A stretch of 64,000 nucleotides of DNA from Chiloscyllium plagiosum (lineage: Eukaryota): contig NC_057718.1 of the NCBI RefSeq assembly GCF_004010195.1, forward strand, positions 68,554,812 to 68,618,811. Reading direction: 5' to 3'. Position 1 is the first letter of the stretch. The number at the start of each line of letters is the position of its first letter. The translations under genes and the position numbers were made by a program. This document shows, in pieces, positions 1 through 64,000 of this stretch. The notes below the pieces were generated by a model that worked only from the letters and a program-made list of their open reading frames with translations, had not been told where the DNA came from and did no database searches.

Positions 1-233
1 ACCCATCTCTCTGCCATCTTTGGAGTTACTACTTCCCTATAACTCTGATCTATGACCCCCTCTGCCTCCCGAATGATCCTAAGTTCATCCAACTCCAGCT
101 CCAGTTCCCTAACACGGTCTTGGAGGAGCTGGAGATGGGTGCACTTCCTGCAAGTGTAATCGGCAGGGACGTCGATGGCATCCCTCACCTCATACATGTT
201 GCAGGAGGAACATTGCACTGCCTTCACTGCCAT
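1..233 (-). CDS. CR1 LINE ORF1 N-terminus (zinc finger + leucine zipper), open to the window edge
   Basis: Manual translation from ATG at 233: MAVKAVQCSSCNMYEVRDAIDVPADYTCRKCTHLQLLQDRVRELELELDELRIIREAE... shows CxxC..CxxC and heptad leucines, with no stop. Confidence 0.85.
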   Translation of the reverse strand, partial: MAVKAVQCSSCNMYEVRDAIDVPADYTCRKCTHLQLLQDRVRELELELDELRIIREAEGVIDQSYREVVTPKMAERW

Positions 234-858
234 CCCTCTAAAGCTAACTGTTTAAACAAAAACTGTGTCTAAATAATACAAGCAAAATTCAGCACTTACC
301 TGCTTGCCACAACAGATGTTATTATTAGGTTAGAGGAGGAGGGCGGGTGGGAGGCACTACCCGTGTAGTGCCTCGGGTTCCTCTCCTTCACGCTTTTGAA
401 GGGGGAAAAAAACTAACCCAGCTAAGCTTCCACTAACTGCTTCCGGGTCTCGGCTGCCCCTCTGCTTGCCGTCACTTCCTCTGCTGCTCCCGCTCTTTCT
501 GTGAAGGAGAGAGAAAACAAAACACCGATGCCCGCTACAGGTAAGTAATTTTGAAAAAAACTCTTACCTTAGCTGTAGTCTCCCGGGTTCACCTCAACTC
601 GGCCGCTGCTCCCACTCAAATGACCGTTGGTGGTGAAACAGTGAGTATTTATACTCAGTTCTCCTTCCCGGCTGCCCCTCTGCTTGCCGTCACTTCCTCT
701 GCTGCTCCCGCTCTTTCTGTGAAGGAGAGAGAAAACAAAACACCGATGCCCGCTACAGGTAAGTAATTTTGAAAAAAACTCTTACCTTAGCTGTAGTCTC
801 CCGGGTTCACCTCAACTCGGCCGCTGCTCCCACTCAAAAAAAAAAAAAAAAAAAAAAA
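234..858 (-). mobile_element. CR1 5' UTR with duplicated monomer
   Basis: Directly upstream of ORF1, CpG-rich, bounded by an A run at 836-858. Confidence 0.7.
451..838. repeat. 170-bp direct repeat (451-620 and 669-838, period 218)
   Basis: cggctgcccctctgcttgcc...cccactcaaa occurs twice, apparently identical. Confidence 0.95.
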
Positions 859-2045
859 TCAGGGACCTTCCCTGATTAGAGTGATTCTTGAAAGATGACT
901 GCTAATGCCCGCACTATCTCTTCAGCTATCTCCCTTGGGTGATAGATCATCTAGACCAGGTGATTTATCCACCTTCAGACCATTCAATTTTTCTCCTTGG
1001 TGATGGCCACCATACTCAGCTCTGCTCCCACACACTCCTGAATTTTTCGGATATTACTCATGCCTTCCACCATGAAGACTGGTGCAAAGTAATTCCTCAG
1101 CTATTTCCTTGTTCCCCACCACTATCTCTGCAGTGTCATTTTCCAGTGGCCCAATGTCCACTTTTGGCTCACTTTTGCCTTTGATATATCTAAGGAAACT
1201 CTTACAGTCTTCCTTTGTTTCCCTCCGTTGCTTTTCGTAAATTTCCCAATCCTTTGATTTCCCACTGCCCATTTCCACAGTATATGCTTTCTCTTTTGCT
1301 TTTATGCTATCCCTGACTCCCCTAGTCAGCCATGGTTGCCTCATCCTCCCTGGACCATGCTTCCTTTTTTCTCAGGATGAATCTCTGCTGTGACTCCTGA
1401 ATTACTTGCAGAAATCCTGCCGTTGCTGTTCCAGTGTCTTTCCTGCTAGGCTCCTCTCCTTGAGTTGAGAGTGCGGGAAAAGCACAGCAGGTCAGGCAGC
1501 ATGCGAGGAGCAGGAGAATCGACGTTTCGGGCAAAAACCCTTCATCAAGAATGAGGCTTGGGGGCCATGGGGATGGGTTCCTTTCCCAGTCACTTCTACC
1601 CAGCTCCTCCCCATGCCTCTGTACTTGCCTTTATTCAGCTGTAATACCTCTCAAATTGCAGAGTAAGTTCAATCACATTATGATCACTGTTGTTTAAGGG
1701 TTCCTTCACCTAAAGCTCCGTTATCAAGTCTGCCTCATTGCACAACAGTAATGCCTAGAACTGGCCCCACCACAAGCTGCTCCAAAAAAGGCATCTTGTA
1801 GCTATTCCACAAATTCCTTTTCTTGCAATCCACTCCCAACCTGATTTCCCAGTTCATCTGCGTATTGAAATCCCCCTTGATTACTGTAACTTTGCCTTTC
1901 CTACACATCTTTCTATCTCATGGTGTATCTTACACCCAGCTCTTGACTGCTGTTTGAAGGCCTATACATAACTCCAGCTATGGTTTGTTCACCTTGGCGG
2001 TTCCTCAATTCTACCCACACAGATTCTACACCATCTGATCCTACT
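859..2045 (-). mobile_element. Degenerate CR1 ORF2 fragments (APE endonuclease and linker)
   Basis: VESVWVELRN...GVMYRPSNS (1913-2101); QPWLTRGVRDSIKAKEKAY (1054-1344). Confidence 0.8.
1461..1580 (-). mobile_element. PLE family-1 terminal repeat fragment
   Basis: aaaagcacagcaggtcaggcagcat...gacgtttcgggc..cccttcatca matches other copies in the window. Confidence 0.8.
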
Positions 2046-3670
2046 TCGGAAGCCCTGAAGATGGCAAGAGCACAAAATGTATTCTGGGTGGGTGATTTCA
2101 ATGTCTACCATCAAGAGTGGCTCAGCAACAATACTGCAGATCGAGCTGTTCATGCCCTAAAGTACATAGCTGCTGTTCTGGGTCTGCAGCAGGTGATGAG
2201 GGAATCAACTAGAGGGAAAAACATACTTGATCTCATCCTTACCAGTTTCCCAGCTGCAGATACATCTCTCCAAGACAATACTGGTAAGAGTGACCAGCAT
2301 GTAGTCCTTGGGGAGACAAAGTCCCACCTTCACATTGAGAATAACCTCCATCATGTGTGGCACCATCATCATGCTAAGTGGAAGAGACTTAGAACAGATG
2401 TAGCAACTCAAGACTGGACATCCATGAGGTGCTGTGGGCTATCAACAGCAGCAGAATGGTACTCCATATCCCCCACTCAACCATTACCATCAAGCCATGG
2501 GATCAATCTTAACTCATTGGAGAATGTAGGAAAGCATGCCAGTAGCAGCACCAGGCATACCCAAAGATGAGGTTTCAAACTGGTGAAGGCACCAAACAGG
2601 ACATTGGCATGCCAAACAGCATAAGCACTAAGTGATACACAAAGCTAAACGATCCCATAACCAACAGATCAGATCTGAGCTCTGCAGTTCTGCCACAATC
2701 AGTCCTGAATGGTGGTGGACAATTAAATAACTCATTGGAGGATTCTCCACAAATATCAGTGATGGAAGAGCCAAGCACATCAGTGAAAAAGATGAGGCTG
2801 ACACTTTCACAGCAATTTTCAGCCAAAAATGCCAAATGGATGATCCATCTCGGCCTCCTCTAGTGGTCCCCAGCATCACAGATATCAGTCATCAGCCAAT
2901 TCAACTCACTCCACGTGATATCAAGAAACGGTTGGAGATACTGAATATTGCAATTCCAGCAATAGTACCGAAGACGTGCTTCAGAACATGCAGCTCCCTT
3001 AGTCATGCTGTTCCAGTACAGTTACAACACTGGTATCTACCCAACATTATAGAAAATTGCCAAATTATGTCCTGTACATAAAAAAAGGACAAATCCTACC
3101 TGGCCAATTACCACCCCGACTGTCTGCTCTTTATCATTAGTAAGGTGATGGAAGGTGTCATCATCAGTGTTATCAAGCAGCACATGCGCAGCAACAATCT
3201 GCTCAGTGATGCCCAATTTGGGTTCTGCCAGGGCCCTCAGCTCTGGACCTCATCACAGCCTTGGTGTAAACATGGACAAAATTCCAGGGGTGAGGTGAGA
3301 GTTACAGCCCCTGACATCAATGTTACATTTGACCAAATGTGCATTAAAGAACCCTCTCAAATCTGGAATCAATTGGTATGTGTGTGGTGGGGGGTGGGAG
3401 GGGGAAAGGGGGTGTGTGCAAACTCTCCACTGAGTGGAGTCACCATCTTCAGTTGCTTCATCATGACCTTCCATCCATCATAAGGTCAGAAGTGGGAATA
3501 TTAGCCAATGATTGCACAGTGTTCAGCACCATTCGCAACTCCTCAGATACTAAAGCACAGTCCATGTTCAATTGCAACAAGATCTGGACAATATCCAAGC
3601 TTGGGCTGACAAGTGGCAAGTAACACTTGCATTACACAAATTCCAGGCTACAACCATCATCGATAAGAAA
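2046..3670 (+). mobile_element. LINE-B (CR1-group, APE-RT) degenerate fragment
   Basis: WVGDFNVYH, TRGKNILDLILT, KSDQHVV, LSDAQFGF, HDLPSIIRSEVGILAND. Confidence 0.85.
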
Positions 3671-4084
3671 TGATGCTTCGTACCTTAGCTATGCCTCTTG
3701 AACCCATAAGAACATTTCCTATTGTCCTTTATATTAAAAAGTTTTTTTATGCTATCTGGTCATCTTTACTTATGTTCCCTTATTTCCGTTCTCAGATCTG
3801 TTTTGCATTTCTATATTCTGCTGAATTCTGTACCATGTACTGTGATCTTCATGTTTATCCTTGTCCTTTTCTGTAATTGTTCCTTCATATGATAGTGTCT
3901 CAATGTTTCAAATGCTCTGCCACTGAAACGTGCTCCACTTGCCCTCAAGCTAGATCCAGTATTGCTATAGGCTTTAGTCTGAAAACAAAATGGATAATAA
4001 AATTGTACTTCAGATATTTCAGCCATTCCTCTGCTGCTTTGTCCTTTAAACTGTTTTTATCCTTGGTCTACTATAGGATAACAC

Positions 4085-4165
4085 AATCCAAAGTTGTGCA
4101 GATTAGGTGGATTGGCTATGTTAAATTGTCAATGGTGTCCATGGATGTGCAGGCGAGGTGGGTTA
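4085..4165 (+). mobile_element. HE1-type SINE fragment
   Basis: tccaaagttgtgcagattaggtggattggctatgttaaattg matches the full copies. Confidence 0.6.
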
Positions 4166-4420
4166 CACCTCTTCACATTGATTCCCCCTTCAGACTGGCT
4201 ACCTCATTACTTTCACGAAGCCCCCTCATGCTGACCCCACTTCACAGTGACAGCCCCTCACACTGACTCCTCAATTACTCATTATGACACTGCCTCACAC
4301 TGATTTCCCCCTCCAACACTGGTCAATCAACCCAACCATATACATTAAATCACTTTGACATTACACTATCCCTTCACATTGGCCTTCTCACATTGACCCT
4401 CCTCTCTTTGAACCCCCCAA
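4165..4420. repeat. Degenerate minisatellite (cctcacactgac-like)
   Basis: Repeated tcacactga/tcacattga motifs with C runs. Confidence 0.5.
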
Positions 4421-4852
4421 TCATTTACAAAGGCGGTTAGAGATAATATTCAATCCAAGGAAGAAGCATACAGATTGGCCAAGAAAAATAATAAGTCTGA
4501 GCATTAGGAGCAGTTTAGAATTCAGCAAAGAAGGACCAAGGGATTGATTAAGAAGGGGAAAGTACAGTACAAAAGTAAGCTTGCAGGAAATATAAAGACT
4601 GATACTAAGAGTTTCTATTGGTTAGTGAAGAGAGATTAATGAAGACAAATGTAGGTACCCTACAGAAAGAAATGGGGGAATGTATAATAGAGGACAAAAA
4701 AAGGGCTGAGCAACTGAATACATACTTTGGTTTTGTCTTCCCAAAAGAGGACACAAATCACAAACCAGAAAGGTTGGAGAATGCAAGATTTAGTGAGAGG
4801 GAAGAACTGAGGGAGATCAATATTAGTAGAGAAATGTTGCTGGGGAAATTAG

Positions 4853-6335
4853 AGTCATAGAGATGTACAGCATGGAAACAGACCCTTCGATCCAACCCGT
4901 CCATGCTGACCCGGTATCCCAACCCAATCTAGTCCCACCTGCCAGCATCTGGCCCATATCCCTCCAAACCCTTCCTATTCATATACCCATCCAAATGCCT
5001 CTTAAATGTTGCAATTGTACCAGCCTCCTCCACTTCCTCTGGCAGCTCATTCCATACACGTACCACCCTCTGTGTGAAAACGTTGCCCCTTAGGTCTCTT
5101 TTATATTTCTCCCCTCTCACCCTAAACCTATGCCCTCTAGTTCTGGACTCCCCGATCCCAGGGAAAAGACTTTGTCTATTTATCCTATCCATCCCCTCAT
5201 AATTTTGTAAACCTCTATAAGGTCATCCCTCAGCCTCCGACGCTCCAGGGAAAACAGCCCCAGCCTGTTCAGCCTCTCCCTNNNNNNNNNNNNNNNNNNN
5301 NNNNNNNNNNNNNNNNNNNNNNNNNNNNNNNNNNNNNNNNNNNNNNNNNNNNNNNNNNNNNNNNNNNNNNNNNNNNNNNNNNNNNNNNNNNNNNNNNNNN
5401 NNNNNNNNNNNNNNNNNNNNNNNNNNNNNNNNNNNNNNNNNNNNNNNNNNNNNNNNNNNNNNNNNNNNNNNNNNNNNNNNNNNNNNNNNNNNNNNNNNNN
5501 NNNNNNNNNNNNNNNNNNNNNNNNNNNNNNNNNNNNNNNNNNNNNNNNNNNNNNNNNNNNNNNNNNNNNNNNNNNNNNNNNNNNNNNNNNNNNNNNNNNN
5601 NNNNNNNNNNNNNNNNNNNNNNNNNNNNNNNNNNNNNNNNNNNNNNNNNNNNNNNNNNNNNNNNNNNNNNNNNNNNNNNNNNNNNNNNNNNNNNNNNNNN
5701 NNNNNNNNNNCTCTGCCCTCATCAATCTTCTTTGTTACTTCTTCAAAAAACTCAATCAAGTTTGTGAGACATGATTTCCCACGCACAAAGCCACGTTGAC
5801 TATTCCGAATCAGTCCTTGCCTTTCCAAATACATGTACATCCTGTCCCTCAGGATTCCCTCCAACAACTTGCCCACCACCGAGGTCAGGCTCACCGGTCT
5901 ATAGTTCCCTGGTTGTCCTTACCATCCTACTTAAACAGTGGCACCACGTTTGCCAACCTCCAGTTTTCCGGCACCTCACCTGTGACTATCAATGATACAA
6001 ATATCTCAGCAAGAGGCCCAGCAATCACTTCTCTAGCGTCCCACAGAGTTCTCAGGTACACCTGATCAGGTCCTGGGGATTTATCCATCTTTAACTGTTT
6101 CAAGACATCCAGCACTTCCTCCTCTGTAATCTATCTCTTATCAAAAATGCCACTCCCCCTCCTCTCTTGCCTCCTTTTCTATCCTTCCTGTAGCATTTGT
6201 ATCCTGGAACATTAAGTAGCCAGTCTTGCCCATCCCTGAGCCATGTTTCTGTAATTGCTATGATATCCCAGTCCTATGTTCCTACCCATGCCCTGAGTTA
6301 ATCTGCCTTCCCTGTTAGGCCCCTTGCATTGAAGT
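4853..6335 (-). mobile_element. CR1 family C (ctctatgactct tail), internally deleted, spans a gap
   Basis: KSPGPDQVY, WRLANVVPLFK, SLTSVVGKLLE, SRTRGHRFRV. Confidence 0.9.
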
Positions 6336-6705
6336 TGAGAGGATTGAAGGTGGAAAAATCCCCAGGGCCCAGAAATCTACATCCCAACGTACTTAAGGAA
6401 ATGGCTATAGAAATTGTGGATGCATTGGTGGTCATCTTTCAGGATTCTATAGACTCTGGAAGCATTCCTGCAGATTGGAGGTAGCTGATGTTACTCCAAT
6501 ATTCAAAAAGGGAAATAGAGGAAATTATAAACCAGTAAGCCTAACATTGTTAATGGGGAAAGTTTCAAATCCATTATCAAGGACCTTAGAAAGCAGTGGC
6601 AGAATCAGACAGAGTCAGCAGGGATGTATAAAGGGGAAATCATGCTTGATAAATCTGTTGGAATTCTATGAAGATGTAACTTGTAGCGCTGACAAGGGGG
6701 AAACA

Positions 6706-6892
6706 GTCATAGAGTCATAGAGCTGTACAGCATAGAAACAGACCCTTTGGTCCAACTCATCCATGCTGACCAGTTATCCTAACCTAATCTAGTCCCATTT
6801 GCCAGCACTTGGCCCATATCCCTCTAAAGCTTTCCAATTCATATACCTATCCCGATGCCTTTTAATGTTGTAATTGTACCAGCCTCCACCAC
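6706..6892 (-). mobile_element. CR1 family C 3' fragment
   Basis: Matches 4853-5030. Confidence 0.85.
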
Positions 6893-8464
6893 TGTGGTAT
6901 ATTTGGACTTTCAGAAAGCGTTTGACAAAGTCCCGCATTAAAGATTATTGTGTAAAAGTAAAGCTCGTGGGATTGTGGGAAGTGCATTGGGATGGATAGA
7001 AAACTGGTTGGCAGAGAGGAAACAAAGAGTAGGAATTAATGGGTCCTTTTCAAATTGGCACTCAGTAATTAGTGAGGTGCCCCAGGGATTAGTTTTAGGA
7101 CCCCAACTATTCACAATATATATTAATGATTTGGGTGAGAGAACAAAATGTAACATCTCAAAGTTTGCAGATGATACCAAATTGGGTGGGAGGGTGAACT
7201 GCGCTAAGGATGCAGAGATTCTTTAGCATGTTCTGGAAAGGTTGGGTGAGTGGCCAAATCAGTGGCAGATGCAGAAATATTTGGATAAAAGCAAGGTTAT
7301 TCACTTTGGAAGCAAAAACAAGAAGGCAGATTACTACCTGAATGGCTGTAAATTGGGAGAGGGGAGTGTGCAGCCGGACCTGGGTGTCCTTGTGCACCAG
7401 TCACTGAAGGTATGTATGCAGGTGCAGCAGGCGGTAAAGAAGGCAAATAGTATGTTGGTCTTCATTGCAAGAGGTTTTGAGTAGAGGAGCAGGGATGTGT
7501 TGTTGCAGTTATACAGGCCTTGGTGAGGCCACACCTAGAATATTGTGTTGCAGTTTTGGTCTCCTTTTCTGAGGAAGGATGCTCTTGCTCTTAAGGGAGT
7601 GTAATGAAGGTTTACCAGGCTCATTCTGGGGTTGGCAGGACTGACGTATGAAGACTGATTGACTAGTTTAGGAATGTTTTCACTGGAGTTCGGATGAGTG
7701 AGGGGGGATCTCATAGAGATTTATATAATTCTAGCAAGACTAGACAGGGTAGATGCAGGGAGGATGTTCCTTATGGTAGATGTGTCCAGAACCAGGGGTC
7801 ACAGTCTGAAGATTCGGGATGGACCATTTAGGATGGAGATGAGGAGACATTTCTTCACCCAAAGAGTGGTGAGACAGTGGAATTCATTACCACAGGAAGT
7901 AGTTGATGCCAAAACATTGAATGTATTCAAGATGCGGCTAGATATAGCACCTGGGGTGAATGGGATCAAAAGTTATGTGCAGAAAGCAGAATTAGGCTAT
8001 TGAGTTGGATAATCGGCCAGGATCAGTTTGAATGGTGGAGCAGGCTCAAAGGGCTGAATGGCCTCCTCCTGCTTTTATCTTCTATGTTTCTGTGTTTCTA
8101 TCTCACTGTTCAAAATTATTTTCTGACATTTAAAAAGAATAGATCAGACCTTCAGAGAAAATCCATTTTTCCCACCACCATAGACTCTAAGTTTCAAAAT
8201 AAGGTATTTTGAGCATTCATCACACTTGCCTGATTAAAAAAAGATGAAAGATATTTAAAATGTTCCTATTAAAATTTCCTGTTATTGCCATCTATTCTAC
8301 TTATACAGATTACATATTGACTGTAATATATTTGTATTAAATGCTGAAGGACTTTACAGAACAATTCACTCCACACAAGTCCATTTTTATCATTAGATTA
8401 TTTCTTATTCATATTTGCTCTTGATAAAGTGTCTACTATAATGTTGCTTGATTTTCAAATTGTA

Positions 8465-9012
8465 TAGTTATAGAGTCATAGAATCAAAAAACATGGAAAC
8501 AAACCCTTCAGTCCAATCAGTCTATGACGACCATAATCCCAAACTAAACTAGTCCCACCTGCCTGCACTTGGCCCGTATCCCTCCAAACATTTCTTATTC
8601 ATGTACTTACCTAAGTGTCTTTTAATTACTGTAAATGTATCCCCACCCATCAATTCCTCTGGAAGTTCATTCCACACACAAACCACTCTCTGTGTAAAAA
8701 AAAAAGTTGCTTGTATGTCTTTTTTAAAACTTTATCCTCTCAACTTAAAAATATGTCCCCTAGTCTTCAAAACTCACATCCTAGGGACACCTGCCATTCA
8801 CATTAATGCATGACTCATGACTTTATAAACCTACCTCTGGTCACCCCTCAATTTCCTATGCTCCAGTGAAAAAGGTCTTTTCAGTCTTTCTTTATAACTC
8901 AAACCCTCCATTCCTGGCAACATCCTGTTAAATCTCTTCTGAACCTTCTCCAACTTAATAATACCCTTCCTATAACAGGGTGACCAGAACTGATATGGTA
9001 CTCCAGAAGAGG
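8465..9012 (-). mobile_element. CR1 family C 3' fragment
   Basis: QFWSPCYRKGIIKLEKVQKRFNRMLPG plus the family tail. Confidence 0.85.
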
Positions 9013-9014
9013 CA

Positions 9015-9295
9015 ATGAAGGCAAGACAAAGGTTATCCACTAATCTGGGCTGGCATTGTGGAGTAAACCCGCAATCATGAAAATCCATGAGGAGGCCTTA
9101 GAGAACATTGAGTGTTCTGTCGGCCAAAGCAGCTATTGATGAAGAGATCCAGTACTGTCTCTAGTGTGCTAGCGCAGTCTTTGGCCAACTGAGGAAAAGA
9201 GTGTTTGAGGACAACATCAGCTCCGATGCTTAGGTCATGATTTATAGAGCTTTGGTGGTTCCCGCCCTCCAATATGGCTCTAAAACATGGACAAT
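9015..9295 (+). mobile_element. RTE-clade LINE fragment
   Basis: Manual translation: FGQLRKRVFEDNI..IYRALVVPALQYGSKTW. Confidence 0.7.
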
Positions 9296-9699
9296 TTTTC
9301 AGAAATAATTTGTAGCTACATCAGTATTGATTTCCTTAATCAAAAATACAATCCCCCCTCCACCCACCCGGCCCGGACCTCTCCCCCCACCCCAATTCCT
9401 CTTTTGCCTCTCTATCTAAACTTCCTATAACATCTGAAACTTGGAACATTGAGCTGCAAAACCTGTCCATCCCTCAAACAAATTTCTGTAATAGTTACAA
9501 TGTCCTAATCCCATGTTCCCAAACAGATCCTGAGTTCATCAGCCTTACCTTGCATTAAAATAAATAAAGTTTTATTCTTCAAGGTAACTTGGTTCTCTGA
9601 CTTGCTTTTGTTTGTCTTTTATAATTAAATTGTTCCTTTCAAATTCAAAATCATTCTCATGTATTTATTCTGTTACTTAGGATCCCTCCACTCTAATGA

Positions 9700-10560
9700 A
9701 ATTGTCTCAGATTTTTATAGTGAAAAATGATAAGTCTCCGCATTGTTGTTAAACTTGTAGGATTCAAACTGTTGTCGAGCTAATATGAAACTCAACTTTT
9801 CTCACAGTTGAATATTTCTCCTGGTAATTACTCAACTTGCAGGAAAAATAACTGACTTGTTGTTAGACCGCCACATTATCCTCATGTAATGAAACTGCAT
9901 CAACACTGATATTGCTGCCATCAACAGTTAGTTTAAATGGATTAACATAACTTATTCCAGCTAAAATTGGTGCGATAGTACAGCTTTCAAGTTGTCAAAG
10001 ATACTCTATGTTCCTTTGTACATTCAAATCTCTTTATTTTCCCTCAACAAACTGATCAAAGGAGACACCACAGTGCTGAAATTCAGAACAAGCTTTAAAA
10101 TCTAGTCAAGTCTAGATGCCACATTTCTCATTTTGTCCTGGGCACAAAATTTTTTTGTTTGCTTACCCCAAGTGCTATTTGGCTTTAGTTGCAGTATGGC
10201 ACAAATAAGGTACTTCTGCTTTGGCAAATTCCCATTTAGCCAAGTTTATGGCTAAATTGGCTTTTTGTAATTGATTAAACAATTTGTTCAACAATTTAAA
10301 ATGCCAGGTAGCTCATGGGGCAGGATCACAGGACAAGCATTTATAGCAAAAGATCATAGTGTCATACAACTGATGTGATATATTGAACAAAGCTAAATTG
10401 CTGTTAGGTCTTTCATCTTTTAGAATGGGTTGCAGGTTTCGATTCATTAATATGTAAATCCATTTTCATGCACAAGTTCAAACTAGACTTCTTTGCTGCA
10501 CAGGACCTCCAACCAACACTATACACCAGATATATTAATGACATTTTCTTCCCCTGGATC
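9700..10560 (-). mobile_element. Gmr1-like LTR retrotransposon RT and RNase H remnant
   Basis: Manual translation: LFNQLQKANLAINLAKWEFAKAEVPYLCH (about 10190-10310); PFKLTVDGSNISVDAV..VSYFSCKLSNYQEKYSTV (about 9790-9950). Confidence 0.8.
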
Positions 10561-12076
10561 CATGGTGAGGAGTCACTGAAATAACTACACAGTGATATCA
10601 ACAAGTTTCACCCCACCAACGGACTTACCATGGACTACTCTCTAGTATCTGTCTCATTCTTTGACACATGCCATCAAGGATGGGCACCTCAGCACCTCAC
10701 TCTACCGCAAACCCCAGATAACCTTATGATGCTACACTTCTCTAGCTTCCACCCTAAATGTATTAAAACAACCATGCGCTACACTCAAGCCCAACACAAA
10801 CACAGGATTTGCTCAGATGCAGAGGAACACAATGGACACTTGAAGGACTCCTTCATAAGAACAGGATACAATACTGAACTAATTGATTGCCAGTTCTGAC
10901 GTACCACAGCGAGAAATCATAATGACCTCCTCAGGAGACAGACATGGGATGCGACTGATAGGGTACCCTTCATTGTCCAGTACTTCCCGGGAGTGGAGAA
11001 ACTAACTCATGTTCTTTGCAGCCTGCAATACATTATCGATGAGGATGAGCATCTCACCAAGATATTCACTACACCTCCATTTCCTGCCTTTAAACAACCA
11101 CCAAACCTTAAACAGACCATTGTTCACAGTAAACTGCCCAGCCTTCAGGACAACACCATACAACCCTGTCAGTGTAACCACTGCAAGACACGTCAGAGTA
11201 TCGACATGGATACTGCCCCATTACATATGGGGACACCACACACCAAATACGCGGCAGATACTCATGTGACTTGGCCAACGTTGTCTAGCTCATTCGCTGC
11301 AGGCAAGGATGCCCAAGGCATGGTACATTGGCGAGACTAAGCAGATGCTACGGCAATGGATGAATGGACACCATCCAATAATCGCCAGGCAGGCATGTTC
11401 TCTCCCAGTTGGGGAACACTTCAGCGGTCAGGGACATTTGGCTTTGGATCTTCAGATGACCATCCTCCAAGGCAGACTTTGCAACAATGCAGAGTGGCCG
11501 ACCAGAGGCTGATAGCCAAGTTCAGTATCCATGAGGGTGGCCTCAACCGGGATCTTGGCTTCATGTTACACTACATGTGACCCCACTACACTATACACTC
11601 TCTCTGTCTCTCTGACAAACTCACACAGTAACTTACATACTCATACACTCACACAGACCCTCTCTCATACACCCGCTCTCTCTCTCAGACACATGCATAC
11701 ACCCCTCACACTCACACCCATGGGCATACTTTCTCACAGGCATATACTCCATAACACTCACGCACACTCACACTATCAGGCACATATCATGCACATGCAC
11801 ACTCTCACTCTCTATCCCTCTCTCACACACATACACAAACACATTCTCATTCTCTCACTCTCCCTCACATACATGCACACACATATATAAGTCTATAAGT
11901 TGAACTTGCATTTGCAGATACATTCTATAAATTCTGTGTCCTATGATCCTGCCCCACTAGCGTCCTGACGAAGGAGCAGTGCTCCAAAAGCTCCAAATAA
12001 ACCTGTGGGCCTATAACCTGGTGTTGTGTGATTTTTAACTTTGTCCACACCAATCCAACACTGGCACATCCACATT
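10545..12076 (+). mobile_element. PLE family 2: RT C-terminus, GIY-YIG endonuclease, CA-rich 3' UTR and terminal repeat
   Basis: AFKQPPNLKQTIV, QPCQCNHCKT, WYIGETKQMLRQWMNGH, GLNRDLG. Confidence 0.9.
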
Positions 12077-12077
12077 A

Positions 12078-12300
12078 TAATTTTAATTACCTCAATAAGG
12101 TCACCTCTTAATCTTCCCTGCTCTAAGAAGAATAAGCCTGATTTCTCTTGTCTTTCCCTTCATCTAAGATCCCTCATTCCTGTTATCATTCCAGTAAATA
12201 TCCTTTGAACTGTCTCCAAGGATTTAATATCCTTCCTTAAATAAGCTACCCAGAACTGAACATAATACTCCAAATGTGGTCTGGCCAATGTTCTTATATT
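12078..12300 (-). mobile_element. CR1 RT 3' part, continuing at 20322-21065
   Basis: Collinear CR1 RT sequence on both sides of an 8-kb nested block. Confidence 0.65.
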
Positions 12301-12302
12301 CA

Positions 12303-14820
12303 TTTTTTATGGGATGTGGGCGTTGCTGGCCTGCCTTGCATTTGTGAAGGTGGGGGTGAGCTGCTTTCTTGAATCACTACCTGCTGTGGTTTGACCCACA
12401 ATGCTATGAGGGACAGAATTCTGGGATTTTGACCTCACAATAGTGAAGGGATGGCAAGATATTTCCAAGTCAGGATGGTGAGTGGCTTGGAGGAGAACTT
12501 GAAGATGATGGTGTTCCCATGTATCTGCTACCTTTGTCCTTCTAGATGGAAGTGGCCATGGGTTTGAAAGGTGCTGTCTGAGGATCTTTGGTACATTTCT
12601 GCAGTGCATCTTGCAGATAGTACATACTGCTGCTCCTGAGTGTCAGTGGTGGAGGGAGTGGACGTATGTGGATGTTTTGTTCTTATTTATTAATTTGTGG
12701 GATATGAGCTTCACTGGCTGGCCAGCATTTATTGCCTGCCCTTAGTTACCATTGAGAAGGTAACTCCGATTCAAGGTTCTTGAACTGCTACAGTCCACCT
12801 GCTTTGGGTTGACCCACAATGCCATTAAAGAGGGAATTCCAGGATTTTAATCCAGACACAGTGAAAGAACAATGATATATTTCCAACTTAGGATGGTGAG
12901 TGGCTTGGAGTGCAGTTTGAAGGTGGTGATGTTCCCATGGATCTGCTGTCCTTGTCTTTCTAGATGGAAGTGGTCATGGGTTTGGAAGGTGCTGACTGAG
13001 GATCTTTGGTGAATATTTACATTGCATCTTGTAGATGGTATACAATGCTGCTACTGAGTGTCAGTGTTGAAGGGAGTGGATGGTTGTGGATGGAATCTAG
13101 AGGGCTGCTTTGCCCTGCATGATGTCAAGCTTCTTGAGTTTTGTTGGGGCTGCACTCATCCAGGCAAGTGGGGAGTCAGGAGGTGAGTTACTTGTCGCAG
13201 TATTCCTAGCTTCTGACCTGCTTTTGTAGTCATTGTGATGAGTCCATTTGCATTTCTAGTCAATAATAACCTTCAGGATGTTGATACTGTGGGATTCAGT
13301 GATAGTAACACCATACAATGTCAAGGGGTGATGGTTAGGTTGTCTTTTATTGATGATGGTCATAGCCTGGCATTTGTGTTGTGCAAATGTTCCTTGCCAC
13401 TTGTCAGTTCAAGCCTGGATATTGTCCAGATCATGTTGCATTTGAACATGGACTGCTTCAGTATCTGGGGAGCCTTGAATAGTGCTGAATATTTGTGCAA
13501 TCATTGGTGAACATCCCCACTTCTGACATTATGATGGAGGGAAGGTCATTGATGAAGCAGCTGAAGATGATTGGGCTGAGGACATCACCCTGAGGAATCC
13601 CTGCAGAGATGTCTTGGAGCTGGGATGACTGACCTCCAATAACCATGACCATCTTCCAACCACTGGACAGTTTGCCCCCGATACCCATTGATTTCAGTTT
13701 GATTAGGGCTCCTTTATGCCACACTCAGTTGAATGCAACTTTGATGTCATATGTTGTCACTCTCACCTCACCTCTGGAATTCTGAGCTTTTGTCCATGTT
13801 TGAACCAAGGCTGTAATAAAGTCAGGAGCGGAGTGGCCCTGGCTGAACCCAAACTGGGTATCAATGAGCAGGTTATTGCTGAGCAGATTCTCCTTGATAG
13901 AATTATTGATAATACCTTCTATCAGTTTACTGATGTTCAAGAGTAGACTGAAGGGGTGTTAAGTGGCTGGGTTGGACTTGTCCTGCTTTTTGTGTACAGG
14001 ACATATCTGGGCAACCTTCCACTTTGTCGTGTAAATACTGCTGTTGTAACTGTACTGGAAAAGCTTGGTTCAGTGTATAGCAAGTTCTGGAGCTCAAGTC
14101 TTCAGTACTATTACCAGAATTGACAGGGGCTGTAGCCATTGCAGTATCCAATATTGCCAATTATTTCTTGAAATGACATGGAGTGAATCAATTAAAGACT
14201 GGTAACTGTAATACTGGGGACCACTGGAGGAGGCTGAGATGGATCGTCCACATCGCCCTTCTGGCTGAAGATTGCTGCAAAAACTTCAGCCTCATCTTTT
14301 GGACGGATATGCTAGGCTCTTCCATCATTGAGGAAGGGGGTATTTGTGGAGTCTGCTCGTCCAGTAAATTGTTTAATCATTCACCACCATTCAGGATTGG
14401 ATGTGGTAGGATTGCAGAGCTTACATCTGATCCATTGGTCATGGGATTGCTTAGCTCTCTCGATCACTTGCTGCTTATGCTTCTTGGCATGCAAATAGTC
14501 CTGTTTGGTGGCAACACCGTGTTGACATCTCACCTTCATATATGCCTGGTGCTGCTTCTGGTAAGCCATCCATGGTTGATCCCCTGACTTGATGGCAACG
14601 GTTGTCTGGAGGTAATGCCAGGCCATGAGGTTACAGATTGTGCCTCATGAATGCCCAGTCTTGAGTTAGAACACAGAACATGTAACATAGAACAGTACAG
14701 CACAGGAATGGGGCCTTCAGCCCACAATGGTGTGCTGAACATGACGTCAAATGCAACTAATCCATTCTGATGAGTTGCTAGATCTGTTTCAAGACTGTCC
14801 CATTTAGCATGGTGTAGTGC
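12303..14820 (-). mobile_element. LINE-B: two tandem 3' ends (12303-12675 and from 12685) plus RT
   Basis: PQGDVLSPIIFSCFINDLPSIIMSEVGMFTND; QFGFSQGHSAPD; gcccacatccc-type tail. Confidence 0.85.
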
Positions 14821-15045
14821 TAATCAAGCAGACTGCTTTGTCCTGGATGGCGTCAGGTTTCTTAAGTGTTGTTGGGCTGTACTCATCCATGCAAGTGGGG
14901 ATTATTCTGTCATATTCTTCACTTGTGCTTTGTAGATGACAGACAGGTATTGGGGAGTAGGAGGTGAGTTACTCGCTATAGTACTCCCAGCTTCTGACCT
15001 GCTCTTATAGCTTGTGTTAATGTGGTGAGTCCAATTGAATTTCTA

Positions 15046-16012
15046 CTGAAAAATGTGTTGCTGGAAAAGCGCAGCAGGTCAGGCAGCATCCAAGGAGCAG
15101 GAGAATCAACGTTTCGGGCATAAGCCCTTCTTCAGGAATGAGGAGGGTGTGCCAAGCAGGCTAAGATAAAAGGTAGGGAGGAGGGACTTGGGGGAGGGGT
15201 GTTGGGAATGCGATAGGTGGAAGGAGGTTAAGGTGAGGGTGATAGGCCGGAGAGGAGGTGGGGCGGAGAGGTCGAGAAGAAGATTGCAGGTTAAGAAGGC
15301 GGTGCTGAGTCCGAGGGTTGGGACTGAGATAAGGTGGGGGGAGGGGAAATGAGGAAGCTGGAGAAATCTGCANNNNNNNNNNNNNNNNNNNNNNNNNNNN
15401 NNNNNNNNNNNNNNNNNNNNNNNNNNNNNNNNNNNNNNNNNNNNNNNNNNNNNNNNNNNNNNNNNNNNNNNNNNNNNNNNNNNNNNNNNNNNNNNNNNNN
15501 NNNNNNNNNNNNNNNNNNNNNNNNNNNNNNNNNNNNNNNNNNNNNNNNNNNNNNNNNNNNNNNNNNNNNNNNNNNNNNNNNNNNNNNNNNNNNNNNNNNN
15601 NNNNNNNNNNNNNNNNNNNNNNNNNNNNNNNNNNNNNNNNNNNNNNNNNNNNNNNNNNNNNNNNNNNNNNNNNNNNNNTCCCCCCACCTTGTCTCAGTCC
15701 CAACCCTCGAACTCAGCACCGCCTTCTTGACCTGCAATCTTCTTGCCGACCTCTCCGCCCCCAGCCCCTCTCCAGCCTATCACCCTCACCTTAACCTGCT
15801 TCCAGCCTATCGCATTCCCCACGCCCCTCCCCCAAGTCCCTCCTCCCTACCTTTTATCTTAGCCTGCTGGACACACTTTCCTCATTCCTGAAGAAGGGCT
15901 TATGCCTGAAACGTCAATTCTCCTTCTCCTTGGATGCTGCCTGACCTGCTGCGCTTTTCCAGCAACACATTTTTCAGCTCTGATCTCCAGCATCTGCAGT
16001 CCTCACTTTCTC
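15046..16012 (+). mobile_element. PLE family-1 fold-back element
   Basis: Inverted arms either side of a gap; TSD ccaattgaatttcta at 15031-15045 and 16013-16027. Confidence 0.9.
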
Positions 16013-16200
16013 CCAATTGAATTTCTAGTCATGATAACCCCCAGAATGCTGATACTGTGGCTTTAAGTGATGGTAACACGTTGTTCTTGATTCTATTGAA
16101 GATAAAAGTGTGGTAGTTAGATTGTACATTATTGGAAATAGTCAAAGTATTTGTGTGCCACAAATGTTACTTGCTACCTATGAGCCCAAGCCTAGATATT

Positions 16201-16409
16201 AGGAGAAAGTGAGGACTGCAGATGTTGGAGATCAGAGTTGAGAGTGTGGTGCTGGAAAAGCACAGCAGATCAGGCAGTATCCGAGGAGCAGGAGAATTGT
16301 CATTTTGGATATAAGCCTCATTCCTGATGAAGGGCTTATGCCCGAAACCCTGATTCTTCTGCTCCTCGGATGCTGCCTGACCTGCTGTCCTTTTCCAGCA
16401 CCACACCCT
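16201..16409 (-). mobile_element. PLE family-1 mini palindromic element
   Basis: TSD caagcct(a/g)gatatt at 16187-16200 and 16410-16423. Confidence 0.9.
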
Positions 16410-16435
16410 CAAGCCTGGATATTGTCCAGATAAAG

Positions 16436-18060
16436 CCATAGAGTCATAGAGATATAGCATAGAAACAGACTGGGTCCAACTTATTCATGCCGGCCAGACG
16501 TCCTAAATTAATCTAGTCATTTTTGCCAGCATTTGGCCTATATCCCTCTTAACCCTTCACATTCATAAATCCAGCCAGATGCCTTTAAAATGCTGTAACT
16601 GTTCCAACTTCCACCACTTCCTCTGGCAGCTCATTTCATACATGCACCACTCTCTGCATGAAAGGTTGCCCCTTAGGTCCCTTTTAAATCTTTCCTTGCT
16701 CACCTTAAACCTATGTCCTCTAGTTTTGGACTCCCCCACCCCAGGGAAAAGACCTTGTCTATTTATCCTTTCCATGTCCCTCATGATTTTATAAACCTCT
16801 ATAAGATCACCCCTATGCCTCTAATGCTCCAGGGAAAACAGCCCCAGCCTATTCAGCCTCTCCCTATAGTTCAACCCTCCAACCCTGGCAACATCCTTGT
16901 AAATCTTTTCTAAACCTTTTTGAGATTCATAACATTCTTCCTATAGCTGGGAGACCAGAATTGCATGCAGAATTCCAAAAATAGCCCAATCAACTATACA
17001 GATTCAATGTGATCTCCCAACCCCTGTACTCAATGCACTGCCCAATAAGGCAAGCATACCAAATGCCTTGTTCACTATCTTATCTACCTGAGACTCCACT
17101 TTCAAAAACTATGAACCTGCATTCCAAGGTCTCCTTGTTCAGCAACACTCCCCGGGACTTTACCATTATGTGTACAAGTTCTGCCCTAATTTGCCTTTCC
17201 AAAATGCGTCACCTCACATTTATCTAAATTAAACTCCATCTGTCACTCCTCAATGCATTGGCCCATCTGATCAATATCCTGTTGTACTCTGAGGCAACCA
17301 TCTTTGCTGTCAACCACACCTTCAATTTTGGTGTCATTTGTAAACTTACTAACCACTCCTCCTGTGTTCACATCCAAATTATTTATATAAATGATTGAAA
17401 AGCAGTAGACCCAGCACCGATCCTTCTGGCACACCACTGGTCACGGGCCTCCAGTCTGAAAAACAACCCTCCACCATCACCCTCTGTCTTCTACCTTCAA
17501 GCTAGTTCTATATCCAAATACTTAGTTCTCCCTTTGTTCTGTGTGATTTAACCTTGCTAACCAGTCCACCATGAGGAACTTTGTCAATTGACTTACTGGA
17601 CTCCATATAGATCACATCCACCACGCTGCCCTCATCAATCCACTTCATCACTTCTTCAAAAAACTCAATCAAGTTAGTGAGACACAATTTTCCATGTACA
17701 AAGCCATGTTGAGTAACCCTAATCAGTCCATATTTTTCCAAATACATGTAAATCCTGGCCCTCAGGATTCCCTCCAAGAACTTGCCCATCACTGAATGTA
17801 GACTCACTGGTCTATAGTTTCCTGGCTTTTCCTTACCACCTTTCTTAAATAATGGCACCACATCAGCCACCCTCCAGTCTCCTGTCTCACCTGTGACTAT
17901 CAATGATAGAGATATCTCAGCAAGGGGACCAGCAATCACCTCCATGGCTTCCCACAAAGTTCTAGTCTTCACCAGCTCAGGCCTTGGGGATATATCCACC
18001 TTGATGCATTTTAAGACGTCCAGCACCTCCTTCTCTGTAATATGGACATTTATCAAGATG
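16436..18060 (-). mobile_element. CR1 family C, 5'-truncated RT
   Basis: ORF 17508-18143 has PGNYRPVSL..QHGFVHGKLCLTNLIEFFE; family tail at 16436. Confidence 0.9.
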
Positions 18061-18289
18061 TTGCTCTTGTTGCTTTTGTGCATGGGCTTCTTCAGTATCT
18101 GAGGAGTAGTGAATGGTACTGAACATTGTCCGATCATCAACAAACATCCCCACTTCTTTCCTTATGATGAGAGGAAGGTCATTGAAGAAGTAGCTGAAGA
18201 TGGTTGCGCCTCAGACAGTACCCTGAGGAATTCAAGCAGAAATATTCTATAGCTGCGATAACTGACCTCTCCAACAACCATGACCAATC

Positions 18290-18612
18290 TTATCAGGCGT
18301 ATGGACAGGGTGTATAGAGAGCAGCTATTCCCCTTGGTTCAGGGGAGGGCATAGTTTTAGGGTGTGGGGTGATTCAGAATGGATTTGGAAAAATGTACTT
18401 TCACTGAGAGGGTGGTGGGAATCTAGAATACACTGTCTGGGAAGATGGTGGAGGCCACAAATATTACAACCTCTAAAAGCTTTTTGGATGAGCAATTCAA
18501 ATATTACAATATTCAAGGATACAGGACAAGTGCAGGAAATTGGGATTTGTGGGCCTTTGGTGCTAGCTCGGTCAGTGCACCCTTTCTGGCTGTGCGAATC
18601 CATGAATCTATA
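18290..18612 (+). mobile_element. CR1 3' end fragment
   Basis: CR1 3' UTR-like sequence with an (aatctat)-type tail. Confidence 0.6.
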
Positions 18613-20321
18613 AATCTTTGAATGTGTCAGGTATGACTCCAATCCTCAGAGAGTTTGCTCCCTGACACCCATTGATTCCAGTTTTGTTAGAGGTCTCCTG
18701 AATGCCACACTCAGTTGAATGTTTCACCTTACTTCTGGAATTTAGCTCTTTTGTCCATGTTTGAACCAAGGCTGTAATGAGAAGTGGAGTGGCCCTGGCG
18801 GAACCCAAACTGGCCCATCATTGAGCAGATTATTGCTGAGCAGGTGTTGCTTGGTAGCACTAATGATGACACCTTCCATTAATTTACCAATGATCGAGAT
18901 TAGACACAACGGGTGGTAATTGGTTGGGTTGGATTTGTCCTGCTCTTTATGTATAGGACTTATGTGGGCAATTTTCCACATTGTAGGGCAGATGTAGTGT
19001 TTTAACTGTACTGGAAGAGCTTGGATAGGGGTGCAGCAAGTTCTGGAGCACAGGTTTCAGTATTATTGCCAGAATTTGGTCAGGGACCTTAGTCTTTGCA
19101 GTATCCAATGTTTCCAACTGTTTCTTGATATGATGTGGAGTGAATCAAATTGGCTGAAAACTGGTATCTGTACGGCTGGGGACCTCTGGAGGAGGCTGAG
19201 ATGGATTGATTGCTGTGAAAGCTTCAACCTTATCTTTTGCACCGTTATGCTGGGTCTTCCACTATTGTGTGTGGTGATATTTGTGGAGAATCCTCCTCCA
19301 GTGAGTTGTTCAATTGTACATCACTAGTCGCAGCAGAATATGGCAGGACTACAGAGCTCAGATGTGATGTGTTGGTGTGGGCTTGCTTAGCTCTGTCTAT
19401 CACTTGCTGCTTATGCTGTTTGCCATGCAAGTAGACCTGTTTGGTAGCTTCACACTTCATTTTCGGTTGTGCCTGGTGCTGCTCCTGCACTCTCCATTGA
19501 ACCAGGGATGATCCCCTGGCTTGATGGTAATGGTTGAGTTGGGGATATGCCAGGCCATGAGGTTACAGATTGTGCTGGAGTTGAATTGTGCTGCTGTTGC
19601 TGGCCCACAGTGTCTCATGGATGCCCAGTCTTGAGTTGCTAGCCTTGTTTAAAGTCTGTCCCATTTAGCTTGGTGATAGTGCCACACAACACGATGGAGG
19701 TTATTCTCAATGTGAACGTAGGACTTCAATTCCTCAAGGACTGTTCGTAGTCACTTTTACTTACACTGTCATGGAAAGATGCATCTGTAGCTGCCAAATG
19801 GGTAACTGGAGGTCAAGTATATTCTTCTTCATTGGTTCTTCTCTTGTTGGTTCCCTTACCACCTGCTGCAGACCCAGTCTAGCAGCTATGTCCTTTAGCA
19901 CCCGATCACTAGTACTGTTGCTGAGCCACTCTTTGTTGTGGGCATTGAAATCCTTCACCCAGATTACATTTTGTGCCCTTTCCATCCTTCGTGCTTCCTT
20001 CAAGTGTTATTCAACATGGAGGAGTACGGATTCATCAGCTGTGGGAGGATGGTACATTGTAATCAGCAGGAGGTTTCCTTGTCAATGTTTAACCTGAAGC
20101 CATGAGACATCATGAGGTCCAGAGTCAATGTTGAGGACTCCCAGGGCAGCTCCCTCTTGACTGTATACCACTGTGCCTCTATCTCTGTTGGGTTTGTCCT
20201 GTCAGTAAGCTATGTCCACTGATTGTATGATGATGACTGGGACATCGTCTATAAGTATGATTCCATGAGTATGACTATGTTAGGCTGTTGCTTCACTAGT
20301 CTGTGACAGCTCTGCCAATTC

Positions 20322-21065
20322 TTTTAGGGTTAGCATTATTTCCTTGCTTTTCTACTCTAAGCATCTATTTATAAACTCAAGGATCCTCTCAGCCCACTTA
20401 ACAACTGTTTCAATTTACCTGGTGACTTTCAGAGAATCATGCACATGAACTCAGATCTCTCTGGTCCTATACTTCCCTCAAAGTTGTATCATTCAGCCTG
20501 TATTGTCTCTCCATGTTTCTTCTACCAAAGTACATTAACTCACATTTCTCTGCATTGAATTTAATCTGACAGATGCCTGCCATTTGGGCAACTTATTGAT
20601 GTCCCTCTAAGTTACTCAGCATCATCCTCACAATTCACTGTTTAGTATCATCTGCAAATGTAGAGATTTCCTTCCTCAATACCCATCTCCAAATCATTTA
20701 TATAAATCAGAAAAGGCAAGGGTCCCGACACCAGTCCTTGGGGAACACCACTTTCAATCTGTCTCCAATCTGAGAATGATCATCCATATCTATCTACTGT
20801 TTTCTATCTTTTAGCAAACTTCTAATCCATGCTGCCAAGGACTCCTCAATCCCAAACATTTCTAATTTACTAAGCAAATGGCCTATGGTACATGTCAAAT
20901 GCTTTTTAAAAGTCCAATTTTGCAACGTCCATAGCACTGCCTTCATCCAGTACCTGTGTCATCTTGACAAACAACTCAATTAAACTTGTCAGGGATGACC
21001 TACCCTTGATAAAACCATGTTGACTGTCTAGTATTAACTTATTTTTCCCCAATTACCTGTTTACC
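20322..21065 (-). mobile_element. CR1 RT fragment
   Basis: Reverse strand encodes GVPQGLVSGPL and FADDTK-like motifs. Confidence 0.75.
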
Positions 21066-21074
21066 AGCTGTTGC

Positions 21075-21420
21075 TTGTGTCCATGCACATGCACAGTGAT
21101 GGACACCAGTTCAACTGGGACAGCGTATCCATCCTGGGATGGGCTGGGCAGAGACGTGCACGGGAATCCCAGAGGCCTGGCATTCAGCCCGAAGCTCCAT
21201 TGGCAAGCATGTGGAGTTGAACCTAATGTGCCAGCCACTGGGAATCAGAGCCAGCAGCGGGGCCAGAGGTGATGCCACCAGCGCCAGCAGACCCAGACAC
21301 ATGGGGTGGCAAGTGAGACAGAACGATGGCGTTCACTAGAGGTGCACCGATGATGTTGCCTTGAGTGGTGATGAAATGTCCATGAACAAACTTACCAGCT
21401 CAGTAAGCAAGTCAACAACC
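21075..21420 (+). mobile_element. PLE 3' fragment of a third family (Poseidon-like)
   Basis: HQFNWDSVSILGWAGQRRARE..EAWHS GIY-YIG C-terminus; degenerate hammerhead at 21347-21380. Confidence 0.7.
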
Positions 21421-23157
21421 TTTTCCCTTTAACCCTGCACATTACTCCTTTTCAAATCATTCTCTAATTCCCTGTTGAATTAATTAGCATAATAGTCCAG
21501 CTAACTGTTTGAGCGCTTCTATATTAAGCAATCCAGTTACTGCAAGGTCAATTTTAGAATTCCAATTTGTGATTCATTCTGCAATTATTATAATATTTTT
21601 ATTTCATCCCTATTTCTTTCAGTCCCCCAAAAATTTATGCCCTGACTACCCTCCCTCTCCCTCTTAGCATATTAACATGCTGATTCTTTTTTCTTGTCTG
21701 GAGTACTCATTGCATATTTAACATAATTTAATTACTTTTGATTTAACAAGGTCTTGAGACCTTTGCTTTTAATCTATCGCCAGAGACAGATTGCATATTT
21801 GTGCAAACACCTGTATGTTGGACTGTCAAGTGTCTGATCACTTGCTGTGATTATGATTTTAGAGGGAAACAGCTCAGTCTAGCTTGCTGCTTTGTAAACT
21901 GAAAACCTCCCAAAAAGCTACTGCTGTTGATAAATACTTGGACCTCCTCTCCTTCTTGAAATGAAACATTTGTCTTCAGCAACAATCTTTCAAGCTTTGG
22001 CTTTTTTTTATAGGTTCTAGTTTTCATTGTTTGTTGAGAACTCGTCAAATGCTTTTTGGCTAACTCATATACTTTGAAATACTCAGATATCTGACAAAGT
22101 CAACTTTGATAAATAAATTTTCCTTTAATTAACTTAAGGTTTCCTCTCACATCATACCTAAATATCAGTTCAAAAATATGGAATCCTTTTCAGTGCATTC
22201 TTAATGACAAACAAAAACAGGCAATTCTTTACCTCAGTCCATAGAACATCCTGGACAATAGACTCTAATCAGGATATCTCGAATTTGATGCCAACTTTCT
22301 AATGTATTCTGGACAGGGGATAGTAAAGTGGAAATGGAAATTGTTTTATTCCTTAATTATTCATTATTTATTTGAATATATATGACAAAGAAATTGAACA
22401 TTGATCTGATTGTATTTCCTTAGGTAATCCAAAACTTGTAAGAAATTGAACCAGCAACTACAAATAACTACTATAAATATTTCATAATTTTCTCCAAACA
22501 TATTGTCTCAAGAAATCTTGACAAAATATCCATCATTATTAAAAGGTAATGATTCTCACTCCTGGTTTTAAGTAGAATTCATATGCAATCTGTTAAAAGC
22601 TGACTTAATAGTTCTTTAAAAGTTGGTATTGGAATTAAGAGTGCAGCTTTTATCAATGGATTTCCTCACTACTTAATGTGTGGCATTTCTTGCAAAATTT
22701 GAAGACATCTTTATGCAATCCTAGCATAATATGCTTAATATTTTAGCCTGTTTTTATTAATACCTGAGTGACCTCACATTGGAAGTTCATGAGCCGCTCA
22801 TAAAATCTCATTATGATACAAAAATAGTACCACCACTGAGAGACTACAGCCTATTCTTCATCAGTCAGTATTAGAGGTGATCTCCATTTTCTCATAAACA
22901 TTTTGCCTTTTAAATAATAACTCTCTGCTATTTGTTCTAATTCAAATTCTAAGCAGGCTGTTTGTCGCTTTCTTAACTCAGGACACATAAGGTTCAATTG
23001 TATCAAAGGACACCAAATACCATTCTACATTAGAGGTATTAGATAAATATTTTAGCTCAATTCTCTTTACCTTCCTCCTCTGTTCTATACGTTTTTGATA
23101 ATAGTGTCAGTAATTGAATTTCCACAAAGTCTCCCTTTTGTAATGACTCTTCCTCCT

Positions 23158-23360
23158 GGAATCATAGAATCTCCACAGTGTAGAAGCAGTCCATTGGTCT
23201 ATCGGGTCTATACTGACCCTGCGAAGAGCATCCCACCCAGACCCACCATATCCTGGTAACCCTGCATTTCCCATAGTTATCCACCAATCCTGCACATCCC
23301 TGGACACGATGGGCAATTTAACATGGCCAATCAAGCTAACCTGCACATCATTGGACTCCT
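23158..23360 (-). mobile_element. HE1-type SINE, 5'-truncated
   Basis: gggcaatttaacatggccaatc..ctgcacatc..tggac. Confidence 0.8.
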
Positions 23361-23539
23361 GTGGGCCTGATATATAGTCACAACATAGAAAGGAAACAAT
23401 TCAGGATTGTTTTTGTCAGTTTCTTTTATTTCCCATGTTTGTTTCAACATCCTTGGCAAGTCAACCACAATGCTGTATGCCTGGAGACATATGTAACCAT
23501 GATGAGGTAAGGAAGGCAGTTCCCCTCCCTAAAAAACTT

Positions 23540-23940
23540 GATACACCCCTACTGGATTGATTGAGACTATATTTACTGGAACTTAGAAGAATAGTGGTGG
23601 GGTGACTTCTTATAGAAACCTACAAAATTCTCACAGGCAAGATTGGGTAAACACAGGAAGAATGTGCCTGATGACTAGGGAGTCCAGAACCAGGGATCAT
23701 AGGGAGAAATTTCCTAACCCAGAGACTGGTGAGCCAGTGGAATTCTCTGGCACAGATATGGTTGAGGCCAAAACATTAAATGTTTTCACGATTTCTAAGG
23801 GCTAAAAGAAGCAAAGGATACCAGGAGAAAGCAGGAACAGGGTACTGAATTAGATGATCAGTCAAGATAATATTGAATGACAGAACTGGCTTGAAGGGTC
23901 AAATGGCCTACTTTCACACTTATTTTCTATATGTTGATGT
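23540..23940 (+). mobile_element. CR1 3' fragment
   Basis: ESRTRDH, VEAKTLNVF and CR1 3' UTR. Confidence 0.7.
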
Positions 23941-24857
23941 TACCTGTGGATGTTTTAGGAATTCGTACTACTCCCATTTAAATTCTAGGAATTAGCTTTA
24001 GTATGTTTGGTTTTATTACAATGGAAACATTTTTTTTTCTGTTTCACTTTTAGATTCAAGCCTTTCTCCTTTATAATTTACACATCCTTCTGAAATCAAT
24101 GTCACAGGCTCCAGACCACCAGTCATGGTATATTGCCACCCAATGCTTCAGTGATCAAAACACTTATTCCACAGTGTTTATATTTCTCTTTTAAATTCTA
24201 CAGATGTTTAATTAGGTTTTTTTTTCCGAAGTCCTATATTTTAATTGATAAGCTTCAGTGTCAAACTCATAAACATGGAATATTGTTTTCTTAACAGCTT
24301 CATAGTTTACAGACTATTCTTTTGCCAAACTGGCGTACACATTCCTAACTGCACCTTATTTGGACATTCTGTATCATTAAGATCCAAGGACCATTTGGCC
24401 ACTTCAACCTCACAGCCATCTTGTCAAATGAGATGAAATATCTTTCAACTTCATCTTCTGGAAATTCAGACCATAAACAAAGATTTCTACCTAAATCAAA
24501 TTCTTGAATGGAATCAGAATCATCCTGTGAAGTACTATCTGTTCTTTCTTCCTTTATTCTAAACTTTTCTCTCCCCAACTAATGTTTATGATTTCCTTTT
24601 CTCTTTAGAGTTCAAGGTTTTTAATTTCATTTCCTTTCCACTTCTCTTTCTCATCTCTTTTTGTTTCAGATTTTCTTTCTTCTTTGTTTCTCTTTACGTT
24701 TTTCTTTTCTTTCTTTCAATACATATATTATAATCTCTTTTTCTTTGTTAGCCTCTAATTCACCTTTATATTTCCGAACTGAATAATAACTAATTCTGGT
24801 GATATCACTCATTTGACCCATGGTTGCTGGATATTCACTCTAAGCATCTCATCCTTA

Positions 24858-27800
24858 TGAAAACAGGAAGTGCTGAGAAACTGGGTAGGTCTGGCTGCAT
24901 CTGTAGAGAGAGAAACAAAGTTAATATTTTGGAGCTCAGTGATTCTTTGTCAGAACTGGGAATGGGTGATATGTATGCAGATGATGGGCAATGGAATTGG
25001 GGAAGGAGTTTTTTTTATTTCATTTCTGAGATGTAGGTGTTACTGGTTGGCCAGCATTTATTGCTTGTCACCCTTGAGAAGGTGGTGGTCAACTGTCTTC
25101 TTGAACTGCTGCAGTCTATCTGCTGTGGCTTCACCCACAATGCCGTTAGGGAAGGAATTCCAGGATTTTGACCTAGTGACAGTGAAGAAATTAGGATGGT
25201 GAGTGGCTTTGAGGGGAAGTTGAAAGTGACAGTGTTTCTAGGTATCTATTACCTTTGTCCTTCTGCAGGTAAGTCATGGGTTTGGAAAATTCTGTCTGAG
25301 GATCTTTGATGAATTTTTACAGTACACACCACTGCCATTGAGCATCGGTGGTGGAGGGAGTGAAAATGTTTGTGATTATGGAGCCATTCAAGCAGTCTGC
25401 TTTATCATGGAGGGTATTAAGCATGATGTTGGTGTTGCACCCATCCAAGCAGTGTTGAGTATTCCATCACACTCCTGACTTGTAGATGATGGACAGGCTT
25501 TGGGGAGTCAGGAGGTGAGTTATTTGCAACAGTATCCTTATTTGTGACTTGCTTTTGTAACCACTGTGCTTAAATAGCAAGTCCAGTTGAGTTTCTGGTC
25601 AATGGTAACCCCCAGGATGTTGATAGTGGGGGATTCAGTAATGGTAACACCATTGAATATCAATGGGAAGTGATTAGATTGTCTCTTCCTGGTAATGGTC
25701 ATTGCCTGGCATTTGTGTGGTGAGAATATTCCTTGTCACTTGTCCGCCTGAGCATGGATCTTGTCCAAATCTTGTATTTAAACATGGATTGCTTCAGTAC
25801 CTGAAGAGTTGTGAATAGTGCTGAACAATGTCTAATTATCAAACATTCTTGCCTAATGATGAAGGGAAGGTCATTGATGAAGCAGCTGAAGATGGTTAAG
25901 CCAAGGATACTACCCTGAGGAACTCCTGCAAAGATGTCCTGGAGCTGAGATGACTGACCCCCATCAACCACAACCATCTTCCTATGTACAGGGTATTATT
26001 CCAACCAGCAGAGAATTTGCCCCTGGCACTTATTGATTCCTGTTTTGCTAAGGCTCATTCATGTCACTCTCAGTCAAATATAGCCTTGATGTCAAGGGCT
26101 GTCACTTTCACCTCATTTCTGGAATTCAGCTTTTTTGTCAATGTTTGAGTAAGGCTGTAATAAATTTAGGAGCTGAGTGTCTTTGGCAGAACCTAAACTG
26201 GGCAACACTGAGTAGGTTCTTGCTGAGCAGGTGCTGTGTGATAGCACTGCTGATGTCACCTTCCACCATTTTACTGATGATCAAAAGTAGTTTCATGGGG
26301 TGGTAGTTAGCTGGGTTAGATTTGTCTGGGTTAGATATGTACTGGATGTACTTGTCCACATTGTCAGGTAGATGCCAATGCGGTAACTGTACAGGAGCAG
26401 TTTGACTAGGAGAGAGGCAAGTTCTAAAGCTCCTCCATTACTGAGGAAGGGAATATTTACGTAGCCTCCTCCTTCAGTGAATTGTTTAATTGTGCACCAC
26501 CAGTCAGAGTACAATGTAGTAGAACTGCAAAGCTTGGATATGATCCATAGGCTGTGGAATTGTTTGGCTCTGTCTATTACTTGATGCTTATACTGTTTGG
26601 CATATAAGTAATTGTCATTTTTAGTAATCGTCACACCTAGTGCTCTCCCAGCATGCCGTCCTGCATTTTCCATTGAACCAGGGTTGATTCCTGGTTTGGT
26701 GGTAGTGGTCAGATGGGGTTTATGCTGGAGAACAATTCTGCTGCTGTTGATGGCACACAGCACCCCATGGATACCCAGTCTTGAGTTGCTAGATCTGTTC
26801 AAAATCTGACCATAGAGCATAGTGATAATGTGACAGAGGTTATTCTCAATGTGAAGGCAGGACTTCGTCTCCATAAGGACCGTTTGGTGGTCACTCCTAG
26901 TGATACTGTCATGGACAAATGCATCTGCATCCGGCAGATTGGTAAGGATGACGTCAAATATATCTTTCCCTCTTGTTAGTTCTCTCACCACCTGCCACAG
27001 ACCCCATGGCAGCCATGTCCTTTAGGACTTGACCTGCACAATCAGTCATGTTGTTGCTGAGCCTTTCGGTGTTAGACATTGAAATTCTGCACCCAGAGTA
27101 GATTTTGGATCCTTGCCATCTTTAATGCTTCTTCCCAAGTGTTGTTCTACATGTAGGAGTACTGATTCATCAGCAGAAGGAGGGGGGTATGTGGTAAGCA
27201 GCAGGAGGTTCCTAACCCGAAGCCAAGAGACTGCACAGGGTCTGGAGTCAATATTGAGGGCTCCAGGGCAACTCCCTCCCAGCTGTACAACACTCTGCTG
27301 CCACTTCTGTTGTGTCTGGCCTGCCAGTGAGATAGGACATATCCAGGGATGATGATAGTGGTGTCTGGGATATTGTCTGTAAGATACGATTCTATAACTA
27401 TGACTATTTCAGGCTGTTGCTTGACTAGTCTGTAAAGCAACTCTCCCAATTTTGGCACTAGCATCCAGGATGTTAGTGAGGAGGACTTTGCAGGTCGACA
27501 GAACTATTTCTGCCGTTGTCTTTTCTAGTGCCTATTGATGCCAGATGATCTGTCCGGTTTCATTTTTTTGAGACTGTGTAATCATTGATATGATTGAATG
27601 GCTTGTTAGGCCATTTCAGAGGGCAGTTGAGAGAGTCAACAACTTTGCTGTGGTTCTGGAGTCACATAAAGGCCAGACCAAATACAGATGGAAGATTTCC
27701 TTCCTGGAGGACATTAGTGAACCAGATGGATTTTCTGACAATAGTTTCATGGTCATCAGTAGATTCTAAGTAGATTCCAGGTATTTTTTATTGAGGTCAA

Positions 27801-28001
27801 ATTCCACCACTTGCTGTGGCAGGGTTTGAAGAAGTGAATAGAGTATATAGAGATGATGCCAAAAAAGGTAGAAGAACAAAAGAAAAGGCAAGAAGTGATG
27901 TTGCTAAGCCAAGACACAAATAAATGCTGCCAGACCTGCTGAACTTTTCCAACATTTTCTGTTTCTATTTCAGATTTCCAGCATCTACAGTTGCTTGTTT
28001 T
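24858..28001. mobile_element. PLE (family 4) with inverted termini, hosting the LINE-B insertion
   Basis: Inverted terminal pieces at about 24860-24960 and 27920-28000; duplicated atcctta at 24851-24857 and 28002-28008. Confidence 0.6.
25015..27830 (-). mobile_element. Near full-length LINE-B with SINE-like 5' leader
   Basis: Single APE-RT frame from ATG near 27563 (KQQPEIVIVIESYL, TRGKDIFDVILTN, SDHQTV, VPQGSILG..FINDLP); leader at 27590-27830. Confidence 0.85.
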
Positions 28002-28244
28002 ATCCTTACAAGATTCTACTTATTCTTCCACCTTCAATGTATCCACTAATACTCTCAGGCTAACCGTCAAAGATTTCAAGTAATCCACTGTTACCTCAAA
28101 AACTCTCAGAGCCATTTTGAAATTCCAACATGGAACTTATTTTACTACAGTCCCGTTTCTATGCTCAGTACCTCCATGTACTAGTTATAAAGATTCATAC
28201 TTGTCTCTTAAATTCAACGAATTTTGATTCCAGATGAGCACCCA
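28002..28244 (-). mobile_element. Gmr1-like gag start and tRNA-Pro-like PBS
   Basis: ATG at 28115 (MALRVFEVTVDYLKSL); TGGGTGCTCATCTGGAAT at 28227-28244 vs canonical TGGGGGCTCGTCCGGGAT (14/18). Confidence 0.65.
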
Positions 28245-28494
28245 CTTTATTTTGGACTCAGCTAATGATAATACTCAACAAGTTAAACCTAGAAGGAGAC
28301 CTGGCTTGATCGACCATAAGTTCTATTTTTTTCTCTTTTTATTTGGCATGGAGGTCAATCACTGAAAAATTCCCAAGAGGCTGTCAACATACTGTAAGAA
28401 AGAAATGTAAATGCTTATTACATAAAGGGGAAGAAAACAGAAACTGTACTGTGCTTTTCAAGAATGATTGGTATGATCTCATTAAAAATATCGC

Positions 28495-29108
28495 AACATC
28501 CTTACCTATTGCACAAGGAAGAACATTCTACTGAATTGGACGTCAGAAAAACCACCAGGTCTTATAGGGTGGCATAGGCTGATGATGGAGCACCTCCCCC
28601 AAGATTACCTCTCAAATATAGTGCACCACAAATGGGACAGTTTTATAGGACATGGCAGCCCTTTTTAAATTATATTAACGTTGACTTGTCCACAATATTA
28701 GTCAGGGTCGTGGTATAGCCATGGGAATCTTTATGGGTGCCCGTGGGGCCCCGGAGGAAGAGACTGGAAGGAAAAGAATATAGGTACTGTTGGGGGTACT
28801 CCCAGAAATGGGAGCCTCAGTGGAGGTGTGATGAGTAAGATAGTATGATAGTATGTTATTTAATTTAAGTTATTTGAATGTAGTTTGAGCTAGTATTTAT
28901 TTAATATGTTTGTAGTTTAGTTTTATCTAAGTAGATGTGTTTGTTTCGGTAGAATAGTGGGTTGTTTATTAACAATGTTACTATGCTATGGCCTTGTTTT
29001 TTGTACTACTTTTTTTTCTGTTTTGATGGTGTTATTCTTTTTCTTTGTATATAAATGTTTTGTAAAAGATTTAAAAAACCTTTTTCAATAAAAATATGTA
29101 TTAAAAAA
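28495..29108 (+). mobile_element. L1-clade 3' end
   Basis: RKNILLNW-like..WHRLMMEHLPQDYL..FYRTWQPFLNY, T-rich UTR, AATAAA and A-rich end. Confidence 0.7.
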
Positions 29109-30164
29109 TTGCAACAAAAGATTCAGCTGTTTTACACAATGATAACCATACAGATACTCAAACCTCAGTGACAGGTCACCCCTATCTCTATGCTACGTCT
29201 CCTTGTCCAACTCGGACAGATGTAATTCATTTTCTTTACAGTAATTCTCTGTGCATTCCCTCAGTGCTATTTTCTTGAATTAATGTGACTTTTAAACAAG
29301 TTGCTAACGCAGTTCATTACTACTACCTGATAAGTTTCCATAAACTCAAGTCTTCAGCAGTCTTGTGTTTTCCTCTTAGACACCTCTACAATCTGAAGAT
29401 GGGACTGCTCACCAAGATGTAGCATCACAAAGGCAAATCAAAGCGCACAAAGGATTCAGAGATAGATACAGCACAAGTGTAATGAATAGTCCAACAATAC
29501 ATGTGATAACATTCAGCAAGAATGAGGACAATTCAAGATAGGTTTACTGTGTATGTGAGTAAAGTTAAGCATCATAACCTGAGGTACAAGCACATACATT
29601 CAAATGGAAATATGATGCCAAAGGGAAAATGGAGACCTGACTCCACAAAGAGCAGGATTGGATACTAAATATTCCTTTTACATCAGGATATAGGAACGAC
29701 AGAGAAGAAAGGAAAGGAAAAGGGAGATAGTGTTGACTAGAGTGAATATTGCAGTTATGGAGAAAAAGAATGTTATTGTGGAATCAATGGCATAATATAT
29801 GATCAGAGTTGGGAATCAAAACAGGTACTATCTCATTCTATCGCCCACCAACAAGATAGAATGATATAGAGCTGCAGACTTACAGAGAAACTAGACAACA
29901 GCATAATCTACGTAGCATTATCTTTCCAATGTAATGAGTAAGGAGGCTGAAATAACTCCACAGAGGCCGGTAACCCATCACCAAATCACATTTTATTTAC
30001 ACATGGAGAATCCTTGACACTGATCCATCCTCTGCAGAGCCAGCTTTCAGAGTGAACAGAGTGACATTTCTGTTCTTTTTTTCTCCTAACAGAAAAGTCT
30101 TTCACTCTCACTGATCCACCTCCCTCAGAACCAGCTCTCAGAGTGAAGAAGTAACAATTCTGCT

Positions 30165-33100
30165 TTTTTGTTTGTTTTTTTTTCCTTTTTCTTTGTGCAT
30201 GCAGGTGTCGGACACAGTGAAAAACAACAAATGTGTGGCTCAGGTTGTGGGGCACAGGTTCCCAGTACAGGACTTTGGGACATTTCTGTTCATTTATTTT
30301 CTTTTTTTTGGTGCTTATATTTTTGCCAGCACTCTTGTGTGTGTGCAGGTGTGAGACACAGTGAAAGACACAAGGTGTACAAATCTTTATTCGATTTCCA
30401 CCACCAGAAAGAAAGAAAATACCTGAATGGCCGGTGACAAGCAGTGCCCTTCTTAGAGGGCAATGCTGTGTGATCAAACAGTGAAGGGGAGGGCAGGGAT
30501 TAAATCAAAATAGAGTTGGACGGGGAAGTAATACACTCCACTCCCTGCGGCGCCCACCTCTCCCTGAACAACTCCAGGGTGTTGGTGGACACCGCATGCT
30601 TCTTCTCCAGACACCCGGGCTCTAGCGTAACTGCGGAACAGGGGCAGGCAGTCGGCCCTAATGACCCCCTCCACGGCCCGCTGCCTGCACATGCTAGTTT
30701 GGCAAGGTCCTGGAGCAGACCCACGAGGAGGTCTTCAGACCTGCCCTCCCTCCTCCGTACCGGGTGCCTGAAGATCAGGAGCGTGGGACTGAAGTGCCAC
30801 CAAAAGCAGAGGAGGAGTTCTTTAAGAAAATCAAAAAGGGAGTGCAAACGCCCACACGCAATATACACGTGGTCCACGGAGTCCACAGCGCCACAGAACA
30901 AGCAGTTGGGCTGGGAGTCCTTGAACCACCCCAGTCTGCGGTTGCAGGGGACTGCTGCGAGCAGCATTTCTGTTCTTTTTTTCTTTTTTTCCTTTTTTTC
31001 TCAGAACATCTGAAACTCCTGCTTTTTTTTTTTTCTCAGAACATCTGAAACTCCTGCTTTTTTTTAGACCCCCAAACTACCGCCTAACTGCAGTAGTGCT
31101 TATTTTTTCCCCAGCACCCATGTTGTATGTGTGCAGGTGTGAGACACAAGGTGTTCGAATCTATATTCAAATTTCCACCACCAGGAAGAAAGGAAACACC
31201 CAAGTGGCCAGTGACAAGCAGTCATCATCAAAGCTTCACATCAAAGGGCAATGCTGTGTGATCAAACAGTGAAGGGGAGGGCAGTGATTAAATAAAAATA
31301 GAATTGGAGGGGGAAATAATGCACTCCACTCCCTGCGGTGCCCACCTCTCCCTGAACAACTGCAGGGTGTTGGTGGAGACCGCATGCTCCTTCTCCAAGG
31401 ACACCCGGGCTCTAACGTAACTGTGGAAGAGGGGCAGGCATTCGGCCCTAACGACCCCCTCCACAGCCCGCTGCCTGGACCTGTTTATGGCCAGTTTGGC
31501 CAGGCCCAGGAGCAGACGCACCAGGGGGTCTTCAGACCTGCCCTCCCTCCTGCGTACCGGGTGCCTGAAGATCAGGAGCGTGGGACTGAAGTGCAACGAA
31601 AGGCAGAGGAGGAGGTTTTTAAGAAAATCAAAAAGGAAGTGCAAACACCCACACCCAAAATACACGTGCTCCACGGACTCCACAGCGCGACAGAACAAGC
31701 AGTTGGGCTGGGTGTCCGTGAACCACGACAATCTGCGATTGCTGGGAACTGCTCCGTGTAGCATTTCTCAGATTAGATTAGATTACTTACAGTGTGGAAA
31801 CCGGTCCTTCGGCCCAACAAGTCCACACCAACCCGCCGACGCGTAATCCACCCAGACCCATTCCCCTACATTTACCCCTTCATCTAACTCTACGGGCAAT
31901 TTAGCATGGCCAATTCACCTAACCTGCTCATTTTTAGACTGTGGGAGGAAACCAGAGCACATGGAGGAAACCCACGCAGACACGGGGATAATGTGCAAAC
32001 TCCATTCAGTCAGTCGCATGAGGCTGGAATTGAACCCGGCACTCTGGCGCTGTGAGGCAGCAGTGCTAACCACTGTGCCACCGTGCCGTCCACTGTTTTT
32101 TTCTTCCTTTTCTTTCATTTTATGTTTTTTTGTCCTTTACCCCCACACTACCGCCTAACTGCGGTAGTGCTTATTTTTACCACAGCACCCATGTTGTGTG
32201 TGTGCAGGTGTGAGACACAGTGAAAGACTTAAGGTGCACGAATCTTTCGTCAATTTCCACCATCAGGAAGAAAGGAAACACCCGAGTGGCCAGTGACAAG
32301 CAGTGCCTTTCACAAAATGCAATGCTGTGTGATCAAACTGCGAAAGGGAGGGCAGGGATTAAATCAAAATAGAGTTGGAGGGAGAAATGATACACTCCAC
32401 TCCCTGCAGCGCCCACCTCTCCCTGAACAACTCCAGGGTGTTGGTTGACACCGCGTGCTCCTTCTCCAAGGACACCCGGGCTCTAACGTAACCGCGGAAA
32501 AAGGGCAGGCAATCGGCCCTAACAACCCCCTCCACAATCCGTTGCCTGGACCTGTTAATGGCCAGTGTGGCCAGGCCCAGGAGCAGACCCACGAGCAGGT
32601 CTTCAGACCTGCCCTCCCTCCTCCGTACCGGGTGCCCGAAGATCAGGAGCGTGGGACTGAAAGTGCAACCAAACGCAGAGGAGGAGGTTTTTAAGAAAAT
32701 CAAAAAGGGAGTGCAAATGCCCACACGCAATATACACATGGTCCACGGATTCCACAGCGCCACAGAACAATTGGGCTTGGGAGTCCGCGAACCACCGCAA
32801 TCTGCGGTTGCAGGGGACCGCTGCGAGCAGCATTTCTGTTCTTTTTTAAAAAAAATTTTTAACCCCCACACTACCGCCTAACTGCGGTAGTGCTTATTCT
32901 TTCCCCAGCACCCATGGTGTGTGTGTGCAGGTGTGGGACTGTTTTAAAAAAATTCTCAAGGTCAAGGACNNNNNNNNNNNNNNNNNNNNNNNNNNNNNNN
33001 NNNNNNNNNNNNNNNNNNNNNNNNNNNNNNNNNNNNNNNNNNNNNNNNNNNNNNNNNNNNNNNNNNNNNNNNNNNNNNNNNNNNNNNNNNNNNNNNNNNN

Positions 33101-34156
33101 NNNNNNNNNNNNNNNNNNNNNNNNNNNNNNNNNNNNNNNNNNNNNNNNNNNNNNNNNNNNNNNNNNNNNNNNNNNNNNNNNNNNNNNNNNNNNNNNNNNN
33201 NNNNNNNNNNNNNNNNNNNNNNNNNNNNNNNNNNNNNNNNNNNNNNNNNNNNNNNNNNNNNNNNNNNNNNNNNNNNNNNNNNNNNNNNNNNNNNNNNNNN
33301 NNNNNNNNNNNNNNNNNNNNNNNNNNNNNNNNNNNNNNNNNNNNNNNNNNNNNNNNNNNNNNNNNNNNNNNNNNNNNNNNNNNNNNNNNNNNNNNNNNNN
33401 NNNNNNNNNNNNNNNNNNNNNNNNNNNNNNNNNNNNNNNNNNNNNNNNNNNNNNNNNNNNNNNNNNNNNGGCCAACTCTCCCTGAACAACTCCAGGGTGG
33501 TGGTAGCATTTCTGTTCTTTTTTTCTTTTTGCCTATTTTTTCCCCTGCACCCAAGTTGTGTGCAGGTGCGAGACACAGTGAGAGACACAAGGTGTATGAA
33601 GCTTTATTCAATTTCCACCACCAGGAAGAAAGGAAACACCCGAGTGGCCAGTGACAAGCAGTGTCCTTCACATTAAAGGGCAATGCTGTGTGATCAAGCA
33701 GTGAAGGGGAGGGCAGGGATTAAATCAAAATGGAGTTGGTGGGGGAAATAATGCACTCCACTTCCTGCAGCGCCCACCTCTCCCTGAACAACTCCAGGGT
33801 GTTGGTAGCATTTCTGTTCTTTTTTTTATATTTTTTTAAATTTAACCCCCACACCACCGTCTAATTGCAGTAGTGCTTATTTTTTCCCCAGCACCCATGT
33901 TATGTGTGTGCAGGTGTGAGACACAGTGAGAGACACAAGGTGTACGAATCTTTATTCAATTTCCACCACCAGGAAGAAAGGAAACACCCGAGTGGCCAGT
34001 GACAAGCAGTGCCCTTCACATCAAAGGGCAATGCTGTGTGATCAAACAGTGAAGGGGAGGGCAGGGATTAAATCAAAATAGAGTTGGAGGGGGAAATAAT
34101 GCACTCCACTTCCTGCGGCGCCCACCTCTCCCTGAACAACTCCAGGGTGTTGGTAG
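30165..34156 (-). mobile_element. Tandem array of Tx1-clade (L1-superfamily) 3' ends
   Basis: Units at about 30165-30280, 30292-30964, 30976-31761, 32095-32830, 32842-gap, gap-33506, 33518-33808 and 33820-34156; most start with a poly-T run; ORFs encode zf-RVT-like CLFCGAVESVDHVYIAC..VRARVSLEKEH..FRERW. Confidence 0.85.
31769..32090 (-). mobile_element. HE1-type SINE, full length
   Basis: tRNA-like head ggcacggtggcacagtggttagcactgctgcc and (taatc)n tail. Confidence 0.9.
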
Positions 34157-34604
34157 CATTTCTGTTCTTATCTGTCAGCCAGGGCTCCCTGATTGGAACA
34201 TCTTCTATGAGGTCCACCTGATTGACCTCGTGACTATCACTATATCCCTTCCTTCCTGAGTCTGAGGACAAAGGTTTTTTTTTGGTGGCTCCACTAGCAC
34301 ATGTTTAGCCTCGGGTCAGGTTCCTCCAACTCTGTGATGTAGGTGGGAGTGTAATATACGGTGGCTTCTCTTTATTGGCCAGAGCATGGATTCTGGAACA
34401 GTCAGAAAGGCTGTCGAGGAGCCAGGCACATTTTGCTCCTGCACTGTTTGCAAGTTTACAGCTTTCATATGGTCCACATGCTTGTTCAGGACTACTGCAC
34501 CCACTGAACTCTATATTTCCCTGGACCTGACCTCGCACCAACCATAACTGTTACCCATGCAGGGCAATTCCTACGGTTCCTACACCAAACTTTGTTCCCT
34601 GACA

Positions 34605-34702
34605 TAAAGCATCATTCTCATTTAGTGCCTGAAATGTCGATTCTCCTGCTCCTTGGATGCTGCCTGACTTGCTGCGCTTTTCCAGCAACACATTATTCAG
34701 CT
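34605..34702 (+). mobile_element. PLE family-1 terminal repeat fragment inside the integrase
   Basis: gcctgaaatgtcgattctcctgctccttggatgctgcc. Confidence 0.75.
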
Positions 34703-35704
34703 AGCGGAGTCTTGTTTCCAGCATTGGCATTGGTCATTGGCAGATCTGGGAAGATTAGATTTAACATGGTGCTGAATCTTCTCCCCATTAGCAACTCTGC
34801 TGGAGCTATCCCTGCAGTTGCATGAGGGGTGGCCCTATAGTCAAATAAGAACTGGGATAGTTAGGTACGTAGTGGAGCTGTAAGTAAGCCTGCCTTCAAA
34901 GTTCGGACTGTCCTTTCTGCCAGACTATTGGACGATGGATGGTATGGAAGTGAACTTTTATACCGAATATCATTCGACTTTAGAGAATATTAAAATTCCT
35001 TGCTTGTAAACAATGACCCGCTTTCTGTGACCAACACTTCCAGGATTCCATGTCTTGCAAAAGATGCGTGCAGTTTTTCTATTACCATCCCCATGTTTGA
35101 TGAATGAACTCAATGCATATCAAGCCACTTTACACGGGCGTCCACAATAACTAAGAACATTGAGCCCATGAAAGGACCCGCATACTAGATGTGTAACCGA
35201 GTCCACGGTTTAGCTGGCCATTCCCATGAATGTCCCTGTTGGCAATCTGGGCACAACCTCACCAACACAGCTATGTCTGCATCCGATCCAGGCATAGCTT
35301 TTCACCAACATCTCCTTTTGTAGACCCCTGGATGACTCTGGTGGAGTTTAGCCATTATCTGGTGGTGATCTTTGCTCAAGACAATCACTCTTGCTCACCA
35401 TAATGACATGCCAGCCTCTACTGTAATACCCTCTCTCTGCGTCCAAAAAGGTTTCTTTTCCAGATGTGACGGCTCTTTGGTTTCCCCCATCACTACCAGC
35501 TTTTTCAGTTTTGCCTGGACTGGATCTTTCTATGTCCAACTTTTGATATTGTCAACTGTGACTGTAAAGTTGTCCAGAAAACTTAAAACCATTATGGACT
35601 CTTCCAGTGGTGATGTATCTGCTAGCGGGAGGCAGCTCAATGCATCTGCATTTGCTATTTGGCTTCCTGGACAGTGTGTCAACTTGTAATCATATACAGT
35701 ATTA

Positions 35705-36085
35705 GAATTAGCTTTATTGTCACATGTAATCATATGATTGCAGTGAAGTCCAGCAGAAGAATAAAACAGAAAAATAAAGAAATAAATTTACTGTCCATCC
35801 ATCCCAGTCTGCGCCAGACCTCACCTCAAGACAACCCTGGGTATCCACCCCTAGGCCACACAGGGGTTTCGCTTCTAGTCCGTGTGCTGGACACTCACCT
35901 CCAGTCCGCATGCCGGGGACTCACCTCTGGTCCGAGTGTTAGGAACTCACCTCCAGTCTGCAAAAGGGCCTTGCCTCTAATCTGCAGGCTGAGGACTTGC
36001 CTCCGGCTCATAACAGGACTGTTATTAGAGATGACCACTGAATTTGGCCTGAGGCCATCAGCGGCGCTGCCTTGTCCTCTTTAAG
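35705..36085 (-). mobile_element. Non-coding insertion in the Gypsy RNase H with a Rex1-like tail
   Basis: Left end tttattgtcacatgta resembles the Rex1-like end near 61105; GC-rich internal repeats. Confidence 0.45.
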
Positions 36086-37979
36086 TAGACCTAGGAAAAG
36101 TTTATGGTCCGTTATTATTACAAATTTACATCCATACCAGTATTGGTGGAACTTCAAATATAACCATCAGACCATCTTTCTTTACACTCTGCATTAGCCA
36201 AAATCCTGGATGCATATGCTATTGGGCATTCCTCTTCATGGTGCCACCTATGAGCTAATAGTACCCCTATGCTATACGGGGAGGCATCATACTTCAGTGC
36301 CAGATCTAGAGGATGATAGCTGTTTCTTCACTTTCCTGAAAGTTGTGGCTAGGTCATGTGAGCATTTCCACGGCTGACCTGTTTTTAACAGTTGATGCAC
36401 AAGTGCCAGGATTGAGGCCAGGTTATGTATGAATTTTCTGTAATAATTCATCAGTCCAAGGAAAGATCTAAGCTCTGGTACAGATGTGGGAGCACATTTG
36501 ATCACTCTCACCTTATCTTCCAATGGGTGTATTTCGGTCTTGTCCACTTTGTTGCCCAAATAGATCACTTTGGGTTCCTGGAACACGCATTTTCCCTTCT
36601 AAAGCATATGCCTGTCTGGGAGAAATGTTTAAGGACCATGTTAAAGCTCTCTAAATGCTTCTTTTTGGCCTTCCTGGTCACCTAGATAAATGGCAACATG
36701 GGATAGACAATATAAAAAATTCTCTATCGTCTGCTGAAAAATTGCACAGGCTGACAATACCCCAAAAGGGAGTCTCCTATATTGGCTACAAACCCTAATA
36801 GGTATCAATTGTAGTCTACTTCTGGGAATTCTCACCTAACCACAATTGAAAGTATGCATGGCTCATGCCCATTTTCACGGATGACAGCTCCCCACCAGCT
36901 TTGCCTATAAATCCTCTATGCGAGGGATTTGATATTTATTCAGCTGCAAAAAGTAGCTTAAAATACCCACAAAGGTGAAAAGAGCGGTCAAGTTTCACAA
37001 TCGGTCCAACCAGTGCTGACCATTCCACAAATTGGACTGTTGGATGATTCCTTTACTTTCTAACCTTCTGATTTGTGCCTCTGCTTTTGCCTGTAAGACG
37101 AATAACACACTGCGCAGGCCTTGCAAAATTATGGTTTTGCTTCCTGATCCATTGATAGTCCCGAGACCGTCTTGATAACCTTCCGAGTTTTTAATTAAGA
37201 CTTCACTCAGACAGCCATTTTCTAATCGAAAAATGTTAAGCCAATGTAGGGACATCTTTCTCAACCAATGTTGTCTCATCAAGCTTGGACCATAGCCTTT
37301 TACTACAATCACTGGTAACCGAAGTTATACCCTTATTCTGTAAAGGTTCCCCAGCATAGGTTCCCAGTCCAGCCAAGGTCTTGCACAAGACAGCAAACTA
37401 ATGTTTCACATCTAGATAATCCTGGTGTTGTGAGGCAGCAGTGCTAACCATTGAACCACCAGGCCATCGTAGAATTTAGAACTGCAAATGTTACCGTTTT
37501 TTTTTTAAATTGTTTTTTGAATTGGTAAGATGGTTGATGAGGATAGTGCAGTTGATGTGGCACTATTGTTGCCATTGACAATCTCAATTGGATGAAGATG
37601 ACATCTGCTAGGCTTCACAATTTGTATGTCCTTAGATGACTCAGCAGAGAGGACAAAAATTACCCAGAAGAGAAATCCTTAAGCTAGAATTCACTGGTGA
37701 GGTACTGCACATGGAACTATTCTTCATATAATCACACATTAGACAAAGGAGAACCAGTGGACGTGATCTATTTGAATCCAGAAGCCTTTGACAAAGGGCT
37801 GCACAGGAGGCTGTTACATAATAACTTGTTCAGGGCAAGGTCCTGGCATGGATAGTGGATTGTCTGACAGGACGAAGGCAGTGACTGAGGATAAAGAGGT
37901 CTTTTTCAGGATGACAGCTGGTGACTATTGGAGTTCTGTGGGGTCAGTGTTGAGACCATAATTATGCACATCATAAAAA

Positions 37980-38185
37980 CACTATGGGCAACCTTTGCAT
38001 AGCTATTTCACCGAATCTGCACATCTTTGAATTGTGGGAGGAAACCAGAGCACCCAGAGGAAACCCACACAGACACTGGGAGAATGTGCAAACTCCACAC
38101 AGACAGTCATACAAGGCTGGAATTGAACCCAGGTTCCTGGTGCTGTGAGGCAGCAGTGCTGACCACTGAACCACCATGTCGCCTG
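37980..38185 (-). mobile_element. HE1-type SINE
   Basis: tRNA-like head and HE1 body. Confidence 0.85.
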
Positions 38186-38221
38186 CAAACATTATGTATT
38201 AACAATCTGGACAAAGGAACT

Positions 38222-38697
38222 TATTATTCATTCACAGGTTGAGGGCATTGCTGGCTAGACTAGCATTTATTGTCCACCCCTAATTGCTCTGAGGACATGA
38301 ATGAATCAGATGGGTTTCTCCAACAATCAACAACAGATTCCATGTGATCATTTGACCCTTAATTCCAGATATTTTTTCATTGAATTCAAATTTTACCTTG
38401 GCAGATTTTGAATCTGGGTCCCCAGAATATTCGAGGAGAAAGTGAGGACTGCAGATGCTGGAGATCAGAGCTGAAAATATGTTGCTGGAAAAGCGCAGCA
38501 GGTCAGGCAGCATCTAAGGAGCAGGAGAATCGACGTTTCGGGCATGAGCCCTTCTGCCCGAAACGTCGATTCTCCTGCTCCTTGGATGCTGCCTGACCTG
38601 CTGCGCTTTTCCAGCAACACATTTTCATCCCCAGAATATTGCCTGGGTCTTGAGATTAGCAGTCTAGCTACAATACCATTAGGCTGTCACCTCCCTG
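38222..38697 (-). mobile_element. tRNA-derived SINE (DeuSINE/SacSINE1-like) with LINE-B tail
   Basis: Tail 38225-38290 matches LINE-B 3' ends; body 38290-38415 matches 27708-27830. Confidence 0.7.
38432..38627 (-). mobile_element. PLE family-1 mini palindromic element
   Basis: TSD tccccagaatatt at 38419-38431 and 38628-38640. Confidence 0.9.
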
Positions 38698-40123
38698 AGG
38701 CAATTGAGGGCATTGGTGCTAAGTTTGCAGATGAGACAAAGACAGGTACAGGGAAAGGTAGTGTTAAGGAAGCAGCGAGACTGCAGAAGGACTTGGTCAA
38801 GCTGGAAGAGTGGGCAAAGAAGGGGCAGATGGCATACAATTTGGAAAGGTGTGAGGTTATACACTTTGCAAAGAATAAAAGAGATATGGACCATTTTCTA
38901 AATGGGGAAAGACTTAGAGACCCTAGTTCAGGCCTCTCTTAAGGTTATGAAGTAGGTTCATTTGGCAGTTAGGAAGACAAAGGCAGTGTTAGTATTTATT
39001 TCAAGTGGGCTAGAATCTAAGAGTAGAGATGTGCTGCTGTGGCTGTATAAGGCTCTGGTCAGATAGCATTTGGAATATTGTAAGCAGTTTTAAGCCCTGT
39101 ATCTAAGGAAGAATGTGCTGGTGTTGAAGGGGGTTCAGAGGAGGTTTACAAAAATAATCCCAGAGATAAAGGGCTTATCACGTGAGAACTCTAGTTCTGA
39201 ACTTAATGGAGTTTAGAAGGATGGGGGGGTTGGGGGGGAGGGGCAGGGGGGAGGTGATCTCATTTAAACTTACAGAATTTTAAGAAGCTTGGATAGAGTG
39301 GAGTGGAAAAGTGGAGTACAGCCTCAGAAAGAAGGATGCCCCTTTAGAACTGAGAAGGAATTTCTTCAGCCAGAGGGTGGTGAATTTGCAAAACTTGTTG
39401 CTGCAGAAGACAGTGGAGGCCAAGACACTGACTGTGTTTAAGACAGAGATATGTTCTTGACTCAAGAAGAAAGGGTTATGAGGAGAAGGCAGAAGAATAG
39501 GGTTGAGAAATATATCAGCTATGATTGAATGATGGAGCAGATTCAATGGGCTGAATGGCCTAGTTTTGTTCCTCTAGCTTATGACTTTATACTCTTATTC
39601 CTCCCATACCTCAATGCCAATTTGTCCATTTTTCAAGTAGGTTTTCAGAGTGTTCTTGTAACATTTTCTCTGCCCTCCTCACAATCAGATGTCATTTTTC
39701 AGTTGTGAAGAAAATGCCCTGTTTTGCAAGCTAATTATGTAAAATACATTTGCACAAAAAATTTAGGAATCGGCCTCTCTAGCTTCCTTTGCCCTTTGAT
39801 ACGAAAATAAGTGATATCAGATTATTGCCTTCCCTCCAAATTTCCACCTACTATTAATGCCCTTTGATTCCTTTGTTAGTTAAAAAAATCTGTCTCCCTC
39901 TTCCTTAAATATTCAGTGACCCTGTCTCCACTGCTCTATGGGGAAAATGTTCGAAAGACTCATGATCCTTAGAGAAAAAAATCTCACTTCTATCTTAAAT
40001 CAGAAACCCATTATTTTTAAACCACCTCTCCTAGTTATTTGTCACAATGGGACCCTCTCAAATCTCCTAAGGATCTTTTGTGTCAATAAGATTGTCCCAT
40101 TCTATGCTAAGGTTGCCCACACC

Positions 40124-40921
40124 AGGTCAGGCAGCATCCGAGGAGCAGAGGAATAAGCCCTTCATCAGGAATGAGGCTTGTGGGCCGGGGAAGCTGAGAG
40201 ATAAATGGGAGGGAAGTGAGGTGGGAGATAAATGGGATGGAGGTGGGGCTGGGGGGGAAGGTAGCTAGGAATGTGATAGCTAGATGAAGGTAGGGGGGAG
40301 AAAGTGATAGTCTGAATGTGGTCTAGAATCCATGCAGGATCAGTTGGTTCCGTAGGCAGGCACTGAGGAAGGAGATGTGGTACTGAGTCTGCTACAAGAC
40401 ATCGCTGAAGAGCCTCAGGGAAGAGGAGATGACCAGAGGGTTCTGAATGTGGTTTGGAGTCCATGCGGGATCAGTCGGTTCCATAAGCAGGCACTGAGGA
40501 AGGAGATGCGGCTGTGGTAGCGAGTCTGGGCTCTTGCCTGAAATGTTGATTTGCCTGTTCCTCGGTTGCTGCCTGACCTGTTGTGCTTTTCCAGCAGGTC
40601 AGTCTCAACCCTTCTTCCTCAGTGCCTGCCTATGGAACCGACTGATCCCGCATGGACTCCGGACCACATTCAGACTATCACCTTTTCCACCCCCCCACCT
40701 TCATCTACCTATCACATTCCCAGATATCCTCCTCACAGCCCGATCCCATCACATTTATCTCTCAGCAACCACCCTCCCAGGCCACAAGACACATTCCGGA
40801 TGAAGGGCTTCTGCCCGAAACTTCAGTTCTTCTGCTCCTCGGATGCTGCCTAACCTACTGTGCATTTCCAGCACCACACTCTCCACTCTGATTTCCAGCA
40901 TCTGCAGTCCTCACTTTTTCC
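40124..40921. mobile_element. Rearranged PLE composite
   Basis: Inverted PLE termini enclose ORF N-terminal pieces (FLSACLWNRLIPHGLRTTF). Confidence 0.75.
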
Positions 40922-41067
40922 TACTCTATACAACTAGTAAAGTTTCTCTATCTTTATACTCAACCCCTTTGCAAGGAACTGCAATATTTAATTTGCCTTC
41001 CTCATCACTTGGTGGATTTGTGTAATTACAGTTTATGATTCATGTACAAGGGCATGCAGACACCTTC

Positions 41068-41217
41068 TAGGAGAAAGTGAGGACTGCAGATGCTGGAGAT
41101 CAGAGCTGAAAATGTGTTCAGAATTCCTGAAGAAGGGCTCATGCCCGAAACGTCGATTCTCCTGCTCCTTGGATGCTGCCTGACCTGCTGCGCTTTTCCA
41201 GCAACACATTTTCAGCT
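41068..41217 (-). mobile_element. PLE family-1 mini element (150 bp)
   Basis: TSD catgcagacaccttc at 41053-41067 and 41218-41232. Confidence 0.9.
41120..41160 (+). ncRNA. Minimal type I hammerhead ribozyme
   Basis: AGAAT(T)C-CTGAAGA-A-GGGC TCAT GCCC-GAAA-CG-TC-GATTCT: intact core with stems I and II. Confidence 0.75.
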
Positions 41218-41564
41218 CATGCAGACACCTTCCCCCACCCCCAGAGTTCTGTAACCTCTCTTCTTTGAAATAATACGTTTTTGTTTTTCTTCCTCCCAAA
41301 ATGGAGAAATTCATACTTCCCCAGATTATACTTCGTTACCATTTTTAGCCATTTCCCTTTATGGATACATCACATTTGCAGCTCCTCACATTTAGAAACA
41401 AAGTCAGCAATGAGCTGAGAGACTCAAAGAGAGGAAGTCAAAATAAAATTGGCCAACAGCTCCAGTAGAACAGTTTCTGCTTCTGAAGTTTTTTTTTCTA
41501 AGCAACTCGAGACTTCTGCTTCCCCTGGCTGTTTTGGAGACTGTTTAACTAATGGCACTTCTGT

Positions 41565-42141
41565 TATTATAAGGTTAAAAAAATCACACAACACCAGGTT
41601 ATAGTCCAACAGGTTTAATTGGAAGCACACTATTTTCGGAGCGACGCTCCTTTATCAGGTGATTGTGGAGGGCTCGATCGTAACACAGAATTTATTGCAA
41701 AAATTTGCAGTGTGATGTAACTGAAATTATACATTGAAAAATTGATTGTCTGTTAAGTGATAGTTTCACTTCTTTCATGTGTAAATCACAAAACCCTTTT
41801 TTTTAAAGTTACATTCTTGGGTTAGCTGTTAACAATGGTGATAGCTGGACAATATGTTGAAGGTGTTAGCCCCCTGTGTTCTCTGTCTATGACCTGATGT
41901 TTAGATTGATTCCAATCTAAAAAGTGAGATAACCGAGTTTTACATAAATTCATGCAGTTTTTGAGCTCAGAGTTCTACATGAATGTATGTTGTTTTTGAG
42001 CAAATTGCAATGTAAACTTGCNNNNNNNNNNNNNNNNNNNNNNNNNNNNNNNNNNNNNNNNNNNNNNNNNNNNNNNNNNNNNNNNNNNNNNNNNNNNNNN
42101 NNNNNNNNNNNNNTGTGTGTGTGTGTGTGTGTAGGAATATC

Positions 42142-42176
<35 letters not shown>

Positions 42177-42358
42177 TGCAATGGTGATCACCTGTAATGT
42201 GACATGAACCCAAGGTCCCGGTTGAGGCCCTCCCTATGGGTACCGAACTTAGCTATCAGCCTCTGTTCGGCCACTTTCCTCTGCTGCCTGTCCCGAAGAC
42301 CACCTTGGAGGATGGTCACCGAAGGTCCGAGGCTGAATGTCCTGGACCACTGAAGATA
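41565..42358 (-). mobile_element. PLE family 2 3' end
   Basis: Reverse complement of 44990-45878 and 11400-12076; hammerhead-like motif at 41628-41661. Confidence 0.85.
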
Positions 42359-42612
42359 TGGAGATACTGGCAGTCATGTCCTCATCTACTGCTCTCATAT
42401 CTGATTTATTGCCCACATTACCAAATTCACCAATGGGGATCGGCCACTTTCCTCTGCTGCCTGTCCCGAAGACCACCTTGGAGGATGGCACCCGAAGGTC
42501 CGAGGCTGAATGTCCTGGACCACTGAAGATATGGAGATAATGGCAGTCATGTCCTCATCTACTGCTCTCACATCTGATTTATTGCCCACATTACCAAATT
42601 CACCAATGGGGA
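42267..42612. repeat. 173-bp tandem duplication
   Basis: 42267-42439 and 42440-42612 with a few substitutions. Confidence 0.9.
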
Positions 42613-42692
42613 GGATGCAAGATTCCGTCCCATAGAAACATCTCTCTTCTGACTAATGTGGAGAAGATACTCATAGGAATCCTCCTGATCCT

Positions 42693-43010
42693 GTGGCACA
42701 GTGATACGCATTAATGGTTGACAGGACCAGGGACCCAGGTTTGATTCCAGCCTTAGGCAACTGTATGTGTGAAGTTTGCACATTCTCCCAGTGTCTGCAT
42801 GGGTTTCTGCCAGATGCTCCAGTTTCCTCCCACAGTCCAAAGATGTGGACTAGTCATGCTAAATTGCCCCATAGTGTCCAGGGGTGTGTAGGTTAGATGG
42901 ACTAACCATGGTTAATTTGGGGTTATGGGGTTAGGGTGGGATGCTCTTCAAAGGGGCAGTACAGACTCAATGAGCCGAATGCCCTCATTCTGTACTGCAG
43001 AGATTCTATA
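42693..43010 (+). mobile_element. HE1-type SINE
   Basis: Degenerate head, HE1 body and gattctat tail. Confidence 0.8.
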
Positions 43011-43099
43011 ACCACCTCCTACTCATTAGTATTATGGTTTCTGGCCATTCAGGGGAATCACATATGATTTTGTATTTCAGAAAACCAAAATATGGAATA

Positions 43100-44110
43100 G
43101 AGCATGGTTCTAAAGATCTGTCAAAGGCCTTTGACTACAATGAAATTTGGAAAATTCTCCACAGACTTGGATAGCTGATAAAATTTGTTAATATTCTGCA
43201 TTTCACACATGACAGTTTTCTTTGAAAAGATTTGGACTGAGCCCTTTTGTATCCAGTAAGCATCAAGCAAGGTTGCATGTTTGCACCAACTGCCTTCACT
43301 ACATCAGCCTGATTGTTCTTAACCAGCTACCACAAGAGGTCATGACTGAGTTTTGACTTGATAGAAACTTTTTCAATGAGGTAAAAACAATGACTGCAGA
43401 TGCTGGAAACCAGATTCTGGATTAGTGGTGCTGGAAGAGCACAGGAGTTCAGGCAGCATCAAGGAGCTTCGAAATCGACGTTTTGGGCAAAAACCCTTCA
43501 TCAGGAACAAAGGCAGTGAGCCTGGAGCGTGGAGAGATAAGCTAGAGGAGGGTGGGGGTGGGGAGAAAGTNNNNNNNNNNNNNNNNNNNNNNNNNNNNNN
43601 NNNNNNNNNNNNNNNNNNNNNNNNNNNNNNNNNNNNNNNNNNNNNNNNNNNNNNNNNNNNNNNNNNNNNNNNNNNNNNNNNNNNNNNNNNNNNNNNNNNN
43701 AAACTTCCAGCTCAGCACTGTCCCCATGACTTGTCCGGACTTGTCCTACCTGCCTATCTCCTTTTCCACCTATCCACTCCACCCTCTCCTCCCTGACCTA
43801 TCACCTTCATCCCCTCCGCACTTACAAATTGTACTCTATGCTACTTTCTCCCCACCCCCATCCTCCTCTAGCTTATCTCTCCACGCTCCAGGCTCACTGC
43901 CTTTGTTCCAGAAGGGCTTTTGCCCAAAACGTCGATTTCGAAGCTCCTTGGATGCTGCCTGGACTGCTGTGCTCTTCCAGCACCACTAATCCAGAAACTT
44001 TTTCAACTTAAACAGACTGAGATTCAAGACAAGTTTAATCTTCCAGCATTTCCACAATGTAAGAATATGACTGAACAATTTTGGCTTGCAGCATAAGCAA
44101 AAATTAGACT
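43100..44110 (+). mobile_element. RTE RT remnant interrupted by a PLE
   Basis: DLSKAFD..ILHRLG..KFVNIL; KQGCMFAPT. Confidence 0.55.
43377..43992 (-). mobile_element. PLE fold-back element (family-1 variant)
   Basis: TSD agaaactttttcaa at 43363-43376 and 43993-44006; inverted arms. Confidence 0.9.
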
Positions 44111-44589
44111 ATCTTTCTGAAAAGGCCACATTGATCTAAGCTTTGTGTCTTGCACTCATCAAGACAATTAGCAACAAATACTAAAGTAATTGAAAAACAA
44201 CATTTATACAATGAAAGAAAAGTGCTGATTGGTTAGCAAGTGTACTCTGATTGGTAAAGATGTTGCCATGGAGAATGCACTAGTCAACAATGAATGATGT
44301 TTAATTGCCTCTCTTTGTTTAAATTTTAAACATTGCAGATAGATTCAGATTGATCAAGACTTTGCCCCAAGAAATGAACCTGAAAATGGCTGTCACCTGA
44401 ACTTGGTGCATTGTCCATTGCAATGTCTCTACAAATCAGAAACCACTTGCACTGTGGTAGTTTTATAATTGCAGTCATGTCTTGGACCTCAAAACTGGCA
44501 TCTGGCCTTGTAAAGGGTGCCCAAAATTCAGTAATCCAATGAAATTTTGCAATTCTTCCATTTCAGTTTTTGAAGTCACTACATCTTCT

Positions 44590-45878
44590 CATGAGAGATA
44601 GTGAGGACTGCAGATGCTGGAGTTAGAGTAGGTAGCTACGCATGGTTGATACAGCATGGAGCGGAGGATCGGGAAAGAGAATCATTGTTGAAGGTTTTGG
44701 ATTTGTAATGTATACTGGGTATCCTGTTCAGGTCCAAACTGTGTTGGTCTGAATGTGTCCCGAGTCCATGTGGGATCAGACGGTTCCGTAGGCAGGTACT
44801 CTGGACCACATTCAGACCAACACAGTTTGGACTTGAACAGGATACCCAGTATACACTACAAATCCATGTAGTGTATGCGTGTGTGTCTTTCTGGGGTGGG
44901 GGTTTGTGAGTGTGAGAGATATGTGTGTGCATGTGAGTGTCGAGGGTGCATGTGTGAGTGTGTGTGTCTGTAGGAGTGTGTGTGTGTGTTCCGCACCTAC
45001 AGGGAGGGCCTCAACCAGGACCTTGAGTTCATGCACACTACAGGTGACCACCATTGCACTATATACACACACAGACACTCCTACACATACACGCACACAC
45101 TCCTATACACACACACGCATTCCTATACACACACATACACGTATACACACTCACATGCACTTCTATAGACACGCATCCTCTCACAGACTTAGACCACTTT
45201 ACACTCACGCGCACACACACACATATGCAATCTCTCTCACTCACAACCCCCACTCCACAGGTACACACACTCCCACCTGCACCCTCTCACAGACTTTGAT
45301 CACTTTACATTCATGCACACACACATATACACTCTCTCTCACACACTCACAACCCCCCCACCCCAGAAAGACACAAACACAGACACACACATATATGGGG
45401 TGAATTTGTACTTGCAGAGTTACATTGTACTTTGCTCAAAAACTGCATGAATCCATGTAAGATTCTGTTAACTCACTTAGATTAGAATCAGTCTAAACAT
45501 TATGGCACAGACAGGGAACACAGGGGGCTAACACCTTCAACATATTATCTGGCTGACACCAATTATTACAGCTAACCTCAGAATGTAACCTTTAAAAAAG
45601 CTTTGTGATTTACACATGAAAGAAGTGAAACTATCATGGTATTCTAACAGATGAAAGACTCAACAAACAATCAAGGTATTTTTCAATATATAGTTTCAGT
45701 TACATCACACTATAAACTTTTGCTATAAATTCTGTGTCTTACAATTGTGTCCTCCACAACCACCTGATGAAGGCGCTCCGAAAGCTAGTGCTTCCAACTA
45801 AACCTGTTGGACTATAACCTGGTGTTGTGTGATTTTTAACTTTGTACACCCCAGTCCAACACTGGCATCTCCAAATCA
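44590..45878 (+). mobile_element. Chimeric PLE: family-1 end, ORF N-terminal hairpin and family-2 3' end
   Basis: GLNQDLEFM, CA-rich UTR and terminal repeat; see finding on this interval. Confidence 0.75.
45761..45790 (+). ncRNA. Minimal type I hammerhead ribozyme (family 2, shortened stem II)
   Basis: CAC-CTGATGA-AGGCGCTCC-GAAA-GC-TA-GTG. Confidence 0.65.
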
Positions 45879-46489
45879 TCTACTTGTTAAATACCTTGTA
45901 ACTGGGCCTTTATCCCTTTAAGAAACCAATTGTCAAAACAATGCTTAAGTGAAATTGCATGAATGAATGAATGAAACTCACATCTGCAAATAGTAAACAG
46001 ATCTCACAACCCAGCTGCAGTAATTAGTTTGATATCCTTTATTCTTTTATTAAGTACAAGTACAATTTCTAACTTATTTAGAGCATATAGGCCTAGTATT
46101 TTTACTAACATTTACTAAAAAGACAAAAGGACTTAAACCTCTTAATTATGTGAGCAGACCAGACAGACACTCTTAATCCCATCAGAAGTATCAGCCAGCG
46201 CTCAGAACATGTTTTAGCCTATCTCCTGTCTCTCAGGACAGAAGCCCCTCAAACCTCTGTGTACTACAGATGAAACAATGTAACACCATAGTAATATAAT
46301 TATAATATATGTAAGAACTGTGCATAAAGGGCTTTTGTAAGAAATGTATTTTGGAATTCTATTGCTGCCTTGAACTTGTGCTACTTGCATTTTTTGAACA
46401 AGAGGCTATTTTCACCACTCACTGATTTTGGTCAGTATTTGAACACAATCCAACACACTGATGCATAATACTTGTTTAATATTGCCCCC

Positions 46490-47470
46490 ATCTCCTATGG
46501 TTCCACACATAGGCTGCCTTGCTCATGTTTGAGGGGCCCTATTTTCTCCTGAGTGATCCTTTTGTCCTTATGAATCTATAAAATCCCTTTGGATTCTCCT
46601 CAATCCTGTTTGCCAAAGCTATCTCATGTCCCCTTTTTGTTTTGCCCTCTTGATTTCCCTCTTAGGTATACTCCTACTGCCTTTATACTCTTCTAAGGAT
46701 TCACTCGATATCTGCTGTCTATATCTGACATATGGTTCCTTCTTTTTTCTTGACCAGAACCTCAATTTCTTTCATCATCCAGTTGCCTTACACCTACCAG
46801 CCTTGCCTTTCACTCTAATAGAAACATATTGTCTCTGGACTCTTGTTATCTAATTTTAGAAGGTTTCCCATTTTCCAGCTGTCCCTTTACCTGCAACATC
46901 CACCCTCAATCAACTTCTGAAGGTTCTTGCCTAATTCTGTCAAAATTGGCATCCCTCCAATTTAGAATTTCAACTTTTAGATCCAGTCTATCCTTTTTCA
47001 TAACTATTTTAAAACTAACAGAATTATGGTCGCTGGCCCCAAAGTGCTCCCCCACTGACCCCCCAGTCACTTGCTCTGCCAAGAGTAGGCTTTGCACCTT
47101 TCCCAGTAGGTACATTCACATACTAAATCAGAAATTTTTCTTGTATACACTTAACACATTCCTCTCTATCTAAACCCTGAATACTATGGCAATCCAAGTC
47201 TATGGTTGGAAAGTTAAAATCCCTTTCCATAACCACCTTATTATTCTTATGGATAACTGAGATCTCCTTCCAAATCTGTTTCTCAATTTCCTGCTGACTA
47301 TTGTTGGGTCTATAGTACAATCCCAGTAAGGAGATCATCCCTTTCTTTGTTCTCAGTTTCACCCTAAGTACAGCCATAATGTTATCCTGTACTAGAAATG
47401 CCACTCCTCCTCTTCTCTTACTGTCTTTTCTAACCTTTGTATATCATTTGTATCCTGGAACATTAAGCTG
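46490..47470 (-). mobile_element. CR1 APE endonuclease fragment
   Basis: LGLYYRPNNS, DFNFPTID, GEHFGASDHNSVSF. Confidence 0.85.
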
Positions 47471-47509
47471 CTAATCCTCCCATCCTCTGATTCCATCCCC
47501 ACCCCCAAC

Positions 47510-50135
47510 CCCACCTCCTGTTGTGTATTCACTATCCCTCCTGATCTTATGCTCTCCAATGTTGAACATTCTGTCCTCAACAAAGGTCTGTTTTATCCCT
47601 CTGCGTCCACACTTTAATGAATTTTGGGCATAGCGTGATGTTGAACTTTTCTTCCATTGCCTTTGTCTCCATGCCCATTTCTTTGGGCAAGAGTCCTCTC
47701 CCTGTCCCACAGACTCCTTCACCCATGTCTAACACACTCCGTCCACCTGGACTCCTCCCTCTGGCATTTTTCTTGCACTCAACTTGTTCATTCAGCACAG
47801 TTGATGTCAAATTGGTCACCTCAATTTCTCTGCCCACCACCCTAATCCATTCCAACCTATCCTCCAGGAAACTGACTGTACTCCAGCTCTCAGATCCAAC
47901 CCCGACTTTGCAATTAGGCCTGTCCGTAAGGGTGGCGCGGTTGTTGTCTGGCGGACTGACGTCTATATTGCAGACGTTGAGCTCCAACTCTCAGATACCT
48001 TCTCCTATCTCTCTTGGATCATGACACCATGATGGATTATCAGGCCATTGTGTCAACTATGGTCACCAATCTCATTTCATCCTGTGATCTCTCCCCATCA
48101 CTGCCTTCAAGCTGATAATATCCCAACCCTGCACAGGCATCCCTCCTTCCCAAAATTCACAAATAGGTCTGCCCGGGCAGACCCATTGTTTCTGCCTACT
48201 TCTGCAACACAGAACTCATCTCTTCCTACCTTGACACAGTCTTTTCTCACCAGTCCACAATTCCTCTAACACTTTACATCAGTTTCAGAATTTTCAGTTT
48301 GTGGGCTCTAGCCACTTTCTCTTTACAATCAATGTGCAATCCCTTTACTCATCCATCCCCACCAGGATGGTCTTAGGGCTCTCCGCTTATTCCTAGAACA
48401 AAGGTGTGAATGGTCCCCACACACCAACAGCCTCCTCCTCTTGGGTGAGCTCATCCTCAGCCTGAACAACTTTTATTTTTTTAACTCCTGTCATTTTCTT
48501 CAGGTCAGAGTGATGGCCATGGGTACCCACATGGGCCCCAGTTATGCCTGCCTCTTTGCGGGGTATGTGGAACATTCCTTGTTCCAGTCCTATTTTGGCC
48601 CCCACCCACAATTCTTTTTCCTGTATATCGATGATATCATTGGTGCTTCTTCCCTCTCTCATCCAGAATTGGAGAAGTTTATTGATTTTGATTCCAATTT
48701 CCCGTCTGCTCTCACTTTCAATGGGTCCATCTCTGACTCCTCCCTTCCCTTCCTTGACATTTCTGTTTCTATTTCTGAGGATATCTCTTTATTCTGCTAT
48801 CTCCATCACATCTGTTCTGATGATGCCTACTTTGACGAGGGACCTCCAAAATGTTCACCTTCTCCCTCAACCGAGGATTCCTCAGTACCATTGTTGACAG
48901 GACCCTCAGCCAGGTTTGACCTATCTCTCACACTTCGGCCCTTACTCCCTCTCTTCCCTCCCGCAGCAGTGATAGGGTCCCTCTTGTCCTCATGTATCAT
49001 CCTACCAGCATCCACATTCAGAGAATCATTCGCCGATATTTCAGCGAGATGCTACAGACATATATTCCTCTCTCCTCCCTTGTCACCCTTCCGCTGGGAC
49101 TGTTCCCTTTGGGACACCATGCTCCACTCTTTCTTCACTCCTAACAACCCTCACAGCCTTGCATGGTACCTTCCCATGCATCTGCAGAAGGTGTAATACC
49201 TGTCTATTTACTCCCTCCTTCCTCAGTATCCAAGGGGTCAAACACACTTTCCAGGTGAAACAGCGCTTTACCTTCACTTCACGAAATTTAGTCCTCTGCA
49301 ATCATTGCTCACAATGTTGTCTCCTTTATTTTAGGAAAATGAAGCACAGACTGGGTGACTGCTTCATAGAACTCCTATTTTCTGTCCACAAAAAAGATCC
49401 TGAGCTTCATTGCCTGCCACTTCAACATGCTACCCTATTCCCTGGCCAACATCTCTGTCTCAGACTTGATGCAGTGCTCCAGCAAAGTGCAAGCTGGAAG
49501 AACAGCACCTCATTTTCCAATTGGGAACCCTTCAGCCCTCTGGAATTAATATCGTGTTAAATAGCTTTAGAGATTGAGCTCTCCCATGTCCTTATCAGGC
49601 CTTGTTAACACATAGTCAACTATTACATGCATTGTTAGCCACTAACAGTTCCCATTAATAGTTACTAACCCTTCTAACCGGATCTTTATCCATCCCTTTA
49701 CCTGTCCAACTGTTCTCTCCACTCATTTGGCTCTATCCCCACCTATTGTTTACTCCATAGTCCCTCTCCTCTGACCCTATCTTCTGCATAAAAACTGACA
49801 TTTTCCTTGCTATGTGAAAGTGAGTATTGCAGATGCTGGAGATTAGAGTCGAGAGTGTGGTGCTGGAAAAGCACAGCAGGTCAGGCAGCATCTGAGCAGT
49901 AAAATCAACATTTCAGCCAAAATCCCTTCATCAGGATTCATCTGCCCGACGTGCTGTGCTTTTCCAACACCACGCTCTTGACTTATTTTCCTAGCTACCA
50001 CCAGTTCTGAAAAATGGTCACTCGACCTGAAATGTTAACTCTGATTTTTCTCCACAGATGCTGCCAGGCCTTCTGAGCTTTTCCAGCAATTTCTGTTCTG
50101 CTTTCTGAATTACAGCATCGTCAGTTTTTTTCAGT
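47510..50135 (+). mobile_element. Long degenerate PLE (RT and GIY-YIG)
   Basis: HSVLNKGL; AMGTHMGPSYACLFAG..YIDDIIG..LPFLDI; CRRCNTC..CSQC; hammerhead-like motif at 50003-50040. Confidence 0.9.
49813..49984 (-). mobile_element. PLE family-1 mini element nested in another PLE
   Basis: TSD attttcct(t/a)gcta at 49800-49812 and 49985-49997. Confidence 0.8.
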
Positions 50136-50319
50136 TTTAATCTTATACATTGTCTGTTCAACACCAATGTCAACGCTAATGTAACCTCCACTGCAACAAC
50201 TGCATCATTTAACTATCTGCTTTATACTTGTTTTCTTTTAACGTTTATCATTTTGGACACACTACTTATTTCTAATCTGAGGATGAGTATTGCATTACTG
50301 ATTTATTTTATCTTTAGTA

Positions 50320-50600
50320 GTTAACAAATTGGAATTGGGGGACACAACTTTAAAATAAGAGGTCTTACTATTAAGACAGATGAGGATTTGTTTTCTCAAA
50401 TGGTTGTTAATCTGTGGAATTCTCTTGCCTTGTAAACTGAGAAAGCTGGGTCATTGAATTGATTCATCATTGAGTTAGATTTTTGCACCATAAGGACATC
50501 AACATTTATGGCAGAGGTCGGAGAAGAGGAGGCAGACAGGAAGGTGGGGTTGAGACCACAATCTTATTAAATGATGTAATAAATTTGAAGGATCAAATGT
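50320..50600 (+). mobile_element. Old CR1 3' fragment
   Basis: ttttctcaaatggttgttaatctgtggaattctcttgcc. Confidence 0.6.
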
Positions 50601-50664
50601 AAACAGTATTACATCATACACAATTTTGAGGGTGTGGTGATTACCTGAAGGCATTAAGTAAGAT

Positions 50665-53600
50665 CCTAAGAACATAAGAACGTACGAACTAGGAGCAGGA
50701 GTAGGCTGTCTAGCTCTTCGAACCTGCTCCGCCATTCAATAAGATCATTGTTGATCTTGGGTATGCAGAACCACTTACCCACACTCTCACTGTATCCCTT
50801 AATTCTTTTATTGATCAAAAAAATGGACATTAACTTTAAAATCATTTACTGAAGTAGTGTCAACAACTTCACTGGGCAAGGAATTCCATAGATTAACAAC
50901 CCTCTGGGTAAAGAAATTCCTTCTCGATTCAGCTCTAAATCAGTGGGGTGGCATGGTGATTAGCACTGCTGCCTCACAATGCCAGAGACCCAGGTTCAAT
51001 TCCCGTCTCAGGCAACTGTCTGTGTGGAGTTTGCACATTTTCCTCGTGTCTGCGTGGGTTTCCTCCAGGTGCTCCGGTTTCCTCCCACGGTCCAAAGATG
51101 TGCAGGTTAGGTGAACTGGCCGTGCTAAATTGCCCGTAGTGTTAGGTGAAGGGGCAAATGTAGTGGAATAGGTTTGGGTGGGTTGCTCTTCGGATGGTTG
51201 GTGTGGACTTGTAGGGCTGAAGGGCCTGTTTCCACACTGTGAGTAATTTAATCTTAAGGCAATGCCCTTTTGTCCAATTGAAACATCCTCTCTACTTCTA
51301 TCTTATCTATTCCCTTCATAATTTTATATGTTTCTGTAAGATTTCCCCTCATTCTTCTGAATTCCAATGAACATAATCGTAGTCTACTCAGTGTCTCCTC
51401 ATAGGCCAACCTCTTCAACTCCAGAATCAACCTAGTGAACCTCCTCTTCACACCCTCCAGTGCCAGTACATCCTTTCTCAAGTAAGGAGACCAAAACTGT
51501 ACACAGCACTCCAGGTGTGGCCTCACCAGCACTTTGTACGGCTGCAACATAACCTCTCTGCTTTTAAACTCAATCCCTTAGCAATGAAGGACAAAATCTC
51601 ACTTGTCTTCCTAACTACTTGTTGTGCCTACAGACCAAACGTCCGTGATTCATGTACCAGGACATCCAGATCCCTCTGCGTAGCAGCATGCTGCAACTTT
51701 TTACCATTTAAATAATAATCCTTTTTACTATTAACAAATGGATGACTTCACATTTATTAACATTGTATTCCATCTGCCAGACCTTTGCCCATTCATTCAA
51801 TGTATCTATGTTCCTCTGCAAAGTTTCACAGTCCTTTGCACACTTTGCTCAGCCACTCAACTTAGTGTCATTTGCAAACTTCAACACCCTACATGTGGTC
51901 CCCAACTCCAAATCATCTATATAAATTATCAATAATTGCAGTCCCAACACCTGATCCCTGAGGCACAACACTAGTCCCTTATTGCTAACCAAAATAGCAC
52001 TCATTTATCCCCACTCTTTGCTTCCTGTTAGTCAACCAATCCTCTATCCATGCTAATACTTTATCCGCAATGCCATGCATCCTTTACCTTATGCATCAAT
52101 CTCCTTTGCAGCACCTTCTCAAAGGCCCTTTGGTAATCTAGGTGCACCACATCCACTGGGTCCGTTGTCTACTTTGATTGTAATGTCTTCATAGAATTCC
52201 ACAAGATTTGTTAAAGATGATCTGCCCTTCATGAACCCATGCTGTGCCTGCCCAACGGGACAATTTCTATTGAGATGCCCTGCTATTTCTTCCTTAATAA
52301 TAGATTCAAGCATCTTCCCCACTACAGTCATTAAGCTAACCAGTCTATAATTCCCCATCTTTTGTCTACCTCCCTTTTTAAACAGCGGCATCACATTTGC
52401 TGTTTTCCAATCCGCCGGGACATCCCCAGAATCCAGCGAATTTTGGAAAATTACCGCCAGTGCACTTGTTATTTCTCCCGCCATCTCTTTTAGTACCCTG
52501 GGATGCATTCCATCAGGCCAGGAGACTTATCTATCCTCAGCTCCATTAGCTTTCCCAACACTACCTCTTCTACAAGAATGATTGTTTCCAGGTCCTCACC
52601 TACCTTTGTCTCTTTGTCAATTACTGACATGTTATTAGTGTCCTCCACTGTGAAGACCGATAGAAAATATCTGTTCAATGCCTTGGCCATTTCATCACAT
52701 TCCATAAATAAATGCCCCTTCTCATCCTCTAAAGGATCAACGTTTACTTGAGCAACTCTTTTTCATTTTATATATTTATAAAAACGTTTGCTATTTGTCT
52801 TTATATTCTATGCTAGGTTTTCTCATGTCGTATCTTACTTTTCTTTATAGCTCTTTTTCTGGTTTTCTGTTGACCTTTAAAGTTTTCCCAATCTTCTAGT
52901 TTCATGCTGTTTTGGCCACCTTGTATGCCTTCTCTTTCAATTTGATAGCTTCCCTTATTTCCTTAGATACCCATGGCAGATTGCCCCTTTTCTTACAGTC
53001 CTTCCTTTTCACTGGAATATATTTTTGCTGAGCACTTTGAAAAATTGCTTTGAAAGTCCTCCACTGCTTGCCAACTGTCCCACCATGAAATCTTTGTTTC
53101 CAGTCGACTTTAGCCAAGTCCTCCCTCATTCTATTGTAGTCTCTCTTATGTAAGCACAGGACCCTGGTATTGGTTTTTATCTTCACACTCACCTTGTGTG
53201 TTCTAAATTCAACCATACTGTGATCACTCCTTCCAAGAGGAACCGTAAATATAAGGTCATTAATTATTCCTGTCTCGTTACACAGGACCAGATCTAGGAT
53301 AGCTTGCTCTCTCATTGGTTCCATTACATACTGTTCAAGAAAACTATCACGGATACACTTAATGAACTCCTCCTCAAGGCTACCCTGACCGAGCTGGTTC
53401 AACTAATCTACATGTAGATTAAAATCCCCTATACTAATTCCCGTACCATTTTTACACACATTAGTTATTTCTTTGTATATTGCCTGCCCCAATGTTACGT
53501 TATCATTTGGTGGCCTATAGATCACACGTATCAGAGATTCTTTTCTTCTTAGAATTTCTGATTTCCACCAAATGGATTCAACCTTATTCTCCATAGAACC

Positions 53601-54960
53601 TATATCATCTCTCAGCACTGTCCTGATGTCGTCCTTGAATATCAGAGCTCCACCACCTCCCTTACTTTCCTGCCTGTCCTTCTGAATAGTCTGATACCCC
53701 TGGATAATTTCTCCCAGTCATGACCATCTTGTAACCATATTGCCGTAATGGCTACCAAATCATATTCATTCGCAATGATTTGTGCCGTTAATTCATCAAC
53801 CTTGTTACAAATGCTATGATGCATTTAGGTAAAGTGCCTTTTTGCTAGCTTTCTTACCCTCATGACTTCCAACATCCCTAATAATATCTCCTGAGTTATC
53901 ATTCCTTTTTACTTCTTTCATAATCTGTCTTGAACTTAAACTCTCCTGCACATGCCAACCTGCTGCTTACCAATTTATTTACCATCATACTTCCTGTTGT
54001 TTTCGCTTTCACTCTCCCGACTCACTAGTTTAAAGTTCTAGTAACCACTTTTCGCTAGAACACTGGTTCCAGATCAGTTCAGGTGGAGACTGTCTCATTG
54101 GTACATGATCCCCCCCATCTCCGGTTCCAAAATGTTTCCAATGCCCCATGAAATAGAACCCCTCTTTCCCACACCACTCGCTTAGCCACATGTTTATTTC
54201 CCTTCTTTTTTATCACTAAGTCAATTTGCACGTGGCTCGAGCAGTAATCTGAAAATTATGACCCTCAAAGACCTGTTCCTTAATTTTCTTCCTAGTGCTT
54301 GAAACTCCCCAAACAGGTCCTCCATCCTATCCTTGCCTATGTTGTTAGTCCCAATGTGGACTACAACAACTGGATCCTCCTCCTCCCGCTCCAATATCCT
54401 TTCAAGCCAGTCAGAGATGTCCTGCACCCTGACACCATGTGGGACTCTAATCTGGCTTGCAAAGGATACTATCTATCCTCTAATTATAGAATCCCCTATA
54501 ACTACCACGTGTCATTTTGCTCCCCCCTCTTGAATGGCCTTCTGTACCATGATGCCGTGGTCAGCTGGCTCATTCTCCCCAAACCCCTTTCCCTCATCCA
54601 TACAGGGAGCAAACATCTCATACCTGTTGGATAAGGTCAAAAGCTGAGGCTCCTCCATTTCTGAACTCAGGATCCCCCTACCTGCTTCACTTGCAATCAC
54701 ACCCTGTTGTCCCTGGTCATTAACTGAATTTGAATTACTTAATCTACCAGGTGTGATTGCCTCCTGAAACAAAGTGTCCAGGTAACTCTCCCCCTTTGGA
54801 TGTGCCCCAGTGTTTGAAGCTCAGATTCAAGATCATCAGCTCTGAGCCAGAGTTCCTCCAGCAACCAACACTTGCTGCAAATATGGTCACTGCTGTTCAC
54901 AATGGGATCTGCCAGGACTCACATCATATAGCTACAGCCTATCACCTGCCCAGCTATTTA
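50665..54960 (-). mobile_element. Near full-length degenerate CR1 (ORF1 SGNH esterase plus ORF2 APE-RT)
   Basis: DPVVVVHIGTNNIGK; SICNKVDEL; GDFNLH; GRSDH; DWKTANVMPLFKK; YKVLVRPHLE; (tcttatgt)n tail. Confidence 0.92.
50944..51254 (+). mobile_element. HE1-type SINE in the CR1 3' region
   Basis: Full head, body and tail. Confidence 0.9.
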
Positions 54961-55074
54961 TACTTAGTTAATTATGGTAATATGTTATATAAATTTATGA
55001 GCTAAACAATTTCTAATACTTCTCTGCTATGGTATTTTTCAAAGTTTTTTAAACAAAATTATATTGTCTTCTGT

Positions 55075-57200
55075 CAATAGATGTGAAGCTGGAAGAACAC
55101 AGCAGATCAGGCAGCATCCGACAAGCAGGAAAGTGAACGTTTCTGGCTGAAACCCTTTGTCAGCTGTGGGGAGGGCAGCCCAGAAGCAAATAGAGGGAGG
55201 TGGGTAGGACTGGGGTAGAAAGGGTGAAAGGGCAGGATCATGATAGGTGGATGCAGTTAGGCGGTGATTGTGATTGGTCAGTAGGGTGGAGAAGATAGGA
55301 GAAAGTGAGGACTGGAGGTCAGAGTTAAGAGTGTGGTGCTGGAAATGCACAGCTGGTCAGGCAGCATCGAAGGAGCAGGATAATTGCTTTTCAGGCATAA
55401 GCCTTTCATCAGGAATGGGACTTGTGGGCTAAGGGGCCGAGAGATAAATGGGAGGAAGGTGGAGCTGGGTGGAAGGTAAGTGAGAATGTGATAGGTAGAT
55501 GAAAGTGGGGGTGAAGGTGATAGGTTGGAAGGAAGATGGACAAGTAGGTCAGGTCAAGAGGGCGGTGCTGAGTTGGAAGGCTGAATCTGGGATAATGGTG
55601 GGGGGGGAAATGAGGAAACTGATGAAATCCACATTGATCCCATGTGGTTGGAGGGTCCCAAGGTGGAAGATTAGGCGTTCTTCCTCCAGGCAGCTGGTAA
55701 GGGTTTGGTGATAGAGGAGGTTCAGGACCTGCATGTCCTTGGGGAAGTGGATTTAAAGCGTTCGGCCACGGGGCAGTGGGTTGCTTTGTACGTGTGTCTT
55801 GAAGATGTTCTCTGAACTGTTCCACAAGTAGGCATCCTGTCTCCCAAATATAGACGAGACTGCATCAGGAGCAACAAATACAGTAAATGATGTGTGTGGA
55901 AGCGCAGATAAATCTCTGACTGATGTGGAAGGCTCCTTTGGGGCCTTGGACAGAGGTGAGGGGAGAGGTGTGGTGCAGGTTTTGCAATCCTTGCGGTGCT
56001 AGGGGAATGCGAGTTGGTGGGGGGTGTGTACCTGACAAGAGAGTCACAGAGGGAATGGTCTTTATGGAATGCAGATGAAGTGGGAAGGAAATATATCACT
56101 GGTGGTGGGGTCTGTTTGTAGGTGGCGGAAATGGCGGAGGATGATATCCAAAGGTTGGTGGGGTGCAAGGTGACGAAGGGGGTTTCTGTCCTTGTTGTGG
56201 TTGGAGGGCTGGGATTTGAGGGCTGAGGTGCAAGAGGTAGGTGAGATGTGCTGGAGGGCATCATCAACCACATGGAAAGGGAAATTGTGGTCTTTGAAGG
56301 AGGCTACCTGGTATGTTCTGTGGTGTAATTGGTCGTCCTGGGATCAGATGCGGCGGGGTTGCAGGAATTGGGAATAAGGGATAGCGTTTTACAGGAGGCA
56401 GGGTGAGGAGTAGTAGTCCAGGTAGCTGTGGGAGTCGGTGGGTTTGTAAAAGGTGTCCATGTTGAGTTGGTCACCGTTGATGGAGAGGTCCAGGAAGGGG
56501 AGGGAGGTGTCTGAGATGGTCCAGGTGAACTTAAGGTCAGGTTGGAATGTGTTAGTGAAGTTGAAGTTAGTCAATTTCCTCATGGGAGCACGAGGTGGCA
56601 CCAGTACAGTCATCAATGTAGCGGAGGAAAAGGTGGGGAATGATGCCAGTGTAGCTGCAGATAAGTGGAGCGGATAGGTGAGTAGGCAGACAGACAGGTT
56701 ACGGAGGTGAGGGGGAGGGGTAGGGCTAGACATGGGATAAGGCTGGGGAAGGAGGGACTTTGAAGCTGGTGAAGTCGAATGTTTAGGCCATTGGGCTGTA
56801 AGCTTCCCAGGTGAAATATAAGATGTTGTTTGTCCAGTTTCTGTTTGGCCCCACTGACAGTGGAGGAAACCAAGGAAGGACTTGTTGCTGAGAGAATGGG
56901 AACTAAAGCCTTCTCCATTGTCAAGAGTGAGGTCAAATGGAGGAACAACACTTACAGTCCAATGGCTTCAGCATCTGCTTCACCAGCTTCAAAGTCCCCC
57001 CTCCCCCCAACCTTATCCCATGGCCCCTCCCCACCTCCTTGACCTGTTCTAACCATCTTCCTACTCACCTATTCGCTTCACCCTCCCAACTGACCAATCA
57101 CATCAAAAAATGTGGTGCTGGAAAAGCACAGCAGGTCAGGCAGCATCTGAGCAGCAAAAGAGTCAATAATTCGGGCATAAGGAGTGGCGATTGGAAAGCT
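55075..57200 (-). mobile_element. PLE cluster; main family-1 copy at 55298-56660
   Basis: LKFTWTISDTSLPFLDL..YKPTDSHSYLDY; HIIYCICCS; EEERLIFHLGTLQPHGINVDF; rearranged pieces to 57200. Confidence 0.85.
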
Positions 57201-57475
57201 AGCACCTCCAAATAAATCAAGACACATCTGTCATTCTAACAGATAAGAGATTTAACAAACAATCAAGGTATTTTTCAATGTATAATTTCAGTTAGATCAC
57301 ACTGTAAACTTTTGCCATAAATTCTGTGTCTTACAATCGTGTACTCCACAACCACCTGATGAAGGCGCAGCGCTCCGAATGCTGGTACTTCCAATTAAAC
57401 CTGTTGGACTATAACCTAGTGTTGTGTGATTTTTAACTTTGTACACCCCAGTCCAACACCGGCATCTCCGAATCA
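57200..57475 (+). mobile_element. PLE family 2 terminal repeat
   Basis: Matches 45640-45878; hammerhead-like motif at 57353-57388. Confidence 0.85.
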
Positions 57476-58049
57476 TAAAATAGCGACAGGCTTAGCCTCT
57501 ACCGTCGATATCTCTCAAAGACATTCTGCTGGGGCAGCCAATTGCAAAACTTCACTGAACATTGACTTACTGCACTCTAAATAGTGTGACTTAATGCCAA
57601 CATCTTGGAATTTTAAAGTAACTTGCAACTGTAACGTTTCTTTCCTTTTTCCCCCTTTTCTTTCCGCTTCGTGTGCATTGTGAACTATTTTCTCGGCAAC
57701 ATTGATAAATAGTATTTTGTTTTAATTCTTAAAAAGTGTAGTATTGAATCATTTCAAATTGGACTTCACGGAGTTTGGAGAAAACACACCATTGTCTAAA
57801 TGAGGACTTCTCTAATTCACATTCCCTATTACTCTATTTCTCATCCTCTTGACGAGCAGCCTGACCCAACTCCCCTTCGCTTACACCTACCCTGTCCCAC
57901 CCTCACCGAAAACTCCTTTCACCCAATTCCCCAGTGATCTCCACTCTCTGTCAGCCCGACTCTTCAATCCCAGCTATCCTTGCCACCATGACCAAACCCA
58001 TCAACCGCTCCCCTCCGATCAACTGTGTATCCTGGAATTAAGTAATTAA

Positions 58050-58900
58050 TGGGGAAATGTGTTTGTCTTGCGTTATTACGTCGTCCTTCTTAACAGTGTT
58101 TTCCTTAGTATTTGCAGGCTCGTTTGCTTTCAAAAACACTTCAGCAGTTGCGTCGAAACGTCATGCTGACAAGTTGTGTTACGAGCCCAGCCTAATAAGG
58201 CGTATCTAAGCAAGAAACATTAAAATATAACAATTTGTTTTTGTTTTAGTAAGGCGCGCAGGATCTTCCCCCTCCCACCTCTAATTTCGGCTGTTGTGGA
58301 AACCCTGTTTTGAAGTTGTGCAAATCAGAGATTGTTGAGGTCAAAGGCCATTTTTGTATTAGTGATGTATTAAATATTCCCTGTCTGGTACAGGAGCCGG
58401 AAAAAAAATCTACTCCGCGGGGTTAACTTCAATAAAACCGAGGAAGTGAAACTCACGCAGAGAATAAGGCGGCGGAATGGCTACAAAGGTAATGAGAAAT
58501 ATGTCAATTCCTGGGGAGTTTAATGAACCGGGGCTGGTTACCGAAGCGGGGCCCGAGCCTGGGCCCTCATTGATCGAAGCTGTGGCCCGGGCCTTGGTTA
58601 CTGAAGTTGTAGCTCGGGGCGGGAGGACGGTTATCGAAGCCTGGGCTCGCGCGGCTAAAAGAGAGAGAGAGAACCTGCTCGCGCTACTCTGTGCCGTCAC
58701 CTCGAGCTCCGGCCTGGTCTGGGTGTGGAGCAGCCCGCACTGGCGATCCCGGGTCCCGCTGGTTCCCGTGACCCAGACCGGCTCTTTGCTGTGCACATCC
58801 CAGTCAGACGGCAAGGTGGCTGATGTGGGCGATAAGTTTTTCAAACCGAATTTTACTATAACATTGAATCATTAGTGAATGAAATTCTGCAACACATAAG
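58050..58900 (+). promoter_or_regulatory. CpG-island-like promoter and first-exon region
   Basis: Non-repetitive and locally CpG-dense against a CpG-depleted background; ETS-like AGGAAGTG at 58441-58448. Confidence 0.65.
58477..58488 (+). CDS. Probable first coding exon of a host gene (MATK, phase-0 donor)
   Basis: Kozak GGCGGAATGG followed by AAG|GTAATG donor inside the CpG island. Confidence 0.5.
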
Positions 58901-59712
58901 GCTCCTAAAGTTTCAAAGATAGGACTGGCGAAAAATAGCTAAGATCGTAACGAATGGCCACCTGATAGACGAGGATATTTTACTCCGTCATTTAGGCTAG
59001 CTTTGCCTAAAAAGACTAATTAGTAATTGGTGAAACCATTCGTTTCGTTGCCGAGCCTGGTATTAAGCGATTTGAAAGGGTTGGGAACTGATAACCAGTG
59101 ATAATTGGGGGGGGGGGGGGAAGACTATTAACACTATCAACACTATCTAGTACCGTCAGTTTTAACTCTGACCATTTAAAACACACTGATTCCCGTCAGG
59201 CGGCAGAGATGTAGGATTTTGATACGATAAAGGTGCCTCACGGAAAAAAAGTTAAAAGCAGGTGACCGCGTTAAAATCTGCGATTGCTTTTGGGTGTAGT
59301 GAAATCCCCAAGAAAACTATTGTGCTGGTTTGTTCATATGACGCGTTCAGTCACGGTACTTGCAAAAAAAGTCTCATCCCATGCACGTAATATATTCAAA
59401 CAATTTTATTTAAAAAAAAAGATTTGCAAACGTTCTGGGTGGTCTCTCAGAACAAGTTGTACTATTGATAGATGCATTTTGTTCTGTACAATATTCTTTA
59501 ATACAGATTCAGTTGTCAACCCATAGGTAAGTTCACATGTTTTAGGGTTTTTATGGTCATAAAAGACCCCTATTTAAGTTTATTATACAATGACGACCAG
59601 CTCCTCCGTAACATACTTTGCAATGCACTGACTGAGACAACTTGTCAAAATGCTGTGATTCAATCTGCATTCATTGCACTCGTTTTTTTAAAAGTATTTC
59701 TTCTTGAGATGT

Positions 59713-59906
59713 GGAGAAAGTGAGGACTGCAGATGCTGGAGATCAGAGCTGAATATGTGTTGCTGGAAAAGTGCAGCAGGTCAGGCAGCATCCAAGGAGC
59801 AGGAAAAGGGCTTATGCCTGAAGAAGGGCTCATTCCCGAAACGTCGATTCTCCTGTTGCTTGGATGCTGCCTGACCTGCTGCGCTTTTCCAGCAACACAT
59901 TTTCAG
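59713..59906 (-). mobile_element. PLE family-1 mini palindromic element
   Basis: TSD cttcttgag(a/t)tgtgg near 59700 and 59907. Confidence 0.85.
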
Positions 59907-59989
59907 CTTCTTGAGTTGTGGACAACTCTGGTTAGGTCTAACTTATTGCTGATTTTTGACTGCATTGAGCAGATTACTGTATCGTGTAG

Positions 59990-60540
59990 AACTTAAGACA
60001 ATAAGACTAGGGGCAGAACAAGGCCATTTAGTCTACTGAGTTTCCTCCAATTTTCAATGAGATGGATGAACTTATAATAATCAGTTCCACTTTACTCCCT
60101 TTTCCCCCTGAACTCCTTAATATCCTTAGTGATTAAAAATCTGTGTCTTGAATACACTTAATTACCTAGTCTCAGCAGACCTCTGCTGTAAAGAGTTCCA
60201 TAGATTCATGACCCTCTAAAAGAAGAAATTCCTTCACGTGTCTTTAAATGTGCGACCCTTATTCTGAGATTATGCTGTTTGATCCTGGACTATCCCACAA
60301 GTGGAAACAACCCTTCCATATCTACCGTTTCAAGTCTGCTAAGAATCTTGTATGTTTCAATAAGGTTACTTCTCATTCTTCTATATTCCAATGAGTATTC
60401 AACTTCCCCTCAGAAAACATAACTGGTATCAGCTGAGTGATCTTTCTCAGGATTGTCCCAATGCTAGTATATCTCTCTCTAGATAAGGGGTCAAAAAATG
60501 TGTACAGTACTTTCAGATGTGTTCTGTCAATCTTGGAATA
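59990..60540 (-). mobile_element. CR1 3' fragment
   Basis: CR1 3' UTR and tail; RTHLKVLYTFF-like motif. Confidence 0.7.
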
Positions 60541-61094
60541 AAGGTGCAAGAGTAGTTCATTCAGCATCTCTAGCCTGTTCTGTTATTAGATGAAATCACT
60601 ACCTTTGTTTCAAATTTTTTCATATGTTTGTTTTTCCATTCTGAGAATTTCAATTACCGAGCCTTGATGGCATTTTGAGCTCCAGCTTTCCATGTCTTTT
60701 GTGCAAAGAATTTTTTTCCTGATAATGTCCCTTGGATCTAACTAAGGTTAATCACAATCCAGTCAAATCCTTTAATCGCTGAGCTCATTGTAGATTACCC
60801 CTGAATTTCAACAGTTTGTCAAAACTCCCAAATTTCTCTCTCTCTCTCTCTCTCTCCCCTGTTGTCTTTCTGTAATATTAAAATGTTCTTTATATCCTTT
60901 CCAGTTAGTCTGATTTCACTATTCTTTGCATTTATCTAAGTCTTTTGTTTTCATTTCATATTATATCTTTCCTCATTTGTGGATTAATATTGTTTAATTA
61001 CATAAATAGAGACTCTGACCTTTAAGAGTATGTACAGGTCTTTTGCTGTAGAACCACAGTTGGACAGTGGGAGTTATTTAGCCTGATGGCATTT

Positions 61095-62320
61095 GATTTA
61101 ATTTATATTGTCACATACATGTAGCTAGGTACAGTACAGGCAGATCATACAATAGTGCATTAAGGTCATAGATTGGAGCAAAGAATACACTATTACAGCT
61201 GCAGAGAAGGTGTACAAAGAACAAGATCAACAATAAATTAAAAATTTGAATAGTCCATTCAGAAGTCTAATAACAGCAGGGAAGAAGCTGCTGTTTAATC
61301 TGTTGGTACGTATTTAAGCTTTTATATCTTCTGCTTGACAGATGAAGTTGGAAGATATAACTGGGGTGGGAAGCATCTTTGATTATGTTGGCTGCCTTCC
61401 TGAGGCAGTAAGAAGTATAGATGGAGTCAGTGGGTGGGAGGTTGGCTTGTGTGATGGGCTGTATCCACAACTCTCTCTAGTTTCTTATGGTCCTGATAGA
61501 ATGCTTTCTGTTGTGCGTCTGTAAAAATTGGTAAGAATCTTTATGTACGCTGAATTTCCTTAGGCTCCTGAGGAAGTAGAGGCATCGTTGTACTTTCTTC
61601 ACTGTAGCATCATATGGGTGGACCAGAACTGATTGGTAATCATCACCCCCTAGGAACTTGATGCTCTCAACCACCTCCACCTCAACACCATTGATGTGGA
61701 GAGGGGCCTGCCCTCTACTTTGTTTCTTGAAGTTAATGACCAACTTTTGCTTTTTGTTGAGGGAGAGATTGTTATCTTTAAGGTGGAGTTGCAGTCAATA
61801 AGTAGAAGTCTGAGGTAGTTATCCTTATCCAGATGTTGCAGGGATGGTATAGGGCCTGGGAGATGCTGTGGATATGTTGTGACAGTAGGCGAATTGCATG
61901 GAATCAAGGCAGGCTGGGAGGCTAGAGTTGATGTGAGCTGAAAATGTGTTGCTGGAAAAGCGCAACAGGTCAGGCAGCATCCAGGGAACAGGAGAATCGA
62001 CGTTTGGGGCATAAGCCCTTCTTCAGGAATGAAGAAGGGTTTATGCCCGAAACGTCGATTCTCCTGTTCCCTGGAAGCTGCCTGACCTGCTGCGCTTTTC
62101 CAGCAACATATTTTCAGCTCTGATCTCCAGTATCTGCAGACCTCACTTTCTCCTCATAGAGTTGATGTGAGCCATGACTAACCTCTTAATGCTGCTTCAT
62201 TATGGAGGCCAGAGCAACTGCACAGAAACAATTGTGGCACGCTGTACGAGTTTTGTTTGGCACCAGGATAATGGCGGTCTTCTTGAAGCAGGTGGGGATT
62301 CCAGATTTTAGTAAGGATTC
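61095..62320 (-). mobile_element. Rex1/Babar-like LINE fragment
   Basis: VINFKKQ..PLHINGVEVEVVESIKFLG..KKVQRCLYFLRSLRKF; CLRKAANIIKDASHP. Confidence 0.8.
61939..62156 (+). mobile_element. PLE family-1 mini palindromic element
   Basis: TSD tagagttgatgtgagc at 61923-61938 and 62157-62172. Confidence 0.9.
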
Positions 62321-62321
62321 A

Positions 62322-63580
62322 ATTGTACAGCATGGAAATAGACCCTTTAGTCCAACTTGTCCAAGTCAACCAGATATTTTACATTTATCTCGTTCTATTT
62401 GTTAGCACTTGGCCCACATCCCTTTCAACCCTTCCTAATCAAATCCAATTGGATGGGTATCAGCTTTCACCACCACATCTGGCAGCTCATTCCATACACA
62501 CACCACTGTGAAGAAGTTGCTCTTTTGGTTGCTTTTACATCTTTCCCCTCTCACCTTAAACCTGTGCCCTCTCGTTTTGGACTCTCCTACCCTGGAAAAA
62601 GACCTTGGCTATTCATTCTATACCAGCCCTTTGTGATCTTAAGAACTATAAGGTCACTTCTCAGTCTCTGATGCTCCAAGGAAAATAGCCCCAGTATATT
62701 CAGCCTCTCCTTAAAACTCAAACCCTCCAACCCTGGCAACATTCTAGTAAATCTTTTCTGAACCCTTTCAAGTTTCATAACATCATTCCTATTGCAAGGA
62801 GGCCAGAATGGAAGGTAGTATTCCAATGTCCTATGTAGATTAGATTAGATTACTTACAGCGTGGAAACAGGCCCTTCGGCCCAACAAGTCCACACCGCCC
62901 CGCTGAAGCGCAACCCACCCATACCCCTACATTTGCCCCTTACCTAACACTACGGGCAATTTAGCCTGGCCAATTCACCTGACCTGCACATCTTTGGACT
63001 GTGGGAGGAAACCCACGCAGACACGGGGAGAACGTGCAAACTCCACACAGTCAGTCGCCTGAGGCGGGAATTGAACCCGGGTCTCTAGCGCTGTGAGGCA
63101 GCAGTGCTAACCACTGTGCCACCGTGCCGCCCAGTGCTAACCCAGCAACATGACCTCCCAACGCCTATACTCAATGCACTGACCAATGAAGGCAGACATA
63201 TCAAATGCCTTCTTCTCCTATCTGCCTGCTACTCAACTTTCAAGGAATTATGAACCTACACCCCAAAGTCTCTTTGGCAACATTCCGCAGGGCCCTATCT
63301 TTAAATGTATAAGTCTTGCTCTGTTTTTCCTTACCAAATTGCAACACTTCACTTATCTAAATTAAACTTGTTCTGCCAGTCTTTGGCCTATCTGATCGAA
63401 GTCCCATTGTACTCTGAGGTAACCTTATTCACTGTCCACAACACCTCCAATTTTAGTGTCATCTGCAAACTTACTAATTATTCCTCCGGTATTCACATGC
63501 AATGGACCCAGCATCGATCCTTGCAGCAAACCGCTGGTCACTGGCCTCCATTCTGAAAAGCAGCCTTCTACCACTGTCCT
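62322..63580 (-). mobile_element. CR1 family C 3' fragment
   Basis: KLERVQKRFTRMLPGLEGLSFKERL. Confidence 0.85.
62836..63132 (-). mobile_element. HE1-type SINE, young
   Basis: CpG-intact head and (taatc)n tail. Confidence 0.9.
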
Positions 63581-64000
63581 ATATATTTTTTACCTTCAAG
63601 AGGTTAAAGATACCAGCAAATATTCCTGCCAGCTGGTACATGCAGGATCTGAGTGCATGGCCGGGGACTTCATCTGGGCCAACCTCCTTTCATGGGTTCA
63701 TTCTCAAAAAGGCGATCTGTTGCCTGCAGCGGTGACTGAGGGAACAGGTGCATCTGAGGTTGTTGATATTTCACTGACTTTCTGTTAGAAATGAGTGTAA
63801 AATGCATTGTGTGCATCATGAAATGATGTATTTGTGTCTGCTATTCTGTTCTGCTTTGTTTTGTATCCTGTTACGTCATTTGATCCATGACAGACTCCCA
63901 AAAGGACTCCCCAACTATTCCCACACTCCAGCCCTAACTCCATTGCTCTCTAACTCCATCACTTTAAAATATATATCCAGCTCTTTTTTGAAATGTCCGG

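Follow-up and report, generated by a model that had tools for sequence, protein, structure and literature searches.

Stacked copies of a Tx1-clade LINE behind the TATA-like box of a Gypsy-type LTR in Chiloscyllium plagiosum: probable growth by insertion at the front of resident copies

The LINE Tx1L of Xenopus laevis has another transposon, the DNA transposon Tx1D, as its target (PMC4494074), and two crocodilian families, Tx1-8_Crp and Tx1-4_AMi, are named as preferring LTR retrotransposons (Kojima 2015, PMC4494074). The main text of that paper names neither the LTR group nor the site, and its available account of these two families includes neither stacks nor LTR-like heads. The R1 element of Drosophila forms head-to-tail copies with a 14-bp target-site duplication (TSD) between them, each newcomer inserting into the 5' TSD (Stage and Eickbush 2009, PMC2718515). 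Off-target R1 copies are frequent in the species with most stacks, and target sequence on the RNA anneals to give precise 5' junctions (PMC2718515). Non-autonomous partners can share the target of a LINE, as with SINEU and Tx1-Mar, where the partner is possibly transcribed from flanking target (PMC4494074), and long target-site duplications are described for R9 (126 bp) and Dualen (median 900 bp) (PMC9977147). The joining of LINE 5' ends and the priming of the second strand are still poorly understood (PMC13486585, PMC6895275).

We analysed a 64,000-nt window of Chiloscyllium plagiosum DNA (GCF_004010195.1, NC_057718.1; positions below are those of the window) in which an LTR at 29948-34244 is split by at least eight LINE pieces with poly(A) tails, between which an 11-13 bp word native to the locus recurs. 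Every LINE unit of the array lies on the minus strand, in keeping with the single orientation originally predicted; the predicted number of at least seven was too low, since the piece at 32842-32945 has its own start. The separator was recovered at all eight positions noted earlier. Its 11-mer is exact at 30065, 30281, 30965, 32831, 33507, 33809 and 34157, with the 13-mer form at six of these seven sites, and the copy at 31762 is split by an unrelated minus-strand SINE (31770-32092) that has dispersed copies at 50947-51254 and 62837-63136. With up to one mismatch the window holds nine matches to the 11-mer, versus a shuffle mean of 2.2; nine were reached in 1 of 100 shuffles.

The LTR is entered on the minus strand from a purine tract, likely the PPT, at 34245-34257, which directly precedes it and has the same place at L034, L049, L055 and L059. 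The upstream half (34157-34244) matches positions 3-46 and 70-108 of natural empty LTR copies and contains CCAAT (34192-34196), a TATA-like word (34165-34172) and the first target word (34157-34169). The downstream half (29948-30075) matches positions 104-237 at 85% and contains the last target word, an initiator-like word (30049-30056) about 25-30 bp beyond the TATA-like word, AATAAA within 29991-30000 and the terminal CA. As sequence motifs, the purine tract, CCAAT, TATA-like word and AATAAA thus lie where the original prediction placed them. Its start at 29930 does not hold, the LTR running from 34244 to 29948. Removal of the array rejoins one LTR as predicted, of 205 bp by the sum of its halves and not ~225 bp; natural empty copies measure 234-244 bp, and the window LTR is short because of a deletion in its upstream half.

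Behind the purine tract lies the decayed internal region of the host element (34258-37400, minus strand), with many stops, later insertions and RT-like, RNase H and integrase regions, the RNase H (PF17919, E 1.6e-7, 36157-36327) between the other two; six of seven window fragments gave no relevant match in the Pfam scan. No second LTR of this element was found within the window. The internal region has about 69-75% DNA identity to the two-LTR element at L168, whose LTRs lie 4.5 kb apart around an RT region followed by integrase zinc finger and core. The host type shows paired TG..CA LTRs, a purine tract and the order RT, RNase H, integrase with no env, an order that rules out Copia only. The assignment of the host as probably Gypsy-type, which agrees with the original prediction, depends on matches to PF17917/PF17919 and PF17921, domains typical of Ty3/Gypsy-type elements. 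Paired host LTRs differ by 15-20% and LINE copies by ~10% pairwise, which makes the LTRs older, and their promoter function at the time of insertion is therefore uncertain.

The first LINE unit, W7 (33820-34156), comprises the ORF2 end, 3' UTR, terminal hairpin and poly(A) and is little diverged (3.6%). W6 (33518-33808) has the same 5' junction and a shorter 3' end, and W5a (33470-33506), again with this junction, is cut by an assembly gap, a run of N at 32970-33469 that was not spanned by contigs of four sequencing runs placed on the array; contig joints that skip the array are most simply explained by other, empty LTR copies and did not enter the evidence. Beyond the gap are W5b (32842-32945), a short 3' piece with hairpin, tail and its own start, and three units of a long class, W4 (32093-32830), W3 (30976-31761) and W2 (30292-30964), the last coding the C-terminal 154 aa of ORF2; the SINE sits in the separator between W4 and W3. 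The tail of W3 holds two 23-bp LTR-like pieces (31000-31022 and 31035-31057) of a non-local LTR variant, likely a 3' transduction from another locus. The oldest unit, W1 (30076-30280), is made up of a pair of diverged LINE fragments (80% and 87%) followed by poly(A), then an LTR-like piece (30109-30163) and a further poly(A). Tails and 3' ends differ among units as originally described; the 5' ends fall into two groups that had been overlooked, identical within each, at 34156/33808/33506 and 32830/31761/30964.

The identity of the LINE was drawn from longer copies because the 154-aa ORF2 end in the window has no significant Pfam match. In the copy at L110, which is continuous with the window LINE unit, protein P0002 carries an AP endonuclease (PF03372, E 1.3e-11) followed by reverse transcriptase (PF00078, E 4.1e-12); upstream of ORF2 a putative ORF1 has a candidate zinc knuckle, a zf-CCHC match at E 0.024, below the curated cut-off. 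Over 99% of 622 aa, the ORF2 of a long copy shares 52% identity with that of Tx1L (YTX2_XENLA), and the family shows poly(A) tails, 5' truncation and TSDs. A quick tree of 30 of the 120 listed matches, with Tx1L as the only named reference, places the element as sister to Tx1L and turtle proteins (SH-aLRT 89 for the element, Tx1L and two turtle proteins together, rising to 99 when one further protein is included); the matches contained no named Keno or Tx1-Mar sequence. Identity and tree together support the predicted Tx1-clade membership.

Targeting was evaluated on an unbiased sample of 86 loci; of 833 exact 3'-end matches, the first 100 were examined. The LTR family flanks 54 of the 86, in sense and just after the TATA-like box, versus 3 of 395 control windows; the upstream half is present at 44 loci (44 of the 74 with a visible 5' end) and the downstream half at 47, and 4 of 30 unbiased LTRs are split at the target by the LINE. 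Matches to the post-TATA part of the LTR alone were not scored as LTR flank, since the head of the LINE resembles that region, and automatic TSD calls below 10 bp or of poly(A) only were disregarded. The remaining 32 loci lie outside the LTR family, 14 with their own exact TSD of 10-16 bp and at least one, L082, fronting a partner element instead; LTR-type words occur in or behind the tails at 21 of the 32. Antisense LTR matches at 18 of the 86 loci were set aside as arising mostly from a palindrome within the sense LTR (none is split at the target), and a motif count by unit, 109 of 236 tails versus 5 of 88 A-tracts used as controls, was discarded as inflated by transduction. The family thus exceeds the threshold of Kojima 2015 for a target-specific element, more than 20% of flanks of one target type, and does not have nearly all copies at one site in the strict, R2-like sense. 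The predicted insertion at the LTR TATA region recurs at many independent loci, the separator is a locus-specific TSD as proposed, and the targeting is a strong preference for the LTR site and not a strict specificity. Stacks form off target too, and sites at L092, L093, L120 and L146 show 3-4 repeat hits that share one local TSD. Unlike in Tx1L, the target is the post-TATA site of an LTR and the specificity is loose; the data point to an endonuclease of the Tx1L type that loosely prefers a TATA-proximal word.

An LTR-like word was seen by eye on 29 of 30 5' ends, nine of which run on from LTR sequence, and full-length copies, as judged from their sequence, open with a stretch resembling the part of the LTR immediately downstream of the TATA box. 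Four of five testable heads agree over their initial 40-60 bp, down to private variants, with the sequence that immediately follows the 3' end of the same element; the head at L236 has no match to its local LTR half. The LINE likely borrows the LTR promoter, so that one transposon would live off the putative promoter of another. In one poly(A) single-cell run, sense reads fell on the LINE 3' end at a depth of ~600 versus up to 20, with ~30 on the 3' end of the partner, and a second run of the same sample had no such reads; these pile-ups were rejected as promoter evidence, as they cannot reveal start sites and internal priming is possible.

Identical 5' junctions are found in 174 of 645 within-array pairs, compared with 15.5 +/- 4.2 after shuffling. 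For pairs that share a start, observed over expected divergence is 0.47, 0.70 and 0.96 at 5-60, 60-120 and >120 bp from the junction (0.54, 0.69 and 1.01 without seven large arrays), as computed at a fixed reference window with intervals bootstrapped by array, within-array pairs not being independent. In the window, W6 and W7 differ at 3/100, 3/99 and 8/78 positions, with 9.1, 9.6 and 7.3 expected. Units that resemble each other near the junction but differ at background level further than 120 bp from it are consistent with a new insert having duplicated the front of a resident copy, and we consider that the stack in the old Gypsy-type LTR probably grew by front insertion, with new copies taking their 5' end from the resident one. 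In 29 of 46 arrays divergence is lower in the first unit than in the last (p=0.003). The full-length copies at L240 and L243 each have the same start base as the unit 7 kb behind them. Several observations count against this reading or limit it. At L240, the 5' piece resembles the 3' end of its own element almost as closely as it resembles the resident unit; beside their shared junction, W3 differs from W4 and W2 at 15/96 and 14/100 positions, above the 7 expected; the commonest on-target pairs (42 of 92) have high divergence at both ends, with 34 low then high; and among ten testable type-B full-length copies four clearly share a start with their neighbour, one is ambiguous and five do not.

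Amplification of one or two insertions by tandem duplication or unequal crossing-over, with 3' parts later gene-converted from other copies or cDNAs, is improbable, although the two junction classes in the window speak for it. Twelve on-target pairs have low divergence throughout, and five off-target arrays are alike along their full length (0.37, 0.40, 0.62), so that one event or one donor fits these better. The first unit, however, is involved in 15 of the 25 arrays with sharing, a result that crossing-over between units with unlike starts cannot produce. A ratio of 1.0 beyond 120 bp would require the second step in nearly every pair, units of different start show no excess 3' similarity (0.94-1.30), and several starts, transduced pieces and a second element family occur together in arrays. 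The question of a local clade, posed with the original prediction, received a mixed answer: one clade is not rejected for five window units over 280 bp (p-AU 0.088) and is rejected for the three long units over 660 bp (p-AU 0.046). Block repeats at L060, L095 and L122 do speak for later duplication in some stacks.

A rival in line with the original prediction is fully independent, sequence-specific insertion at a regenerated target, with shared starts ascribed to microhomology hot spots. Drosophila R1 offers a precedent, units differ in 3' ends and tails, their 3' parts are at background divergence, W3 carries its non-local LTR pieces, and some starts recur at up to six loci. Yet junctions are shared by 27% of pairs within arrays and 1.9% between loci, and same-start pairs from different loci have no excess similarity (~1.0 in all bins), which with the divergence gradient makes this explanation improbable. 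W7 and W6 have junction bases in common that differ from the reference copy, W4 and W2 have two common variants absent at other loci (0/9, 0/18), and off-target sites are re-hit as well; fully independent units are hard to reconcile with 5' ends common to units within arrays. Assembly in a single integration event, the machinery staying at the nick and copying several RNAs or one repeatedly, has been raised for target-site triplications (PMC1687206) and may hold for part of the off-target stacks, such as the four re-hit with one local TSD, but is quite improbable as a general account, as divergence increases from front to back of arrays, the window has a 3.6%-diverged unit beside one of 80-87% identity, and a younger partner is interleaved.

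For growth by front insertion we propose the following mechanism. Given the preference for the post-TATA site, in sense and with 10-16 bp of local word duplicated there and elsewhere, the AP endonuclease would nick the A-run of the TATA-like box and reverse transcription would be primed on the poly(A) tail. Because of its LTR-like start, each insert would restore ~170 bp of LTR in front of itself and have its transcription driven by the LTR promoter, and read-through would carry LTR and array pieces to new sites. The new cDNA would then pair with homology just downstream of the nick, namely the post-TATA region of the LTR at an empty site and the resident LINE copy at a filled one, and everything between nick and pairing point would be duplicated. 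A new copy would accordingly share the 5' junction of its neighbour, take ~100 bp at its 5' end from that neighbour and owe its 3' part to another RNA. Later block duplications have added to some stacks, as a few large arrays show. For the whole scenario the balance is about even: the LINE would have made an extinct retrotransposon's end-repeat its promoter and landing pad, cDNA would pair downstream of the nick, copies would inherit the resident front, and self-growing stacks, also off target, would host a new non-coding passenger with an LTR-like head. If so, the stacks would preserve, genome-wide, a fossil record of second-strand priming in LINEs. Many of them may record the 5'-joining step, with a measurable copied tract of ~100 bp and a growth direction, which makes the homology-guided model testable on existing genomes.

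LTR preference in Tx1 families and TSD-separated stacks in R1 are already known, so the targeting is a new example of a known habit, and the suggestion that an LTR target was undescribed falls with Tx1-8_Crp and Tx1-4_AMi (PMC4494074). In a literature search covering few subscription papers, without Repbase Reports and the Kojima 2015 supplement, we did not find a LINE at an LTR TATA box or inherited truncation points, nor LTR-like post-TATA heads, shared 5' junctions, off-target stacks of this kind or a 1.9-kb LTR-headed partner; the portions seen of PMC3510499, PMC8501958 and PMC2861651 had no bearing on mechanism. The R1 features described above are likenesses to the window stacks, but R1 targets 28S rDNA with the annealing sequence upstream, whereas here the target is an LTR and that sequence lies downstream; a truncation point inherited from a resident copy does not figure in the available account of R1 (PMC2718515). 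Duplications far exceed 10-20 bp in R9 and Dualen as they do here; there they are ascribed to distant nicks (PMC9977147, in its available text), whereas in the present stacks the end of the duplicated stretch is homologous to the incoming element.

The partner is a non-coding element of ~1.9 kb with an LTR-like head and the same insertion site as the LINE. It shares with SINEU, as far as the available text of PMC4494074 describes it, the use of the LINE's target; SINEU heads derive from snRNA, whereas the partner had no match in Rfam. It is younger than the LINE copies among which it is interleaved.

The split LTR in the window occupies 34244-29948 on the minus strand, preceded by a purine tract at 34245-34257, and its flanks align to positions 3-108 and 104-237 of natural empty LTRs; the two halves total 205 bp versus 234-244 bp in empty copies. 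The 11-mer separator that the original prediction described at eight places recurs exactly at seven of them and is interrupted by a SINE at the eighth, and minus-strand, poly(A)-tailed pieces of one LINE fill the spaces between copies. These pieces bear out the predicted composition of the array, and the count of at least seven units becomes at least eight with the piece after the N gap. The separator is unlike the form found in most empty LTRs, and therefore the separators arose locally. The feature is real, and both the Tx1 and the LTR assignments hold.

In a long copy of the LINE (L110), 622 aa of ORF2 are open and include AP endonuclease and RT domains. This ORF2 is 52% identical to Xenopus Tx1L ORF2 across 99% of its length, and in a tree of 30 of the 120 hits listed it clusters with Tx1L and turtle proteins. 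The host is a small LTR retrotransposon, likely of the Gypsy class. One two-LTR element (L168) has LTRs 4.5 kb apart enclosing RT, followed by the zinc finger and then the core of integrase; the window carries only the 3' LTR of the host, together with an RNase H match and an internal region ~69-75% identical to L168. Divergence is 15-20% between paired LTRs and 23% among sampled LTR halves, above the ~10% found pairwise among LINE units, and the host is therefore older. At three loci (L040, L054, L050) a common word after the 5' LTRs resembles a tRNA primer-binding site. ORF1-like zinc-knuckle frames at L167:9014-9900 derive from another LINE-like element, and a 264-aa open frame near a split LTR (L163:1458-2249) presumably resembles an intronless HAD-type phosphatase.

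Target preference was evaluated with a 30-nt pattern from the LINE 3' end, which has 833 exact matches; the first 100 in genome order were sampled and merged to 86 loci. At 44 of these (44 of the 74 with a visible 5' end) the cluster is immediately preceded by the upstream LTR half, and at 47 the true downstream half follows it; 37 loci have both halves, 54 have at least one and 32 have none, against LTR flanks in 3 of 395 control windows. By eye, 33 of 36 tight junctions break after the TATA-like word and its next 10-16 bases, and no antisense insertion at the target was seen. In the reverse sample, a 23-nt LTR pattern with 1994 exact matches, the first 30 LTRs inspected included four split at the target by this LINE, one split by a poly(A)-only insert and one interrupted further on by an unrelated SINE. 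At L187, L069, L079 and L081 the target insert is scarcely more than a poly(A) stretch flanked by copies of the target word. Exact TSDs of their own, 10-16 bp long, flank 14 of the 32 loci outside the LTR, and specificity is therefore loose. The predicted specific targeting of the LTR TATA region is thus upheld as a preference and not as a strict rule.

LTR-type words occur in or after the tails at 21 of the 32 off-target loci, which points to donors residing inside LTRs. At seven off-target loci (L067, L076, L089, L118, L121, L143, L146) LTR post-TATA sequence has a poly(A) run on either side, likely a product of 3' transduction from LTR-resident donors. Five LTR-unrelated stacks (L091, L092, L093, L120, L146) each repeat their own local TSD between units with different transduced tails.

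The idea that an LTR target had not been described did not survive, since Kojima (2015, PMC4494074) reports a preference for LTR retrotransposons in two Tx1 families of crocodilians. The paper also places Tx1L in Tx1D and suggests transcription from the flanking target. Targeting of an LTR is one more instance of a known habit, again as a preference; what sets this case apart are its LTR-like head, the stacks off target, a non-coding partner and 5' junctions that would be inherited. In a literature search of incomplete coverage, neither a TATA-proximal LTR target nor the inheritance of truncation points turned up.

The 5' UTR used as query returned 30 loci, and by eye a word from the LTR post-TATA region precedes the UTR in 29. 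Type A heads (9 of 30) are continuous with LTR sequence of about positions 104-177, which in three cases belongs to the upstream LTR half itself; the insert thereby rebuilds the promoter region at its own front, and the LINE may accordingly use the LTR promoter. In type B heads (21 of 30; L200-L229, L238-L249) a tailless piece from the 3' region of the element itself is fused to the front of a shortened head, and the terminal direct repeat that results measures about 50-630 bp. Eight type A loci were fetched, five of them with both ends. Private variants in the first 40-60 bp of L230 and L232 recur in the downstream LTR half of the same locus; in L231 and L233 this segment matches a head-like stretch immediately after the 3' end of the element, and in L236 it does not match the local LTR half. 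Type A ends read as a long duplication that would stop where the RNA head can pair with the target.

A second poly(A)-tailed element of roughly 1.9 kb (L275:3274-5205; also L276 and L278, with pieces in L044, L058, L122, L232 and L250-L274) occupies the same site with the same TSD. No 150-aa ORF, similarity to ORF2 or match in Rfam was found in it, and it is absent from the window. Its head resembles an LTR variant in the post-TATA region; the best 3' ends agree with one another at 96-98%, and the element stacks in tandem and is interleaved in LINE arrays elsewhere. This element is likely a non-autonomous companion of the LINE, which may mobilise it, because site and TSD are shared.

More than one LINE piece is present at 66 of the 86 loci. 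Alignments retained 267 of 360 units, excluding those under 60 bp or short of the 3' region. A common 5' start was found in 174 of 645 within-array pairs, compared with 15.5 +/- 4.2 in 2000 shuffles (maximum 36), and in 1.9% of pairs between loci; the window units have just two main 5' junctions, three units each, and differing 3' ends. In a fixed reference window, observed/expected divergence of shared-start pairs was 0.47 (95% interval 0.34-0.60) at 5-60 bp from the junction, 0.70 at 60-120 bp and 0.96 (0.78-1.17) over 120 bp. It rose from 0.42 to 1.11 in pairs including the first unit and was 0.54, 0.69 and 1.01 with seven large arrays dropped; same-start pairs across loci and different-start pairs inside arrays were near or above 1. 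In 29 of 46 arrays divergence is lower in the first unit than in the last (p=0.003), which makes the front the likely end of growth. Among 12 type B loci fetched, L240 and L243 have the same start base as a unit 7 kb behind, L238 and L242 start where the unit in front of them does, L248 is ambiguous, and of the rest five have no shared start and two could not be judged.

Stacks of R1 have 14-bp TSDs between copies and grow at the 5' TSD, with 5' junctions formed by annealing of target sequence on the RNA, according to Stage and Eickbush (2009, PMC2718515); target-site triplication (PMC1687206) and very long TSDs (PMC9977147) are also in print. In the model proposed here, the front TSD would be nicked, the cDNA would pair with homologous sequence just downstream of the nick, and everything between nick and pairing point would be duplicated. 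This model, deduced from sequence comparisons, quite probably accounts for the shared starts, the gradient and growth at the front. Differences between W7, the window unit next to the upstream LTR half, and W6 (3/100, 3/99 and 8/78; expected 9.1, 9.6 and 7.3) fit such front-copying, and W4 and W2 have in common two variants that are absent elsewhere.

Several results count against it. Of 92 on-target shared-start pairs, 42 show high divergence at both ends, 34 go from low to high, 12 stay low and four go from high to low; the first group opposes front-copying, as do five off-target arrays alike throughout (observed/expected 0.37, 0.40, 0.62). Block duplications are visible in L060, L095 and L122. 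In the window, a local clade of the kind expected from tandem duplication was not rejected for five units (p-AU 0.088) and was narrowly rejected for the three long ones (0.046). The long unit W3 exceeds expected divergence next to its junction, and block duplications, this divergence and the five-unit clade all weigh against the model. A non-local LTR variant in the W3 tail favours RNA from another locus.

Three LINE copies (window 30237-30281; L065; L075) stop near the same internal ORF2 position (reference 3306-3312) and restart at different places. The window also contains two near-perfect local duplications, one of 173 bp (448-620 and 666-838, 99%) and the other a tandem pair of 173 bp, 97% alike, at 42267-42612; each is possibly an assembly artefact.
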